From an uncultured Solirubrobacterales bacterium (GTDB taxonomy: Bacteria > Actinomycetota > Thermoleophilia > Solirubrobacterales > Solirubrobacteraceae): a stretch of 64,000 bases of DNA. Within the stretch, counting starts at the first letter, position 1. Every line of letters starts with the position of its first letter. Position numbers and translations under genes: made by a program. This document shows positions 1-64,000 of the stretch, one piece after another. The notes under the pieces were generated by a model that did no database searches, had not been told where the DNA came from, and saw only the letters and a list, made by a program, of their open reading frames with translations. The stretch covers positions 601,715 through 665,714 of the forward strand of contig CAWJVJ010000005.1 in the NCBI GenBank assembly GCA_963846265.1, in the 5' to 3' direction.

Positions 1-197
1 AACCGCGCGTTGGCATCGTGGTCGTCGGCGAACCGCTCAGCAAGCAGCTTGATTGCGACGTTTCGGCTGAGCGCGCGATCGCGGGCGCACCACACCGAAG
101 CCATGCCGCCGCTGGCTATGTGGCGGAGCGCCGCGTATCGGTCCGGAAGCCCCAGATCCTTCCGAACGCGCGCGTCCGGGTGGGATTGATTACCCAT
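1..197 (-). CDS. Ser/Thr protein kinase, N-terminal part (3' end runs off the window)
   Basis: Not in the ORF track. Manual minus-strand translation from ATG at 197: MGNQSHPDARVRKDLGLPDRYAALRHIASGGMASVWCARDRALSRNVAIKLLAERFADDHDANARF. This has the Hanks-kinase Gly-loop (SGGMASVW) and the VAIK lysine. Confidence 0.9.
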   Translation of the reverse strand, partial: MGNQSHPDARVRKDLGLPDRYAALRHIASGGMASVWCARDRALSRNVAIKLLAERFADDHDANAR

Positions 198-388
198 CGA
201 AACGCCTCATTACCCGTCTGGAAGCATACGAACCTTCGCGGAGAGTGTCTGAAAAAGCCTGTGCGCTTTTGATTAGGACCACGCCCGCCTCCGCCCGCCC
301 GCCCATCTCGGCCCGCCCGCCCCCCGCCGCCCGCCGCCGCCCCAGGCCCGCCCCGGGCTCGCCCCCCCGGAAGCTATACTCGCCCGCC

Positions 389-580
389 ATGGCCAAGGTA
401 TGTCACGTGTGCAGTAAGGGACCTGCGTTCGGCAACTCGCGCAGCTATTCGATGGTCGCCACCAGACGGCGGTTCGACCCGAACCTTCAGCGGGTCCGGA
501 TTGACGACAACGGCACGCCTCGGCGGGTCTACGTCTGCACCCGCTGCCTCAAGGCCGGCAAGGTCGCTAAAGCCAAGTGA
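389..580 (+). CDS. rpmB: 50S ribosomal protein L28 (zinc-ribbon form)
   Basis: MAKVCHVCSKGPAFGNSRSYSMVATRRRFDPNLQRVRI...VCTRCLKAGKV; TATACT lies 8 nt before the ATG. Confidence 0.97.
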   Translation: MAKVCHVCSKGPAFGNSRSYSMVATRRRFDPNLQRVRIDDNGTPRRVYVCTRCLKAGKVAKAK

Positions 581-2322
581 CTGACACGGCTCGGGGGCTC
601 GCGCAGGACCCGAGCCCCGACCTGACCGGGTCGGACCTGAGCCTCGACCCGACCGCGCAGGACCCGACCCCTGACCCGACCGGGTCGGACCTGAGCCTGC
701 TCCGGTTCCGTGCCGTGCTCGAGGCGGGGCTGGCGGCGCTCGAGGCGCGCCGCGAGCAGGTCAACGAGCTCAACGTCTTCCCGGTCGCCGACGGTGACAC
801 CGGCGACAACATGGTGCTGACGCTGCGCGCGGTCGTCGAGGAGCTCGACCGCCTGGCGATAGCGCCGCCGGACGGGACGATCGCGCGTGTCGGCCGCGAT
901 GAGATAGTGGCCTCGGTCGCCCGCGCCGCCCTGCTCGGCGCCCGCGGGAGCTCCGGGGTGATCCTCTCGCAGCTGATCCGCGGCGCCGCCGAGGAGCTCG
1001 CCAGCCGGCCGGGCGAGCTCGTCGACCCGGTGCTGATCAGCGCCGCCCTGGCCCGCGCCGCCGACCAGGCTTACGGCTCGGTGCGCGAACCGGTCGAGGG
1101 CACGATCCTGACCGTGGTGCGCGAAATGGGCGTTCAGGTCGCGTCCGAGGCCGCTCGGATGCGCGACTCCCGGCTGGCCCCGGACGCCAGCCCCGAGGAC
1201 CAGAACGCGGTGATCGCCGCCGTGATCGAGCGCGCGCTGCAGGCAGGCGAGAGCTCAGTCGCTCGAGGGCCCGAACTGCTCCCGGCGCTGCGCGACGCCG
1301 GCGTCGTCGACGCCGGCGGGTATGGCCTCACGGCGTTCGTCGCCGGGATCGTCGGCGCGCTGCGCGGCGCCGCACGGGCGCCGCTCCAGCACCCCGCGAC
1401 GGCCCGCGTCACCCATCCGCAGCACTCGTCGACGACGTTCCGATACTGCGCGAGCTTCGCGGTCACCGGGACCGATCTCGAGCAGCGGCGGTTCGCGCCG
1501 GCGCTCGAGCAGCTCGGCGACTCGCTGCTGATCGTCGGCGATCAGGCGACGGTCAAAGTGCACATCCACACCGACGATCCCGACCGGGTCACCGCGGTGT
1601 TCTCGTCGCACGGAGCCGTCTCGCATCTCGACGTCGCCGATATGCGCGTGCAGGTCTCAGAGCGCGACGGGCGCCTTGCGAACGACGAGCCGGTCGTGTG
1701 CGGCGCGGTCGCAGTTGCCAGCGGCGCAGGGATGCAGTCGCTGTTCGAGAGCCTCGGTGTGCGCGCGCTCGACGGCGGCCCGTCACTCTCGCCATCGAGC
1801 TACGAGCTGCTCGCGGCGATCCACGCGATCGAGGCCGAGCAGGTCGTCGTGCTACCGAATAGCCCGAACGCCCTTAAAGCGGCCCGGCGCGCCGCCCAAC
1901 TCTCGGACAAGGCGGTGTCCGTGGTCCCGTCGCTGTCGCCCCAGGCCGGACTTGCGGCTGCGGTGACCCTTGATCCGACGCGTAGTGCGGGCCAGAACGC
2001 GGCCTCGATGACCAGGGCGTTCGAGCATGTCCGCACCGGCGCGGTCGCGCCTGCGGTGCTGGACGACGCTCAGGGCCGGTTCCGCGCCGGCGATGCGGTC
2101 GGGTTCGTCGAGGAGGAGATCGTCGCCTGGGGCCGGCCCCGGGAGGCGCTCAGGGAGGTGCTGGAACAGCTCGCGCACGACGCCGAGCTGATCACCTGCC
2201 TGCGGGGTGCCGAAGCACCGCTGGACGACGGGACGGTCCAGGCACTCGCTCATGGTGATGTCGAGTTCGAGCTTTCTGACGGCGGTCAGCAGGCCCACTG
2301 GTGGCTGTTGGCAGCTGAATAG
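577..2322 (+). CDS. DAK2 domain protein (fatty acid kinase FakA/YloV-like)
   Basis: LNVFPVADGDTGDNM motif, GARGSSGVILSQ, EGTILTV, VDAGG, KVHIHTD; usual position between rpmB and recG. Confidence 0.92.
   Translation: MTDTARGLAQDPSPDLTGSDLSLDPTAQDPTPDPTGSDLSLLRFRAVLEAGLAALEARREQVNELNVFPVADGDTGDNMVLTLRAVVEELDRLAIAPPDGTIARVGRDEIVASVARAALLGARGSSGVILSQLIRGAAEELASRPGELVDPVLISAALARAADQAYGSVREPVEGTILTVVREMGVQVASEAARMRDSRLAPDASPEDQNAVIAAVIERALQAGESSVARGPELLPALRDAGVVDAGGYGLTAFVAGIVGALRGAARAPLQHPATARVTHPQHSSTTFRYCASFAVTGTDLEQRRFAPALEQLGDSLLIVGDQATVKVHIHTDDPDRVTAVFSSHGAVSHLDVADMRVQVSERDGRLANDEPVVCGAVAVASGAGMQSLFESLGVRALDGGPSLSPSSYELLAAIHAIEAEQVVVLPNSPNALKAARRAAQLSDKAVSVVPSLSPQAGLAAAVTLDPTRSAGQNAASMTRAFEHVRTGAVAPAVLDDAQGRFRAGDAVGFVEEEIVAWGRPREALREVLEQLAHDAELITCLRGAEAPLDDGTVQALAHGDVEFELSDGGQQAHWWLLAAE
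601..698 (+). repeat. Two 44-bp direct repeats (54-bp period), in frame in the DAK2 N-terminus
   Basis: gcgcaggacccgagccccgacctgaccgggtcggacctgagcct (601-644) and gcgcaggacccgacccctgacccgaccgggtcggacctgagcct (655-698). Confidence 0.9.
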
Positions 2323-2353
2323 TGACCGCGGCTGCGGTCATGATCTGGCGCTG

Positions 2354-4498
2354 ATGGGCGCCACCGCGTTTGCGACCTCAGATCCGCTCGATCCGTCCGA
2401 GCTCGAGGCGGCTCCGGTGCGCTACCCCCGGCCGTCGAGGCTATCTGCTGCGCTGTCGCTCGAGGGGGCGAAGACGCGCAAGGCCGCCGAGTCCCTGGGG
2501 CTGGCGACGGTCGAGGACCTGCTGCTGCACCTGCCGCGCGACCGGCGCGAGGCTCGTGCGGTTGCCGAGCTCGTCCCCGGCGACAGCGCCACCGTCGTCG
2601 TCCAGGTCCGAAGCATCTCGTCGCGGTCGGTGCGCCGGCGCGGAATGCGCCCGCTGGTCGAGGCGACGGTCGCAGACGCCAGCGGCGCGATGAAGGCGAC
2701 GTTCTTCAACCAGCCGTGGCTCGAGCAGCGCTACCCGGTCGGAACGCGGCTGGCGCTCCACGGCAAGTTCGAGGGACGTCAGAGGTTCCGAGTCCAGGCT
2801 CACGCACGGACCGGCGACGCGGTGTCGGGCGGCGACGCCGGGGCGGGCGGCGTGGTGGCTCATTACCCGGCCACAGAGGGGCTGTCCTCGACCCAGATCC
2901 TGGCGCTGGTCACCGAGCACCGGGCGGCTTTCGACGAGGTGGTCGAGCCGCTGCCGGCCTTGGTGCGAGCGCGCGAGCGGCTGCCCGACCGGGCGACGGC
3001 GTTGACCGAGGCCCACTTCCCCGGCGGGTCCGATTCGGGCTTCGACGTCGCGCGGCGCCGCCTGGCTTTCGACGAGCTGCTGCTCGTGCAGCTGGTGCTG
3101 CTCCGCCGGCGGCAGCGCCGCCGCGCGTCGAGCACCGCGCCCGTGCTCGACTCCGAGCCCAAGCTGACCGCGCGGTGGCTGTCGGAGATGCTCCCGTTCT
3201 CGCTGACCGGAGATCAGTCGCTGGCGATCGACGCCGTCGATCGCGACCTGGCGCGGGACGTGCCGATGCAGCGGCTGCTGATGGGCGAGGTCGGGTCGGG
3301 AAAGACCGTCATTGCCCTGTACGCGTTGCTGCGGGCGGTCGAGCACGGCTACCAGGGGGCGCTGATGGCGCCGACCGAGACGCTCGCCGAGCAGCACTTC
3401 GCGACGATCCAGAAGCTGATGCCGGGGTCGGTGGTGCCGCTCGGGTTGCTGACCGGATCGACGCCCGCGCGCCGCCGCACGGACCTGCTCGGCAAGCTCG
3501 CGTCCGGGGAGCTGCCGCTGATCGTCGGGACCCACGCGCTGATCGAGGACGCGGTGCAGTTTGCGCGGCTCGGCGTTGCCGTCGTCGATGAGCAGCACCG
3601 GTTCGGCGTCCGCCAAAGGGCCGCGCTTGACGCCAAGGCCGGCGGCGACTCCGACGAAGGGCGTCCGCACGTCCTGCACATGACCGCGACCCCGATCCCG
3701 CGGACGCTCGCGCTGGCCGGATACGGCGATCTCGACTTTACGCTGCTGCGCGAGCTCCCAGCCGGACGGCGGCCGATCAAGACCTACGTGTGCTCCACCG
3801 ACCGTGAACGGGCGCGCGCGTACGAGCGGATCCGCGACGAGCTCCGTGCCGGCCGCCAGGCGTTCGTGGTGTGCCCGCTGGTGGAGGAGTCCGACCTGCT
3901 GCAGGCGCGCGCGGCCACGGCGGAGTTCGAGCGGCTCCGCGCCGGCGAGCTCCGCGACTTCGAGGTCGTGCTCGTGCACGGCCAGCTGCGGTCGGCCGCC
4001 AAGCAGGCCGCGATGGCCGCGTTCGCCTCGGGCGCGGCGGATGTGCTGGTGGCGACGTCCGTGATCGAGGTTGGGATCGACGTGCCGAACGCGACCGTGA
4101 TGCTCGTCGAGGACGCCGACCGCTACGGGATCTCGCAGTTGCACCAGCTCCGGGGCCGGATCGGGCGCGGGTCGCACGATTCGATCTGCCTGCTGTTCGG
4201 GGCGAAAGACTCGTTGCGGCTGCGGGCCCTGGCCGAGCACACCGACGGGTTCAAGCTCGCGGAGGTCGACCTCGAGCTGCGCGGCGAGGGAGAGCTCGTC
4301 GGAACGCGCCAGCACGGGCTGGCGCAGTTCCGTGTGGCCGAGCTGCCCCGCGACGCGGAGCTGCTCGAGCGGGCGCGACGCTACGCCGAGGAGGTCGTGT
4401 CCGGCGATCCCGAGCTGGCCGAACCCGAGCACGCGCTGCTCGCAGACGCGCTCGTACTCGCCTACGGCGCCGAGGCGCAGGCGCCGATCCGGGCGTGA
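2354..4498 (+). CDS. recG: ATP-dependent DNA helicase RecG
   Basis: OB wedge (TFFNQPW), QRLLMGEVGSGKT, DEQHRFG, MTATPIPRTL, QLHQLRGRIGRG. Start placed at ATG 2354. Confidence 0.97.
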   Translation: MGATAFATSDPLDPSELEAAPVRYPRPSRLSAALSLEGAKTRKAAESLGLATVEDLLLHLPRDRREARAVAELVPGDSATVVVQVRSISSRSVRRRGMRPLVEATVADASGAMKATFFNQPWLEQRYPVGTRLALHGKFEGRQRFRVQAHARTGDAVSGGDAGAGGVVAHYPATEGLSSTQILALVTEHRAAFDEVVEPLPALVRARERLPDRATALTEAHFPGGSDSGFDVARRRLAFDELLLVQLVLLRRRQRRRASSTAPVLDSEPKLTARWLSEMLPFSLTGDQSLAIDAVDRDLARDVPMQRLLMGEVGSGKTVIALYALLRAVEHGYQGALMAPTETLAEQHFATIQKLMPGSVVPLGLLTGSTPARRRTDLLGKLASGELPLIVGTHALIEDAVQFARLGVAVVDEQHRFGVRQRAALDAKAGGDSDEGRPHVLHMTATPIPRTLALAGYGDLDFTLLRELPAGRRPIKTYVCSTDRERARAYERIRDELRAGRQAFVVCPLVEESDLLQARAATAEFERLRAGELRDFEVVLVHGQLRSAAKQAAMAAFASGAADVLVATSVIEVGIDVPNATVMLVEDADRYGISQLHQLRGRIGRGSHDSICLLFGAKDSLRLRALAEHTDGFKLAEVDLELRGEGELVGTRQHGLAQFRVAELPRDAELLERARRYAEEVVSGDPELAEPEHALLADALVLAYGAEAQAPIRA

Positions 4499-5025
4499 GG
4501 GTCGTCGCCGGCGCGTTTCGCGGGCACCGGCTCCTCGCGCCGCGCGGTGGTTCGACCCGGCCGACCTCGGATCGGGTCCGCGAGGCGCTGTTCTCGATCC
4601 TGGTCTCGGTGGAGGGGGCGCGGGTGCTCGACCTGTTCGCGGGCTCGGGGGCGCTGGCGATCGAGGCGCTCTCTCGCGGGGCGGCTGAGGCGGTGCTCGT
4701 GGACTCCTCCGCGGCCGCCGTGACGGCTATCCGGCACAACCTCGAGGGGGTGGGGGTCCGCGCCGACGTGTACCGCATGGCGGCTCGGGCATACCTCGAA
4801 AGGGCACGCCGGGACGCTCGTCAATACGATCTGGTGTTCCTCGATCCTCCATATCGGCACGCGAGCACGCTCGGGCAGGAGCTCTCGGCAGCGTTGGGAC
4901 CGGTTCTGGCGCCCGGTGCCCGGGTAGTGGCCGAGAGCGACCGGCGTGCGCCGCTCGAACTCGACCTGGCGCTGCTTGACGAGCGCCGCTACGGAGACAC
5001 TTTGGTCCGAATCCATGGCACCTGA
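4495..5025 (+). CDS. rsmD: 16S rRNA m2G966 methyltransferase RsmD
   Basis: VRVVAG...TRPTSDRVREALF, LDLFAGSGALAIEALSRGA, VFLDPPY; GTGA overlap with recG. Confidence 0.95.
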   Translation: MRVVAGAFRGHRLLAPRGGSTRPTSDRVREALFSILVSVEGARVLDLFAGSGALAIEALSRGAAEAVLVDSSAAAVTAIRHNLEGVGVRADVYRMAARAYLERARRDARQYDLVFLDPPYRHASTLGQELSAALGPVLAPGARVVAESDRRAPLELDLALLDERRYGDTLVRIHGT

Positions 5026-5512
5026 CAACCGCATCGCGATCTGTCCCGGCACGTTCGACCCGGTCACGAACGGGCATCTCGACGTCATCGCCCGCTCCTC
5101 GAAGATGTACGACCGGGTGATCGTGGCGGTCGTGAACCTGCCGTGGCGCAAGGGCAGCACGGTGTTCAGCACCGAGGAGCGAGTGGGGTTCCTGCAGGGC
5201 GCGACGGAGTCTTTTCCAAACGTCGGAGTGGAGCCGTTCAGCACCCTGTTGGTCGATTTCGCGCGCGAACGCGGCGCGATGGCGATCGTCAAGGGCCTGC
5301 GCGCGATCTCCGACTTCGAGTACGAGCTAGAGATGAATCAGCTGAACCGCCGGCAGGACCCGGAGATCGAATCCGTTTACCTGATGGCGTCCGCCAAGTA
5401 CAGTTTCCTGAGCTCAAGCGGCATCAAGGAACTTGCCACGTTCGGCGGGGACATCGAGGATCTTGTTCCCGCAGAGGTCGCCAGCGCCTTGAAGGAACGG
5501 CTCAGCCGCTAA
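5015..5512 (+). CDS. coaD: Phosphopantetheine adenylyltransferase
   Basis: CPGTFDPVTNGHLDVI, KGLRAISDFEYE, SSSGIKE. Confidence 0.97.
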   Translation: MAPDNRIAICPGTFDPVTNGHLDVIARSSKMYDRVIVAVVNLPWRKGSTVFSTEERVGFLQGATESFPNVGVEPFSTLLVDFARERGAMAIVKGLRAISDFEYELEMNQLNRRQDPEIESVYLMASAKYSFLSSSGIKELATFGGDIEDLVPAEVASALKERLSR

Positions 5513-5529
5513 CGAAACAGAGGTTTGGG

Positions 5530-5994
5530 ATGGATGTCCTGGTACTCATCGACAAGCTTGACGATCTGGTGCACAACGCGCGAGCGGTGCCGCTGACCGA
5601 TCAGGTCCGGGTCGACAAGGAGGAGATCTACGACATCCTCGACCAGATGCGCGCCACGATCCCCGAGGAGATCAAGCAGGCGCGGTGGATCGTCAAGGAG
5701 CGCCAGGAGATGCTGGCCGAGGCCAAGCGCGAGGCCGAGCGGATCGTCAAGGAGGCCCGCGAGCGCCAGGAGCGGATGGTCTCCGAGGAGGAGATCACCA
5801 AGCAGGCCGAGCGCGGCGCCGAGGACATCATCGAGGACGCCCGCGCCCGCGAGCGCGAGATCCGGCTCGGTGCGGAGGACTACGCCGACGAGATCCTGAA
5901 CACGCTCGAGGTCAACCTCTCGAAGTTCATCGCGGCCGTGCGCCGGGGGCGCGAGCGGCTGGCGGGCAAGGAAGAGCCCGCCGAAGTCTCATAG
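5530..5994 (+). CDS. SepIVA/DivIVA-like coiled-coil protein
   Basis: MDVLVLIDKLDDLV...AVPLTDQVRVDKEE...LPEE/IPEEIKQARW...; conserved family usually found between coaD and yceD-rpmF. Confidence 0.8.
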   Translation: MDVLVLIDKLDDLVHNARAVPLTDQVRVDKEEIYDILDQMRATIPEEIKQARWIVKERQEMLAEAKREAERIVKEARERQERMVSEEEITKQAERGAEDIIEDARAREREIRLGAEDYADEILNTLEVNLSKFIAAVRRGRERLAGKEEPAEVS

Positions 5995-6101
5995 CGGCGC
6001 TCGCTCGCTGATGCGCTGGTGGTCTTCGACCGCCACCGCTAACGTCGGACCTTGGCGATGAGGCTGCGTATATGCCAGGTCCAGCGCCAAAGTTCGTCCG
6101 C

Positions 6102-6857
6102 ATGAGTGATTCGCACCGTCCCGTCATTGGCATCTGCGCCGTGCGCGAGCGCGCCAGCTGGGCGTTCTGGAACCAGGACGCCCACCTCGTCGCCGACTCG
6201 TACGTGGCGCCGGTGCAGCGCGCCGGCGGGGTGGCGGTGCTGCTGGCGGTCGACACGCGCCCGCCGGTCGAGCTGCTCGACTGGCTCGACGGGTTGATGC
6301 TGATCGGCGGCGCCGATCTCGACCCCGCCTCGTACGACGCCCCCCGCGAACCGGCGACCGAGTCCTTCTATCCCGAGCGCGACGAGTTCGAGCTCGCAAT
6401 GGTGCGCGCCGCGATCGAGCGCGACGTGCCCGTGCTGGCGATCTGCCGGGGCATGCAGATCCTGAACGTCGCCTTCGGTGGCACGCTCGAGCAGAACCTG
6501 GTCGCCGCCGACGGCAGCACCCCTCATCGCAAGGTGCTCGGGACGTTCGAGGGCAACGAGCACACGGTCAAGCTCGCGCCCGGCTCGCTGGCGGCGGACG
6601 CGGTCGGCGAGCAGGTCCACATCGCCCGCTGCCACCACCACCAGGCCGTCCGTGACCTCGGCGAGGGCCTCGTCGTCACGGGTCGGGCGGAGTCAGACGA
6701 TGTGACCGAGGCGATCGAGCTCGCCGACGGGCGGTGGGCGCTCGGCGTGCAATGGCATCCCGAGGCCGACGACCGCAGCCGATTGTTCGGGGCGCTGCTC
6801 GACGCGGCGCGTTCGGGCCGTTCGGCGCGCGGCGTGGTCGCCGAACCCCGCGCCTAG
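6102..6857 (+). CDS. Gamma-glutamyl-gamma-aminobutyrate hydrolase family (peptidase C26, class I glutamine amidotransferase)
   Basis: RPVIGI, GGADLDP, VLAICRGMQILNVAFGG (nucleophile Cys), HHQAV, GVQWHPE. Confidence 0.92.
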   Translation: MSDSHRPVIGICAVRERASWAFWNQDAHLVADSYVAPVQRAGGVAVLLAVDTRPPVELLDWLDGLMLIGGADLDPASYDAPREPATESFYPERDEFELAMVRAAIERDVPVLAICRGMQILNVAFGGTLEQNLVAADGSTPHRKVLGTFEGNEHTVKLAPGSLAADAVGEQVHIARCHHHQAVRDLGEGLVVTGRAESDDVTEAIELADGRWALGVQWHPEADDRSRLFGALLDAARSGRSARGVVAEPRA

Positions 6858-7132
6858 CGGATCTCGAACCCGCTGAGCCCCTCGGGGTCCTCCTCGGTGA
6901 TCTCGATCTGCTCGACCGAGGCCTGGCGAGGACCCGTACGGCAAAACCTGACGACGCTCTCGACATTGTCGGTCCGGCCTTCGAGTACGGCCTCGACCGC
7001 GCCGTCCGAGCGGTTGCGAATCCACCCCGACACGCCGTGCGACCGGGCTCGCTCGCGTACCGAGTCGCGGAAGAAAACGCCCTGAACGCGTCCGTGCGCG
7101 ACCACGCGGCGGCGTATCCGATCGGCGGGCAC
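6854..7132 (-). CDS. acyP: Acylphosphatase
   Basis: GRVQGVFFR, GWIRNRSDGAVEA, GPRQASVE, FEIR. Confidence 0.95.
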   Translation of the reverse strand: MPADRIRRRVVAHGRVQGVFFRDSVRERARSHGVSGWIRNRSDGAVEAVLEGRTDNVESVVRFCRTGPRQASVEQIEITEEDPEGLSGFEIR

Positions 7133-7218
7133 GACGGGCGATTCTCGCAGGCCGTCTGGAACGGCCGTTTTGCGGGGATTTCTTTCCGTCCGAGGCCTCA
7201 GCGATCCTAAGCGGTCCC

Positions 7219-8574
7219 ATGAACTCGTTGTGGTTGCTCATCGGTGTGGTTGCCGGCGCGGGCGCGGTCCTGTTGGCGGTCCGTCCCCGGCTGCGGTCGT
7301 TGTCGGTCGAGGCCGCGCGCGCCGGCGAGATCGAGCGTGAGCTCGTGCGTGCCCGATCGGACCTCGAGCACGAGCGTGTGCTGGCCGAGGAACGTCTGGC
7401 GACGCTGACCGACGCCCAGGAGCGGCTGTCGGTCTCGTTCAAGGCGTTGAGCGCCGACGCGCTGAAGTCGAGCATCGACCAGCTGACCGAGCTCAACCGC
7501 GCCCAGCTGAACGCCGCCCGGGCGGAGGCCAGAGGAGATCTCGACACGCGCCGGCAGGCGGTCGAGCAGCTCGTGGCCCCGCTCAAGGAGCAGCTCGGCC
7601 GGGTCGACGCCCAGCTGCTCCATCTCGATCAGGAGCGGCGGGAGTCGCGCGGGCGGCTCGAGGCTCAGCTGAAGACACTTGCTGACACCGGCGAGCGTCT
7701 CCGAACCGAGACCGGCGCGCTCGTGACCGCGCTGCGCAAGCCGAACGCCCGCGGACAGTGGGGTCAGATGCAGCTCCGCAACGTGGTCGAGCTCGCCGGG
7801 ATGGTCAGGTACTGCGACTTCGCCGAGCAGTCTTCGGTCGCCGGCGATGAGACGACGCTGCGTCCCGACCTGATCGTCAACCTGCCCGGCGGCAAGCATG
7901 TCGTCGTCGACGCCAAGGCGCCGTTGCAGGGCGTACTCGATGCCTACCAGGCCCGGGATGAGGAGGAGCGCCAGCGGCACCTGCGCGACCATGCGCGGCT
8001 GCTGCGCCGGCACGTTAAGGCGCTCGCCGACAAGGCCTACTGGGCGGGTCTCGACTCCGCCCCCGACCTCGTCGTGATGTTCCTGCCCGGCGAGCATCTG
8101 TACGGCGCGGCGCTCGAGGTCGATCCCGGGCTGATCGAGGACGCGATGGCGCGGCGGGTACTGATCGCCACCCCGACGACGCTGCTCGCGATGCTTCACG
8201 CGGTCGCGTACGGCTGGCAGCAGGAGCGCGTCGCGGAATCCGCCCAGGCGATCTCAGAGCTCGGGCGGGAGCTGCACGGTCGCCTGGTGAAGCTCTCGAG
8301 CCTGCTCGCCACGCTCGGCACTCGTCTGAACAGCACCGTTCGCGCCTACAACGACGCCGTCGGCTCCTACGAGGCACGCGTGCTCCCTGCGGCGCGCCGG
8401 TTCGAGGACCACGGATCGGTGGCGGCCGGCCGGGAGCTCCCCGAGCTCGAGCCGGTCACGGTCAGCGCCCGGAGCGTCCGCGCCGCCGACCTCGGTGCCG
8501 GCCCCGGCGAGGGGCGCCGTCGCGACGACGCGCCCGAGCAGCTGACGATGCGCCGGCTCCGCGCCGCGGACTAG
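7219..8574 (+). CDS. rmuC: DNA recombination protein RmuC
   Basis: N-terminal TM and coiled coil, RGQWGQMQL, RPDLIVNLPGGKHVVVDAKAP, VMFLPGE, IATPTTLLA. Confidence 0.93.
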   Translation: MNSLWLLIGVVAGAGAVLLAVRPRLRSLSVEAARAGEIERELVRARSDLEHERVLAEERLATLTDAQERLSVSFKALSADALKSSIDQLTELNRAQLNAARAEARGDLDTRRQAVEQLVAPLKEQLGRVDAQLLHLDQERRESRGRLEAQLKTLADTGERLRTETGALVTALRKPNARGQWGQMQLRNVVELAGMVRYCDFAEQSSVAGDETTLRPDLIVNLPGGKHVVVDAKAPLQGVLDAYQARDEEERQRHLRDHARLLRRHVKALADKAYWAGLDSAPDLVVMFLPGEHLYGAALEVDPGLIEDAMARRVLIATPTTLLAMLHAVAYGWQQERVAESAQAISELGRELHGRLVKLSSLLATLGTRLNSTVRAYNDAVGSYEARVLPAARRFEDHGSVAAGRELPELEPVTVSARSVRAADLGAGPGEGRRRDDAPEQLTMRRLRAAD

Positions 8575-9146
8575 TCGCGCTCCGGTCCGGTATCGCCGGT
8601 AGCCGAACCGGATCCGCCGGTTGCCGGTCCGGGATCACCGGTCGGCGGCCCCGACCCGCCGGCCGCCACCCGCGCCTCCCACCACCGCCGCAGATCAGCG
8701 CGCTGGTGCGGCAATGGGTCGGCCGACGGCTTGCGCCGGCGGACGTAATCAAGCGCGTCGTCGATGTCGATCCCGGAACGGACCGCGACCACTCCGGCGG
8801 CGACCGCGGCGGATCGCTGCCAGCCCGCCCGGCAGTGCAGATAGGTGCGCTCGCCGGCGTCGAGCCAGCGGTTGATCTCCTGCACCGCGGCCTCGATCCG
8901 GTCGGCCGGCAGGTCTCCGTAGTCGGTCAGGCCGAGGCGCTCCTCGGCGATGCCGGCGTCGGCGAGCGCGTCCTCGACTGCCTCACGCTGTCCCGGCCGG
9001 TATTCCTCGTCCTCGCTCAGGTTGAGCACTCGGCGTATCCCCAGCCGGGCGAGCGCGTCCACGTCGTCCTCGTCGAGCGGGTAAGCGCCGACGATCAGGT
9101 CGTCGAACACGTCGGCGAACCCGTACATGCGAAACCAGCGCGACAC
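8571..9146 (-). CDS. Dual-specificity protein phosphatase family protein
   Basis: YLHCRAGWQRSAAV (CX5R P-loop), general-acid loop LTDYG. Confidence 0.88.
   Translation of the reverse strand: MSRWFRMYGFADVFDDLIVGAYPLDEDDVDALARLGIRRVLNLSEDEEYRPGQREAVEDALADAGIAEERLGLTDYGDLPADRIEAAVQEINRWLDAGERTYLHCRAGWQRSAAVAAGVVAVRSGIDIDDALDYVRRRKPSADPLPHQRADLRRWWEARVAAGGSGPPTGDPGPATGGSGSATGDTGPERD
8582..8665. repeat. Four degenerate 21-bp tandem units encoding the phosphatase C-terminal tail
   Basis: Peptide GGSGPPT/GDPGPAT/GGSGSAT/GDTGPER; 21-nt periodicity in the DNA. Confidence 0.7.
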
Positions 9147-9235
9147 CGGTTGGATGATCGCGGCTCCGGCGCGGAACCGACACCCCGCCGGCGCCGATCG
9201 AGGCCCCGGGAGGTCGGCGGTAAGCTCGATGTGGG

Positions 9236-9817
9236 ATGTCGCCGCTTCGCACCGACACGTTCGACCTCGGTGGGTTGCACCTCACCACGGGCGAGGGGCG
9301 CCGGCGGGAGCTGTTCGTGGCAATCGAGCCGTTCACGCTCGCCGGCGAGACGTATCCGGTCGAACCCGAGCTGGTGCCGGTCCGCCTCGACATCTCGCGG
9401 ACCACGGGGAACGGCTATGCGCTGCGCATTCGATTCGAGGCGACGCTCGTCGGTCCGTGCATGCGCTGCCTCGGGCCGGCGACGCCGACGTTCGCGGTCG
9501 ACGCGCGCGAGGTCTCGCAGCCGAACGAAGCCCGAGCCCTCCGGGACGAGGCGGCCGCGGGACGTGGCCGCTCAAAGCAGCGGGTCGAGATCGACGACCT
9601 GGTCTCGCCGTACGTCGAAGACGGGGTGCTCGATTTGCGTGGCTGGGCGCGCGACGCCCTGGCGCTGGCCGTGCCCGCCAACCTCCTGTGCCGGGAAGGT
9701 TGCGCGGGACTGTGCCCGGCGTGCGGGGCCAATCTGAACGAGGCCGGACCCGATCACCATCACGACCGCGAGCCGGACCCACGCTGGGCAGCGCTCTCGG
9801 AGCTCCGGTTCGAGTAG
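9236..9817 (+). CDS. YceD/DUF177 protein (large ribosomal subunit accumulation)
   Basis: PCMRCL, ALALAVP...LCREGCAGLCPACGANLN, DPRWAAL; directly before rpmF. Confidence 0.92.
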   Translation: MSPLRTDTFDLGGLHLTTGEGRRRELFVAIEPFTLAGETYPVEPELVPVRLDISRTTGNGYALRIRFEATLVGPCMRCLGPATPTFAVDAREVSQPNEARALRDEAAAGRGRSKQRVEIDDLVSPYVEDGVLDLRGWARDALALAVPANLLCREGCAGLCPACGANLNEAGPDHHHDREPDPRWAALSELRFE

Positions 9818-9884
9818 CTCTCGTAATGCGGCTCGAGCAGCGCTGACGGCGTTTGGTCGGGGCCGTGACGGCTACACTGCCCGG

Positions 9885-10079
9885 ATGGCCGTCCCCAAGC
9901 AGAAGCAGTCCCACGCGCGGACCACGCAGCGGCGCTCGCAGCACAAGATCAGCGCGCCGACCTACAACGCGTGCCCGACGTGCCACAGCCCGCGCCTGCC
10001 TCACCGTGTCTGCCCAGTGTGTGGCAGCTACAAGGGCCGCGAGGTCATCGTCCCGGATCGGGACGACCGGATCGCCTGA
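9885..10079 (+). CDS. rpmF: 50S ribosomal protein L32
   Basis: MAVPKQKQSHART..RR, CPTC...PHRVCPVCGSYKGR. Confidence 0.97.
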   Translation: MAVPKQKQSHARTTQRRSQHKISAPTYNACPTCHSPRLPHRVCPVCGSYKGREVIVPDRDDRIA

Positions 10080-10090
10080 GAGCGCCCGGC

Positions 10091-11158
10091 GTGGTCACCG
10101 TCGCCGTGGATGCGGGCGGGGCCGATCTCGGTCCCCGGGAGGTCGCAGCGGGCGCTGCCCGCGCGGCGGCTAACGGCATCCACGTCCTGCTGTTCGGGCC
10201 CGCCGGCGAGATCGGGCCGGTGCCGGACGGCGTCGAGGTCGTGGACGCGCCGGTCTCCATCGCCAAGAAGGCCGACCCGGCGAACGCGGTGCGCACGACG
10301 CCGGAGGCCTCGATCGTGCAGGCGACCCGCGCGGTCGCCGACGGCCGCGCCCAGGCGTTCGTATCCGGGGGGTCGACGGGTCCTGCGCTCGCGGCCGCCC
10401 TGTTCAACCTGCGGCGCGACCGCGGCGTATACCGGCCGGCGCTCGCGCTACCGCTGCCGAATCCCGGCCGCGGCCCGATCCTGCTGCTCGACGTCGGTGC
10501 CAACGTAACCTGCCGTCCCGAGCATCTCGTGCAGTTCGCGCACATGGGGTCGGCCTTCACCCAGGCCGTGCTCGGGATCGAATCTCCGCGGGTCGCGCTC
10601 CTGTCCAACGGCGAGGAACCGGGCAAGGGCACGCCGGATCTCGTCTCCGTGCACGAGCAGCTCGCCGGCGCGCGAGGCGCCGGCCTGAACTTCGTCGGCA
10701 ACGTCGAGGGGACGCAGATCCCCGAGGGCGTGGCCGACGTGGTCGTGATGGACGGCTTCACCGGCAACATCACGTTGAAGCTGATCGAAGGGGTATCGAG
10801 CCGGGCCCTGCGGCTCGTCACCGAGACCGCGAACACCAACATGCGGGGGCGCGTCGGGAGCTGGCTGATCGCGCCGACGATGCAACGGTTGCGAGACGCG
10901 ATCGATCCCGAAGGCCCGGGGGGCGCGTACATGCTCGGGCTGCGGCAACTCGGCGTCGTCGCCCACGGCCGGTTCACCGCGCGGGGCTTCGCCCAGGCGA
11001 TCGACGTGGCTGCGCGCGGCGTGCAGCACGACGTGATCGGCCGGACCCGCACGGCGCTCCAGCAGGCGGGCGCGCTGCGACCCGCTCCGGGAGGCGATGG
11101 GCCGGACCGCGAGCGAGACGGTGGCCCGTCCGAAGCGACGGCTACGGTTTCGAGCTAA
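10091..11158 (+). CDS. plsX: Phosphate acyltransferase PlsX
   Basis: VAVDAGGAD, FVSGGSTG, RPAL, LLDVGAN, FVGNVEG, VVVMDGFTGNITLK. Confidence 0.95.
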   Translation: MVTVAVDAGGADLGPREVAAGAARAAANGIHVLLFGPAGEIGPVPDGVEVVDAPVSIAKKADPANAVRTTPEASIVQATRAVADGRAQAFVSGGSTGPALAAALFNLRRDRGVYRPALALPLPNPGRGPILLLDVGANVTCRPEHLVQFAHMGSAFTQAVLGIESPRVALLSNGEEPGKGTPDLVSVHEQLAGARGAGLNFVGNVEGTQIPEGVADVVVMDGFTGNITLKLIEGVSSRALRLVTETANTNMRGRVGSWLIAPTMQRLRDAIDPEGPGGAYMLGLRQLGVVAHGRFTARGFAQAIDVAARGVQHDVIGRTRTALQQAGALRPAPGGDGPDRERDGGPSEATATVSS

Positions 11159-11199
11159 GTGGCTCCCCCGGCAGATACGAGCGCATTCGAGCGCCCCCT

Positions 11200-11490
11200 A
11201 TGACCCGCGAGCAGATCTTTCAGGTGATCCGCGGCTATCTCGCCGACGAGCTCGAGGTGGATCCGGGGGTGATCTCCGAGTCGACCCGCTTCAAAGAAGA
11301 CCTCGACGCCGACTCGCTGGACCTCTACACGCTGGTGCAGGAGCTCGAGGATTCCTACGGCGTGCGGATCTCCGACGAACAGGCGGCGAAGATCCGGACC
11401 GTCGGCGAAGCCGTTGAGTTCGTGCTGGGCGCCAGCGGTGGCGAGACGCATGCACCGGCGTCGGCGGGCGCAGGTCCCGATGCTGAGTGA
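11200..11490 (+). CDS. acpP: Acyl carrier protein
   Basis: DLDADSLDLYTLV (phosphopantetheine Ser), I.DE.A.KI.TVGEAV. Confidence 0.95.
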   Translation: MTREQIFQVIRGYLADELEVDPGVISESTRFKEDLDADSLDLYTLVQELEDSYGVRISDEQAAKIRTVGEAVEFVLGASGGETHAPASAGAGPDAE

Positions 11491-12191
11491 GCGCGAAGCG
11501 CCGTCTACTCGCGAGTGACTCGCCGGCGCTCCTCCGGGAGCTACTCGACGGGCTGCCCGAGGAGCTGTCGACCTCGGTGTTCACCCATGCCTCGTGGACG
11601 GCGCGACGATCGGACTCCTACGAGCGCCTCGCGTTCCTCGGCGACAGCGTGCTCGCGCTCGCGGTGACCTCGCATCTCTTCCCGCGGCTCGAGGCCGAGC
11701 GGTTCGGCCCCGGGAGGCTGACCAAGATCCGGGCCCAGGCGGTCTCGGGTCGCTCCTGCCGGGAGGTCGCCGACCGGCTCGGCGTGCCGGAGCGCCTCAC
11801 CGCGGCGGCGCCACCGGGAGTGGCCTCGACGGTGCCGGCGCTGGTGGGGACCGAGCGTGTGCTGGCGTCGGTGATCGAGGCGGTTATCGGCGCCTGCTTC
11901 CTGACCTACGGTTACGACCGCACCGCCGCGGCCGTGGTGGCGGCGTTCGCGCCCGAGATCGAGGACGCCCTCGAGCATCCCGTCGACTTCAAGTCGGCGC
12001 TCCAGGAGCGGCTGGCGCGCAAGGGCGCGCTCGTGACCTACGACGTCGTCGACGAGCAAGGACCGCCCCATGACCGGGTGTTCTCGGTCAGCGCCACGAT
12101 CGCCGGCGTCGAGGTGAGCCGGGGGACGGGCCGGAGCAAGAAGGACGCCGAGCAGGAGGCCGCACAGGTGGCGCTCGAGGCGCTGGGATGA
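11487..12191 (+). CDS. rnc: Ribonuclease III with non-canonical active-site residues
   Basis: FTHAS, ERLAFLGDSVL, LTKIRA, EAVIGA, dsRBD DFKSALQE...GPPH...G.GRSKKDAEQ.AA; position acpP-rnc-smc. Confidence 0.92.
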   Translation: MSAKRRLLASDSPALLRELLDGLPEELSTSVFTHASWTARRSDSYERLAFLGDSVLALAVTSHLFPRLEAERFGPGRLTKIRAQAVSGRSCREVADRLGVPERLTAAAPPGVASTVPALVGTERVLASVIEAVIGACFLTYGYDRTAAAVVAAFAPEIEDALEHPVDFKSALQERLARKGALVTYDVVDEQGPPHDRVFSVSATIAGVEVSRGTGRSKKDAEQEAAQVALEALG

Positions 12192-12229
12192 ACATTCGGT
12201 CCCACACACCCCACCCCAACTAGACCGCT

Positions 12230-15200
12230 ATGTACCTGAAATCGATCGTCCTCAAGGGCTTCAAGTCGTTCCCGGACCGGACCAAGCTCGAGTTCGGACC
12301 CGGCGTCAGCGTGATCGTGGGGCCGAACGGATCGGGCAAATCCAACATCACCGACGCGGTCCTGTGGGCGCTCGGCGAGCAGTCGCCGCTGGCCGTCCGC
12401 GGCCAGTCGATGCAGGACGTGATCTTCGGCGGGTCTCCCGGCCGTCAGGGCGCCCGGGGCGCCGAGGTCGAGCTCGTGCTCGACGACAGCGAGGGGATGC
12501 TCGGGCTCGGCGCGCCCGAGGTCTCGATCTTGCGGCGGCTCGACCGCGGCGGTGAAGGCGAGTACCGGCTCGCGGGCGCCCGCTGCCGGCTCGTCGACGT
12601 GATCGAGGTACTGTCCGACACCGGCCTGGGCAAGGAGATGCACTCGGTCATCTCCCAGGGTCGGGTCGAATCGATCGTGACCTCCAAGCCGCGCGACCGC
12701 CGGATGCTGATCGAAGAGGCAGCCGGGCTCGGCAAACACCGCAAGCGCCGGCGCCGCGCGCAGCTGAAGCTCGCCCGCACCCAGGACAACCTCGATCGCG
12801 CCCTCGACGTCGAGCGGGAGGCCCGCTCACGCCTGCGGCCGCTGAAGCGCCAGGCGGAGGCAGCGGAGCTGCATGCCCGCCTCGAGCGCCAGACGCTCGA
12901 GGCGCGGTGGGAGCTCGGCCGCGACGATCTGCGCCGCCACCAGGCCGAGCTCGCCGGCGCCGAGGCCGCTACCGCGCAGGCGCGCGCCGAGCGCGAGCGG
13001 GTCGAACGCGAGCTCACCGAGGTCGCCGGTCGCCGGGAGGCGGCCGAGGAGGCCCTGGCGGGGCGCAGCGCCCATCGCGAGGAGTTGTCGCGACGGTGCT
13101 TCCTCGCACAGTCCGCCGGCGATCGCGTGTCCTACCGCGCCGAGGCGGTGCGGGCGGCGCAGCGGAACATCGAGGGACGCCTGAGTAGCGGGCGCGAGCA
13201 TCTAGCCAGGTTGCGAGCTGCCGCGCAGGCCGACGTGCCCGATCCGCAGATCGACGCGCGGATCGCCGAGCTCGAGCAGGTGCTCGCCCGGCTCGACCGC
13301 GACCGCGAAGCCGAGCTCGTGCGCCAGCTCGCCGAGCTCGAGGGGCAGCTGCGGGCCGCGGGCGCGGCCGTCGGCGAGCGGGCGAAGACCGTCGAGCAGG
13401 CGCGGGCCGTCCGCGAGCAGGCACGGGAGCGACTCGAGCAGGTGCGAGGCGAGCTGCGCGAGGCCGAGCGCGCGGTCGAGGCCGCCCGCCGTGAGGCCGC
13501 GCGGGTGGGCGGCGAGCTAGCCGCCTGCAACCAGTTCCTGCGCAGCCAGACCGCCGCCCCGGGCGGTGCCACGGTCCTCGCCGACCAGCTCGAGGTCGAT
13601 CCGGGCTACGAGCTAGCGGTCGCGGCCGCGCTCGACGGACGGCTGCGCGCGGCGGTCCTCGGCGACCGTGCAGCCGCCGGCGCCCTGCTCGATCGCGCCG
13701 GCGCCGATGGCGGCCGTGCGCTCGTGGCCCCGTCTGATGGTCCACTGGAGGCGCCGGCGACCACGGAGCCCCCGCCGCAGGACGGAGCGGAGCCGCTCGC
13801 CGGCCACGTCCACGGCCCGGCGCAAGCGGCCGCGCTCGCGCGAGCGTTGCTCCACGGCGTGTGGGTCGTCGAGAGCCTCGAGCGGCTGCCCGACCGGTTC
13901 GACGGAGTCGCGGTCACGCTGTCCGGTCGGGTGTGGTCCTCGCGCTCACGGGAGCTGCGCCAGGCGCCGGCGGTGGGCGAGGAGCGCGTCCTGGCCGAGC
14001 GCAACCGCCGCGACACGCTGGTCCGGGCGAGCGAGGCCGCCGTGCAGGCCGAGCAAGCAGCCGGCGCCGCGCTCGAGCGCCACGGCGAGGTGGTGGCTGG
14101 TGCCGAGGCGGAGTCCGAGAACGCGATCGCGGCGCACCGCGCGGCCGTCAGTCAGCGCGACGAGGCGAGCGAGGAGGAGCGGCGGATCGCGGCGGCGATC
14201 GAGCGCCGGCGGGCGGCCCCCGATGACGGCCCCGACGCCGGGCATCGCATGCAGGTGTCCGCCGAGCTCGGCGCGGCCAGGGCCGCCCGCGAGCGCGAGC
14301 AGCGCGAGCGCGACGACCGCCAGGCGCGGATCGAGCGCCTGCACGAAGCAACGCAGCGGGACGAGGCGCTGGTGCCCACCGTACGCGCCTTGATCGATGC
14401 GCTCGAGCACGTGGCGAGCGCGATCTCAGAGCGCCGCGAGCAGTTCGAGCTCGCGCTGCGCTCAGACCGGGAGGCCGGCGAGCACGTCGCGGCCGAGCTC
14501 AGGGATTGCGCTCAGCGCGAGGCGACGCTCCACGGGCAGCTCCGCCAGGGCAACGAGCGGCTGACCGACTGCCAGGTCCGGCTCCAGCGGGCTCGGGACC
14601 GGGTCGACGAGTCCACGCACGATCTTGGCGAGCTCGCGAGCAAGCTGGAGCTCCCCGCCGAGCCCGCCGACACCGAGCTTGCCGGCGATGAGCGACAGGC
14701 GCTGACTTCCCGGCTCGAACGGCTCGCTCGCCGCCGCGAGCAGCTCGGGCCGGTCAACCCGCTCGCGCAGACCGAGTACGAGGAGGCCGTCGCGCACGTC
14801 GAGGAGCTCGAGCATCAGCGCGAGGATCTCGAGACCGCGCTGCGCGAGCTGAACAAGCTGATCGCCGACACCGACCGCCAGATTCGCGAGAGCTTCGAGC
14901 AGATGTTCGAGGCGGCGGCGCGCAACTTCGAGCAGGTCGCCGCTCGGCTGTTCCCCGGCGGCCGCGGACGCCTGCGGCTCGTGACCGAGCGCGAGGGGCC
15001 CGCGCGGGTGCTCGGCGGCGCGCCGGCGCCCGGGGAGGAGAAGCCAGACTCGGACGACGGCGACGGCGAGGGTGGCGGAGACGAGGCCGGTGGTGTCGCG
15101 GAGCAGGAAGAGGACCAGCTCGGCGTCGAGATCGAGATCACGCCGGCCGGGAAGGACATGAAGCGCCTGTCGCTGCTGTCCGGCGGAGAGAAGTCGATGA

Positions 15201-15469
15201 CCGCGCTGGCGTTCCTGTTCGCGGTGTTCCTGGCGCGGCCGTGTCCGTTCTACATCCTCGACGAGGTCGAGGCCGCGCTCGACGATCTGAATATCGATCG
15301 CTTCCTCGAGCTGCTGCGCACCTACTCGGGCCACGCCCAGTTCATCGTCGTCACCCACCAGAAGCGCACGATGGAGGCGGCCGACTCGCTGTACGGCGTG
15401 TCGATGGGGGCCGACGGGATCTCAAAGGTGATCTCGCGCCGGTTGCCCCCGCGAGAAGAAGCCGCGTAA
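12230..15469 (+). CDS. smc: Chromosome segregation protein SMC
   Basis: LKGFKSF, GPNGSGKSN, long coiled coils, LSGGEKS, LDEVEAALD, VTHQK. Confidence 0.96.
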   Translation: MYLKSIVLKGFKSFPDRTKLEFGPGVSVIVGPNGSGKSNITDAVLWALGEQSPLAVRGQSMQDVIFGGSPGRQGARGAEVELVLDDSEGMLGLGAPEVSILRRLDRGGEGEYRLAGARCRLVDVIEVLSDTGLGKEMHSVISQGRVESIVTSKPRDRRMLIEEAAGLGKHRKRRRRAQLKLARTQDNLDRALDVEREARSRLRPLKRQAEAAELHARLERQTLEARWELGRDDLRRHQAELAGAEAATAQARAERERVERELTEVAGRREAAEEALAGRSAHREELSRRCFLAQSAGDRVSYRAEAVRAAQRNIEGRLSSGREHLARLRAAAQADVPDPQIDARIAELEQVLARLDRDREAELVRQLAELEGQLRAAGAAVGERAKTVEQARAVREQARERLEQVRGELREAERAVEAARREAARVGGELAACNQFLRSQTAAPGGATVLADQLEVDPGYELAVAAALDGRLRAAVLGDRAAAGALLDRAGADGGRALVAPSDGPLEAPATTEPPPQDGAEPLAGHVHGPAQAAALARALLHGVWVVESLERLPDRFDGVAVTLSGRVWSSRSRELRQAPAVGEERVLAERNRRDTLVRASEAAVQAEQAAGAALERHGEVVAGAEAESENAIAAHRAAVSQRDEASEEERRIAAAIERRRAAPDDGPDAGHRMQVSAELGAARAAREREQRERDDRQARIERLHEATQRDEALVPTVRALIDALEHVASAISERREQFELALRSDREAGEHVAAELRDCAQREATLHGQLRQGNERLTDCQVRLQRARDRVDESTHDLGELASKLELPAEPADTELAGDERQALTSRLERLARRREQLGPVNPLAQTEYEEAVAHVEELEHQREDLETALRELNKLIADTDRQIRESFEQMFEAAARNFEQVAARLFPGGRGRLRLVTEREGPARVLGGAPAPGEEKPDSDDGDGEGGGDEAGGVAEQEEDQLGVEIEITPAGKDMKRLSLLSGGEKSMTALAFLFAVFLARPCPFYILDEVEAALDDLNIDRFLELLRTYSGHAQFIVVTHQKRTMEAADSLYGVSMGADGISKVISRRLPPREEAA

Positions 15470-15480
15470 CCTCGCGGTCC

Positions 15481-16485
15481 GTGGCTCGCGACTGGAGAGA
15501 CCTGTTCATCGTCGACGGCGCGCAGGGCGGGGGGGATCCGATCTCCGAGACCGCGCCGGCGGCGCAGGAGCGGCGCGTGGGCATGTTCCGCCGCCTGCGC
15601 GAGAACCTCCGCAAGACCCGCCAGGCGCTCGCCACCGAGATCCAGGCGACGCTGTTCGAGGATCTGAGCGAGGAGACGTGGGAGCGGCTCGAGGAGGCGC
15701 TGATCTACGCCGATGTCGGCGCCTCCACGACGGCCAAGGTCGTCGAGCAGCTCGAGCACGAGGCGACGGAGGGCGGAATATCGGGTGGCCCGGCGCTGAC
15801 CGAGCGACTGATCGAGTTGCTCGCCGAGATCGCGCATACCGGTGAGGACCGGATCGACCTCAGGCCGCAGCCCACGGTGATCCTGGTCGCCGGCGTCAAC
15901 GGCACCGGCAAGACGACCACGGTCGGCAAGCTGGCTTGGCACCTGAGCAAGGAGCTCGGGCAGACGGTCGTCGTCGGCGCGGCGGACACGTTCCGCGCGG
16001 CTGGGGTCGAGCAGCTCGAGGTGTGGGCGCAGCGGGCCGGGGTCGGGTTCGTGAAGGGCCCGCCGAACGCGGACCCGGGCGCGGTCGCCTTCGACACGAT
16101 CGCCGCGGCACGCCGTGACGGGGCCGACGTCGTGATCATCGATACGGCGGGGCGGCTCCACACCCAGGACGACCTGATGGCCGAGCTGGCGAAGGTCAAA
16201 CGGGTGATCTCCAAGCAGATTCCCGAGGCTCCGCACGAGACGCTGCTGACCGTCGACGCCACCACCGGTCAGAACGGACTTCGCCAGGCGCGCCTGTTCT
16301 CCGAGGCCGTCGACGTCAGCGGGCTCGTGCTGACCAAGCTCGACGGAACCGCGAAGGGAGGGATCGCGCTCGCGATCGCCCACGAGCTCGGGATCCCCGT
16401 CAAGCTGATCGGGATCGGCGAGCAGCTGGAGGACCTCCGCCCGTTCGATTCGAGCGACTTCGCCAGAGCGCTCGTGACGCAGTAG
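15481..16485 (+). CDS. ftsY: SRP receptor FtsY
   Basis: GVNGTGKTTT, DTFRAA, DTAGRL, DATTGQNG, TKLDGTAKGG. Confidence 0.97.
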   Translation: MARDWRDLFIVDGAQGGGDPISETAPAAQERRVGMFRRLRENLRKTRQALATEIQATLFEDLSEETWERLEEALIYADVGASTTAKVVEQLEHEATEGGISGGPALTERLIELLAEIAHTGEDRIDLRPQPTVILVAGVNGTGKTTTVGKLAWHLSKELGQTVVVGAADTFRAAGVEQLEVWAQRAGVGFVKGPPNADPGAVAFDTIAAARRDGADVVIIDTAGRLHTQDDLMAELAKVKRVISKQIPEAPHETLLTVDATTGQNGLRQARLFSEAVDVSGLVLTKLDGTAKGGIALAIAHELGIPVKLIGIGEQLEDLRPFDSSDFARALVTQ

Positions 16486-16533
16486 CCCGGCCGGATGCGG
16501 TTACTTGCCCACGCAGTACGCTGAGAGCCCGCA

Positions 16534-17865
16534 ATGTTCGATTCGCTCGCAGAGAAGCTCCAGGCGACGCTTTCCGACGTCCGCGGACGCGGCACGCTCA
16601 CCGAGGCCGACATCTCCGCGGCGATGCGCGAGATCCGCCTGGCGCTGCTAGAAGCCGACGTCAACTTCAAGGTCGTCAAGAGCTTCACGAACGCTGTTAA
16701 GGAGCGTGCGCTCGGGGCCGACGTGATCGGCAAGCTCAACCCCGGACAGCAGGTCGTCAAGATCGTCTCCGACGAGCTGACCGAGCTGATGGGCGGCGCC
16801 GCGCGGGAGCTGTCGTTCTCGCCGCGGCCCCCGACGGTCGTGGTGATGGTTGGCCTCCAGGGGTCGGGCAAGACGACCGCGACCGGCAAGCTGGCCCGTT
16901 ACCTGAAGGAGCAGCACGGCTCCTCGGTGGCGGTGGCGGCATGCGACGTGTACCGCCCCGCCGCCGTCGATCAGCTGATCAAGGTGGGAGCGCAGGCTGG
17001 CGCCGCCGTGTACGAGCAGGGCACCGATCGCGATCCGGTCAAGATCGCCGCCTGGGCGCGTGACCGCGCGCAGTCCGAGGGCAAGGACGTGCTGATCATC
17101 GACACCGCCGGTCGCCTCCACATCGACCAGGAGCTGATGGCCGAGCTGGCCAACATCAAGAAGGCGGTCAGGCCCCACGACGTGCTGCTCGTGGTCGACG
17201 CGATGACTGGTCAGGACGCCGTCAACGTCGCCGAGCAGTTCGCCGAGGTGATCCAGTTCGACGGCGTCGTGATGACCAAGCTCGACGGCGACGCGCGCGG
17301 CGGCGCCGCGCTGTCGGTGAAGGCGATCACCGGCAAGCCGATCCTGTTCGCGTCCACCGGCGAGAAACTCGATCAGTTCGAGCGCTTCCACCCCGACCGC
17401 ATGGCCCAGCGGATCCTCGGGATGGGCGACGTAATGACTCTGATCGAGAAGGCCGAGACCGCGTATGACCAGGACCAGGCGGCCGAGCTCGAGCGCAAGC
17501 TGCGAAAGTCGGATTTCGGGCTGGACGATTTTCTCGAGCAGATGCGCCAGATCCGCCGACTCGGTCCGCTCCAGTCGCTGATCGGGATGATCCCGGGGAT
17601 GGGTAAGGAGCTGCGCGGGGCCAAGATCGACGAGCGCGAGTTCGACCGGATCCAGGCGATCATCCTGTCGATGACCCCGCAGGAGCGCCGGCACCCGGAG
17701 CTGATCAAGGGCTCGCGTCGGCTGCGAATCGCGAAGGGATCGGGCACGAACGTCCAGGCGGTCAAGGCGCTGATCAAGCAGTTCGAGCAGATGCGCAAAG
17801 TCATGCGCCAGGTCGCCCAGGGGCGCATGCCGGACCTCGGCGCGCTGATGCGCCAGTCGCGTTGA
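16534..17865 (+). CDS. ffh: Signal recognition particle protein Ffh
   Basis: ALLEADVN, GLQGSGKTT, DTAGRL, TKLDGDARGG, RMAQRILGMGD, M domain. Confidence 0.98.
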   Translation: MFDSLAEKLQATLSDVRGRGTLTEADISAAMREIRLALLEADVNFKVVKSFTNAVKERALGADVIGKLNPGQQVVKIVSDELTELMGGAARELSFSPRPPTVVVMVGLQGSGKTTATGKLARYLKEQHGSSVAVAACDVYRPAAVDQLIKVGAQAGAAVYEQGTDRDPVKIAAWARDRAQSEGKDVLIIDTAGRLHIDQELMAELANIKKAVRPHDVLLVVDAMTGQDAVNVAEQFAEVIQFDGVVMTKLDGDARGGAALSVKAITGKPILFASTGEKLDQFERFHPDRMAQRILGMGDVMTLIEKAETAYDQDQAAELERKLRKSDFGLDDFLEQMRQIRRLGPLQSLIGMIPGMGKELRGAKIDEREFDRIQAIILSMTPQERRHPELIKGSRRLRIAKGSGTNVQAVKALIKQFEQMRKVMRQVAQGRMPDLGALMRQSR

Positions 17866-17927
17866 GCGGCCCAGCGGCGAGCCCAGTCGTCGAACATGCG
17901 CCGTGACCCGCTAACCTCGTCGCTCTT

Positions 17928-18170
17928 ATGTCTGTACGACTGAGGCTGACGCGCATCGGTGGGCGCAAGAACCCGGTTTGGCGGGTGGTCGTCGCGGATC
18001 AACGCGCCAAGCGCGACGGGCGCGTGATCGAGATCGTCGGGCACTACAACGCCCAGACGGATCCTTCGACGATCTCCCTCGACGAGGAGCGGGTCCGTGA
18101 CTGGCTCGCCCGCGGCGCCCAACCCACGGACACCGTCCGCAAGCTTCTGCGTATCCAGGGCATCCACTAG
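17928..18170 (+). CDS. rpsP: 30S ribosomal protein S16
   Basis: VRLRLTRIGGRKNP..RVVVADQR..RDG, GAQPTDTV. Confidence 0.97.
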   Translation: MSVRLRLTRIGGRKNPVWRVVVADQRAKRDGRVIEIVGHYNAQTDPSTISLDEERVRDWLARGAQPTDTVRKLLRIQGIH

Positions 18171-18180
18171 CGCCGCGGCG

Positions 18181-18417
18181 ATGAAGGAGCTGCTCGAGTA
18201 CCTGGCGCGCGGTCTCGTCGAGAATCCCGACGCCGTGCGCGTGAACGAGGTGCAGGAGGACGACGGCGTGATCGTGCTCGAGCTGTCGGTCGCTGACGAC
18301 GACTACGGCAACGTGATCGGCCGGGGCGGCCGGACTGCGGCCGCAATACGCACGGTGGTCAAGACGGCCGCGGTCAGGAGCAATCGCCGCGTGTTCGTCG
18401 ACATCGTCGACGGGTGA
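18181..18417 (+). CDS. khpA: KH-domain RNA-binding protein KhpA
   Basis: MKELLEYLARGLV..PD.V, D.GNVIGRGGRTA.AIR; rpsP-khpA-rimM order. Confidence 0.93.
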   Translation: MKELLEYLARGLVENPDAVRVNEVQEDDGVIVLELSVADDDYGNVIGRGGRTAAAIRTVVKTAAVRSNRRVFVDIVDG

Positions 18418-18430
18418 ACCCCCCGGCCGT

Positions 18431-18928
18431 GTGAGCTCTTCGCCTGAGTGGCTACTCGCGGGCCGCGTCGGGCGTCCGCACGGACTCGACGGCAGCTTTC
18501 ACGTCACGCAGCCGAACGCCGAGCTGCTGGCGTCGGCCGCAACCGTGCTCGTCGAAGACCGCGAGCTCGCCATCACGCGTCGCGCCGGGACCGACCGGCG
18601 GATGATCCTGCGCCTCGAGGATCACGAGGATCGCGCGGCGGCCGAGGCGTTGCGCGGCAAGGACATGATGGCCGCGCGCGGCGTGGCGCCCGAGCTCGGT
18701 CCGGAGGAGTGGTGGGCCGACGACCTCGCCGGCTGCGCTGTGCATGACGGCGAGCGTGAGGTCGGGACGGTCAGGCGGCTGATCGAGCTCCCCTCTTGCG
18801 AGGTGCTTGAGGTCGAGCGGTCGGGCGGCGGCGACCTGCTCGTGCCGCTCGTCACCGACGCCGTGCGCGAGGTCGATCTCGACCGGCGCACGATCGACAT
18901 CGACCTTCAGTTCCTCGGCGAGGCTTAG
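18431..18928 (+). CDS. rimM: Ribosome maturation factor RimM
   Basis: GRVGRPHGLDG, AEALRG, DLAGCAV, LVPLV. Confidence 0.93.
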   Translation: MSSSPEWLLAGRVGRPHGLDGSFHVTQPNAELLASAATVLVEDRELAITRRAGTDRRMILRLEDHEDRAAAEALRGKDMMAARGVAPELGPEEWWADDLAGCAVHDGEREVGTVRRLIELPSCEVLEVERSGGGDLLVPLVTDAVREVDLDRRTIDIDLQFLGEA

Positions 18929-18941
18929 AGCGCGGACCCGC

Positions 18942-19637
18942 GTGCAAATCGAGATCTTCACGCTGTTTCCCGAGGCGTTCGCGTGGTTCGAGCGCCAGCG
19001 CCACGTCGCCAACGCGCTGGCCGGCGGGCATCGCCTGCAGTACGTCAACTACCGCGATCACACGCCGCTGAGCGCCGGGCAGGTCGACGACACCCCGTTC
19101 GGTGGGGGAGCGGGGATGGTTCTGCGGGTCGACGTCGTCGAGGCGGCGCTGCGGGCGCGCTACGGGCGCGATCCGGTCGAGCTGCGCGCCGAGCGGCGGG
19201 TGATCGTGATGGCGCCGGGAGGGAGGCTGCTCGACGACGCGCTTGTCGACGAGCTCGCGGAGCAGCCGGCCCTGACGCTGCTGTCGGGGCGCTACGAGGG
19301 CTTCGACCAGCGCGTCGTCGATCACTTCGCCAGCGACGAGCTGTCGATCGGCCGCTACGTGCTAGCCGGCGGCGAGCTGCCGGCGATGGTCGTCTGCGAC
19401 GCGGTGCTGCGCAAGCTCCCTGGCGCGCTCGGTCATCCCGACTCGGCGCTCGAGGAGTCGTTCAGCGAGGCGCTCGCCGGCGCGCGCGAGTATCCGCATT
19501 ACACGCGCCCGGCCGAGTACCGCGGCTGGCGCGTTCCCGACGTGCTCCTGTCCGGGCATCACGCCCGGATCAAGGAGTGGCGTCTCGAGCAGAGCTCGGC
19601 GAGGGGAACCGGCTCCCCAGGCGGTCCGCTACCATAG
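18942..19637 (+). CDS. trmD: tRNA m1G37 methyltransferase TrmD
   Basis: TLFPE, VDDTPFGGGAGMV, GRYEGFDQR, SIGRYVLAGGE, EYPHYTRP, VPDVLLSGHH. Confidence 0.97.
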   Translation: MQIEIFTLFPEAFAWFERQRHVANALAGGHRLQYVNYRDHTPLSAGQVDDTPFGGGAGMVLRVDVVEAALRARYGRDPVELRAERRVIVMAPGGRLLDDALVDELAEQPALTLLSGRYEGFDQRVVDHFASDELSIGRYVLAGGELPAMVVCDAVLRKLPGALGHPDSALEESFSEALAGAREYPHYTRPAEYRGWRVPDVLLSGHHARIKEWRLEQSSARGTGSPGGPLP

Positions 19638-19720
19638 GCGGCCCCGCGCAGGCGCACAGTGCGCTGTGAACTAGGCCCCACCATCGAGCACCACCGGGTG
19701 TGGCAGGGATCTACACCTTC

Positions 19721-20326
19721 TTGAGCACCGTGATCGACAGCCTGGAGCGCGCACAGCTCCGCCGTGTACCGAACTTCGACGCCGGTGACCGGCTGCGTGT
19801 CCACTTTCAGGTGATCGAGGGCACGAGGCGCCGTACGCAGGTGTTCGAGGGGGTTGTCATAAAGCGTCAGGGTCACGGCGCACGCGAGACGTTCACCGTC
19901 CGCAAGCAGTCGTTCGGCGTCGGGGTCGAGCGAACGTTCCCACTGCACTCGCCGAAGATCGAGCGCATCGAGGTCGCGGCACGCGGCGACGTCCGGCGCG
20001 CAAAGCTGTACTACCTGCGTGGCCGAGTGGGCAAGCGGGCGCGTGTCCGCGAGCGCCGCAGTGCGGCGCCGGAGGTCGCGGTCGAGCGCGAGCTGCTGCA
20101 CGCGCCGGTCCCGGAGGAGCCCGCGGTCGAGGAGCTCGTCGCGGAGGATCTCGAGGGGTCACAGGCCGAGGCGGACGTCCTACCCGAGGCGGGCGCGGAG
20201 GTACAGGCCGAATCGGGCGCCGGGGAGTCCAGCGTCGCGGAGTCCGAGGAGTCGGTCCCCCCGACGGCGCCGCAGGACGCCAGTCCGGCCGCCACGGAGG
20301 CACCCGCCGGCGATCGGCAGGAGTGA
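19721..20326 (+). CDS. rplS: 50S ribosomal protein L19 with a long acidic C-terminal extension
   Basis: TTG start; GD...RVH..VIEG...[41 protein letters not shown]. Confidence 0.96.
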
Positions 20327-20949
20327 CGAAGGCGCACAAGTCGCCGGCGAGCACGCTGTTCGAGCTTGCGGTGATCGTTGTGACCGCGCTCGCTCTTGCG
20401 CTCGGGATCCAGGCCTTCCTGATAAAGCCTTACCGCATTCCGAGCGGGTCGATGCTCCCGACCGTCCGGATCGATCAGCGCGTGCTCGTGGACCGGATCG
20501 GCAATGACTTCTCCTCGCCCCACGTTGGTGACATCGTCGTGTTCCATCCGCCCAAGAACTACGACGCGGGTTGCGCGGACCCGAACCAGGGACAGGACGG
20601 CGGCGGCCCGGTCACCCCGCAGGCCTGCTCGGTGCCGTGGAAGCAGCCGTCCTCGCAGACGTTCATCAAGCGCGTCGTAGGGCTCCCGGGCGACCGCATC
20701 TCGATCGTCAACGGCCACGTGATCCGCAACGGCAAGCGCGAGTCCGACAGCTACATCGTCCAGTGCGACGGCGACTCGGCTTGCAGCTTCCCGCAGACGA
20801 TCACGATTCCCCGGGGCTACTACTACATGATGGGCGACAACCGGCCCGATTCCGAGGACAGTCGCTTCTGGGGACCGGTTCCGAGAGCGTGGATCATCGG
20901 CAAGGCATTCCTGACCTACTGGCCGCCCGACCGCATCGGGTTCCTGTAG
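20323..20949 (+). CDS. lepB: Signal peptidase I (copy 1)
   Basis: [12 protein letters not shown] (Ser), [11 protein letters not shown] (Lys), [16 protein letters not shown]. Confidence 0.96.
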
Positions 20950-20994
20950 GGACTCTCACGTGTCCAGATTCCGGTCAGTCGCTGGAGCCCAGCG

Positions 20995-21591
20995 ATGAAG
21001 GGGCTGATCGAGCTGGTGATCACCGTGGCGATCGCGGTGGCGCTCGCGTTGCTGATCCAGGCGTTCATCGTCAAGCCCTACCGCATCCCGAGCCCGTCGA
21101 TGGTCCCGACCCTGGCCATCGGTCAGCGGGTCCTCACCAATCGCCTAGCCGGCAACCCGAGCGTCGGCGACATCGAAGTGTTCCACCCGCCGCACGGGGC
21201 GGACTTCGACAACCCGGTGTGCGGCAACCCCAATCAGGGAGGACAGGGCGGCGCCGGCGCGCAGGCGTGCGACAAGCCGACGGCGCAGGAGTCCTCGCAG
21301 ACGTTCATCAAGCGCGTCGTCGGCGGTCCCGGCGACACGATCCAGATCGTCAACGGCCACGTGATCCGCAACGGCGTCAGGGAGAAAGACTCCTACATCG
21401 TCCCCTGCGGCAACATTTCTACGTGCACTTTCGGCAAACCGATCAAGATTCCGCCCGGCTATTACTTCATGATGGGCGACAATCGTGGCGAGTCGGACGA
21501 CAGTCGTTTTTGGGGGCCGGTCCCGAGCAAATGGCTCATCGGGACCGCGTTCTTCACCTACTGGCCCCCTGACCGGATCGGCACCCTCTAG
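20995..21591 (+). CDS. lepB: Signal peptidase I (copy 2)
   Basis: [39 protein letters not shown]. Confidence 0.96.
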   Translation: MKGLIELVITVAIAVALALLIQAFIVKPYRIPSPSMVPTLAIGQRVLTNRLAGNPSVGDIEVFHPPHGADFDNPVCGNPNQGGQGGAGAQACDKPTAQESSQTFIKRVVGGPGDTIQIVNGHVIRNGVREKDSYIVPCGNISTCTFGKPIKIPPGYYFMMGDNRGESDDSRFWGPVPSKWLIGTAFFTYWPPDRIGTL

Positions 21592-22276
21592 CCGGACTAA
21601 CGGGTCGGCCCCCGTACCGACCCCGCGCCGCAAGCGGTCGCTCCGGGCGGCCAGCCGGCTGTTCCGGTTCGACCGCTCCCTCGGGGCGCGGTTCGTCGCC
21701 GGCGCCGACGAGGCCGGGCGAGGATGCCTCGCCGGCCCGCTCGTGGCCGCCGCGGTTCTGTTCGACCTCGACGCGATCGGACCCGCCGAGGTCCGTGTCC
21801 TGGGGGCGCTCAACGACTCGAAGCAGCAGACGCACGAGGCACGCGCGGAGCTGTTTCCGGTGATCCTCCGCGTCGCCGCCAAGGTCGCGATCGTGTCTCG
21901 CTGTGCTCCTGGGATCGACGCCCGCGGTCTGCACGTCACGAACCTCGCCGCGCTCCGCGACGCGCTGTCGAAGGTGGCCTGCGACGGGTGCATCTGCCTG
22001 AGCGACGGCTTCCCGGTGGCCGCGCTCGGCCACGACCAGCGCGCGGTGATCGGCGGCGACGCCAAGAGCGCCGCGATCGCCGCCGCCTCGGTGATCGCCA
22101 AGGAGACGCGCGACCGCTATATGCGTCGCGCGGACGTCGCGCACCCCGGATGGGAGTTCGCGCAGCACGTCGGGTACGCGACCCCGGAGCACCGTGAGGC
22201 GATCGGGCGGCTCGGGGTCTCGCCGCTTCACCGGCGGTCGTTTCAGTCGATGGCCTATCAGCAGCTGTCGCTGTAG
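21569..22276 (+). CDS. rnhB: Ribonuclease HII (start uncertain)
   Basis: GADEAGRGCLAGP, LNDSKQ, GDAKSAAIAAASVIAK, GYAT, HRRSF. No ATG/GTG follows the lepB stop, so a CTG start (21569 or 21659) is assumed. Confidence 0.92.
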   Translation: MTGSAPSSRTNGSAPVPTPRRKRSLRAASRLFRFDRSLGARFVAGADEAGRGCLAGPLVAAAVLFDLDAIGPAEVRVLGALNDSKQQTHEARAELFPVILRVAAKVAIVSRCAPGIDARGLHVTNLAALRDALSKVACDGCICLSDGFPVAALGHDQRAVIGGDAKSAAIAAASVIAKETRDRYMRRADVAHPGWEFAQHVGYATPEHREAIGRLGVSPLHRRSFQSMAYQQLSL

Positions 22277-22324
22277 CGCCGCCCGCGCGTCCGCGCCGTC
22301 CGGAGTCCGCGCCGTCCGCGACCC

Positions 22325-22699
22325 CTAGAACGCACCCTCGAGGTGCTCGAGGCTGAGCAGGCGCCCGGCAGGGTCGACGATCACCCCGATGGCGTCGAAC
22401 CGGAGCGTGTCGGCGCGCGGTCGGTCGGTCCGCTCGATCAGCCAGCGCCCGGCCATCTTGCGCACCTGGGCGCGCTTGAGTGCCCGGACGGCTTCGAGGG
22501 GGCTTACGCCGGCCGGGCTCGCCCTCCGCGTCTTGACCTCGCAAAACGCCAAGGTCCGGCCGTCGAACGCGATGATGTCGAGCTCGCCCCAGCGGGTGCG
22601 GTAGTTGCGCTCGACGATGTCGAAGCCGCGCCGGACGAGGTGCTCGGCGGCGAGCTGCTCACCGAGCGCTCCGAGCTGGGGACGGGGATCACTTCTCAT
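22325..22699 (-). CDS. YraN family (UPF0102) endonuclease-like protein
   Basis: GALGEQLAAEHL, ERNYRTRWGELDII, FCEVKTR, RFDAIGV. Confidence 0.95.
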   Translation of the reverse strand: MRSDPRPQLGALGEQLAAEHLVRRGFDIVERNYRTRWGELDIIAFDGRTLAFCEVKTRRASPAGVSPLEAVRALKRAQVRKMAGRWLIERTDRPRADTLRFDAIGVIVDPAGRLLSLEHLEGAF

Positions 22700-22706
22700 G
22701 CCGGCG

Positions 22707-22831
22707 ACGCTACGCCGGCGCGCGTGACACGTGGGTCACGGCGTGTTCCAATTCTGCTCAGGCCGGGCGCCGGGGGCTGAGCTGAATTGGAACGCCGCGT
22801 GCACCACCTGTGACGCGCGTGCGCGTACGTT
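22707..22831. promoter_or_regulatory. Mirror-image divergent promoter pair for yraN and comM
   Basis: 44-bp inverted repeat arms at 22719-22762 and 22776-22819 (35/44 identical). TAGCGT (minus, 7 nt before the yraN ATG) and TACGTT (plus, 6 nt before the comM GTG) sit at equivalent positions. Confidence 0.75.
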
Positions 22832-22837
22832 GACCGG

Positions 22838-24358
22838 GTGCTCGCGCGCCTCGCCACGTTCGCGATCGACGGGATCGATTCCCACCAGGTCTGGGTCGAG
22901 GTCGACATCCGCAGCGGCCTGCCCGCGTTCACGATCGTCGGGCTCGGCGACGCGGCGGTGCGGGAGTCGCGCGACCGGATCCGGTCGGCGATCGCCAACT
23001 CGGGGTTCGAGTTCCCCCAGACGCGGATCACCGCCAACCTGGCGCCGGCGTTCCTGCGCAAGGTCGGTCCCGGCTTCGACGCCGCGCTCGCGCTCGGCGT
23101 GCTCGCCGCGAGCGGGCAGGTCCCTGGGGAGGCGCTGGCCGCCTACGCGGTGTTCGGCGAGCTGTCGCTGGGCGGCGAGCTGCGCGACTCGCCCGGGGCG
23201 CTGGCCGTCGCCGAGGGAGCGCGGCGGGCCGGGCTCGCGCGCCTTATCGTCCCGCGCGAGCGAGCCTGCGAGGCGGCGCTGGTGGAGGGGATCGAGGTCG
23301 CGGGCGTGTCGACCCTGCGGGCCGCCGCGGAGGTGCTGGCCGGCGCCGAACCGCCACCGCTGCCGGCCGAGGCCCCGGCCGCACACTCGCCGCCGGTCGC
23401 GCCCGATCTCGCCGACATACGCGGGCACGCCGCGCCGCTGCTGGCGCTCGAGATCGCGGCCGCCGGCGGCCACAACCTGCTGCTCGAGGGCGCGCCGGGA
23501 ACCGGCAAGACGATGCTCGCCCGCCGGATCCCGTCGATCCTGCCGGCGATGAGCCGGGCCGAGGCGATCGAGGTGACGAGGATCCACAGCATCGTCGGGC
23601 TGCACGCCGCCGGCCTCGTGCAGACGCGGCCATTCCGGGCCCCGCATCACACGATCTCGGCGTCCGGGCTGGTCGGTGGAGGAGCGCCGCCGCGGCCGGG
23701 CGAGGCGACGCTGGCGAATCACGGGGTGCTGTTCCTGGATGAGCTGGCCGAGTTTCAACGCCCGAGCCTCGACGCGCTCCGCCAGCCGCTCGAGGACGGC
23801 TGCGTGACGATCGTTCGCGGACAGCACGCGCTCGTGTTCCCGACGCGGTTCATGCTCGTCGCCGCCACGAACCCCTGTCCGTGCGGGTTCGCGGGCGTCG
23901 GCGACCGGTGCCGGTGCGGCGAGGCCGACCTCCGCCGGCACAGCCGGCGGCTGAGCGGGCCACTGCTCGATCGGATGGACCTGCTGATCAACGTCGAGCG
24001 GCCGACCGAGCGCGAGCTGCGTGCCGCGCCCGAGACGTCCTCGGCGCTGGCCCGTGAGCGCGTCGCCCACGCCCGCGAGCGGCAGCGGTTCCGACTCGCG
24101 GACTCGGCCGCGCGCTGCAACGGGGAGATGGACGCGCGGCTCGTCCGGCGCGACGTCCGCCTCGAGGAGGCCGCCGAGCAGGCCCTGACCCAGGCCTATG
24201 CGGCCGGCGCGCTCAGCGCCCGTGGCCGCCACCGGGTCGTCCGGGTCGCGCAGACGATCGCCGACCTCGAGGCCCACGACCGGGTCACGCACGCTGACCT
24301 GCTGACCGCGCTCAGCCTGCGGCAACGCGGCGAGGCCGAGACGACGCTGGCGGCATGA
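22838..24358 (+). CDS. comM: YifB/ComM Mg-chelatase-like AAA+ ATPase
   Basis: GLPAFTIVGLGD.AVRESRDRIRSA, ITANLAPA, GAPGTGKT, FRAPHHT, GVLFLDELAEF, LSGPLLDRMD. Confidence 0.95.
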   Translation: MLARLATFAIDGIDSHQVWVEVDIRSGLPAFTIVGLGDAAVRESRDRIRSAIANSGFEFPQTRITANLAPAFLRKVGPGFDAALALGVLAASGQVPGEALAAYAVFGELSLGGELRDSPGALAVAEGARRAGLARLIVPRERACEAALVEGIEVAGVSTLRAAAEVLAGAEPPPLPAEAPAAHSPPVAPDLADIRGHAAPLLALEIAAAGGHNLLLEGAPGTGKTMLARRIPSILPAMSRAEAIEVTRIHSIVGLHAAGLVQTRPFRAPHHTISASGLVGGGAPPRPGEATLANHGVLFLDELAEFQRPSLDALRQPLEDGCVTIVRGQHALVFPTRFMLVAATNPCPCGFAGVGDRCRCGEADLRRHSRRLSGPLLDRMDLLINVERPTERELRAAPETSSALARERVAHARERQRFRLADSAARCNGEMDARLVRRDVRLEEAAEQALTQAYAAGALSARGRHRVVRVAQTIADLEAHDRVTHADLLTALSLRQRGEAETTLAA

Positions 24359-25434
24359 ACGAGCGGGCCTGCGACAGCTGCACGGCTCGCTCGTGGCTGA
24401 TCGGCAGGGTGGCCGGGCATCTTGAAAAGGCGCGCTCCCGGATCGAGCAGGTGCTCGCGCTTGGCGACGACGATCTGATCACGGCCGTCGGAGGGCGGGA
24501 GCAGGCGGACCTGCGGCGGGAGCTCGAGACGCTGGACCTCGACGAGGTGCGCTCGCGAGCGCGCGCCGCCGGGCTGGACACCGTCTGCGGTTGCGATCCG
24601 GCCTTTCCGCCGGGACTCCGGGCGCTGGCCGCGCCGCCGGCGGTGCTCCACGTCGCGGGCGGTCTGGAGCGGGCGGTCGACCTGCTGTTCGGGGAGCCAG
24701 TGGCGATCGTCGGCTCGCGGAAGGCGTCGCCGTACGGCCTGGACGTCGCCGGCTCGCTCGGGCGGGGACTCGCCGCGGCGGGACTGACGGTCGTCAGCGG
24801 CATGGCATTCGGGATCGACTCGGCAGCGCACACCGGCGCGCTCGAGGCGGGCGGGCCGACGGTCGCGGTGCTCCCGGCCTCGGCCGACCGGCCCTACCCC
24901 GGCGCTCGCCGCACGCTGCACCGGCGGATCGTCGCCGGCGGCGCGGCCGTGTCCGAGCTCGGTCCGGGCGTGGCCGTGTGGCGCTGGATGTTCCCGGCGC
25001 GCAACCGCATCATCGCCGCGCTGGCCGCGATGACCGTCGTGGTCGAGGCCGGCGAGCGCTCGGGGGCGCTCGTGACGGCGCGGCTCGCGCGCGGAATCGG
25101 CCGCCCTGTCGGCGCCGTTCCCGGCCGCGTGACCACGCCGCAGGCGGCCGGGCCGAACGGCCTTCTCGCCGCCGGCGCGGGCGTCGTCCGCGGTCCCCGG
25201 GACGTGCTCGATCACCTGTTCGGCGCCGGCGAGCGCACCGTTCGCGACCCGCGCCGGCAGGCACCCGCCGAGCTCGCGCCGCTGCTGGCGGCGATCGCCG
25301 AGGGCCACGAGACCGCGGCGGCGCTGGCCCGGGCCGGGTTCGCCCCCGACCAGGGGCTGGCGGCGCTGGCGGCCCTCGAGCTCGGAGGCTTCGTCCGCCG
25401 AGGTGCTGGGGGCCGCTTCCGCGTCGCGCCCTGA
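24355..25434 (+). CDS. dprA: DNA-processing protein DprA
   Basis: VAIVGSRKASPYG, VVSGMAFGIDSAAH, FPARNRIIAALA, VVVEAG.RSGAL.TA. Confidence 0.96.
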   Translation: MNERACDSCTARSWLIGRVAGHLEKARSRIEQVLALGDDDLITAVGGREQADLRRELETLDLDEVRSRARAAGLDTVCGCDPAFPPGLRALAAPPAVLHVAGGLERAVDLLFGEPVAIVGSRKASPYGLDVAGSLGRGLAAAGLTVVSGMAFGIDSAAHTGALEAGGPTVAVLPASADRPYPGARRTLHRRIVAGGAAVSELGPGVAVWRWMFPARNRIIAALAAMTVVVEAGERSGALVTARLARGIGRPVGAVPGRVTTPQAAGPNGLLAAGAGVVRGPRDVLDHLFGAGERTVRDPRRQAPAELAPLLAAIAEGHETAAALARAGFAPDQGLAALAALELGGFVRRGAGGRFRVAP

Positions 25435-25480
25435 TGCGACTGCGATTTCAACGACAGTCATTGAAAATCTCAATCGCATC
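25433..25480. promoter_or_regulatory. 48-bp near-perfect palindrome (operator or terminator) between dprA and thiD
   Basis: GATGCGACTGCGATTTCAAC-GACAGTC-ATTGAAAATCTCAATCGCATC; AT-rich relative to its surroundings. Confidence 0.55.
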
Positions 25481-25502
25481 CGATCGGGCTACGCTCGTGA
25501 CC

Positions 25503-26381
25503 GTGCCCAGCCCGGACCTGCCCCGCCCGGACCGCATCCCACGCGTCCTGAGCATCGCCGGCTCCGATTCGGGCGCCGGCGCCGGCATCCAGGCGGACCT
25601 GAAGGCGTTCGCGGCCTGCGGCGTCCACGGCATGACGGCGATCACCGCGATCACCGCGCAGAACACCGTCGGGGTGACCGCGGTCCACCCGATCCCTCCG
25701 GACGTGATCCTCGCCCAGGTCCGCGCGGTGGCGAGCGACATCGGCGTCGACGCGGTCAAGATCGGAATGCTGGGCGACCGCCAAACGATCGAGGCGGTGG
25801 CGCGCGCCCTCAGCGAGCTTCCAGATGAGACGCCGGTCGTGCTCGATCCGGTGATGGTCTCCGAGTCTGGGGCGGTGCTGCTCGATCCCGAAGCGCGGTC
25901 GGCTCTCGCCGAGCTGCTGCTGCCGAGGGCGACGGTGCTGACGCCGAACGTCCCGGAGGCGAGGACGCTGATCGGGGATGCGGACGGCGATCTCGATATC
26001 GAAAGCCTTGCCAGACGCGTCCACGCGCTGGGCCCGCGCGCGGTCGTCGTCACCGGCGGCCACCGCGAGGATGTCACCGACCTGTTCTTCGACGGCCACC
26101 GTCTGGTGGAGCTCCACGGTGAGCGTCACGAAGACGGAGCCGCGCATGGTTCGGGCTGCACCCATTCCTCGGTGCTCGCCGCCCGGTTGGCGTGGGGCGA
26201 CGACCCGCTCGACGCGGCACGCGCGGCCCGCGAGCTCGCCTCTCGCGCGGTGGCGCAGGGGCTGCGGGAGATCGGCGCCGGACCTGGCCCCGTCGATATC
26301 CTGGGGATTGCCTGCAAACCACACGTTTGGCCAGTTTTGGGCGCGTCAGGGCCTCCGGGCGCCGGTACGCTTTTGGCATAA
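25503..26381 (+). CDS. thiD: Hydroxymethylpyrimidine/phosphomethylpyrimidine kinase
   Basis: [57 protein letters not shown]; TACGCT 7 nt before the GTG. Confidence 0.96.
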
Positions 26382-26388
26382 TGGCCCA

Positions 26389-26637
26389 GTGCGTTTTCTG
26401 AGGATGAAGCCAGGCCATGGAGAGGTTCTGATCGCCGAGGGAGACGTCGAGCTCGCTGAGGATGAGCAGCGCCTGATCGAGGAGTTCCGCCGCCAGTTGG
26501 ACGCCGGGCTGTGGGCGGCGGTGCCGGTCTCGGGCCGGCAGGGACGGCGCGAGTCGATCATGGTCCGTTCGTTCGAGGACATTCCCTGGGACGCCGACCG
26601 CGTGATCTTCTTTCCGCGGGCGGCGGGCGGCAGGTAG
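26389..26637 (+). CDS. Small hypothetical protein, putative beta-grasp/ubiquitin-like (ends AAGG-R)
   Basis: 82 aa: MRFLRMKPGHGEVLIAEGDVELAEDEQRLIEEFRRQLDAGLWAAVPVSGRQGRRESIMVRSFEDIPWDADRVIFFPRAAGGR; GC-biased codon use; CATAAT 6 nt before the GTG. The coding call is firm; the Ubl assignment is inference. Confidence 0.7.
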   Translation: MRFLRMKPGHGEVLIAEGDVELAEDEQRLIEEFRRQLDAGLWAAVPVSGRQGRRESIMVRSFEDIPWDADRVIFFPRAAGGR

Positions 26638-26649
26638 GTCCACGCCGCC

Positions 26650-27288
26650 ATGGTGCTGGCGCTCGCAGCGACCGCGATTGTCGCTCTTGCGCTGCTGTCC
26701 GACCTGATCATCCCTCGGATCGACGAGCTGCGGAGCCGGTACAAGGCCAACCGGCACCGCGCCCCGACGTGGTCATATGACCCAGGACGCGAGCGCCGCG
26801 CGGAGGCCCGCGCGCGGGCGCTGCTGCGCTCGTGCGTCAACGAGGAGGAGTGGTCGATGTACCGCGACCTCGGGTTCCTCCGCGTGTGGGGGACGCTGGC
26901 CGACGGCCCCGATGACGCCGGCGGCACCGGTGGCGCCCCGTATGCCTACCTGATCTATCCGCACCGGCCGATCCTCGCCTACCTGGCGCAGACCCACCGG
27001 CTCCTCAACGAGTACTGCGTCACGTTCCCCGACGAGACCCGGCCCTACGGTAGCTCCCGGCTGCCCGACTCCGACGACGTGCTGGCCAAATGGATGGCGC
27101 TGACCGGCGACGAGCGGCGGCTGATCTCGACCGCCAACATGCACCTGCCGGGCCGGCAGCTCGACCCCGCGCAGGTGCGGCGCGACCTGTGGCGGCTTTC
27201 GCAGTGGGAGCGCGCGCGGATGCGCGATGCCTCCGGTCCCGGTGGCGCGGTGTCGCCCGATCCGGGCAATCGCCAATCGGCCGCCTAG
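26650..27288 (+). CDS. Hypothetical membrane-anchored protein, partner of the GG-terminated protein
   Basis: Hydrophobic residues 1-21, then a globular region [16 protein letters not shown]...YRDLGFLRV...YAYLIYPH...EYCVTFPD...[24 protein letters not shown]; 12 nt downstream of the previous stop. Confidence 0.8.
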
Positions 27289-27347
27289 CGGCGCAGGCGC
27301 CCCGCCAGGCCGTCGCCGACCCCGGGTCATTACAGTTCCCGGGCCCC

Positions 27348-29021
27348 ATGGCTGAGTTCGACCTGAAGCACAAGAGCCGCCCGCTCACCGAAGGCCCCGA
27401 GCGCGCCGCCGCCCGCGCCCAGCTGAAGGGCATCGGATACGACGACGAAGCGCTGGCCAAGCCCCTCATCGGCGTCGCCAACACGTGGATCGAGACGATG
27501 CCGTGCAATTTCCACCTGCGGGCCCTGGCGGCCAAGATCAAGGAGGGGATCCGGGAGGCCGGCGGGACGCCGATGGAGCTCAACACGATCGCGATCTCGG
27601 ACGGGATCACGATGGGCACGGAGGGGATGAAGGCGTCGCTCGTGAGCCGCGAGCTGATCGCCGACTCGATCGAGCTCGTCGCGGCCGCGCACATGTTCGA
27701 CGCGGTGATCGCAATCAGTGGCTGCGACAAGACGATTCCGGGGACGGTGATGGCGCTGTGCCGCCTGAACGTCCCGAGCCTGATGCTCTATGGCGGCTCG
27801 ATCTACCCCGGTCATTACAACGGTCGGCAGATCACCATCCAGGAGGTGTTCGAGGCGATCGGCGCGCACGCCGCCGGCCGGATCACCGACGATGAGCTGA
27901 CCGCGATCGAGGACGCCGCATCTCCCGGCGCGGGCGCGTGCGGCGGTCAGTTCACGGCGAACACGATGGCGATGGCGTTCGAGGTGCTCGGGATCTCCCC
28001 GGGCTACTCCGGGGTCCCCGCCACCGACCCGCACAAGGTCGATGTCGCCAAGGAGGCCGGACGGCTCGTCATGGACGTCCTGCGGCGCGGTCAGAAGCCG
28101 AGCGACATCATCACCCGCGACAGCCTCGAGAACGCGATCGCCGCGGTGGCGTGCAGCGGCGGCTCGACCAACGGCGTGCTCCACCTGCTTGCGGTCGCCA
28201 AGGAGATCGGCGTCGAGCTGTCGATCGACGACTTCGATCGGATCAGCGAGCTCACCCCGCTGCTGTGCGACCTGAAGCCCAGCGGTCAGTACGTCGCTCC
28301 GGACCTGTACGCCGCCGGCGGTGTCCCGCTCGTCATGAAGCGCCTGAAGGAGGCCGGGCTGCTCCACGAGAACGCGCAGACGGTCACCGGCAAGACCGTC
28401 GGGCAGCACGCGGACGAGGCTCAGGAGACCGAGGGCCAGCGGGTGGTCAGGCCGCTGAACGACCCGCTGAAGACGAGCGGAGGGCTGGTCATCCTGCACG
28501 GCAACCTCGCGCCCGACGGGTGTGTGGTGAAGGTCGCCGGCTACGAGCGGCGCAAGCAAACGGGGCGGGCGCGAGTGTTCGAGTCCGAAGAGGACGCGAT
28601 GGCGGCCGTCCGCGAGCAGGGCATCAAGCCCGGCGACGTCGTCGTCATCCGCAACGAGGGCCCCGCCGGCGGCCCCGGGATGCGCGAGATGCTCGCGGTC
28701 ACAGCCGCGCTCGTGGGGGAGGGCCTCGGCGAGGACGTCGCGCTTCTGACCGACGGCCGCTTCTCGGGCGCCACCCGCGGCCTGATGGCCGGGCACGTGG
28801 CGCCGGAATCCGTTCGCGGCGGCCCGATCGGGATCGTCCGCGACGGCGACGAGATCACGCTCGACGTCGACGCCCGCCGGCTCGACGTCAACCTCTCAGA
28901 CGACGAGATCGCGGCCCGCTTGAAGGACTACCAGCCGCCGGATCGTCCCGCTCCGGCCGCCGTGCTGGCGAAGTACGCACGGCTCGTCTCGAGCGCCTCG
29001 CTGGGCGCGGTCACGCACTAG
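27348..29021 (+). CDS. ilvD: Dihydroxy-acid dehydratase
   Basis: [64 protein letters not shown]. Confidence 0.97.
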
Positions 29022-29297
29022 ACCTTCTCTGGGGCGCCGTCACCCGGTGGACCTTCGTGCGCACATCCCTCCTGCACGCAGGAATGCAATGCGGCTTGCA
29101 GAAGTCTGAACAAAACGTTGCCCCAACAAAGACCCGACAGCGTGATCGGTACGATGGAGCCAATGGGGTGGTCTTAGCTGGCACGAGCGCGAGCAACATA
29201 CCTACGCCCTGCGCGAACCCCGGCGAGACCAGCCAGGCCGTCGCGCACGGCGCCGGCAGTCGCTCGGAGTTCCCGTAGGCGGGGCCCGTATCTGGCC

Positions 29298-30857
29298 TTG
29301 GGCGTGCTGGTGATACTCGTCGGCGCCGCGGCTGCTGCGGCGATCGCGGTGAAGAGCTCGAAGGCGAGCCTTAGCGCCGACTCGGTCGCGCTGGCCAGGG
29401 TCACGATGCCGCTCGGCGGCGGCACGATCGAGAGCGTGAACGCCTTCGGCGGGCCGTCGGACTCGGCCATTCCCGTGCATCTGTCGGGCAAGCAGATCTG
29501 GCCGAATGGGCGGATCCCGGCACACGAGACAGTGTCGGTACAGGTCGTGGTCAAGCGTCCCGGCTCGGTCGCGTGGATCACCGGCAAGACCCAGCGCCTG
29601 AACTTGACGCTGACCACACCGAGCGCTCGTCTGAAGGCGCACTTCCTGACGGTGGCTTCGGGCAAGCCGCTCCAGCTTCAGTTCGCCGAGCCCGTTTCGA
29701 CGGTCTCTTCGGGACCATCCGCGAGAAGCCTGAACCGCAGGGTGCTGAGCAGCCCGCAGTCGACTGTCACGCTAGCGCGGACCGCGGAGGCCGGGTCGGT
29801 GTACGTGGCGGCCGCGCCACGCTCGTGGGAGACGTCATCGGCGGCGCTCGTCAGCTGGTTCCCGGCGGGCTCGTCGACGAGTGCGATCGCGTATCCGTCC
29901 GCGGGCGGCACGATCCAGGCGAACACGCCGATCACGCTCACCTTCAACAAGCCGGTGTCGAAGGCGCTCGGCGGGTCCATGCCGCCGGTGTCGCCTCAGA
30001 CCGCGGGCACCTGGCACAAGATCAACGCCCACTCGATCCAGTTCCAGCCCACCGGGTTCGGCTACGGACTCGGGGCGCACGTCACGATCGGGCTCCCGAA
30101 CGGGGTCCGGCTGGTCGGCGCCACCCAGAGCGGCGACGCGTGGGGCACCTGGACGGTGCCGCAGGGATCGCCGCTCCGGCTCCAGCAGCTGCTGGCCGTA
30201 CTCGGGTATCTCCCGCTCCGCTTCCACTACACCGGCGGCGGTCCCGGGCGCAGCACGCCCGCCCAGCTGAACGCGGCGATCAAGCCGCCCGCCGGCAGCT
30301 TCAACTGGCGCTACCCGAACACCCCGAGCGCGCTCGTCACCATGTGGGCGCCGGGCACGTTCGGCGAGATGACCAAGGCCGCGATCATGGCGTTCGAGAA
30401 CAGCAACGGTATGACGGCCGATGGGGTCCCGGGGCCGCAGGTGTGGAACGCGCTGATCACCGCGGCCGTCGAGGGCAAGAGCAACTCGTTCGGCTACACG
30501 TTCGTACAGGTCAGCGAGGGCAGCCCTGAGAGCGAGTCGACCTGGCACAACGGCAAGACCGTGGCCTCGGGCCTCGTCAACACCGGAGTACCGGGCGCGG
30601 CGACCGCCCAGGGGGTGTTCGCCGTGTTCGAACACGCCCTGTCCGTGACGATGAGCGGCACCAACGTGGACGGCAGCCATTACGTCGACCCGGGCATCCC
30701 GTACGTGAGCTACTTCAACGGCGGGGACGCGCTGCACGGTTACATCCGCTCGGGCTACGGCTTCCCCCAGAGCAACGGCTGCGTGGAGATGCCCTACTCC
30801 GAAGCCTCCGCGGTCTACCCGTACACCCCGATCGGGACGCTCGTAGACGTCACGTAG
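29298..30857 (+). CDS. L,D-transpeptidase (YkuD) with Ig-like and peptidoglycan-binding domains
   Basis: N-terminal TM; PG-binding-like TKAAIMAFENSNGMTADGVPGPQVW; YkuD core YFNGGDALHG...SNGCV. The true start may be upstream (29163 or 29178; see findings). Confidence 0.88.
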   Translation: MGVLVILVGAAAAAAIAVKSSKASLSADSVALARVTMPLGGGTIESVNAFGGPSDSAIPVHLSGKQIWPNGRIPAHETVSVQVVVKRPGSVAWITGKTQRLNLTLTTPSARLKAHFLTVASGKPLQLQFAEPVSTVSSGPSARSLNRRVLSSPQSTVTLARTAEAGSVYVAAAPRSWETSSAALVSWFPAGSSTSAIAYPSAGGTIQANTPITLTFNKPVSKALGGSMPPVSPQTAGTWHKINAHSIQFQPTGFGYGLGAHVTIGLPNGVRLVGATQSGDAWGTWTVPQGSPLRLQQLLAVLGYLPLRFHYTGGGPGRSTPAQLNAAIKPPAGSFNWRYPNTPSALVTMWAPGTFGEMTKAAIMAFENSNGMTADGVPGPQVWNALITAAVEGKSNSFGYTFVQVSEGSPESESTWHNGKTVASGLVNTGVPGAATAQGVFAVFEHALSVTMSGTNVDGSHYVDPGIPYVSYFNGGDALHGYIRSGYGFPQSNGCVEMPYSEASAVYPYTPIGTLVDVT

Positions 30858-30918
30858 TCGGTCGCCGGCCGCGCCGCCGGGCAGGCACCGGAGCGGAGGC
30901 GGCGAATACGGTGCGTCG

Positions 30919-31848
30919 ATGCCGTCGCTCGCTCAAATGTCCGCGTGGCCGGCGGCGCTCGAAGCGTTCGACCAGGATCTGGCCCGGCGGGCCGTCGCCG
31001 CGAAGACGCGAGTGGCGTACGGCAGCGACTGCCGGCAGTTCGCGGACTGGGCCAGCGCCCACGCTGCCGAGCCCGCTCACGTCGACATCCGGACGTTGCG
31101 TCGCTACGCGGCCGGGCTGTCCGAGCAGGGGATCGCGCCGGCGACGATCGCACGCCGGCTGGCCGCGCTGCGGGGGCTGTTCCGGATCCAGATGGAGCTC
31201 GGCGCGCGGGCGGACAATCCTGCTGAGCTGCTGAGCTCGCCTAAGAAGGCCCAACGCCTACCGCGGGTCCTGAAGGCCGGCGAGGTGGCGGCACTGCTCG
31301 ACTCGATTCCGGCAAACACGCCGCTCGAGCTACGCGACCGGGCGCTGTTCGAGCTGGCCTACGCGTGCGGCCTGCGCGCCGAGGAGCTCGTCACGCTCGA
31401 CTTCGACGCGCTCGACTTCGACGCCGAATCGGTGCGGGTCGAGGGGAAGGGTGGGAAGACCCGGCTGGTCCCGGTCGGAGAGCACGCCGTCGGCGCGCTC
31501 GAGCGCTATCTGGCCCGCGGCCGCCCGGCGCTCACGGCCGAGGGCGACGGCCCGCGCGACCGCGCTCTGTTCGTCTCGAAGTCGGGGCGAAGGCTGTCGA
31601 CCTCGGACGTCAGGCGGCGTCTCAGCGGCTGGGCCAGGCGCGCAGTGGGCCGCTCGCCGGCGCTCGCCCAGGCCCATCCACATGCGCTCCGGCACTCGTT
31701 CGCGACCCATCTGCTCGACGGCGGCGCGGATCTGCGGGCGATCCAGGAACTCCTCGGCCATGCGACCATATCCACCACTCAGGTTTACACTCGCGTGGAG
31801 TCGGCCCGCCTGCGGTCCACCTATTCTCGCGCTCATCCCCGCGCATAG
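30919..31848 (+). CDS. xerC: Tyrosine recombinase XerC
   Basis: RDRALFELAYACGLRAEEL, V.GKGGK.R, HPHALRHSFATHLL, LGH, TQVYT; position after the dprA block. Confidence 0.88.
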   Translation: MPSLAQMSAWPAALEAFDQDLARRAVAAKTRVAYGSDCRQFADWASAHAAEPAHVDIRTLRRYAAGLSEQGIAPATIARRLAALRGLFRIQMELGARADNPAELLSSPKKAQRLPRVLKAGEVAALLDSIPANTPLELRDRALFELAYACGLRAEELVTLDFDALDFDAESVRVEGKGGKTRLVPVGEHAVGALERYLARGRPALTAEGDGPRDRALFVSKSGRRLSTSDVRRRLSGWARRAVGRSPALAQAHPHALRHSFATHLLDGGADLRAIQELLGHATISTTQVYTRVESARLRSTYSRAHPRA

Positions 31849-31872
31849 CGGGCCAACCGTCCTCGGGGGAAA

Positions 31873-32652
31873 TTGGAAACCAACGTCAAAGCGATCGAGT
31901 TACAGGATCTGTGGAGGCGGTTCAAGGCGACAGGCGACGAGCGTGCGCGCGAACGGCTGGTGGTCGCCTACTCGCCCCTGGTCAAGTACGTCGCCGGACG
32001 GATGAGCTCGGGGCTGCCGGCCCACGTCGAGGAATCCGACCTGATCTCGTACGGGCTCGGAGGCCTGATCTCTGCGATCCAGCGGTTCGACCTCACGCGA
32101 GAGATCAAGTTCGAGACGTACGCGATCACCCGGATCCGCGGCGCGATCATCGACGAGCTGCGGACGCTCGACTGGGTGCCGCGTTCGGTCCGCGCCCGCG
32201 CCCGGGAGATCGAGCGGGCCAACATGAAGCTCGAGGCACGGTTCCAGCGGGCGCCGACCGACGAGGAGATGGCGACCGAGCTTTCGCTGAGCGTCGAGGC
32301 CTTCCAGGAGGCGCTGATTCAGATCTCGAACTCCACGATCGTCGCCCTCGACGAGCTGTGGAGCGTGTCGGACTCGACCGGCGACGCGATCTCGCTGCTC
32401 GACACGCTGCCCGACCGCGGCGCGCCCGACCCCGAGCAGCTGATGGACCAGTCAGAGCTGCGCGACCGGATCGCCGACGCGATCGCGGCGCTGCCGGAGC
32501 GCGAGAAACTGGTCGTCGCTCTGTATTACTACGAGAACCTGACTCTGCGCGAGATCGGCGAGGTCCTCGGGGTCACGGAGTCGCGCGTCTCGCAGCTGCA
32601 CACCAAGGCGGTTCTGCGGCTGCGCTCCAAGCTGTCCGGCGAATTGGATTAG
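31873..32652 (+). CDS. whiG: FliA/WhiG-family sigma factor
   Basis: YSPLVKYVAGR, DLISYG..GL..AI.RFD, FETYAITRIRGAIIDELR.LDWVPRSVR, LREIGEVLGVTESRVSQLH. Confidence 0.9.
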   Translation: METNVKAIELQDLWRRFKATGDERARERLVVAYSPLVKYVAGRMSSGLPAHVEESDLISYGLGGLISAIQRFDLTREIKFETYAITRIRGAIIDELRTLDWVPRSVRARAREIERANMKLEARFQRAPTDEEMATELSLSVEAFQEALIQISNSTIVALDELWSVSDSTGDAISLLDTLPDRGAPDPEQLMDQSELRDRIADAIAALPEREKLVVALYYYENLTLREIGEVLGVTESRVSQLHTKAVLRLRSKLSGELD

Positions 32653-32830
32653 CGCGTTGGCCCTCGTCCTCGCTGTGAGCGAGGCTGAGACGCCTGGCCC
32701 GCGGCACTCGCGTTCGATAGGGCAGATCCGCGAAAGGGTGGAAACGCGCGGTGCCGGCGGGACTGGCGATCAGCCGAAGCGACGGCCCGGTATCGTCGAG
32801 TTTCAGACCCTTTAGAGGAAGGAGACAGGC

Positions 32831-34918
32831 ATGCACAAGGCGGCTGATCGCATCCGCAATGTGGCACTCGTCGGCCACCGCGGTAGTGGCAAGACCTCGC
32901 TGCACGAGGCGCTGCTGTTCCAGGCCGAGGCTCTGAACCGCATGGGCTCGGTGGTCGACGGGACCACGGCCTCTGACACCGACCCCGACGAGAAGGCGCG
33001 TCAGATGTCGATCACCGCGTCGATGGCCACGTTCGAGTGGCAGGACCGCAAGGTCAACCTGATCGACACCCCCGGCGACTCGAGCTTCATCGCCGACGCG
33101 CTCGGCGCCCTGCGCGTGTGCGAGTCTGCAATTTTCGTGATCAACGGGGTGATGGGCGTCGAGGTCCACGCGAGTCGCCTTTGGCAGCGTGCCGCCGAGC
33201 TCGACCTGGCGCGCCTGATCTTCGTCAACATGCTCGACCGCGAGCGTGCCGACTTCTTCCGCGCGCTCGAGTCGCTCAAGTCAGCCTTCGGCCCGCACGT
33301 GGTCGCGACTGAGATCCCGATCGGCTCCGAGCACGAGGTCCGAGGCGTCATCGATCTCGTCGACATGAAGGCCTATGAGTACGACGCCGGCGGCCGCGAC
33401 GGCTGCAAGGAGATCCCGATCCCGGCCGAGCTCTCCGACCAGGCGCAGGAGTACCGCGAGAAGCTGATGGACGAGGTCGCCGAGAATTCCGACGCGCTGA
33501 TGGAGCGCTACCTCGAGGGCGAGGAGATCTCCCACGAGGAGATCGTCACCGCGCTCAAGGAAGGCACCAACCACGGCGCGATCTTCCCCGTGACCTGCGG
33601 CGTCGCGACTCGTAACCTCGCGACCAACCGGCTGCTCGACGCGATCGTCGAAGACCTTCCCTCTCCGGTCAAGCATGGCGGCCTCGAGGTCGGCGAGGTG
33701 ACGCTCGAGCCGGTCGAGGACAAGGAGATGTTCGCCTACGTGTTCAAGACCCGCGCGGACCCGTTCGCCGGTCGCATCAACATGTTCCGGGTCTACCAGG
33801 GCGTGGTCAAACAGGACTCGCAGGTGCTGAACACTCGGACGCACACCAAGGAGCGGATCGGGCAGCTGCTGACGTTCGAGGGCAACCAGACGGGGCACGT
33901 CAACGATGTCGGCCCCGGCGACATCGGCGCCGTGGCCAAGCTCAAGGAGACCAAGGCGGGCGACTGGCTTGCCTCCCGCGACGAGCCGATCGAGATGCCG
34001 AGCATCAAGCTCCCGGCGCCGGTGATGGCGTTCGCGGTCGAACCAAAGAGCAAGGGTGATGAGGAGAAGGTGTTCACCGCGCTCAGACGCCTGCAGGAGG
34101 AGGATCCGACGATCGACCTCCATCGCGACGAGCAGACCGGCGAGCAGATCGTCGCCGGACTCTCACAGGTCCACGTCGAGGTCATCGTCGAGCGGCTGAA
34201 GTCGCGCTTCGGCGCCGAGGTCAACCTGAACCCGCCGCACGTGCCCTACCAGGAGACGATCAGAAGGCCGGCCAAGGCACACGGGCGCCATAAGAAGCAG
34301 ACCGGCGGACGCGGGCAGTTCGGCGACTGCCACATCGAGATCGAGCCGATCCATAGTGACGATCCCGCCCATGCCGGGTTCGAATTCGTCAATGCGATCA
34401 AGGGCGGTGTGATCCCAACGGGCTTCATCCCGGCAGTCGAGAAGGGAGTCCAGGACGCGATGCAGGCAGGCGTGGTCGCCGGCTTCCCGGTCAAGGACGT
34501 GCGCGTGCGCCTGTATGACGGCTCCTACCACACCGTGGACTCATCCGAGATGGCGTTCAGGCTGGCCGGCTCGCTCGCGATGAAGCAGGCGATGGAGCAG
34601 GCCGGCCCGGTGCTGCTCGAGCCGATCATGCTGGCCACGGTCGCCGTGCCCGAGGACGCCGTCGGCGATGTGATCGGCGATCTGAACTCCCGGCGCGGGC
34701 GCCCACTCGGGATGGAGCCGGTCGGCGCCGGCATGACCGAGGTCAAGGCTGAGGTGCCGATGGCCGAGATGCTCTCCTACGCCCCGGATCTGCGTTCGAT
34801 AACCGGGGGCCAGGGGGAGTTCACGATGGAGTTCCTGCGCTACGAGGAAGTCCCCGCTCACCTCGCCGGCAAGGTCGTTGAGGAAGCCCGCGCCGAGAAG
34901 GAAGCGGTGAAGGCGTAA
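32831..34918 (+). CDS. fusA: Elongation factor G-like protein (EF-G2 type)
   Basis: GHRGSGKT, DTPG, HKKQTGGRGQFGDC, YDGSYHTVDSSEMAF, LRSITGG.GEF; strong SD GAGGAAGGAG. Confidence 0.92.
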   Translation: MHKAADRIRNVALVGHRGSGKTSLHEALLFQAEALNRMGSVVDGTTASDTDPDEKARQMSITASMATFEWQDRKVNLIDTPGDSSFIADALGALRVCESAIFVINGVMGVEVHASRLWQRAAELDLARLIFVNMLDRERADFFRALESLKSAFGPHVVATEIPIGSEHEVRGVIDLVDMKAYEYDAGGRDGCKEIPIPAELSDQAQEYREKLMDEVAENSDALMERYLEGEEISHEEIVTALKEGTNHGAIFPVTCGVATRNLATNRLLDAIVEDLPSPVKHGGLEVGEVTLEPVEDKEMFAYVFKTRADPFAGRINMFRVYQGVVKQDSQVLNTRTHTKERIGQLLTFEGNQTGHVNDVGPGDIGAVAKLKETKAGDWLASRDEPIEMPSIKLPAPVMAFAVEPKSKGDEEKVFTALRRLQEEDPTIDLHRDEQTGEQIVAGLSQVHVEVIVERLKSRFGAEVNLNPPHVPYQETIRRPAKAHGRHKKQTGGRGQFGDCHIEIEPIHSDDPAHAGFEFVNAIKGGVIPTGFIPAVEKGVQDAMQAGVVAGFPVKDVRVRLYDGSYHTVDSSEMAFRLAGSLAMKQAMEQAGPVLLEPIMLATVAVPEDAVGDVIGDLNSRRGRPLGMEPVGAGMTEVKAEVPMAEMLSYAPDLRSITGGQGEFTMEFLRYEEVPAHLAGKVVEEARAEKEAVKA

Positions 34919-34967
34919 GCCGGGCATAAGGTTCCGCGGCCGCGCGCTCGTTATATTCGTCCTCCCC

Positions 34968-35690
34968 GTGGCGATCACCAAAGACATCAGGCCGTCGACC
35001 GCGCACACGATCTGCGACGTGTGTGGGCGGACGCTGCTGCGCGGCGAGCGTTCTGAGGTCTACATCGACGGCGGCGCCCGCCGCTCGGTGTGCGAGCTGT
35101 GCAAGCCCCGCGCGCTCCACGAAGGCTGGTTGCGCGAGGGAACCGTGCCGACCTACGATGAGAACGCGGCGTCCTCCGCGCGGCGCGGGTCGTTCCTGAG
35201 CCGGCTGCGCCGGCGGCGCGAGCCCGCCCCGGAACCGACCGCCTCAACGGATGTGCCGCCCGAGTTCGCGCCCGAGCCTCGCGCCGAGCCGCGCCCGGCT
35301 CCCGCCGAGCCCCGCCAAGCCGCGCGCCGGCGCGAGCGGACGCCCACCCGGGAGCCCCGCCACGTGCGCGCGGTGCCGATGGGGGCCGAACAGAAGATCG
35401 CCTCGGCGATCGCGGTGTTCAACAACTCCGAGCATCGCCGCACGGTCGCCGGCGTGGCTCGCTCGCTCGGCGCCCCCGACGTGTCGATCCACCCGAACAT
35501 GGAGCATTCGAGCTTGGTCGACATCGTCGCCTCCTGGGAGCTGTGCTGGTACCGCTACGAGGTAGACCTGTCCGACGAGGTCCCGGTCGTCCGGGTCGCC
35601 GCCCAGGGATACGAGCTCGATGAGCTCTCGCCCCAGGAGCGCCAGTCGAACGCCTCCTACGACGAGCACGGGGCGCTCGGCCCCGCCTGA
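34968..35690 (+). CDS. Hypothetical protein with an N-terminal CxxC/CxxC zinc ribbon
   Basis: CDVCGRTLLRGE...VCELCKP, Pro-rich linker, globular C-terminus with SWELCWYRYEVD; TATATT upstream. Confidence 0.8.
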   Translation: MAITKDIRPSTAHTICDVCGRTLLRGERSEVYIDGGARRSVCELCKPRALHEGWLREGTVPTYDENAASSARRGSFLSRLRRRREPAPEPTASTDVPPEFAPEPRAEPRPAPAEPRQAARRRERTPTREPRHVRAVPMGAEQKIASAIAVFNNSEHRRTVAGVARSLGAPDVSIHPNMEHSSLVDIVASWELCWYRYEVDLSDEVPVVRVAAQGYELDELSPQERQSNASYDEHGALGPA

Positions 35691-35822
35691 GGGCCAGGGC
35701 GTCGCCGTAAGCCGTCGTTGACGCAGGACGGAGCAGAGCCCCCCGGGCGCGTCTGGCCGACCCTGTAGCACTGGACAAAGGTTCGATGTGAAGCTCGCGA
35801 TGTGTCCTCTAGCATCAGGAGC

Positions 35823-36035
35823 GTGATCTATTGCGTAGTCCCAGAGGTGCTCGCCGACGAGTTGCTGGACAAGCTCGAGAACTACTACGCCGGCGACCCC
35901 AACGTCGAGGTGATTGTCGACCGCCGCAAGACCTCGCGGCGGGGACGGAGCTCGTCTGGAGGGGGCAATCGCGCGGTGCGCGACCGCCGGCGCCCCCGCG
36001 TCACCGGCGAGCTCCCCGAGCTGGCCAAGGATTGA
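35823..36035 (+). CDS. Small hypothetical protein with Arg-rich DRR motifs
   Basis: SD CAGGAG before the GTG; MIYCVVPEVLADELLDKLENYYAGDPNVEVIVDRRKTSRR...VRDRRRPR. Confidence 0.72.
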   Translation: MIYCVVPEVLADELLDKLENYYAGDPNVEVIVDRRKTSRRGRSSSGGGNRAVRDRRRPRVTGELPELAKD

Positions 36036-36057
36036 ACCTCCCCGGCAGGGGACATCG

Positions 36058-36465
36058 TTGAAGGTCGTCGTCCACGTGGACGGCGGCGCGCGCGGTAACC
36101 CCGGCCCGGCCGCGATCGGGGTCGTGATCTCCAACCCTGACGGCGAGGTGCTCGACGAGGTCGCCGAGCAGATCGGCGTCGCCACTAACAACGTCGCCGA
36201 GTATCGGGCGCTGCTTCGGGGCGTCGAGCGCGCTCGCGGGCTAGGGGCGAGCGAAATCGAGATCGTCAACGACTCCGAGCTCGTCGCCAAGCAGGTGACC
36301 GGCGCTTACAAGGTCAAGCACCCGGCGATGAAGCCGCTCCACGCCGAGGCGACGGCAGCGCTGCGCGGGTTCGAGCGGTGGCGCATCCGCAGCGTGCCGC
36401 GGGCTCAGAACGCCCGCGCCGACGAGCTGGTCAACGAGGCGCTTGACGCCGCCGGCGACGCCTGA
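36058..36465 (+). CDS. rnhA: Ribonuclease HI family protein
   Basis: VHVDGGARGNPGPAAIG, TNNVAEYRAL, NDSELVAKQV.G.YKVK, NARADEL.N. Confidence 0.94.
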   Translation: MKVVVHVDGGARGNPGPAAIGVVISNPDGEVLDEVAEQIGVATNNVAEYRALLRGVERARGLGASEIEIVNDSELVAKQVTGAYKVKHPAMKPLHAEATAALRGFERWRIRSVPRAQNARADELVNEALDAAGDA

Positions 36466-36638
36466 CCCGGTTTTCATGGGTGGCGTGCGGTCGCGATTCT
36501 GACCGCCCGCGGTAACCGCATCCGGCTTCTGGCCTGCGCGCGCTCCGCTCTTAGGTTCCAGGAGACCGCTCCGCGCGCGCCGGCATTTGCCACGGGGCAA
36601 CATCGGGTTGCCCCCTTGTAGCCGCTACGCTAGCGACC

Positions 36639-36851
36639 GTGAACGATCCCCTGTCCGAGCTGAGCGCGCGGCTCGAAGAGGCCGCCGAGCAGCTTCGCTC
36701 CCCCGACGTCGAGGTGGACGAGGTGCTGGCGCTGATTGAGGAATGCGCGCGGCTGGCCAGCGAGGCCAGCTCTCAAGTCGACGAGCGGACCCGGGCGGCC
36801 CTCGAGCCGCTGCCGGACCTTCCCGGCCAGCTCCCGCTGCCCGCCTCCTAG
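36639..36851 (+). CDS. xseB: Exodeoxyribonuclease VII small subunit-like protein (divergent)
   Basis: Helical L..RLEEAAEQL.S.DV..DE.L.L.EEC..L pattern; sits in the xseB-ispA-dxs position; TACGCT 7 nt before the GTG. Confidence 0.65.
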   Translation: MNDPLSELSARLEEAAEQLRSPDVEVDEVLALIEECARLASEASSQVDERTRAALEPLPDLPGQLPLPAS

Positions 36852-37015
36852 TGGACCCGTCCGTAAGTCCTACGGCATTCGAGCGGCCCCTGGCGGCGCT
36901 GCGCTTTGTCCTCGGATCCTCACGTAGCGCTGCTACGCGTCGGATCCTGCGTCCTCGCGCAGCATCCACCAGTGACCACTCTCGGTGCCGCACGACTTAC
37001 GGACAGGCCCACTAG
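36848..37015. mobile_element. MITE/REPIN-like non-autonomous element flanked by CTAG
   Basis: Ends CTAGTGGACCCGTCCGTAAGTC and GACTTACGGACAGGCCCACTAG (20/22 inverted match); nested internal inverted repeats around CGTAGC-GCT-GCTACG. Confidence 0.75.
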
Positions 37016-37044
37016 TGCTTCCTGCAACGAGCGGCCGGGACGTG

Positions 37045-37947
37045 ATGTCGCCCTCGGCTCCGGCGCAGGCCTACCCCGACCACCTGCGGGCGCAGGTGGA
37101 GAGCGCTCTGGAGTCGCTCCGGTTCGCGACCGAGCCCGCGTCCGCCGGGCTCGACCAGGCGATGCGGTACTCGCTGCTCGCCGGCGGCAAGCGGATCCGG
37201 CCGGTACTCGCGCTCGCCACCGCGTCGGCGATCGGCCGCGACCCCGAGTGGGTGCTACCCCTGGCGGTGGCGATCGAGCTGATCCACACGTATTCGCTGA
37301 TCCACGACGATCTGCCCCCGATGGACGACGACGACCTGCGCCGCGGCCGGCCGACGTGCCACGTCGCGTTCGGCGAGGACGTCGCGATCCTCGCCGGCGA
37401 CGGGCTCTACGCCGAGGCGTTCGTGCTGCTGCTGTCCCGCCAGGAGGCGCCTGCGGAGCGGCTGCTCGCGGCGGCGGCGGAGCTCGCCCGCGCCACCGGC
37501 GCCCAGGGCATGGTCGCGGGTCAGTACATCGACGTCGCCGGGACGGCTCCCGACGGGCCCGCTGGCCTGCGCCGGCTGCATGAGCTCAAGACCGGTCGGC
37601 TGATCGCCGCGAGCATCGAATGCGTGCTCCTCCTGGGCGGACTCGATCAACCTGAGAGAATTAACAGCTTCCACAGCTTTGCGAGGGAGCTGGGGATACT
37701 TTTCCAAATCGTGGATGACATTCTTGACGTGACCGGCTCTGAGGAAACGCTTGGCAAGCACCAAGGCAGCGACGAGCGGCTGGGTAAGCGCACGTACGTG
37801 AGCGAGTTCGGCCTCGACGGCGCACGCAGGCTGGCCGCCGAGTCCCATCGCCGGGCGCTGGCCGCCCTGGCGCAGGCCGCGGGGGCGGGATCCGATACGA
37901 GCGAGCTCGGCCAGATCACCGATTTCATCGCGACCCGATCGTTCTAA
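37045..37947 (+). CDS. ispA: Polyprenyl (geranyl/farnesyl) diphosphate synthase
   Basis: GGKRIRP, HTYSLIHDDLPPMDDDDLRRGRPTCH, GMVAGQ, KTG, FQIVDDILD. Confidence 0.95.
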   Translation: MSPSAPAQAYPDHLRAQVESALESLRFATEPASAGLDQAMRYSLLAGGKRIRPVLALATASAIGRDPEWVLPLAVAIELIHTYSLIHDDLPPMDDDDLRRGRPTCHVAFGEDVAILAGDGLYAEAFVLLLSRQEAPAERLLAAAAELARATGAQGMVAGQYIDVAGTAPDGPAGLRRLHELKTGRLIAASIECVLLLGGLDQPERINSFHSFARELGILFQIVDDILDVTGSEETLGKHQGSDERLGKRTYVSEFGLDGARRLAAESHRRALAALAQAAGAGSDTSELGQITDFIATRSF

Positions 37948-39899
37948 TGAACCGACTACTCGACCGCATAGACAAGCCCCAGGACCTGCACGGCCTCAGC
38001 GACGAGGAGCTTCAGCAGGTCGCGCAGGAGGTGCGCGAGCACATCATCGACACCGTCGGCGAGATCGGCGGGCACTTCGGCGCGAACCTCGGCACGTGCG
38101 AGATCGCGGTCGCGCTCCACTCGATGCTTGACTCGCCGCGCGACAAGATTCTGTGGGACGTCGGTCACCAGGCCTACCCGCACAAGATCCTGACCGGCCG
38201 GCGCGACCGGCTGCAGACGATTCGCAAGTACCGCGGGCTGGCGCCGTTCTGCTCGATCGCGGAGTCCGAGCACGACATCATGGGCGCCGGGCACGCGTCG
38301 ACGGCGATTGGCTACGCGGTCGGGATCAAGGAGGCGATGCGGCGCGGCAACGGCGAGGACGGGCACGTCGTCGCGGTCGTGGGCGACGGCGCGCTGACCG
38401 GCGGGGTGGCGTTCGAGGCCGTCCACCAGGCCGGCGGGGAGGGCACCCCGATCGTGGTGGTGCTCAACGACAACGGGATGTCGATCGCGCCCAACGTCGG
38501 GGCGCTGTCGCGGCACTTCAACCGGATCCGGCTCAATCCCAAGCTGTGGCGCGCCCGCGAGGGCTTCGAGGAGGGGCTGACGAAGCTACCGGCCGGGATC
38601 GGCGTCGCGTTCGAGCGGCTCGGCCCTCACGTCAAGGAGTCGCTCAAGGCGTTCTGGGCGCCCGGCCTGTGGTGGGAGGAGCTCGACTTCGTCTACATCG
38701 GGGTGATCGACGGCCACGACGTCCGCTCGGTCAGGCGCGCGCTCCGCGAGGCGCTGCTCGCCCAGCGCCCGGTCGTGATCCACTGCGCGACGGTCAAGGG
38801 CAAGGGCTTCGCGCCGTCCGAGGAGGGCGGACTCGAGGGCATGGAGAAATGGCATGCCGCCAAGCCCAAGTCGATCGCCAACGGCGTCCCCGCGGTCGCT
38901 GCGGGCAAGCCATCGGGCGCCAAGCCCGCTCCGCCGCAGTACACGCAGGTGTTCGGCAACGCGCTCGTCGAGGAGTGCCGGCGCGACAAGCGGGTGGTCG
39001 GGATCACGGCCGCGATGAACTCGGGAACCGGACTCAACATCCTCCAGCGGGAGCTCCCCGACCGCTACTTCGACGTCGGGATCGCCGAGCAGCAGGCGAT
39101 CCTGTTCGCCGCCGGCCTCGCGCTCCAGGGGAGCAAGCCGGTCGCGGCGATCTACTCGACGTTCCTCCAGCGCGCGTATGACCAGATCGTCCACGACGTC
39201 TGCTTGCAGAAGCTGAACGTGACCTTCGTGATGGACCGTGCCGGCCTCGTCGGCGACGACGGGCCGACGCATCACGGCATGTTCGACATCGCGTACCTGC
39301 GGTGCGTGCCGAACATCGTGCTGATGGCCCCGCGCGACGAGGCGATGCTCGTCCACATGCTGCGCACCGCGCTCGTCTACGACGACGGTCCGATCGCGCT
39401 CCGCTACCCGCGGGGCGAGGGGGTGGGGGTGCGGCTGCCGGCGCGCCCGGAGCCGGTCGAGATCGGGACCGGCGAGATCCTCCGTGAAGGCGAGCGAGTC
39501 GCGCTGCTCGGCTACGGCGCGGGCGTCGGCAAGGCGCTCGAGGCGGCCGACATCCTGGCCGAGCGCGGGCTGTCGGTGACGGTCGCCGACGCGCGCTTCG
39601 CCAAACCGATCGACGTCGGGCTGGCGGCGCAGCTGGCCGCCGAGCACGATCTGCTCGTGACCGTCGAGGAGGGTGTTCTCGCCGGGGGGTTCGGATCGGC
39701 CGTTTGGGAGAGCCTGTCGGACGTTGGATTAGGAGGCGGGGCGGGCGGGGTCCGGATCCTCCGCGTGGGCCTGCCGGACCGGTACGTGACCCATGGGGCG
39801 CCCAAGCTGCTGCACGAGGAGGTCGGGTTCACCGGCGAGCGGATCGCCGAGCGGATCGAGGCCGCCGTCGCCGAGTACAGCGGCATGCCCACGGTCTGA
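37947..39899 (+). CDS. dxs: 1-deoxy-D-xylulose-5-phosphate synthase
   Basis: GGHFGANLG, WDVGHQAYPHK, GDGALTGG, NDN.MSI, DVGIAEQ, YSTFLQRAYDQ, GDDGPTHHG. Confidence 0.98.
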   Translation: MNRLLDRIDKPQDLHGLSDEELQQVAQEVREHIIDTVGEIGGHFGANLGTCEIAVALHSMLDSPRDKILWDVGHQAYPHKILTGRRDRLQTIRKYRGLAPFCSIAESEHDIMGAGHASTAIGYAVGIKEAMRRGNGEDGHVVAVVGDGALTGGVAFEAVHQAGGEGTPIVVVLNDNGMSIAPNVGALSRHFNRIRLNPKLWRAREGFEEGLTKLPAGIGVAFERLGPHVKESLKAFWAPGLWWEELDFVYIGVIDGHDVRSVRRALREALLAQRPVVIHCATVKGKGFAPSEEGGLEGMEKWHAAKPKSIANGVPAVAAGKPSGAKPAPPQYTQVFGNALVEECRRDKRVVGITAAMNSGTGLNILQRELPDRYFDVGIAEQQAILFAAGLALQGSKPVAAIYSTFLQRAYDQIVHDVCLQKLNVTFVMDRAGLVGDDGPTHHGMFDIAYLRCVPNIVLMAPRDEAMLVHMLRTALVYDDGPIALRYPRGEGVGVRLPARPEPVEIGTGEILREGERVALLGYGAGVGKALEAADILAERGLSVTVADARFAKPIDVGLAAQLAAEHDLLVTVEEGVLAGGFGSAVWESLSDVGLGGGAGGVRILRVGLPDRYVTHGAPKLLHEEVGFTGERIAERIEAAVAEYSGMPTV

Positions 39900-39979
39900 G
39901 GCGCGTTAGGTCGTCCACCAACCGTCGATCTGAGCTGTCATGGCTCCCGCCGCGCCGCCGCGCGGCCGACAATGGGTTG

Positions 39980-41260
39980 ATGGCAACGCAGGAGATTAAT
40001 AGGGGTCCCCGCCCACCCTCCCCGTCCCACCCACCGCACCCGCCCGAGCCTGGATTGGGTCCCCAGCCGCCCTCCGATCTGTTCGTCTCGCGCCAGCCAG
40101 TCGTTGATGGCGAGATGCGCGTCACCGGTTACCGCGTGGCCTACGCGAACGCGGACGGCTCCGAGCCCGCCGACACCTCGGCAGCGCGCCTGCTCGGCGA
40201 CGTGCTCAGCGGCGTCGGGCTGGATGAGCTCGTCGGCCAGTCGCTGGCGCACCTGCCGCTGTCGCGTGAGCTGCTGCTCGCGCTCGGAGTTCCGCCGGTC
40301 CGCCCGGACCGAGTGCTGCTGCGGATCGCGTACGACACCGCCCGGGACCCGGACGTGGCCAAAGTCCTCGACGCACTCGCCGGGCGCGGGTATGCGCTGT
40401 CGTTGTGCGCGATCCCGGCTCCCGAGTTCGACGTCGTGCTGCTCGACCTGTTCGGCACGGTCGAGATCGAGCTCCCGGCGTGGTCACAGGACGATGCGGC
40501 GCTCGCCGTCGAGCGGATCCGCGGCGGGAGGGCGATGCCGCTGGCGTCAGGCCTGCTGGACTACAACGGGTTCGAGCTGGCGAAGGGGCTCGGGTTCGAG
40601 GTGTTCGCCGGACCGTTCTACGCGAGCCGGCACAAGGCCGCGGTCCGCAACATCCCGGTTGGCGAGATGGGCACGCTCGTCTCGCTGGCGGCGCTCCAGG
40701 GGCAGGCGGCGACGATCGAGGAGCTCGAGGAGGTCATCGACCGGGACGTCGGCCTGAGCGTGAAGCTGCTGCGTTACATCAACTCGGCCTACGTCGGCAT
40801 GCGCGGGAGCATCACCTCGATTCGCCAGGCGGTGATGATGCTCGGCTCGCGCGGTGTGTCGCGGTGGGCGCTGCTGGTCGCGCTAACCGGCGGCCCGAGC
40901 GCGCCCCGCGAGCTGTCAGTGGTCGGGCTCACCCGCGCCCGGATGTGCGAGCTGCTCGGCGCCGACCTGGGCGACGTCGCCGGCGATCAGCTGTTCACGG
41001 TCGGTCTGTTGTCGGTGGCCGACGCGCTGCTCGAGGTGCCGCTCGAGACGATCGTCGACGAGCTGCCGCTCGCCGACGAGGTCAGCGCGGCACTGCTGCG
41101 GCGCACCGGGCCGGCCGGCACGATCCTCAAAGCCGTGGTCAGTTACGAGCAGGGCGACTTCGACGTCGCCACGCTCCAGTCGCACGTCCCCCGGATCGCG
41201 AGCTCCTATCGCGACGCGCTCGGATGGGCGGTCGAGACGATGGCGGCGCTGGCGGCCTGA
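39980..41260 (+). CDS. Degenerate EAL plus HDOD signal-transduction protein (YuxH-like)
   Basis: FVSRQPVVD...GYRVAY (the EAL glutamate is absent); HDOD region DVGLSVKLLRYINS...SIRQAV.MLG, LF.VGLLS..DALL. Confidence 0.85.
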   Translation: MATQEINRGPRPPSPSHPPHPPEPGLGPQPPSDLFVSRQPVVDGEMRVTGYRVAYANADGSEPADTSAARLLGDVLSGVGLDELVGQSLAHLPLSRELLLALGVPPVRPDRVLLRIAYDTARDPDVAKVLDALAGRGYALSLCAIPAPEFDVVLLDLFGTVEIELPAWSQDDAALAVERIRGGRAMPLASGLLDYNGFELAKGLGFEVFAGPFYASRHKAAVRNIPVGEMGTLVSLAALQGQAATIEELEEVIDRDVGLSVKLLRYINSAYVGMRGSITSIRQAVMMLGSRGVSRWALLVALTGGPSAPRELSVVGLTRARMCELLGADLGDVAGDQLFTVGLLSVADALLEVPLETIVDELPLADEVSAALLRRTGPAGTILKAVVSYEQGDFDVATLQSHVPRIASSYRDALGWAVETMAALAA

Positions 41261-41328
41261 GCGGCGGGCGGCGGGCCGGGTGGCGGGCTGGGGCCAACGG
41301 TGGCCGATCACGTACCGTTCCGCGTTCA

Positions 41329-42117
41329 GTGACGCGCGTTCGGATTGACACACTGCTATCGGAGCGGGGGATGTTCCCGTCGCGCTCGCAGGCGGCCGCG
41401 TCGGTGCTCGCCGGCGACGTACTGCTGCTCCCGGGTCGCCGGCGCGCGCACAAGCCCAGCGAGCTCGTGCCGGACGATGTCGAGATCGAAGTCGTCAAGG
41501 CCCCGCCGTTCGTCTCGCGCGGGGGGATCAAGCTGCGCAACGCGCTTGATGCGTTGGCGGTCTCGGTCAGCGGTAGCCAGGCGCTCGACGTCGGCGCCTC
41601 GACCGGCGGGTTCACCGATTGCCTGCTCCAGGCCGGCGCCGGCCACGTGACGTGCGTCGACGTCGCCTACGGCGAGCTCGACTGGAAGCTGCGGTCCGAT
41701 CCCCGGGTCACGGTCATCGAGCGGTGCAACGCGCGGTCGCTGCGCCCCGAGAAGCTTCCGTACGCGCCTGATCTGATTGTCATCGATGTGTCGTTCATCT
41801 CGCTCGCGAAGGTCCTGCCTGCGGTGCTGGCGTGCGCGGCGCCTGCGTTCGACTGCCTGGCGCTGATCAAGCCGCAGTTCGAGGTCGGTCGGGGGCTCGT
41901 GGGCAAGGGCGGCGTCGTGCGCGACGTCGACGATCGCCGCGGCGCGCTGGTCGAGGTGGCGGAGTCCGCGCGCGGGCTCGGCGTGTCCGTGCTCGGTTAC
42001 GCGAGCTCGGGGCTGCCCGGTCCGAAGGGGAACCTCGAGACGTTCGTATGGCTGGCCGAGGCGGCCCGGGACCGGGGGCTCGACATCGAGCAGGCGGCTC
42101 GCGAGGTCGAGCCTTGA
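41329..42117 (+). CDS. tlyA: TlyA family rRNA methyltransferase
   Basis: RIDTLL, FVSRGGIKL, LDVGASTGGFTDCLLQ, IDVSFISL, LIKPQFEVG, GPKGNLE. Confidence 0.95.
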   Translation: MTRVRIDTLLSERGMFPSRSQAAASVLAGDVLLLPGRRRAHKPSELVPDDVEIEVVKAPPFVSRGGIKLRNALDALAVSVSGSQALDVGASTGGFTDCLLQAGAGHVTCVDVAYGELDWKLRSDPRVTVIERCNARSLRPEKLPYAPDLIVIDVSFISLAKVLPAVLACAAPAFDCLALIKPQFEVGRGLVGKGGVVRDVDDRRGALVEVAESARGLGVSVLGYASSGLPGPKGNLETFVWLAEAARDRGLDIEQAAREVEP

Positions 42118-42977
42118 ATCCGATCCGCACGGCCACGGTGCTCACCCACCGCCGGCCTTCGGAGACCCGTCCGGCGGTCGCGGCATTGGTCGAGATCGCG
42201 CGGGGCGCCGGCGCGGTCCTGTACGTCGATCCCGACGAGACGCGCAAGCACCGGCTCGAGCACGGACCCGGCCTCGAGGTCGACGTCGAAGGCCCGCTCG
42301 ACGTCGACATCTGCTTCGCGCTCGGGGGCGACGGCACGATCCTGACCGCGCTGCGCAAGTACGCCGGGACCGGCGTGCCCGTGTTCGCGGTCAACTTCGG
42401 CGAGATCGGGTTCCTCGCCACCGTCGATCGCGACGAAGCGCGGTTGGGCTTCGAGCTCGCGTTCGGAGGCGATTACGAGGTCCTGTCGCTGCCCGGGATA
42501 GCGCTGTCGGGGGCGAGCGGCGAGTGGCTGGCGATCAACGACGTGTCGATGCACCGCCAGCCCGGCAACCGCGTCGCCGACCTCGCCTACGCGGTCGGCG
42601 CGGACGAGATCGGGCGCGTGCGCTGCGACGGCCTGGCCGTGGCCACGCCGGCCGGCTCGACCGGCTACAACCTCGCCAACGGCGGCCCTGTGATGGCCTG
42701 GGGCGTCGCGGGCTTCGTGGTGTCGTTCATCGCGCCTCACTCGCTGACCGCGCGGGCGCTGGTGGTGGCGCCGGTCGACGTGCTGACCGTGCTCAACCGC
42801 TCGCGCGAGGAATCGGTCGACGTCACCGTCGACGGCCGGCCGGTGTGCACGCTGCCGCCCGGCGAGGAGATCGAGGCGAGCTTCGTCGACGGTCAGGGGA
42901 ACCTCGCGCAGATCGCCGGCGCGAACTTCTATCACCGGCTACGGGAGAAGTTCGGCCGCCTGTCCTCGATGCGCTAG
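42114..42977 (+). CDS. nadK: NAD(+) kinase
   Basis: LGGDGTIL, VNFGEIGFL, AIND, CDG..VATPAGSTGYNL..GGP. Confidence 0.94.
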   Translation: MNPIRTATVLTHRRPSETRPAVAALVEIARGAGAVLYVDPDETRKHRLEHGPGLEVDVEGPLDVDICFALGGDGTILTALRKYAGTGVPVFAVNFGEIGFLATVDRDEARLGFELAFGGDYEVLSLPGIALSGASGEWLAINDVSMHRQPGNRVADLAYAVGADEIGRVRCDGLAVATPAGSTGYNLANGGPVMAWGVAGFVVSFIAPHSLTARALVVAPVDVLTVLNRSREESVDVTVDGRPVCTLPPGEEIEASFVDGQGNLAQIAGANFYHRLREKFGRLSSMR

Positions 42978-42987
42978 AGACCTCCCT

Positions 42988-45891
42988 CTACATCCCGGAC
43001 GCTGGCAGCCCCATCTGGAGGACCTCGGCGGTGTGAAGCGCGCGCCGGCCGGTCCCGGTGGCGATCTGGGTCCGGCAGGAGAACCCGTCCGCGACCAGCA
43101 GCGTGTCCGGGGCGGCGGACCTCACCTGGGGCAGCAGGAACTGCTCTCCGATCCGCATCGAGACCTCGTACTGCTCGCCGGCGTGGTAGCCGAACGAGCC
43201 GGCCAGACCGCAGCAGCCCGCCTTCGTCATGTCGGCGTCGACGCCGGCGCGCTTGAGCAGGTCCGGCCGCGCCCCGATCACCGCCTTCTGGTGGCAGTGG
43301 CCGTGGATCAGCGCCCGGCGCCCGACCGGGGGCGGCTCCCAGTCCGGTGCGTAGCGGTCGAGCAGCTCGTCGAGCACGACGGTCTGGGCGCCCAGCCGCC
43401 GGGCGTGCTCGTCGTGGGGCATCAGCTTGCGCAGCTCGTCGCGGAACACCGACGCGCAGCTCGGCTCGAGTACGAGCACGGGGACGCCCGTCTCGATCGG
43501 CTCGGACAGCGTCTCGAGGGTATTCCGGAGCGTCCGCTTTGCCAATCCGAGCATCCCGAAGTCGTACAGCGGGCGCCCGCAGCACACCCGCTTGCGCGGG
43601 AGCTCGACCGCGAACCCGGCCGCCTCGAGCACGTCGACCGCGGCCTTGCCGGCGTCGGGCTCGAACAGGTCGGTGAACGTGTCGGGCCACAGCACCACCC
43701 GTCCGCGACCGCTATTCGCCGGCGCGGAGGCTGGTGTGGGCCGGGACGCGAACCAGTCGCGGAACGTCTGGCGCGCGAACCGCGGCGCCTCGCGCTCCTC
43801 CGCGATCCCGAGCATCCGCTTGCCGGCGCCGGACACCCCGGGCGCGTGGCTGAGCGCGTTGGCCAGCCGCGGTGTCCGGGCAGCCACCTGTCCCCACCAC
43901 GGGAGCAGCCCCAGCACGTATTGATTCAGTGGTCGCCGGCGCCGCGAGTAGTAGTGGGCCAGGAACTCGGCCTTGTAGGTGGGGATGTCGACCTGCACCG
44001 GACAATCGCCGGTGCACCCCTTGCACGACAGGCATAGGTCGAGCGATTCCTTGACCGCGTCGTCGCGCCAGCCGTCGGACACCGGATCGCCCTTCAGCAT
44101 CTCGAACAGCAGCCGGCTGCGGCCCCGGGTCGAGTGGCGTTCCTCGCGCGTGGCGTGGAAGCTCGGGCACATCGTCAGGCTGCCGAGGTTGCGGCACTTG
44201 GCCATCCCGAAGCAGCGCTCGATCGCGGTCGCGAACGAGCCGCCGTCGTCGGGGTAGGCGAAGTGGGTCTTAAGCTCGGGCGGGCGGTAATCGGGGCCGA
44301 GGCGGAGCCCCTCGTCGAGCTTGACGTCGCCGATCAGGCGGTTCGGGTTCATCTTCGTGTCGGGGTCCCAGATCCGCTTGAAGTCGTAGAACGCCTGCAT
44401 CAGCTCGGGGCCGAACATCTTGGGGAGCAGCTCGGCGCGGCCGTGGCCCTCCCCGTACTCGCCGGCGAGCGAGCCGCCGTAGGCGACGACGAGGTCGGCG
44501 CATTTCTCCATGAACGACCGGAACGTCTTCACGCCGGCGGCGCTCTTGAGATCGAAGTCCATCCGGGTGTGCACGCAGCCCTGGCCGAAGTGGCCGTAGT
44601 AGACGCAGCGGTAGGCGTGGTCGTCGAGGATCTGCTGGAAGTCGCGCAGGTACGCCCCGAGCTTGTCGGGATGGACGGCGGCGTCCTCCCAGTTGCCCTC
44701 GGCGTCCATGTAGCCGGGGGCGCGGCTGTCGCCGACCGCGCTCTCGCGCACCTTCCAGACGCTGACCTGGTCGAGCTTGTCCTCGATCAACCGGGCGTCG
44801 ATCTGGGGACCGTCGGCGAGGTCTTCGAGCGCCTGGCGCGCCTCGGCCATGGCGGCGTCGGGGTCGTCCTGGCCGAACTCGATGTACAGCCACGCCCGTC
44901 CGTCGGGGAGCAGCTTGCGCTCGGCGGCGAGCCGGCTCTTGGCGATCATGTTCTTGATCAGCTGGTCATCGAACCCCTCGAGGCCGATCGGCTTGCACCG
45001 CTCGAGGATCACCGGCACGTGGTCGGCGGCCTGGAACACGTCGGGATAGCCGAGGAGCACGGTGCGGCGGTGCTGGGGGCTCGGGACCAGGCGGACCGTC
45101 GCGTGCAGCACGTTCGCGCACGTGCCCTCCGAGCCGACGAGGGCGCGGGCGACGTGGAAGCCGTTCTCGGGCAGCAGCTGGTCCAGGTTGTAGCCGGACA
45201 CGCGGCGGGGGATGTCGGGGAACTCCTGTCTGACCCGGTCGGCGACGCGGTCTCGCAGGTCTCGGAGGTCGGAGTAGATCTGGCCCTTGCGACCGCCGGC
45301 CGCGATGATCTGCTCGAGCTCCTCGTCGGAGGTCGCGCCGACCGTGAGGCGGGTTCCGTCGTAGAGGACGACATCGAGCTCGATCACGTTGTCGCTCGTC
45401 TTGCCCGCCATCAGCGAGTGGGTGCCGCACGAGTTGTTGCCGAGCATGCCGCCGAACGTGCAGTACTCGTGCGTCGCCGGGTCCGGACCGTAGGTGAGGT
45501 TGAACTCCTCGGCCGCGTTGCGGAGCTGGTCGCAGATGACGCCGGGCTCGACGATCGCGCGCTGGTTTTGCGGGTCGAGGTCGAGGATCTCGTTGTAGTA
45601 CTTCGAGTAGTCGAACACGACCGCTACGTTGGTCGTCTGACCGCTCGGGGCGGTGCCGGTCCCGCGCGGGAGCACCGGTGCGTGGTACTCCCGGCAGATC
45701 GCGACGGCCGCGATCACGTCGTCCGGGCCCTTGGGGATCACGACGCCGATGGGGACCGCCCGGTAGATCGAGAAGTCGTTGGCGTACATCGCGCGCGTGC
45801 CCGCGTCGAAGCGGACCTCGCCCGAGACTGCCTGCTGCAGCGCTCGTTTGAGCCCGGAGACGTCGACGTCGGTCGGGCCGGTGGTGATCAT
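42988..45891 (-). CDS. FAD-binding (Fe-S)-binding oxidoreductase (YdiJ/GlcD-GlcF fusion type)
   Basis: PRGTGT..SGQ, GPDPATHEYCTFGGMLGNNSCG, GSEGT, GEYGEG.GR, C-terminal CxxCxxCxxxC clusters and CCG domains. Confidence 0.92.
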   Translation of the reverse strand: MITTGPTDVDVSGLKRALQQAVSGEVRFDAGTRAMYANDFSIYRAVPIGVVIPKGPDDVIAAVAICREYHAPVLPRGTGTAPSGQTTNVAVVFDYSKYYNEILDLDPQNQRAIVEPGVICDQLRNAAEEFNLTYGPDPATHEYCTFGGMLGNNSCGTHSLMAGKTSDNVIELDVVLYDGTRLTVGATSDEELEQIIAAGGRKGQIYSDLRDLRDRVADRVRQEFPDIPRRVSGYNLDQLLPENGFHVARALVGSEGTCANVLHATVRLVPSPQHRRTVLLGYPDVFQAADHVPVILERCKPIGLEGFDDQLIKNMIAKSRLAAERKLLPDGRAWLYIEFGQDDPDAAMAEARQALEDLADGPQIDARLIEDKLDQVSVWKVRESAVGDSRAPGYMDAEGNWEDAAVHPDKLGAYLRDFQQILDDHAYRCVYYGHFGQGCVHTRMDFDLKSAAGVKTFRSFMEKCADLVVAYGGSLAGEYGEGHGRAELLPKMFGPELMQAFYDFKRIWDPDTKMNPNRLIGDVKLDEGLRLGPDYRPPELKTHFAYPDDGGSFATAIERCFGMAKCRNLGSLTMCPSFHATREERHSTRGRSRLLFEMLKGDPVSDGWRDDAVKESLDLCLSCKGCTGDCPVQVDIPTYKAEFLAHYYSRRRRPLNQYVLGLLPWWGQVAARTPRLANALSHAPGVSGAGKRMLGIAEEREAPRFARQTFRDWFASRPTPASAPANSGRGRVVLWPDTFTDLFEPDAGKAAVDVLEAAGFAVELPRKRVCCGRPLYDFGMLGLAKRTLRNTLETLSEPIETGVPVLVLEPSCASVFRDELRKLMPHDEHARRLGAQTVVLDELLDRYAPDWEPPPVGRRALIHGHCHQKAVIGARPDLLKRAGVDADMTKAGCCGLAGSFGYHAGEQYEVSMRIGEQFLLPQVRSAAPDTLLVADGFSCRTQIATGTGRRALHTAEVLQMGLPASGM

Positions 45892-45962
45892 GTGATTGTC
45901 GGCGGCGTCTGACGACGGCGCCTTAGGTGGCGCTGCTCGAGCCCGGACGCGCTGGTGGCCAT
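45888..45962 (-). CDS. Putative 24-aa upstream ORF (or frameshifted N-terminus) of the oxidoreductase
   Basis: SD AGGAGAGGAG then ATG: MATSASGLEQRHLRRRRQTPPTIT*; its stop overlaps the oxidoreductase ATG (ATGA). Confidence 0.4.
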   Translation of the reverse strand: MATSASGLEQRHLRRRRQTPPTIT

Positions 45963-46015
45963 CGCTCTCCTCTCCTAGATGGTGCCTGGGTCCCTACCGT
46001 ATCCGTTCGCGCCGG

Positions 46016-46642
46016 TCAGCCGGCGAGATCGAGCTCGATCTCCGGGTCGAGCTGCTGCGCGGATAGGAGCGCGGCTCCGAAGGCCGCGATCAGGAGGTCG
46101 CGGAGCTGCTCGCGGGGCAGGTCGCGGGCCTCCGTCCAGTCGAGGATCGCGGCGTCCATATAGCCGAGCCAGCCCCTGATCGCCGTCCGGAGCACAGGGC
46201 GCGGCGTGTCGTTGTGCGTGAGTCGCGCGAGCGCCATGTCCATCGTCTGTTGTCTGAAGCCCTCGACGAGATCGCGGGCCTCGGGGAGGGCTGTCGCGCT
46301 CTGGACGAGCTTCGACCACGCTCGCGCGTTCGCTTCGATCCAGGCCAGGTAGGCGTCGAGGCTGCGCGAGAGCTGCTCGAACGGCGTGCCCTCGCCGGCG
46401 GGCTCGATCACCCGCTGCAGCTCGGCGGCCTTCTCGGCGACTGCCGCCTTGAACAGGTCGATCTTCGACGGGAAGTAGTGGTAGAGGAGCGGCTTGGACA
46501 CGCCCGCGGCGCGTGCGATGTCGCGCATCGAGATCTCCTCGAAGGCGTGCTCGGCGAACAGCGCGGCGCCGGCGTCGAGCAGCTGGCGCCGGCGCTCGTC
46601 GACGTTCAAGCGCGTGTAGGCCGGCGTGGATCCGGGAGTCAT
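46016..46642 (-). CDS. TetR/AcrR family transcriptional regulator
   Basis: RRRQLLDAG..LF, SMRDIA.AAGVSKPLLYHYFPSK.DLF. Confidence 0.95.
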   Translation of the reverse strand: MTPGSTPAYTRLNVDERRRQLLDAGAALFAEHAFEEISMRDIARAAGVSKPLLYHYFPSKIDLFKAAVAEKAAELQRVIEPAGEGTPFEQLSRSLDAYLAWIEANARAWSKLVQSATALPEARDLVEGFRQQTMDMALARLTHNDTPRPVLRTAIRGWLGYMDAAILDWTEARDLPREQLRDLLIAAFGAALLSAQQLDPEIELDLAG

Positions 46643-46669
46643 CGTGTTTGGATGCTACCTGACCGCTGG

Positions 46670-48070
46670 TCAATAAGCGCGTGCGACGAGCGCGTCGACC
46701 CCGTCGGCGCCGGGATCGTCGACCGGCTCGCCGTCCTCGCGCAGAAGGCAGCGCACCGACACGCCCGCCTGCGCCAAGCGGGCTTCTCCTTCCTCGCCAC
46801 ACGCTCGCCACGGGAGGCGGGCAAACCCATCGCCGGCCAACTGGCGCGCCTCGTCGATCGATCCGGCGGGCCACGTCCGCGCGTCGCGCAGCGTGCTCGC
46901 CTGCGCGAGCAGCTCGGTCTGATCATCGAGGAGCATCTGCGGAATCTCGGTGAGCGCTCGCAGCGGGAGCGTCTCCTTGTCGGTGCGGGCCCGCCGCGCG
47001 ACCACGGCCTGATTTGCGGCCACATCCCGCGGCCCGAGCTCGACGCGAACCGGGACACCGCGAAGCTCGTAGTCGATGATGCGTCGCCCGAGCGAGACGT
47101 CGACGCGGTCGTCGAGCTCGACGCGCACTCCTGCGTGCCCGAGCTCATCCACCACCTTGGTCGCGGTCTCGATCACGCCCTCGCCGGCGCGCGCAACCAG
47201 CACGACGACCTGGATCGGGGCAAGGCGGGGCGGGACACGTAGACCGTGGTCGTCGCCGTGAACCATGATCATCGCGCCGAGCAGACGCGTCGACACCCCC
47301 CACGAGGTCTGCCAGACATGGCGGAGCTGCCCGTCGCGGTCGCTGAACTGGATGCCGAAGGCGCGCGCGAAGTTCTGACCCAGCTCGTGTGAGGTGCCCA
47401 TCTGCAACGCCTTCCCGTCGCGCATGACCCCCTCGCAGGCCCAGGAGATCTCCGCGCCCGCGAACTTCTCCCGCTCGGTCTTGCGGCCGCGGAAGACCGG
47501 GATCGCAAGCTCCTCGAGCATCGCATTCGCGTAGACCTCGTCGAGGATTCGCAACGCGTATGCGTGCGCTTGTTCGCGATCGGCATGGGCGGTGTGTCCC
47601 TCCTGCCACAGAAACTCCGAGCTGCGAAGGAACAGCCTCGGGCGAAGCTCCCACCGGACCACGTTCGCCCACTGGTTGATCAGCAGCGGCAGGTCACGGT
47701 AGCTCGAGATCCACCGCGCGAATGAGGAATTGACGATCGTCTCGCTCGTCGGGCGGACCACGACCGGCTCCTCGAGCTCCTTGCCGCCGCCGTGGGTGAC
47801 CACCGCCAGCTCGGGGCTGAAGCCCTCGACGTGCTCCGCCTCCCGCCGCATGAAGGCCTCGGGGATCAGCAGCGGGAAGTACGCGTTGCGCGCGCCCGCG
47901 GCCTTGATTCGCTCGTCGATCGCCGCCTGGAGCCGCTCCCAGATCGCGTAGCCCCACGGGCGGATCACCATCGTCCCGCGCACCGGGCCGTTCTCGGCGA
48001 GCTGCGCCTTGGCGATCACGTCCTGATACCAGCGCGGGAAATCCTGCTCCTGGGACGTGAGCACGGTCAC
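46670..48070 (-). CDS. proS: Proline--tRNA ligase (archaeal/eukaryote-like type, no INS editing domain)
   Basis: DFPRWY.DV, VRGTMVIRPWG, RPTSET, QWANVVRWE, FLRSSEFLWQEGHT, GTSH.LGQNF, SWGVSTR. Confidence 0.95.
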   Translation of the reverse strand: MTVLTSQEQDFPRWYQDVIAKAQLAENGPVRGTMVIRPWGYAIWERLQAAIDERIKAAGARNAYFPLLIPEAFMRREAEHVEGFSPELAVVTHGGGKELEEPVVVRPTSETIVNSSFARWISSYRDLPLLINQWANVVRWELRPRLFLRSSEFLWQEGHTAHADREQAHAYALRILDEVYANAMLEELAIPVFRGRKTEREKFAGAEISWACEGVMRDGKALQMGTSHELGQNFARAFGIQFSDRDGQLRHVWQTSWGVSTRLLGAMIMVHGDDHGLRVPPRLAPIQVVVLVARAGEGVIETATKVVDELGHAGVRVELDDRVDVSLGRRIIDYELRGVPVRVELGPRDVAANQAVVARRARTDKETLPLRALTEIPQMLLDDQTELLAQASTLRDARTWPAGSIDEARQLAGDGFARLPWRACGEEGEARLAQAGVSVRCLLREDGEPVDDPGADGVDALVARAY

Positions 48071-49047
48071 GCGAACTCACCGTCGCGATGAGGAACGTAG
48101 GGCTCCTCCAAGCGGCGGCACTCCTCTTCGGTGAGCTCGAGGGCAGTGGCCGCGATCGCGTCGGTGACGTGCTCGAGCCGGGTCGCGCCGACGATCGGAG
48201 CGACCACGCCGGGGCGGGCGATCAGCCACGCGAGCGCGATCTGCGCCGGTGACGCCGCCCGCTCATCGGCGATCGCCCGGACGACCTCGGCGATCGCGAG
48301 GTCCGCCGGGCGGTACTGGCGGCGGTCCTCGCTGGAGCGCGTGGTCGAGCGGCTCTGGCCGCGCTTGCCTGCGAGCAGTCCTCGTGCGAGCGGGCTGTAG
48401 GGCAGGACGCCGACTCCCTGGTCGAGGCACAGCGGGATCATCTCGCGCTCCTCCTCGCGGTTGACGAGGCTGTAGCGGTCCTGCATCGCGATGAATCGTG
48501 TCTGACCGGCCCGCTCGGCGGCGTGCTGCGCCTTGGCGAACTGCCAGGCGCGCATCGTGGAGGCGCCGATGTAGCGGGCCTTGCCGCTGCGCACAATCTC
48601 GTGCAGCGCCGCCATCGTCTCCTCGATCGGGGTGTCTTCGTCCCAGCGGTGGATCTGGTACAGGTCGACGTAGTCGGTGCCCAGGCGCTCCAGCGAGGCG
48701 TCAATCGCGGCCATCAGATGCTTGCGCGACAGGCCGCCACCGTTGGGGCCCTCGCCGGTCGGGTAGTAGACCTTGGTCGCCAGCACGTACTCCTCCCGGC
48801 TAGCGAACACGCGTCGCAGCAGGGCTCCGGTGATCCGTTCGCTCTCGCCGTCGGAGTACATGTCGGCCGTGTCGAAGAATGTGATCCCGCCCTCGGCGGC
48901 CTCACGGATGATCGGCGCCGCCCGGCCTTCGTCGAGAGCCCAGGACTGCAGCGCCGGATCGCCGAAGCTCATCATCCCGAGACCGATCGGCGACACCCTG
49001 AGTCCGGATCGTCCAAGCGAGCGATAGCCAGCACACGCAGTTCGCAT
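48067..49047 (-). CDS. Aldo/keto reductase
   Basis: YRSLGRSGLRVSPIGLGMM, FFDTADMY, LATKV, SLERLGTDYVDLYQIHR, GKARYIGAS, PYSPLARG. Confidence 0.95.
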   Translation of the reverse strand: MRTACAGYRSLGRSGLRVSPIGLGMMSFGDPALQSWALDEGRAAPIIREAAEGGITFFDTADMYSDGESERITGALLRRVFASREEYVLATKVYYPTGEGPNGGGLSRKHLMAAIDASLERLGTDYVDLYQIHRWDEDTPIEETMAALHEIVRSGKARYIGASTMRAWQFAKAQHAAERAGQTRFIAMQDRYSLVNREEEREMIPLCLDQGVGVLPYSPLARGLLAGKRGQSRSTTRSSEDRRQYRPADLAIAEVVRAIADERAASPAQIALAWLIARPGVVAPIVGATRLEHVTDAIAATALELTEEECRRLEEPYVPHRDGEFA

Positions 49048-49077
49048 CACAAGCCATTTAGTCACGTCCCCGAGCGG

Positions 49078-49145
49078 CGCACGCCTCCGAGCGACGCACG
49101 CCTCCGAGCGACGCACGCCTCCGCGCGACGGACGCCTCCGAGCGA
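49078..49145. repeat. Four tandem 17-bp repeats (CGCACGCCTCCGAGCGA)
   Basis: Units start at 49078, 49095, 49112 and 49129; two are exact and two carry one mismatch. Confidence 0.92.
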
Positions 49146-49193
49146 CAGACCCGACAGCGCCGATCCGTCGGGGCCCGGTGGTACACCCCGCCA

Positions 49194-50963
49194 ATGCTTC
49201 AAGAGCTGCGCGTCGAGAACCTGCTGCTGATCGATCGGGCCGAGCTGGTGCTCGCCCCGGGGCTGAACGTCGTGACCGGCGAGACCGGGGCCGGCAAGAC
49301 CCTGCTCGCGCAGGCGCTCGATCTTTTACTGGGGGCCCGCCCGCCCCGCGCCGGCAGCGGGGTCGTGCGGGCCGGCGCGGCCGAGGCGTATGTCGAGGGC
49401 GTGTTCTCGCTGCCCGCCTCGCTCGCCGGCGCCGAGGTCCTGCCCACCGGAGCCGAGGAGATCGTGCTGGCGCGGCGCGTGTGGCCCGACGGTCGGACGC
49501 GGGCGTACGTGTGCGGCAGGTCGGCGACCGTGGCCGACCTGCGCGAGCTCGGGAGCGCGCTGCTCGCGTTCTACGGTCAGCACGAACACCGCAAGCTGAT
49601 GCTCTCGGCCGTTCAGCTTGACGTGCTCGACGGGTATTGCGGGCTGTCGCAGGGCGAGCTCCGGGCGCAGGTCGCCGACGCGTATGCCCGGGTCCGGGCT
49701 GTGGAGGACCGGTTTGCCGGCGTGAACGAGCTCGCTGCCGGCCGCGAGCGCGAGCTCGATCTGTTGGCGTTCGAGCTCGACGAGATCGAGAGTGTGGCGC
49801 CCCGTGAGGACGAGGCCGCGGAGCTCGCGGTCGAGCGAGATCGGCTGCGGCACCTGGAGACGTTGCGGGGTGCCGCGTTCGGGGGCGCGGAGGCGATCTC
49901 ACCCGAGGACGGGGGCGGTGGCGCGGCGGAGCTGCTCGCCTCCGCGGCGGCGCGGCTGGCCGGCGCGGCGGAGATCGACCCGGAGCTCGCCGGCCTGGCC
50001 GAGCGGGTGGCGGCGCTCGGCCACGAGTCCGCGGAGCTGAGTACGGCGCTGCGCTCGTACGTGTTCGGCCTGGAGACTTCGCCGGGCCGGCTCGAGGAGG
50101 TCGAGGAGCGGCTCGCTCTGTTCGCCCGCCTCGAGCGCAAGCACGGTGGTTCGATCGCCGACGTGCTCGCCCATGCCGAGCGCTGCCGGGCACGGCGCGA
50201 GGAGCTCGAACAGGTCGAGATCGCGCTGTCCGAGGTCGAGGCGTCGCTCGCCGAGGCCCGGGCGGAGCTCGATCGGCTCGCCGGCGAGCTGTCCTCGCGC
50301 CGGCGGGAGGCGGCGCCGGCGCTCGCGGCCGCGGTGCGCGAGCGGCTGGCCGAGCTCGCGATGCCCGATGCGGAGTTCGAGGTGGAGGTGCGCCCTCGCG
50401 AGGATGGGTGCGGGCCGCGCGGGGCGGACGAGGTGTCGCTGGTGATCGCGCCGAACCCGGGGATGCCGGCCGGGCCGCTGCGCGAGATCGCGTCGGGCGG
50501 GGAGCTGTCGCGGGTGATGCTGGCGATCCTGAGCGTGGCGCACGGCTCGCCGGGTGGTGGTTCGTCGCGCTCCGGCGGCGGCGGTTCGGCGCGATCCGGC
50601 CGGGGCGGTTCGGCGCGGTCCGACGGGGGCGGTCCTGCGGAGTCGGCGACGGGCGGCCCGCTGCTCGTATTCGACGAGATCGACGCCGGCATCGGCGGCC
50701 ACACCGCCCGAGCGGTCGGCGAGCATCTGCGGGTCCTCGCCGAGGGGCGGCAGATCCTCTGCATCACGCACCTGCCCCAGGTCGCGGCAATGGCGGCGCG
50801 CCATTTCACGATCGTCAAGGACTCAAGCGTGGCGCCGGCGCGGACGACCGTGGCGGCGCTCGACGGCAACGGCGTCGTCGGCGAGCTCGTTCGCATGCTC
50901 GGCGCCGCCGAGGGCGACCGCGCCGCCAGCCGCCACGCCCGCCAGCTTTTGCGTGCCGCCTGA
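49194..50963 (+). CDS. recN: DNA repair protein RecN
   Basis: TGETGAGKT, FYGQHEH, IASGGELSR.MLA, VFDEIDAGIGG, CITHLPQVAA. Confidence 0.96.
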   Translation: MLQELRVENLLLIDRAELVLAPGLNVVTGETGAGKTLLAQALDLLLGARPPRAGSGVVRAGAAEAYVEGVFSLPASLAGAEVLPTGAEEIVLARRVWPDGRTRAYVCGRSATVADLRELGSALLAFYGQHEHRKLMLSAVQLDVLDGYCGLSQGELRAQVADAYARVRAVEDRFAGVNELAAGRERELDLLAFELDEIESVAPREDEAAELAVERDRLRHLETLRGAAFGGAEAISPEDGGGGAAELLASAAARLAGAAEIDPELAGLAERVAALGHESAELSTALRSYVFGLETSPGRLEEVEERLALFARLERKHGGSIADVLAHAERCRARREELEQVEIALSEVEASLAEARAELDRLAGELSSRRREAAPALAAAVRERLAELAMPDAEFEVEVRPREDGCGPRGADEVSLVIAPNPGMPAGPLREIASGGELSRVMLAILSVAHGSPGGGSSRSGGGGSARSGRGGSARSDGGGPAESATGGPLLVFDEIDAGIGGHTARAVGEHLRVLAEGRQILCITHLPQVAAMAARHFTIVKDSSVAPARTTVAALDGNGVVGELVRMLGAAEGDRAASRHARQLLRAA

Positions 50964-53958
<2,995 letters not shown>

Positions 53959-53962
<4 letters not shown>

Positions 53963-54522
53963 GGCCGGCGGCCGAGCTCCTGGACGCCGAGGTCAAGTGG
54001 GAGGGCGCGATCATCCGCGCCGGCGTCGAGCGCTTCCGACACGCAGACGGGATCGAGGTGACCCGCGACAAGGTGTGGCATCCGGGCGCGGTCGGGATCA
54101 TCGCGCTCGACGACGAGCACGTGTGGCTGACCCGCCAACCGCGCGAGGTGATCGGAGCGTCAGCTTCGCTCGAGATCCCCGCCGGCAAGCTCGACGTACC
54201 CGGCGAGCCGCCGCTCGAGACCGCCAGGCGCGAGCTCGCCGAAGAGATCGGCAAGCGCGCCGAGCACTGGCGGGAGCTGCTCGCGTTCTACACCAGCCCC
54301 GGGTTCAGCGACGAGCGTGTCACGCTGTACGTCGCGACCGGGCTCTCAGATAGCCCCGAGGTCGAGGGCGACGAGGACGAGCGGATCGAGATCGTGCCGT
54401 GGCCGCTCGCGCAGCTCGACGACGCGATCGAGCAGTGCGAGGACTCTAAGTCGCTGATCGCGTTGCTGTGGCTGGTGGCGCGGCGTGGCGACGCCGCGGC
54501 GGGGGCGTCGGAGCGGTCATGA
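53959..54522 (+). CDS. NUDIX hydrolase (ADP-ribose pyrophosphatase-like)
   Basis: HPGAVGI, EIPAGKLD..GE.PLETARRELAEEIG, YTSPGFSDE. Confidence 0.92.
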
Positions 54523-55271
54523 GTGTCCGCGAGGAGGCGGCGCGCGGCTTCCAGCAGGGGGCAGCGGCGTACGAGCGCGGCCGGCCCGGCTATCCGCGCG
54601 AGGCGGTGCAGTGGCTGTCCGCCGAGCTTCGGCTCGAGCCCGGGCGGACGCTCCTCGACGTCGGCGCCGGTACCGGCAAGCTGACCCGTGAGCTGGTCCC
54701 GAGCGGCGCGACGGTGCTCGCGGTCGAGCCGGTCCCGGGGATGCGGGCCGTGCTCGAGCAGGTCGTGCCCGAGGCCCGGGCGCTCGCCGGCACGGCCGAG
54801 GCGCTGCCCGTCGGCGACGAGAGCGTCGATGCGGTCGTCGTCGCCCAGGCTTTTCACTGGTTCGATGGCCCGGCGGCAGTGGCGGAGTTCCATCGCGTGC
54901 TCCGGCCGGACGGTCGGTTCGGGCTGATCTGGAACCGCCGGCGGGTGGAGGATCCGCTCCACGAAGCGGTCAGGGAGATCATCGAGCCCTACCACCTCGA
55001 CTCGCCCAGTCACTCCCGCGGCGAGTGGCGGCAACCGGTCGCCGACGGCGGCCTGTTCGTGGCGGTGGCCGATATCGAGGTGCCGTTCGAGCAGGTGCTG
55101 GATGTCGACGCGTTCATCGACCGCCACATCTCGATCAGCTACATCGCCGCCCTGCCTGACGTGGAGCGAGCATCGGTGATCGAGCGTTTGCGGACGGTGG
55201 TGGCCGAGGCCGCCGAGCAGCCGATACGTCTCGGCTACGTCACCGAGTCGTACGTGTACCAGCGCGCGTAG
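54519..55271 (+). CDS. Class I SAM-dependent methyltransferase
   Basis: YERGRPGYP, LDVGAGTGKLT, AVEP, AQAFHWFD, LIWN. Confidence 0.92.
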   Translation: MSVREEAARGFQQGAAAYERGRPGYPREAVQWLSAELRLEPGRTLLDVGAGTGKLTRELVPSGATVLAVEPVPGMRAVLEQVVPEARALAGTAEALPVGDESVDAVVVAQAFHWFDGPAAVAEFHRVLRPDGRFGLIWNRRRVEDPLHEAVREIIEPYHLDSPSHSRGEWRQPVADGGLFVAVADIEVPFEQVLDVDAFIDRHISISYIAALPDVERASVIERLRTVVAEAAEQPIRLGYVTESYVYQRA

Positions 55272-55317
55272 GCATCCAGCGGGAGGAGCGCCGCGGGCAG
55301 TCCCGAATACCCGGTGC

Positions 55318-56274
55318 ATGGCAACCGCGCACACGGTCGAGGGCACCCGCCGGATCACCGAGCTGACGTTCGACTTCCTGGGCTACCTCGAGCTCGAACG
55401 CGGCCTATCGCGCAACACGCTCGAGGCCTACCGCTCGGACCTCCAGCAGTTCGCCGAGTTCCTCGAGCGCCATCAGCTGGACCCGCTCGAGGTGCAGACC
55501 GTCGACCTGATGGAGTTCATCTCGGAGCTGGCGACCGGGAGCCCGGAGCGACCTGCCGCGGCGCCGGCGACGTTGCAGCGCAAGATCGCCTGCCTGCGCT
55601 CGTTCTACCGCCATCTTCGCCGCGAGCAGATCCTCGACCGCGATCCCGCCTCCGAGCTTCGTGCCCCCCGTGCACGAGCCCGCCTGCCGAAGGTCCTCAG
55701 CCGCGACGAGGTCGGGCGGCTGCTCGAGCAGCCGACCGGGACGAGTCCGGCGGCTCTCCGCGACCGCGCACTGCTCGAGACGATGTACGCGTGCGGGCTC
55801 CGGGCGTCCGAGGCGATCGGACTCGAGCTGTCCGAGCTCGATCTCGAAGCCGGGATCCTCAGGGCACACGGCAAGGGGTCAAAGGAGCGGATCGTCCCGG
55901 TCGGCGGCAAGGCGATCGAGGCGCTGGCGGCGTACCTCGACAAGGGCCGCCCGCAGCTCGTGGGCGTGGCGCCGGAGCCGCGAGTGTTCGTGAACCTTCG
56001 AGGCGGCGGGCTGACGCGTCAGGGTCTCTACAAGATCGTCCGTCGCCACGCCCGGACCGCCGGGCTCGAGCACCGGATGAGCCCGCACACGCTTCGCCAC
56101 ACGTTCGCCACGCACCTCTTGACCGGAGGCTGCGACCTGCGTTCGCTGCAGGAGATGCTCGGCCATGCGGACATCGGAACCACCCAGATCTACACCCACC
56201 TGTCGACCGAGCGGCTCCGGGACGTGTACTTCGAGGCGCACCCCCGGGCGCAGCTGGGAGCGCCTGATGGCTAG
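55318..56274 (+). CDS. xerD: Tyrosine recombinase XerD
   Basis: ERGLSRNTLEAYRSDL, RDRALLETMYACGLRASE, GKGSKER.VP, SPHTLRHTFATHLL, LGH.DI.TTQIYT; NUDIX-xerD context. Confidence 0.92.
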   Translation: MATAHTVEGTRRITELTFDFLGYLELERGLSRNTLEAYRSDLQQFAEFLERHQLDPLEVQTVDLMEFISELATGSPERPAAAPATLQRKIACLRSFYRHLRREQILDRDPASELRAPRARARLPKVLSRDEVGRLLEQPTGTSPAALRDRALLETMYACGLRASEAIGLELSELDLEAGILRAHGKGSKERIVPVGGKAIEALAAYLDKGRPQLVGVAPEPRVFVNLRGGGLTRQGLYKIVRRHARTAGLEHRMSPHTLRHTFATHLLTGGCDLRSLQEMLGHADIGTTQIYTHLSTERLRDVYFEAHPRAQLGAPDG

Positions 56275-56426
56275 TCGCTGACGCCGATCCCGGGACCGTC
56301 GTACAGTCCCGATCGTGGCGATCGCACACCTCGAAGAGGCGCCTGCGGGCGGCTGGTCGGGGCCGGGGCACGAGCCCGGGCGCGACACGCCGGGGCAGTG
56401 ATGGCGTTCGCGGTTGGTCGGGGCCT

Positions 56427-57599
56427 GTGAGGCGAGCGTTTGTCGTCGTGCTCGATGCGTGCGGCGTCGGTGCGTTGCCGGATGCGGCCGACTACGGCGA
56501 CGCCGGCACGAACACGCTCGGGCATCTTGCGCGCGAGGCCGGCGGGCTCGAGCTGCCGGCGCTGGCGCGGCTCGGGCTCGGAGCGATCATCGCGCTCGAG
56601 GGCGTGCCGCCGGCCGAGGCTCCGGTCCTGCACGGCCGGCTCGGCGCGATCGGGCCGGGTAAGGACTCGACCGCCGGCCATTGGGGGCTGATGGGAGTGT
56701 CGTCGGGCCGCCCGCTGCCGACCTACCCGCACGGGTTCCCGGACGGGATCGTCCGGATCGTGTCCACCGTGAGCGGCCGTCGCGTGATCTGCAACCGGCC
56801 CTGTAACGGGATCGAGGCGATCGAGCAGGCCGGCCCCGAGCATCTGGAGGGCGGCGCTCTGATCGTCTACACGAGCCAGGACTCGGTCCTGCAGATCGCC
56901 GCGCACGTCGACGTGCTCGAGCCCGAGGCGCTGTATGCGATCTGCGCGGACGTCCGGGCGGCACTGCCCGCCGAGCACGCGGTGGGCCGGGTGATCGCGC
57001 GGCCGTTCGCGGGGTCGGCCGGCGCCTGGACGCGCACCAACGGGCGGCGCGACTTCTCGATCGTCCCGCCGAGCCGCAGCTATCTGGAGGAGCTCCAGGA
57101 CGCCGGCGTCGAGGTCCACACGGTCGGCAAGGTCGGGCAGCTGTTCGCCGGCGTCGGGATCGACGTGCAGCACGCGGGGGCGACGAACGAGCTTGCGCTT
57201 GCCGAGACCACCGAGCTGATCCGCTCGCTCGCGTCCGGGTTCGTGTTCACGAACCTCGTGGAGACCGACCAGGTCTACGGTCACCGGCACGACGTCGCCG
57301 GGTTCGACCGGGCCCTGCGCGAGATCGATGCCGTCGTGGCCGACTGGACCACGCTGCTCGGACCCGAGGACCTGCTGGTGCTGACCGCGGACCACGGATG
57401 CGATCCCACGTCACCGCGGACCGACCACACGCGCGAGTACGCGCCCCTGCTGGCAGCGTTCGCGGGCCATCGCTCGCGCCGGCACGACGGATCGCTGGCC
57501 GACGTCGGCGCGAGCGTGCTGGCGTGGCTTGCGGGCCATGATGCCGCTCCCGCTCGCGATGTTGGTCGTGCGGTGCTCCCCGGGGAATCGTTCATCTAG
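56427..57599 (+). CDS. deoB: Phosphopentomutase
   Basis: VVVLDACGVG.LPDA.DYGD, GKDST.GHW, YTSQDSVLQ.AAH, RVIARPF, TADHGCDP, HTRE. Confidence 0.95.
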   Translation: MRRAFVVVLDACGVGALPDAADYGDAGTNTLGHLAREAGGLELPALARLGLGAIIALEGVPPAEAPVLHGRLGAIGPGKDSTAGHWGLMGVSSGRPLPTYPHGFPDGIVRIVSTVSGRRVICNRPCNGIEAIEQAGPEHLEGGALIVYTSQDSVLQIAAHVDVLEPEALYAICADVRAALPAEHAVGRVIARPFAGSAGAWTRTNGRRDFSIVPPSRSYLEELQDAGVEVHTVGKVGQLFAGVGIDVQHAGATNELALAETTELIRSLASGFVFTNLVETDQVYGHRHDVAGFDRALREIDAVVADWTTLLGPEDLLVLTADHGCDPTSPRTDHTREYAPLLAAFAGHRSRRHDGSLADVGASVLAWLAGHDAAPARDVGRAVLPGESFI

Positions 57600-57618
57600 G
57601 GGAGGACGCACGCCGACC

Positions 57619-58467
57619 ATGCCCGAGCTGCCCGAAGTCGAGACGATCCGCCGCCAGCTGGCGCCGCATCTGGAAGGCCGGACGATCGTCAACGCCCGGA
57701 TCTTCGATCCCAGGTGGACGCGTCCCGATCCGCCGGCGGCGGTCGAGGCCGAGCTGGACGGGGCGGTCGTCGAGCGGATCGGCCGCGCCGGCAAGTACCT
57801 GATCTGGTCGCTGTCGGGCGAGCGGTTCCTGTTGCAGCACCTGCGCATGACCGGGACGCTGTTGTACGACCCCGCGATCCCGCCACAACACACGCGAGTG
57901 ATGTTCGAGCTCGACGGCGGTCATCAGCTCGTGTACGTCGATCCGCGCCGGTTCGGCACTGGCCACTTGGTCTACGGCGCCGCGGCGCGCGACGAGTACC
58001 TGAACGCCCGGATCGGGATCGAACCGCTAACGCCCGAGTTCACCGGGGCGCACCTCCGCGAGCTCGCGCGGGGGCGCACCGCTCCGGTGAAGGCGTTCGT
58101 GCTCGACCAGAAGCACATCGCCGGCGTCGGCAACATCTATGCCGACGAGGCGCTGTTCCGAGCGGGGATCCACCCGCTGCGCCCGGCCGGTCGGTTGAGC
58201 GCCGCGGACTGGGAGCGGGTGCGGGAGGGAATCGAGGAGGCGCTGAGCGCGGGCATCGAGGCGAAGGGAGCGTCGATCGATGACTTCCGGCATGTCGACG
58301 GAGCCCGGGGATCGTTCCAGGACCGCTTCCTGGTCCACCGGCGCGCCGGCGAGCCATGCCCGCACTGCGGCCACACGATCCGGAAGATCGTCGTCGGCGG
58401 GCGGGGAACGTACGTGTGCGAGCGCTGCCAGCCCAAGCCGCGGGCGCGTCGCGGTGGGGTGCGTTAG
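57619..58467 (+). CDS. mutM: Formamidopyrimidine-DNA glycosylase
   Basis: N-terminal PELPEVET, R.GKYL, HLRMTG, AGVGNIYADE.LF, C-terminal zinc finger CPHC...CERCQ. Confidence 0.97.
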   Translation: MPELPEVETIRRQLAPHLEGRTIVNARIFDPRWTRPDPPAAVEAELDGAVVERIGRAGKYLIWSLSGERFLLQHLRMTGTLLYDPAIPPQHTRVMFELDGGHQLVYVDPRRFGTGHLVYGAAARDEYLNARIGIEPLTPEFTGAHLRELARGRTAPVKAFVLDQKHIAGVGNIYADEALFRAGIHPLRPAGRLSAADWERVREGIEEALSAGIEAKGASIDDFRHVDGARGSFQDRFLVHRRAGEPCPHCGHTIRKIVVGGRGTYVCERCQPKPRARRGGVR

Positions 58468-58550
58468 GCCGCGAGCAGCTCGGCGAGGCGAGTAGCCAGC
58501 CGAGCGGTTAGGCGAGGGGTCGCGGGCTAGGCCGCGAGCAGCTCGGCGAG
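58465..58550. repeat. 23-bp direct repeat (63-bp period) duplicating the glutaredoxin 3' end
   Basis: taggccgcgagcagctcggcgag at 58465-58487 and 58528-58550. Confidence 0.9.
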
Positions 58551-58781
58551 TCGTCCCGCGCGGTCCGCGGCGACCAACTCGTTGAACCCGCCGATCGTCT
58601 CGTCCCCGATCAGGATCTGCGGGAAGGTGAACATCCCAGTCCGCTCGACGAGCTCGGCACGGCCGTCCGGGTCGCGTGCCAGATTGATCTCCTCGTACTC
58701 AATGCCGCGCTTGGCGAGAAGCGACTTGGCCCTAATGCAGAACGGACAGGCATCGGTGGTGTACATCGTGACGGGCGGCAT
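58527..58781 (-). CDS. grxC: Glutaredoxin 3-like protein
   Basis: MPPVTMYTTDACPFCIRAKSLL, TFPQI, IGGFNEL. Confidence 0.92.
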   Translation of the reverse strand: MPPVTMYTTDACPFCIRAKSLLAKRGIEYEEINLARDPDGRAELVERTGMFTFPQILIGDETIGGFNELVAADRAGRLAELLAA

Positions 58782-58811
58782 AGCTTCATTAAGGATAGCG
58801 CGGGAGGGGCG

Positions 58812-59579
58812 ATGCCCGGTTCGCTGAGGACCGAGGCAATCGTGCTCCGCTCGATCAGGTACGGCGAGGCGGATCGGGTCCTGCACCTGTACACGCCGGG
58901 ATACGGTCGGCTGGCGGCGATCGCCAAGGGAGTGCGGCGGGCCCGCAGCCGGTTTGGTGCGCGGCTCGAGCCGTTCTTCTACACCCGCATGATCCTGCAC
59001 CAGGGGCGCAGCGACCTGCACACGGTCACGAGCGTTGACACCATCGCCGCGCACGGGTCGCTACGCGATCACGCCGCGACGCTCGACGCCGCCGCCCGGG
59101 CGTGCGACGCGGTCGGCCGCCTGTTCGAGACTCCCGATCCGCATCCGGAGGTATTCCGCCTGCTCGCGAACGAGCTGGCGCTGCTGGATCTCGACGCCGG
59201 CAACGCGCGTCCGGCGAACGGGCTTGCGTTTCGCCTGAAGCTGCTGCTGGCCGCCGGCATCCTGCCCCAGCTCGGGTCATGCGCCGACTGTGGAGAATCT
59301 GAGCATTTGCAGGGCTTTTCTGCCGCCTCTGGCGGCGTCGTGTGCAACTCCTGCGAGGCGGCCGCGTTTCCGCTTTCCGAGGAGTCCCACAGCTTCCTGG
59401 TCGGTGCGCTCGGCCGCCCGCTCGCGCAGGCGCCCGATGCCTCCGATCTGGCGCTGGCCCAGGCCGAGCGCGCGATCACCGAAACCGCCGAGCACCACGC
59501 GCACGTGCGCCTGCGCCCGCTCCTGAATACGACGCGGGCGCGCTCCCCGGCCGGGGGGTCCGTACTCGGGCCTGCGTGA
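58812..59579 (+). CDS. recO: DNA repair protein RecO
   Basis: AIVLR..RYGEADRVL.LYT, AIAKGVRR, zinc finger CADC...CNSC. Confidence 0.95.
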   Translation: MPGSLRTEAIVLRSIRYGEADRVLHLYTPGYGRLAAIAKGVRRARSRFGARLEPFFYTRMILHQGRSDLHTVTSVDTIAAHGSLRDHAATLDAAARACDAVGRLFETPDPHPEVFRLLANELALLDLDAGNARPANGLAFRLKLLLAAGILPQLGSCADCGESEHLQGFSAASGGVVCNSCEAAAFPLSEESHSFLVGALGRPLAQAPDASDLALAQAERAITETAEHHAHVRLRPLLNTTRARSPAGGSVLGPA

Positions 59580-59622
59580 GGCGCCGGCGGAGGGTGCGGG
59601 TCGCCGGTCTGTGTGAGGTGCC

Positions 59623-59691
59623 GGCGGGGCGGGGGTCGCCGGCGGGTGTGGATCGCCGGCGGGCGTGGATCGCCGGCGGGCGTGGATCGCC
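59623..59691. repeat. Tandem 17-bp repeats (GGCGGGCGTGGATCGCC), three near-exact copies plus a degenerate one
   Basis: Units at 59641, 59658 and 59675; degenerate unit at 59623. Confidence 0.88.
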
Positions 59692-59704
59692 GGCGGCCCG
59701 GTAA

Positions 59705-59970
59705 ACGGCGGGCACCTGGAGTGTGAGGGCGGTGGTCTCTCCGCACATCCGTGGTCGGCCGGCGACCCCGCCCGTCGTCGGCTGGCGACCTGCAAAACCT
59801 GACAACGGAGGCGTCAAGCCGGGACTGTGTCGTGTCACGCATGCCCCACATGCAAGGAACGGCACGGTCAACATCAATCGCGTCAATTGTCAGCTTTTGC
59901 AGGTCGTTTCCGGCCCATTCGGCCTGCTTCCGCCACCGAGCGCCCGAACCCTCCTCCAGGTGCCCGCCGT
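59705..59970. mobile_element. MITE-like element with 17-bp perfect terminal inverted repeats, TAA flanks and an internal 121-nt hairpin
   Basis: TAA|ACGGCGGGCACCTGGAG ... CTCCAGGTGCCCGCCGT|TAA; inner inverted repeat at 59786-59805 / 59887-59906 (19/20). Confidence 0.7.
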
Positions 59971-60017
59971 TAAGCCCCGATCGCCCGATGACCGGTCGGC
60001 CGGGATCCCGCCGGCGC

Positions 60018-60082
60018 ACCGCCACCGACCACCGCCACCGACCACCCCGCCACCGCCACCGACCACCGACCACCGCCACCGC
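60018..60082. repeat. Simple hexamer repeat tract (CCACCG/CCGACC)
   Basis: accgccaccgaccaccgccaccgaccacccc... directly visible. Confidence 0.85.
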
Positions 60083-60153
60083 GAAACGCGCGCACCGGCA
60101 ACGGCTTTGTCACAACCCGCCGCCCCGGCGCCGGGCGCTGTCAGAATCGAGAG

Positions 60154-61212
60154 GTGATGAGTGGTCAGGTTCTCAGCTCCGAATCCGAGCATCCCGCCGG
60201 CCCGGTCGCGGCGGCGTTCGCCGAGCGGATTCGGGCGCGGGAGGCGCGGGATCTCGCCCCGCTGGCGACGCCGTCCTACCCCGCGAGCCGGCAGCGGCCC
60301 GAGCCTGACTGCGGGCTGCGCACCCCGTTTCAGCGCGACCGCGACCGGATCGTCCACTGCAAGGCGTTCAGACGGCTCAAGTACAAGACGCAGGTGTTCG
60401 TGGCGCCGGCGGGCGACCACTACCGGACGCGGCTCACGCATACGCTCGAGGTCACGCAGATCTCCCGCACGGTGGCGCGGGCGCTGCGCCTGAACGAGGA
60501 TCTCGTCGAGGCGATCGGCCTCGGGCACGACCTCGGCCACCCGCCGTTCGGGCATGTCGGCGAGGACGCGCTCGACGGCTGCCTGACCGAGCGCTTCGGT
60601 CTGCGGTTCATGCACCACGAGCACTCGCTGCGCGTGGTCGACACGCTCGAGCGCGACGGCCACGGCCTCAACCTGACCGAGCCGGTTCGGGACGGGATCG
60701 TGAGCCACTCCGGCCGGGCGCAGGAGCCCGCCACGCTCGAGGGCAAGATCGTCCGCCTGATGGACCGGGTGGCGTACATCAACCACGACATCGACGACGC
60801 GCTTCGCGCCGGCGTCCTCACACCAGATGATCTCCCGCGTGGGCCGATCGAGGTCCTCGGCGACACCGGCTCGCACCGGATCGACACGCTCGTGCACGAC
60901 CTGGTCGAGCGTTCCGAGCGCAGCGGCGAGATCGAGCAGGGCGAGACTGTCGGCGGGTCGATGGCCGAGCTTCGCGCGTTCATGTTCGAGCGCGTGTACC
61001 TGGGGCCCGAGGCGACGCGCGAGCACGCGAAGATCAGGGTGGTGGTCCGCTCGCTGTTCGATTACTACTGCGCTCACCCCGACGAGATCCCCGACTCGAT
61101 CCCGCCGGGCGATCTCGCCCGCCGGGTCACCGATTACCTCGCCGGCATGACCGACCGGTTCTGCATCCGCACGTTCGAGGCGCTGAGCGTGCCGGTGGCG
61201 TTCGCGCCGTGA
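60154..61212 (+). CDS. dgt: Deoxyguanosinetriphosphate triphosphohydrolase-like HD protein
   Basis: RTPFQRDRDRI.H.KAFRRLK.KTQVF, RTRLTH.LEV, HDLGHPPFGH.GE, DR.AY.NHDIDD, VTDYLAGMTD. Confidence 0.95.
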   Translation: MMSGQVLSSESEHPAGPVAAAFAERIRAREARDLAPLATPSYPASRQRPEPDCGLRTPFQRDRDRIVHCKAFRRLKYKTQVFVAPAGDHYRTRLTHTLEVTQISRTVARALRLNEDLVEAIGLGHDLGHPPFGHVGEDALDGCLTERFGLRFMHHEHSLRVVDTLERDGHGLNLTEPVRDGIVSHSGRAQEPATLEGKIVRLMDRVAYINHDIDDALRAGVLTPDDLPRGPIEVLGDTGSHRIDTLVHDLVERSERSGEIEQGETVGGSMAELRAFMFERVYLGPEATREHAKIRVVVRSLFDYYCAHPDEIPDSIPPGDLARRVTDYLAGMTDRFCIRTFEALSVPVAFAP

Positions 61213-61216
61213 CCCC

Positions 61217-63004
61217 GTGACCCGGTTCACCGCCGACTCGCGCGATCGCGTGCGCGACGCGGTCGACATGATCGCGCTGGTCTCGGACCACACCGAGCTG
61301 CGCCGCGCCGGCGCCAGCGAGTACGTCGGCCGCTGCCCGTTCCACGACGAGCGAACCCCGTCGTTCGGCGTCAACCCGATCGACAAGGTCTACTACTGCT
61401 TCGGCTGCCAGGCCTCGGGCGACGCGTTCACGTTCGTGATGGAGACCGAGGGACACGACTTCCCGGGGGCGCTGCAGACGCTCGCGGATCGCTTTGGCGT
61501 CGAGCTCCAAACCGAGGACGAGGACCCACAGGCATCGGAGCGTCGCCAGCGCCGCCAACGCCTCCAGTCCCTGCTCGGCCGCGCCGCCACCTACTACGCG
61601 CGATACCTGTGGGAGGCGCGAGAAGCGCTGCCCGCACGCGAATACCTGCAAAGCCGCGGACTCCGCGAAGAGACGCTTCAAACCTTCCGCGTCGGCTACG
61701 CGCCCAGCGCCTGGGACCGGATCCTCACCGCCTCGCGCCGGGCGGGATTCAGCGACGAGGAGCTGCTCGCCGTGGGCCTCGCGCAGCGCTCCCAGAACCG
61801 CCCGGGCCAGGTCTACGACCGGTTCCGCGAGCGGATCATGTTCCCCTCGACCGATGCCCGGGGCAACGTGATCGGGTTCGGGGCTCGGGCGATGCGCGAC
61901 AACCAGCGCCCCAAGTACCTCAACACCGCCGAGGGCGAGCTCTACCACAAGCGCCGGGTGCTGTTCGGCCTCGATCGTGCACGGGCCGCTGCCGCCCGCG
62001 TCGGGAGCGTGATCCTGGTCGAGGGCTACACGGACGTGCTCGCGCTGCACCAGGCCGAGCTCGGCAACGCGGTGGGAATCATGGGAACCGCGCTAACCGA
62101 GGAGCAGGTCTCCGAGCTCGAGCGGGTCGCCAAGGTGCTCGTGCTGTGCCTCGACGCCGACCGCGCCGGCCAGGACGCGATGCTCCGCGCCGCCCAGCTC
62201 ACCGACCAGCGTAAGCTCGAGCTCCGCGTGGTCGCACTGCCCGACGGAACGGACCCGGCGGAGCTGATCGAGCGCGCCGGCGCCGACGCGTTGCGCGAAC
62301 GGGTGGCGGCATCGGTGCCGTTCGTCGCGTTCCACGTCGAGCGGATCCTCGAGCGGAGCGATACCCGCAGCGCCGAGGGCCGCGACCGCGCGTTCCGGCA
62401 GCTGCTGCCCGCGCTCAAAGGCTTGGCGCGAGGCGCGTTCAGCGATGAGCTCCTGCGTCGCGTCGCCGGCAGGCTCGAGCTGAGCGAGGCGCGGCTCGGC
62501 TCGCTGATCGAGGGCGCCGCCCAGCAGAACGGTGACGGCGCGAGCGCTGCCGGCGCCGACGCGTCCGCGCCCATCCCCGCGGTGCTCGACCAGAGCGTAC
62601 GCGCCGAGCGGACGTTCCTGGCGCTCTGCATCGCGATGCCGGGAGCGGGTGCGCGAACCCTGTTCGAGATCGATACCGAGCAGCTGATCACGAGCGAGTT
62701 GCTGCGCCGCGCCGCGCGCCACCTCGCCGGCCGGACGCAGTCCCCGCTCGCCGATCTGCCCGCGGGCGACGACCAGCTGGCGAGGACCGTCGCCGGCCTC
62801 GTCGAGGAAGCCGGGCTGGCCGGCCAGGTCAGCGACGATCAGCTCGAGCACGCTCGGCTGGTGCTCGAGCAGGCCAGACTCGACCGCGCGATCCGGCGGG
62901 CCAAGACCGAGGGCGGCAGCGGGATCGGCGATCTCGCCCGCGAACGCGAGGCGGTGATGGCGGCGCGCCGGACGGTCTACGCCCGGCTCGAGAAGGCGGT
63001 CTGA
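61217..63004 (+). CDS. dnaG: DNA primase
   Basis: CPFHDERTPSF, YYCFGC, FRERIMFP, KYLNT, VEGYTDV, GTALT, CLDAD.AG. Confidence 0.97.
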   Translation: MTRFTADSRDRVRDAVDMIALVSDHTELRRAGASEYVGRCPFHDERTPSFGVNPIDKVYYCFGCQASGDAFTFVMETEGHDFPGALQTLADRFGVELQTEDEDPQASERRQRRQRLQSLLGRAATYYARYLWEAREALPAREYLQSRGLREETLQTFRVGYAPSAWDRILTASRRAGFSDEELLAVGLAQRSQNRPGQVYDRFRERIMFPSTDARGNVIGFGARAMRDNQRPKYLNTAEGELYHKRRVLFGLDRARAAAARVGSVILVEGYTDVLALHQAELGNAVGIMGTALTEEQVSELERVAKVLVLCLDADRAGQDAMLRAAQLTDQRKLELRVVALPDGTDPAELIERAGADALRERVAASVPFVAFHVERILERSDTRSAEGRDRAFRQLLPALKGLARGAFSDELLRRVAGRLELSEARLGSLIEGAAQQNGDGASAAGADASAPIPAVLDQSVRAERTFLALCIAMPGAGARTLFEIDTEQLITSELLRRAARHLAGRTQSPLADLPAGDDQLARTVAGLVEEAGLAGQVSDDQLEHARLVLEQARLDRAIRRAKTEGGSGIGDLAREREAVMAARRTVYARLEKAV

Positions 63005-63005
63005 T

Positions 63006-64000
63006 CTACCGCAGCGTCTGTGGCAGCTCCGTCCGAATTGCGGCCAGCACCACCTGGCGTACCTCCGCCGCCGTTCGGCCGTGCGCGCGAGCGACACGCC
63101 CGAGCGTCTTGGTGGCGAGCTGCTTGCGGAGCTCGGCCGGCGTCATCCGCAGGTACTTCGCCGCCACCGCGATCTCGAACGGCCTGAGCCCCTTGACGCC
63201 GGGCAGGTTCGCCGGGCGCGCCGGCGCGACACCCCCGGCGGCGCCCGGCGGTATCAGGTCGGTTTGCGGCGTCACGGGCAGGATCACTGGGGGCAGCGGC
63301 GCCTGGTTGAAGTTGAAGTCGTTCTGGAGATCGCCGAGTTCGGGCTCGTCCTCGCGCACGTCGGGGCGGGAGTCAGGACGACCGTCGGTCTTAGGGTCGA
63401 GCCGCTGACCGTTCAGGAAGTCGTCCTCGATGAACTTCGCGTACGCGTCGAAGCTGAGCGTCTGATGGTCGATATAGCCCGGCTTCGCGTACGGGCTGAT
63501 GACCAACCCGGGGACGCGCAACCCGTAGCCCAGGCTGTCGACCTTCGGCGGGTCCACGTGATCGTAGAAACCACCCCAGTCATCCCAGGCGAGGAAGATC
63601 GCGGTGCTGCTCCATTCGGGGCTTCGCATGATTGCGTTGATCAGCCCCGTCACGTACGTCTGACCGGCCGTGATCAGCCCGGGAGGGTGCTCGGACACGG
63701 TTCCGTTCGGCGTGATCCACGACACCGCAGGCAGGTCGTCGTTCTTGACCGCCGTGAAGAAGTCGGGCAGCGCCTTGATGTCCCCGAGCTGGTCGTCCTG
63801 CTGCACGTCGGTGAAGTACGGCAGCGGGTTCCAGATGCCCGGTGTCTGGGCGGTCTGCACGACCGGCGCGCACGACATCGCCGCGTTGTCGTCGCAGTCC
63901 GGCTGGCTCCCCTTGTCGACGTAGTACGCCCAGCTGACGTCGTCCTTGTGCAGGAGCCAGGTGAGGTCTGTCCACGCGTAGTTCGGATTGGTCGGCAGCG
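63006..64000 (-). CDS. Phosphoesterase / phospholipase C family protein (5' end beyond the window) with a C-terminal helical module
   Basis: The frame stays open to the window edge ([25 protein letters not shown]); LPAVSWITP...[41 protein letters not shown]...KFIE. Confidence 0.88.

Follow-up and report, generated by a model that had tools for sequence, protein, structure and literature searches.

Results

Organization of the X-Y locus

The window considered here is the whole stretch of 64,000 nt that was analysed from an uncultured Solirubrobacterales bacterium (GCA_963846265.1, contig CAWJVJ010000005.1, 601,715-665,714, forward strand). It carries two small genes, referred to as X and Y, between thiD and ilvD (Table 1). 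The gene order comM-dprA-thiD-X-Y-ilvD-ldt-xerC-sigma is present here and is kept through the whole order, with thiD upstream of X in nearly all of the 100 order loci; ilvD was undetected between Y and ldt in six loci. The original prediction had described this anatomy (a thiD-X-Y-ilvD-ldt block between dprA and xerC, two genes 12 nt apart and a CATAAT box), and its coordinates and arrangement were all confirmed from the sequence. X and Y are not a free-standing operon: the thiD stop lies 7 nt before the X start and, in many relatives, X-Y runs directly into ilvD. Y and ilvD are separated by 59 nt here, and a terminator scan found no terminator-like site between them; within the order, the diverged families have a spacing of -7 to +8 nt and most other families one of 20-100 nt. 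ilvD possibly shares a transcript with X-Y.

Table 1. Position of the genes and sequence features of the X-Y locus in the window
Feature	Coordinates	Strand	Description
thiD (hydroxymethylpyrimidine/phosphomethylpyrimidine kinase)	25503..26381	+	ORF translation; start GTG 25497 or 25503
Extended -10 promoter TGGCATAAT	26374..26382	+	Hexamer CATAAT at 26377-26382, read from the sequence; TGnCATAAT type
Gene X	26389..26637	+	GTG 26389 to TAG 26637; 82 aa; C-terminal end DRVIFFPRAAGGR
Gly80-Gly81 codons (26626-26631) and Arg82 codon (26632-26634) of X	26626..26634	+	Invariant GG, presumed functional C-terminus; Arg82 a dispensable cap
Gene Y	26650..27288	+	ATG 26650 to TAG 27288; 212 aa; 12 nt downstream of X
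Cys123 of Y (TGC)	27016..27018	+	End of strand 4; only cysteine common to every Y subtype
ilvD (dihydroxy-acid dehydratase)	27348..29021	+	ORF translation; conserved downstream neighbour

The promoter of X sits in the last codons of thiD, its hexamer overlapping the thiD stop TAA (26379-26381). It was detected by comparative alignment only: a sigma-70 and terminator consensus scan reported nothing at the locus, and missed the promoter because a -35 element is absent. Of 100 related loci, 99 have a box of the CATAAT or TAGAAT type, with TG before it in 95, and its spacing to the X start is 6-7 nt in 93 of the 99, while the flanking bases have diverged. The leaderless-type promoter proposed earlier is thus phylogenetically conserved; since the box lies 6 nt before the GTG of X, a leaderless mRNA is predicted, and the evidence supports such a transcript.

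Distribution and conservation of the pair

X and Y are adjacent in all 100 loci of the order and in all 30 of a sister family (f7). Three more diverged subtypes across the phylum keep this adjacency, in 12 loci of two subtypes located via Y and in 26/26 of the third located via X; a count of 25/25 adjacent loci was also obtained. Y is the obligate neighbour of X in four diverged subtypes, and the co-occurrence of X and Y homologues that had been put forward as a check is borne out. Among 301 sampled genomes, the presence and absence of X and Y are identical, except for a distant Y-like match in genome G043, whose own X-like partner was too diverged for the X query to detect. Nearly all Solirubrobacterales have the pair, as does half of a sister family, and diverged paralogous pairs occur elsewhere in Actinomycetota. 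X-Y is a vertically inherited core locus, single-copy and in fixed housekeeping synteny; its identity declines as taxonomic distance grows, as vertical descent would predict. At the locus ORF, the differences at the three codon positions number 945, 486 and 2601, and codon changes comprise 2155 synonymous versus 1036 non-synonymous; judged by sequence comparison, X and Y are real genes under purifying selection.

A SufS/CsdA-like class-V aminotransferase gene is divergently adjacent in 20 of the 30 sister-family loci. Since gene neighbourhoods tend to be kept only inside individual lineages, the linkage to thiD, ilvD and the desulfurase may be mere inherited synteny. A linkage to MoeA was seen at one type-C locus (L147). 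An orphan X-like paralogue also adjoins a MoeA-fusion gene, in two of the four genomes that have it; the linkage is too sporadic for use.

Gene X encodes a predicted beta-grasp protein ending in Gly-Gly

The AlphaFold2 model of X (pLDDT 84.7, pTM 0.72) has the beta-beta-alpha-beta-beta-beta order that had been read from its sequence, with strands at residues 3-8, 16-19, 41-48, 54-59 and 71-76, a helix at 23-38 and a floppy tail at 77-82 (RAAGGR). All top Foldseek matches in the PDB are ubiquitin-fold domains, among them PB1, DIX, SUMO, ISG15, NEDD8 and Caldiarchaeum ubiquitin, with weak scores (best E 0.07, TM 0.45-0.55). On this model X is a beta-grasp protein, with the topology guessed earlier. 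It has 31 invariant positions across the order and more than 8000 homologues in databases; among the stretches matched in species genomes, 443 code for a relative. The database records seen for the pair read 'hypothetical protein', and some X homologues are annotated in JGI as 'molybdopterin converting factor small subunit'.

Searches of Pfam, NCBIfam and PDB sequences with X gave no match. The ThiS/MoaD family (PF02597) was absent from the Pfam matches up to E 10, and a PF02597 search of the whole genome found five other genes, never X. PDB profile searches with X, Y and both superfamilies returned nothing significant, the best natural PDB sequence match being E. coli MoaD at E 0.93, below significance. 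In hhalign comparisons with the ThiS, MoaD and CysO proteins of the same genome, the X superfamily stays in register as far as the final GG; the pairwise P is 0.0016, but the probability only 6-15%. The last 15 residues of X share 47% identity with the tail of a carrier from the same genome, and the last strand and tail are of the MoaD type (D-x-V-I-F-F-P-x-x-x-G-G). Weak matches to LcrG/PcrG and DUF6400 (E 0.1-0.15) were rejected as chance. Two giant proteins (P0350 and P0378), which residues 15-60 of X match in many stretches, were not taken as relatives; P0350 is a helical surface protein of repetitive sequence, rich in Ala, Glu and Lys, and its match is thus compositional.

The terminal GG is kept in 100/100 order loci, followed by Arg in 89, by nothing in five, by a single G, S, Q or A in four and by GR or VR in two. 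The sister family has GG in 30/30 loci, with unrelated, hypervariable tails of 0-11 residues, and one of its contigs carries an in-frame X-Y fusion that reads through into Y. The GG is also invariant in the alignment of the four-subtype X superfamily, where three subtypes and part of the present one end exactly at GG, and it is found in 62 of 65 cluster representatives having the last strand, the three exceptions resembling frameshifted gene calls. The original prediction had asked whether the GG is invariant and whether additional residues are common after it; the GG is invariant, and the residues after it are optional and unconstrained.

Gene Y encodes a putative membrane-anchored protein with one universal cysteine

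At the N-terminus of Y, a hydrophobic transmembrane helix spans residues 2 to about 22 (26653-26715). Basic residues come next, from which a cytoplasmic location is predicted for the domain. In the AlphaFold2 model (pLDDT 77), this alpha/beta domain comprises helices 45-62 and 65-74, strands 77-80, 98-102, 108-112 and 118-123, and helices 141-153, 155-161 and 173-195. Y has 57 invariant positions across the order. Cys123 is present in 100/100 order loci and is invariant in the four-subtype alignment together with A51, G75, P139, D142 and E155; no polar residue is universal other than Cys123, Asp142 and Glu155. His105 and His165 are invariant within this subtype only, where several Asp are also 100% conserved.

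Y has no match in Pfam, NCBIfam, PHROG, PADLOC or PDB. Among its fold matches, only those with two unnamed viral proteins of BFVD were significant (E 4.4e-5), and a tblastn search of 50,697 phage records with three Y-type proteins gave no match. The order of its elements (helices, four strands, Cys, loop, three helices) resembles that of E2 enzymes. Y has no UQ_con or Prok-E2 match in Pfam and no HPN motif; a Foldseek comparison with Ubc3, for which the query was the full-length model including the transmembrane helix, gave a probability of 0.04 and a TM of 0.15, and hhalign gave E 0.6-0.9 against three E2s. Against the MoaE domain of the same genome, the hhalign probability was 0.3% and a Pfam match was absent. 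Kinship of Y with E2 or MoaE was hence not detected by hhalign. For P0394, a distant Y-like protein, a homologue search yields two relatives only. The X-Y pair matches no described family in these sequence searches, and our literature search found no paper describing it.

Activating enzymes and canonical carriers are encoded elsewhere in the genome

A family search of the window found no ThiF, Prok-JAB or ThiS-family gene; all matches of the genome lie elsewhere, and the nearest of them, a MoaD-like gene, is some 53 kb beyond the end of the window. A single ThiF-type E1 and a single JAMM protease are encoded in the genome, in a CysO/CysM cluster on contig C15, so that a standard activation route is available in trans. 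The absence of E1 and JAB genes from the window, stated in the original prediction, is true. Further carriers of the genome are those of a canonical thiO-thiS cluster, next to which lies thiE, of a MoaD-MoaE fusion (contig C19, the only place where a MoaE domain was seen) and of two more MoaD-like genes; none of these carriers is X, and with ThiS, MoaD-MoaE and CysO all present X does not replace them. E1 and JAMM genes occur in 20/20 other X-Y-bearing genomes tested and also in the two genomes of the same order without X-Y, so their presence discriminates nothing: both are universal in the order, and neither correlates with X-Y or with the Arg cap. In none of the subtypes is X-Y linked to an E1, E2, JAMM, rhodanese or known acceptor enzyme; outside the present subtype, the flanking ORFs were inspected by eye.

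Discussion

GG-terminated beta-grasp proteins are the common root of sulfur-carrier and ubiquitin chemistry. The MoaD/ThiS/CysO carriers (PF02597; E1 MoeB/ThiF/MoeZ, JAMM Mec+) are, like X, small beta-grasp proteins with a last strand leading into P-x-x-x-G-G: the tail of X is DRVIFFPRAAGG, those of carriers from the same genome are GDEVTILPAVAGG and DTLVILPAMAGG, and that of E. coli MoaD is GDEVAFFPPVTGG. As in X, some members have removable residues after GG (eight in the CysO of this genome) and partner fusions occur (MoaD-MoaE here, X-Y in one relative). However, X is missed by the family model, its fold matches lean to ubiquitin, PB1 and DIX over MoaD, it is never linked to E1, JAMM, MoaE, ThiG, CysM or a ThrC-like enzyme, and its constant partner is a membrane-tethered Cys protein outside known families. 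SAMP/UbaA, Thermus TtuB/TtuC, Bil, Bub and CBASS Cap2 also share a GG-terminated beta-grasp protein with X, and Y may be likened to their partners by its essential-looking cysteine; in the case of SAMP and TtuB, a single E1 serves both sulfur transfer and conjugation. These systems encode E1, usually with E2 and JAB/DUB, in their operon, whereas X-Y consists of two genes only, neither a UBC fold nor an HPN motif is detectable in Y, and the locus belongs to the housekeeping core and not to a defence island. The pair is also reminiscent, by functional analogy only, of Atg8-Atg4-Atg3 lipidation, in which a ubiquitin-fold protein with post-Gly residues (yeast Atg8 is made with a single Arg after the reactive Gly) works with a Cys-dependent partner at a membrane. 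There is no sequence or demonstrated structural kinship with that system, nor are there Atg7, Atg4 or Atg3 homologues, and the analogy would be an experimental lead, not evidence. Finally, YukD/EssB of type VII secretion likewise associates a bacterial ubiquitin-fold protein with membrane proteins, in Gram-positive and actinobacterial lineages, but YukD lacks a terminal GG and lies in a large secretion locus, whereas X has an invariant GG and one small partner.

The most likely reading, with the balance about even, is that X-Y is a dedicated two-component system based on C-terminal Gly-Gly chemistry, in which a GG carrier and a Cys acceptor would take part in sulfur relay or conjugation; the chemistry itself is inferred. 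In this scheme, Arg82, or the longer tails of relatives, would be trimmed to expose Gly81, and the free carboxylate of X would be adenylated in trans by the single ThiF/MoeB-type E1 of the genome, which would already have to serve ThiS, MoaD, CysO and a MetO-like carrier. On the cytoplasmic side of the membrane, activated X would then react with Cys123 of Y, or deliver to it, either in a sulfur relay through an X-thiocarboxylate or persulfide, or as an E2-like X~Cys thioester. We slightly favour the sulfur relay because the tail of X is MoaD-like, a SufS/CsdA-like gene lies divergently next to the pair in the sister family, and X-Y is linked to IlvD, an Fe-S enzyme.

A rather unlikely alternative is a non-covalent complex, with X as a beta-grasp adaptor or regulatory subunit docking on membrane-bound Y. 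The GG tail would then be a flexible docking peptide, comparable to the MoaD tail in the MoaE pocket, and the pair would scaffold or regulate a membrane-proximal process by way of neither adenylation nor a thioester or thiocarboxylate. The lack of a linked activating enzyme in every subtype, the fact that the nearest fold matches of X are interaction modules (PB1, DIX) and not sulfur carriers, and the extreme conservation of its whole surface, which fits tight protein-protein contacts, all point in this direction. Moreover, beta-grasp proteins such as YukD work without conjugation (PMC1779556; PMC12637312). However, when an invariant terminal GG is succeeded by 0-11 hypervariable residues, this is what a processed C-terminus would look like, and not a docking peptide with a free-to-vary end; the tail is of the MoaD type, and the invariant Cys of the partner in four subtypes would be left needing an explanation. 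That Cys123, together with His105, His165 and several Asp that are fully conserved within this subtype, could instead belong to an X-dedicated cysteine peptidase acting in the manner of Atg4, ULP or UCH, which would trim the residues after GG and/or free X from its targets while other enzymes activate and ligate it. The removable tails of this subtype, and the X-Y fusion, which would require cleavage at GG, fit such a role. We nonetheless hold it to be improbable: the three subtypes and the part of this one that end at GG need no maturation and yet retain Y with its Cys, the Y superfamily has no conserved His and therefore lacks a universal Cys-His dyad, Pfam and Foldseek reveal no similarity of Y to any peptidase, and a JAMM protease for tails of the CysO type is already encoded in the genome.

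The two remaining explanations would make X-Y a more familiar object. As the constant neighbour of thiD, labelled MoaD in some JGI records and with an orphan paralogue next to a MoeA-fusion gene, X might be taken for the ordinary ThiS or MoaD of the organism, a sulfur carrier for thiamin or molybdopterin. This is very improbable and largely refuted, given that the canonical carriers are all encoded elsewhere, that X is not recognized by the PF02597 model, is served by a promoter of its own within the last codons of thiD and has Y, not ThiG or MoaE, as obligate partner, and that the Rfam scan of the window detected neither a TPP riboswitch nor any other Rfam RNA. The idea of a mobile stress or anti-phage defence module, raised in the original prediction, recalls the defence functions of the bacterial Ubl operons Bil, Bub and CBASS-Cap2, and the only significant fold match of Y is viral. 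It is, however, unlikely in the extreme for a single-copy locus with an order-wide housekeeping synteny and an identity pattern of vertical descent; PADLOC (six X/Y-type proteins), PHROG and the phage records gave no match, and E1, E2 and DUB genes are not alongside.

To our knowledge, every well-studied bacterial GG beta-grasp protein has a recognizable E1, acceptor enzyme or E2/DUB. In contrast, the only constant partner of X is a small membrane-tethered protein with one invariant Cys, outside described families. If X-Y does operate by Gly-Gly chemistry, it would either bring a membrane-bound acceptor into sulfur trafficking by protein thiocarboxylates, with a possible tie to the supply of Fe-S or cofactors, or represent the simplest ubiquitin-like conjugation system known. 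A more specific and doubtful proposal is that Y is a minimal membrane-anchored E2-like enzyme, on which trimmed X, activated by the housekeeping E1, would form a thioester with Cys123 before being ligated to membrane-proximal proteins or an amine-bearing lipid. In that event, two genes would make up a ubiquitin-like conjugation system, one that belongs to the core of a major actinobacterial order of soils and has at least four subtypes across Actinomycetota. The sequencing runs that contain the locus are exclusively soil DNA runs.

Results

Conservation and distribution of the X-Y pair

Based on the comparisons presented here, we have established that X, a beta-grasp protein terminated by GG, is obligately paired with the membrane-tethered protein Y. 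Both are genuine, conserved genes. A scan of species genomes returned 443 matched stretches encoding an X relative, and comparison with the window copy gave 945, 486 and 2601 differences at codon positions 1, 2 and 3, with 2155 synonymous and 1036 non-synonymous codon changes. For X and Y alike, databases contain more than 8000 homologues, of which the top 120 share at least 78-80% identity, come from Solirubrobacterales metagenome bins and are named 'hypothetical protein', apart from some X homologues in JGI called 'molybdopterin converting factor small subunit'. Searches of X and Y against Pfam, NCBIfam and PDB sequences gave only chance-level matches (E about 0.1), and a literature search found no paper on the pair. 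Identity falls with taxonomic distance (75-96% in the genus, 69-79% in the family, 63-70% in the order), which fits vertical inheritance. X occurs in 32 of 41 close relatives and in 11 of 301 genomes sampled evenly across the phylum, all 11 from the same order; two further genomes of the order in this sample lack both genes. The original prediction asked whether Y homologues are the constant neighbour of X, and they are: a Y profile matches exactly the 11 X-bearing genomes, and the two genes are adjacent in 100 of 100 loci, mostly 12-13 nt apart.

Positions of the genes discussed (window coordinates unless a contig of the same genome, C, or a related locus, L, is named)
Feature	Position	Strand or orientation	Description
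X	GTG 26389 to TAG 26637	+	82 aa, C-terminus DRVIFFPRAAGGR
Y	ATG 26650 to TAG 27288	+	212 aa, start 12 nt past X
thiD stop	TAA 26379-26381	+	within the CATAAT box of the original prediction
E1 (ThiF family)	C15:56276		the only one in the genome
ThrC-like enzyme	C5:716992-718662		N-terminal zinc ribbon; some 53 kb beyond the window
X'-Y' (subtype D)	C8:94253-95148		outside the window; X' 74 aa, end RRPIAGG-stop
Orphan X-like gene	C17:35768-35998	convergent with MoeA-fusion gene	outside the window; 76 aa, end AMGGG
SufS/CsdA-like class-V aminotransferase	L149:8082-9245	divergent from X-Y	below family cut-offs
SufS/CsdA-like class-V aminotransferase	L150:6562-7740	divergent from X-Y	below family cut-offs

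Start sites and promoter

The gene order around the pair is RNase HII, yraN (opposite strand), comM, dprA, thiD, X, Y, ilvD, L,D-transpeptidase, xerC and a sigma factor. Since the thiD stop falls inside the CATAAT box, X starts just 7 nt past thiD. The leaderless-type promoter suggested for X gains support from the conservation of this box: of 100 related loci, 99 have a CATAAT- or TAGAAT-type box 5' of the start codon. TG precedes it in 95, its distance to the start codon is 6-7 nt in 93 of the 99, and the adjoining bases vary freely. The box looks like an extended -10 promoter positioned for transcription to begin at the start codon. Residues 1-5 of X align with strand 1 of every other subtype, which supports a start at the GTG and not at the ATG five codons further on. 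A -10-like TACGCT also lies 7 nt ahead of the thiD GTG at 25503 (window 25480-25503), and thiD may likewise be leaderless. ilvD begins 59 nt past Y, with no terminator-like site in between, and in diverged families of the order Y and ilvD are spaced by -7 to +8 nt, suggesting that X, Y and ilvD probably share one transcript in many genomes.

Fold and C-terminus of X

The beta-grasp order of strands and helix guessed for X is nearly identical to that of an AlphaFold2 model built on a 23-sequence alignment (pLDDT 84.7, pTM 0.72), which predicts strands at residues 3-8 and 16-19, a helix at 23-38, strands at 41-48, 54-59 and 71-76, and a tail that is disordered at 80-82. At the top of a Foldseek ranking against the PDB stand only ubiquitin-fold domains (PB1, DIX, SUMO, ISG15, NEDD8, Caldiarchaeum ubiquitin and Ras-binding domains), with weak scores (best E 0.07, TM 0.45-0.55).

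The original prediction asked whether the terminal GG is invariant and whether +1 residues are common, and both hold in the order. FFP[RPH]A[AS]GG is kept in all 100 loci of the order and FWPRA[AMT]GG in 30 of 30 loci of a sister family (same class), and GG is present in 62 of the 65 cluster representatives having the last strand, the other three being apparent frameshifted gene calls. In the order, GG is followed by R (89 loci), nothing (5), a single G, S, Q or A (4) or GR/VR (2); the sister-family tails range from 0 to 11 residues and are mutually dissimilar (APER, ASPNRS, APGAHRPRS, ASAALAPTRAV, CA and others). Such an abrupt switch from invariance to noise right after GG is the signature that a C-terminus exposed by processing would leave. 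At one sister-family locus (L162, G468:C287) the stop is missing, and X and Y form one 308-aa open frame (...FWPRAAGG-APASP-M... then Y), the product of natural fusion or of misassembly in a fragmented bin.

The membrane-tethered partner Y

Y begins with a hydrophobic helix followed by an Arg/Lys run, which by the positive-inside rule would place its domain in the cytoplasm. The AlphaFold2 model of this domain (pLDDT 77) has helices at 45-62 and 65-74, strands at 77-80, 98-102, 108-112 and 118-123, a loop, and helices at 141-153, 155-161 and 173-195. Foldseek found no real match in the PDB, Ubc3 (an E2) ranking second at probability 0.04, and hhalign comparisons of Y with three E2 enzymes and with the MoaE domain of the same genome were negative. 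Against BFVD, A0A1P8DIP4 was significant (E 4.4e-5, probability 1.00) and A0A1P8DIR1 probable (probability 0.97); both are unnamed viral proteins, probably of the same virus, and Y has no other significant structural match.

A wider two-gene superfamily

The X-Y pair belongs, as one of several subtypes, to a broader unnamed superfamily of two-gene systems. A Y profile widened with two distant Y-like proteins matches 29 of 401 genomes of the phylum, and a small same-strand ORF ending P-x-x-G-G lies directly upstream of the Y-like gene in 25 of the 25 loci returned. In subtype A (the order and a sister family) X ends FFPRAAGG or FWPRAAGG plus a tail; the ends are RPLAGG-stop (also RPMAGG, RPMVGG, RPLQGG) in subtype B, from two other families of the phylum, PRLAGG-stop in subtype C, from a further family, and RRPIAGG-stop in subtype D, a paralogous pair widespread in the same order, with the Y-like gene adjoining in 26 of 26 loci. 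The Y anchor is N-terminal in A, C and D and consists of two C-terminal helices in B; as the anchor shifts between ends with tethering kept, membrane location seems to matter. All subtypes share G11, F33, G40, P66, G80 and G81 in X, and A51, G75, C123, P139, D142 and E155 in Y. Of the universal residues of Y only C123, D142 and E155 are polar, His105 and His165 being invariant in subtype A alone. The database names found for the superfamily proteins are all 'hypothetical protein'. The subtype D protein Y' of the window's genome carries the motif CYCVRV...LPPTDRIAHLLLALRTDE, and this pair is followed by genes for two membrane proteins, a small one with a zinc ribbon and a polytopic one of 445 aa.

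Discussion

Next to the single E1 of this genome lie a CysM-like gene, the only Prok-JAB protease and a CysO-like carrier whose GG is followed by 8 residues. The other carriers belong to a thiO-thiS cluster with thiE alongside, a MoaD-MoaE fusion, a pair of ThrC-like and 90-aa MoaD-like GG proteins, which looks like a MetM/MetO-type thiocarboxylate homocysteine route, and one additional MoaD-like gene. Several carriers evidently share this one E1. Both E1 and JAB occur in 22 of 22 genomes tested from the order and phylum, including two without X-Y, so that their presence is non-discriminating and activation of X in trans is possible. In the covalent model, to which we give roughly an even chance, the X tail would be trimmed to GG, the Gly81 carboxylate would be adenylated by the trans-acting E1, and a transfer involving Cys123 of Y would move either sulfur (thiocarboxylate/persulfide) or an acyl group (thioester).

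X and Y might instead form a purely non-covalent complex, which is rather unlikely. Y could also be a dedicated peptidase; this is improbable, since three subtypes that need no trimming still retain Y and its Cys, so that the core role of Y would not be X maturation, and the lack of a universal His makes a papain-type protease unlikely as common mechanism. That X is an ordinary ThiS or MoaD is very improbable. Profile searches detect no membership in PF02597, and two weaker signals point to the family: the superfamily profile aligns with ThiS, MoaD and CysO of the same genome in register to the terminal GG (pairwise P 0.0016, hhalign probability only 6-15%), identity over the last 15 residues being 47%, and E. 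coli MoaD is the best natural match in a PDB profile search (E 0.93, not significant). We therefore regard X as resembling MoaD in tail and fold class without belonging to that family, and with five other carriers present it is a sixth GG protein, no replacement for ThiS or MoaD. We consider a defence module hardly credible; the superfamily proteins have no match in Pfam, PHROGs or PADLOC.

The neighbouring genes lean towards sulfur or cofactor metabolism. In the order, thiD and ilvD flank the pair. In the sister family, X-Y has the SufS/CsdA-like aminotransferase (best NCBIfam match sufS, 3e-43, under the trusted cut-off) as its divergent neighbour in 20 of 30 loci and xseA on its opposite flank. 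MoeA-type genes adjoin, in some genomes only, one subtype C locus and the orphan third X-like gene, which has no Y-like partner and lies 18 nt from a 638-aa MoeA-fusion gene, an arrangement also found in one congener and absent from two more distant genomes. Every such hint is limited to one lineage and may be inherited synteny. The subtype B neighbourhood (L139-L145) is also conserved, with an NlpC/P60 hydrolase, an SCP2-like protein, a glyoxalase-fold protein, an SDR and a small membrane protein carrying the motif ETGQLPYVISGGFGGFGLLLMG.
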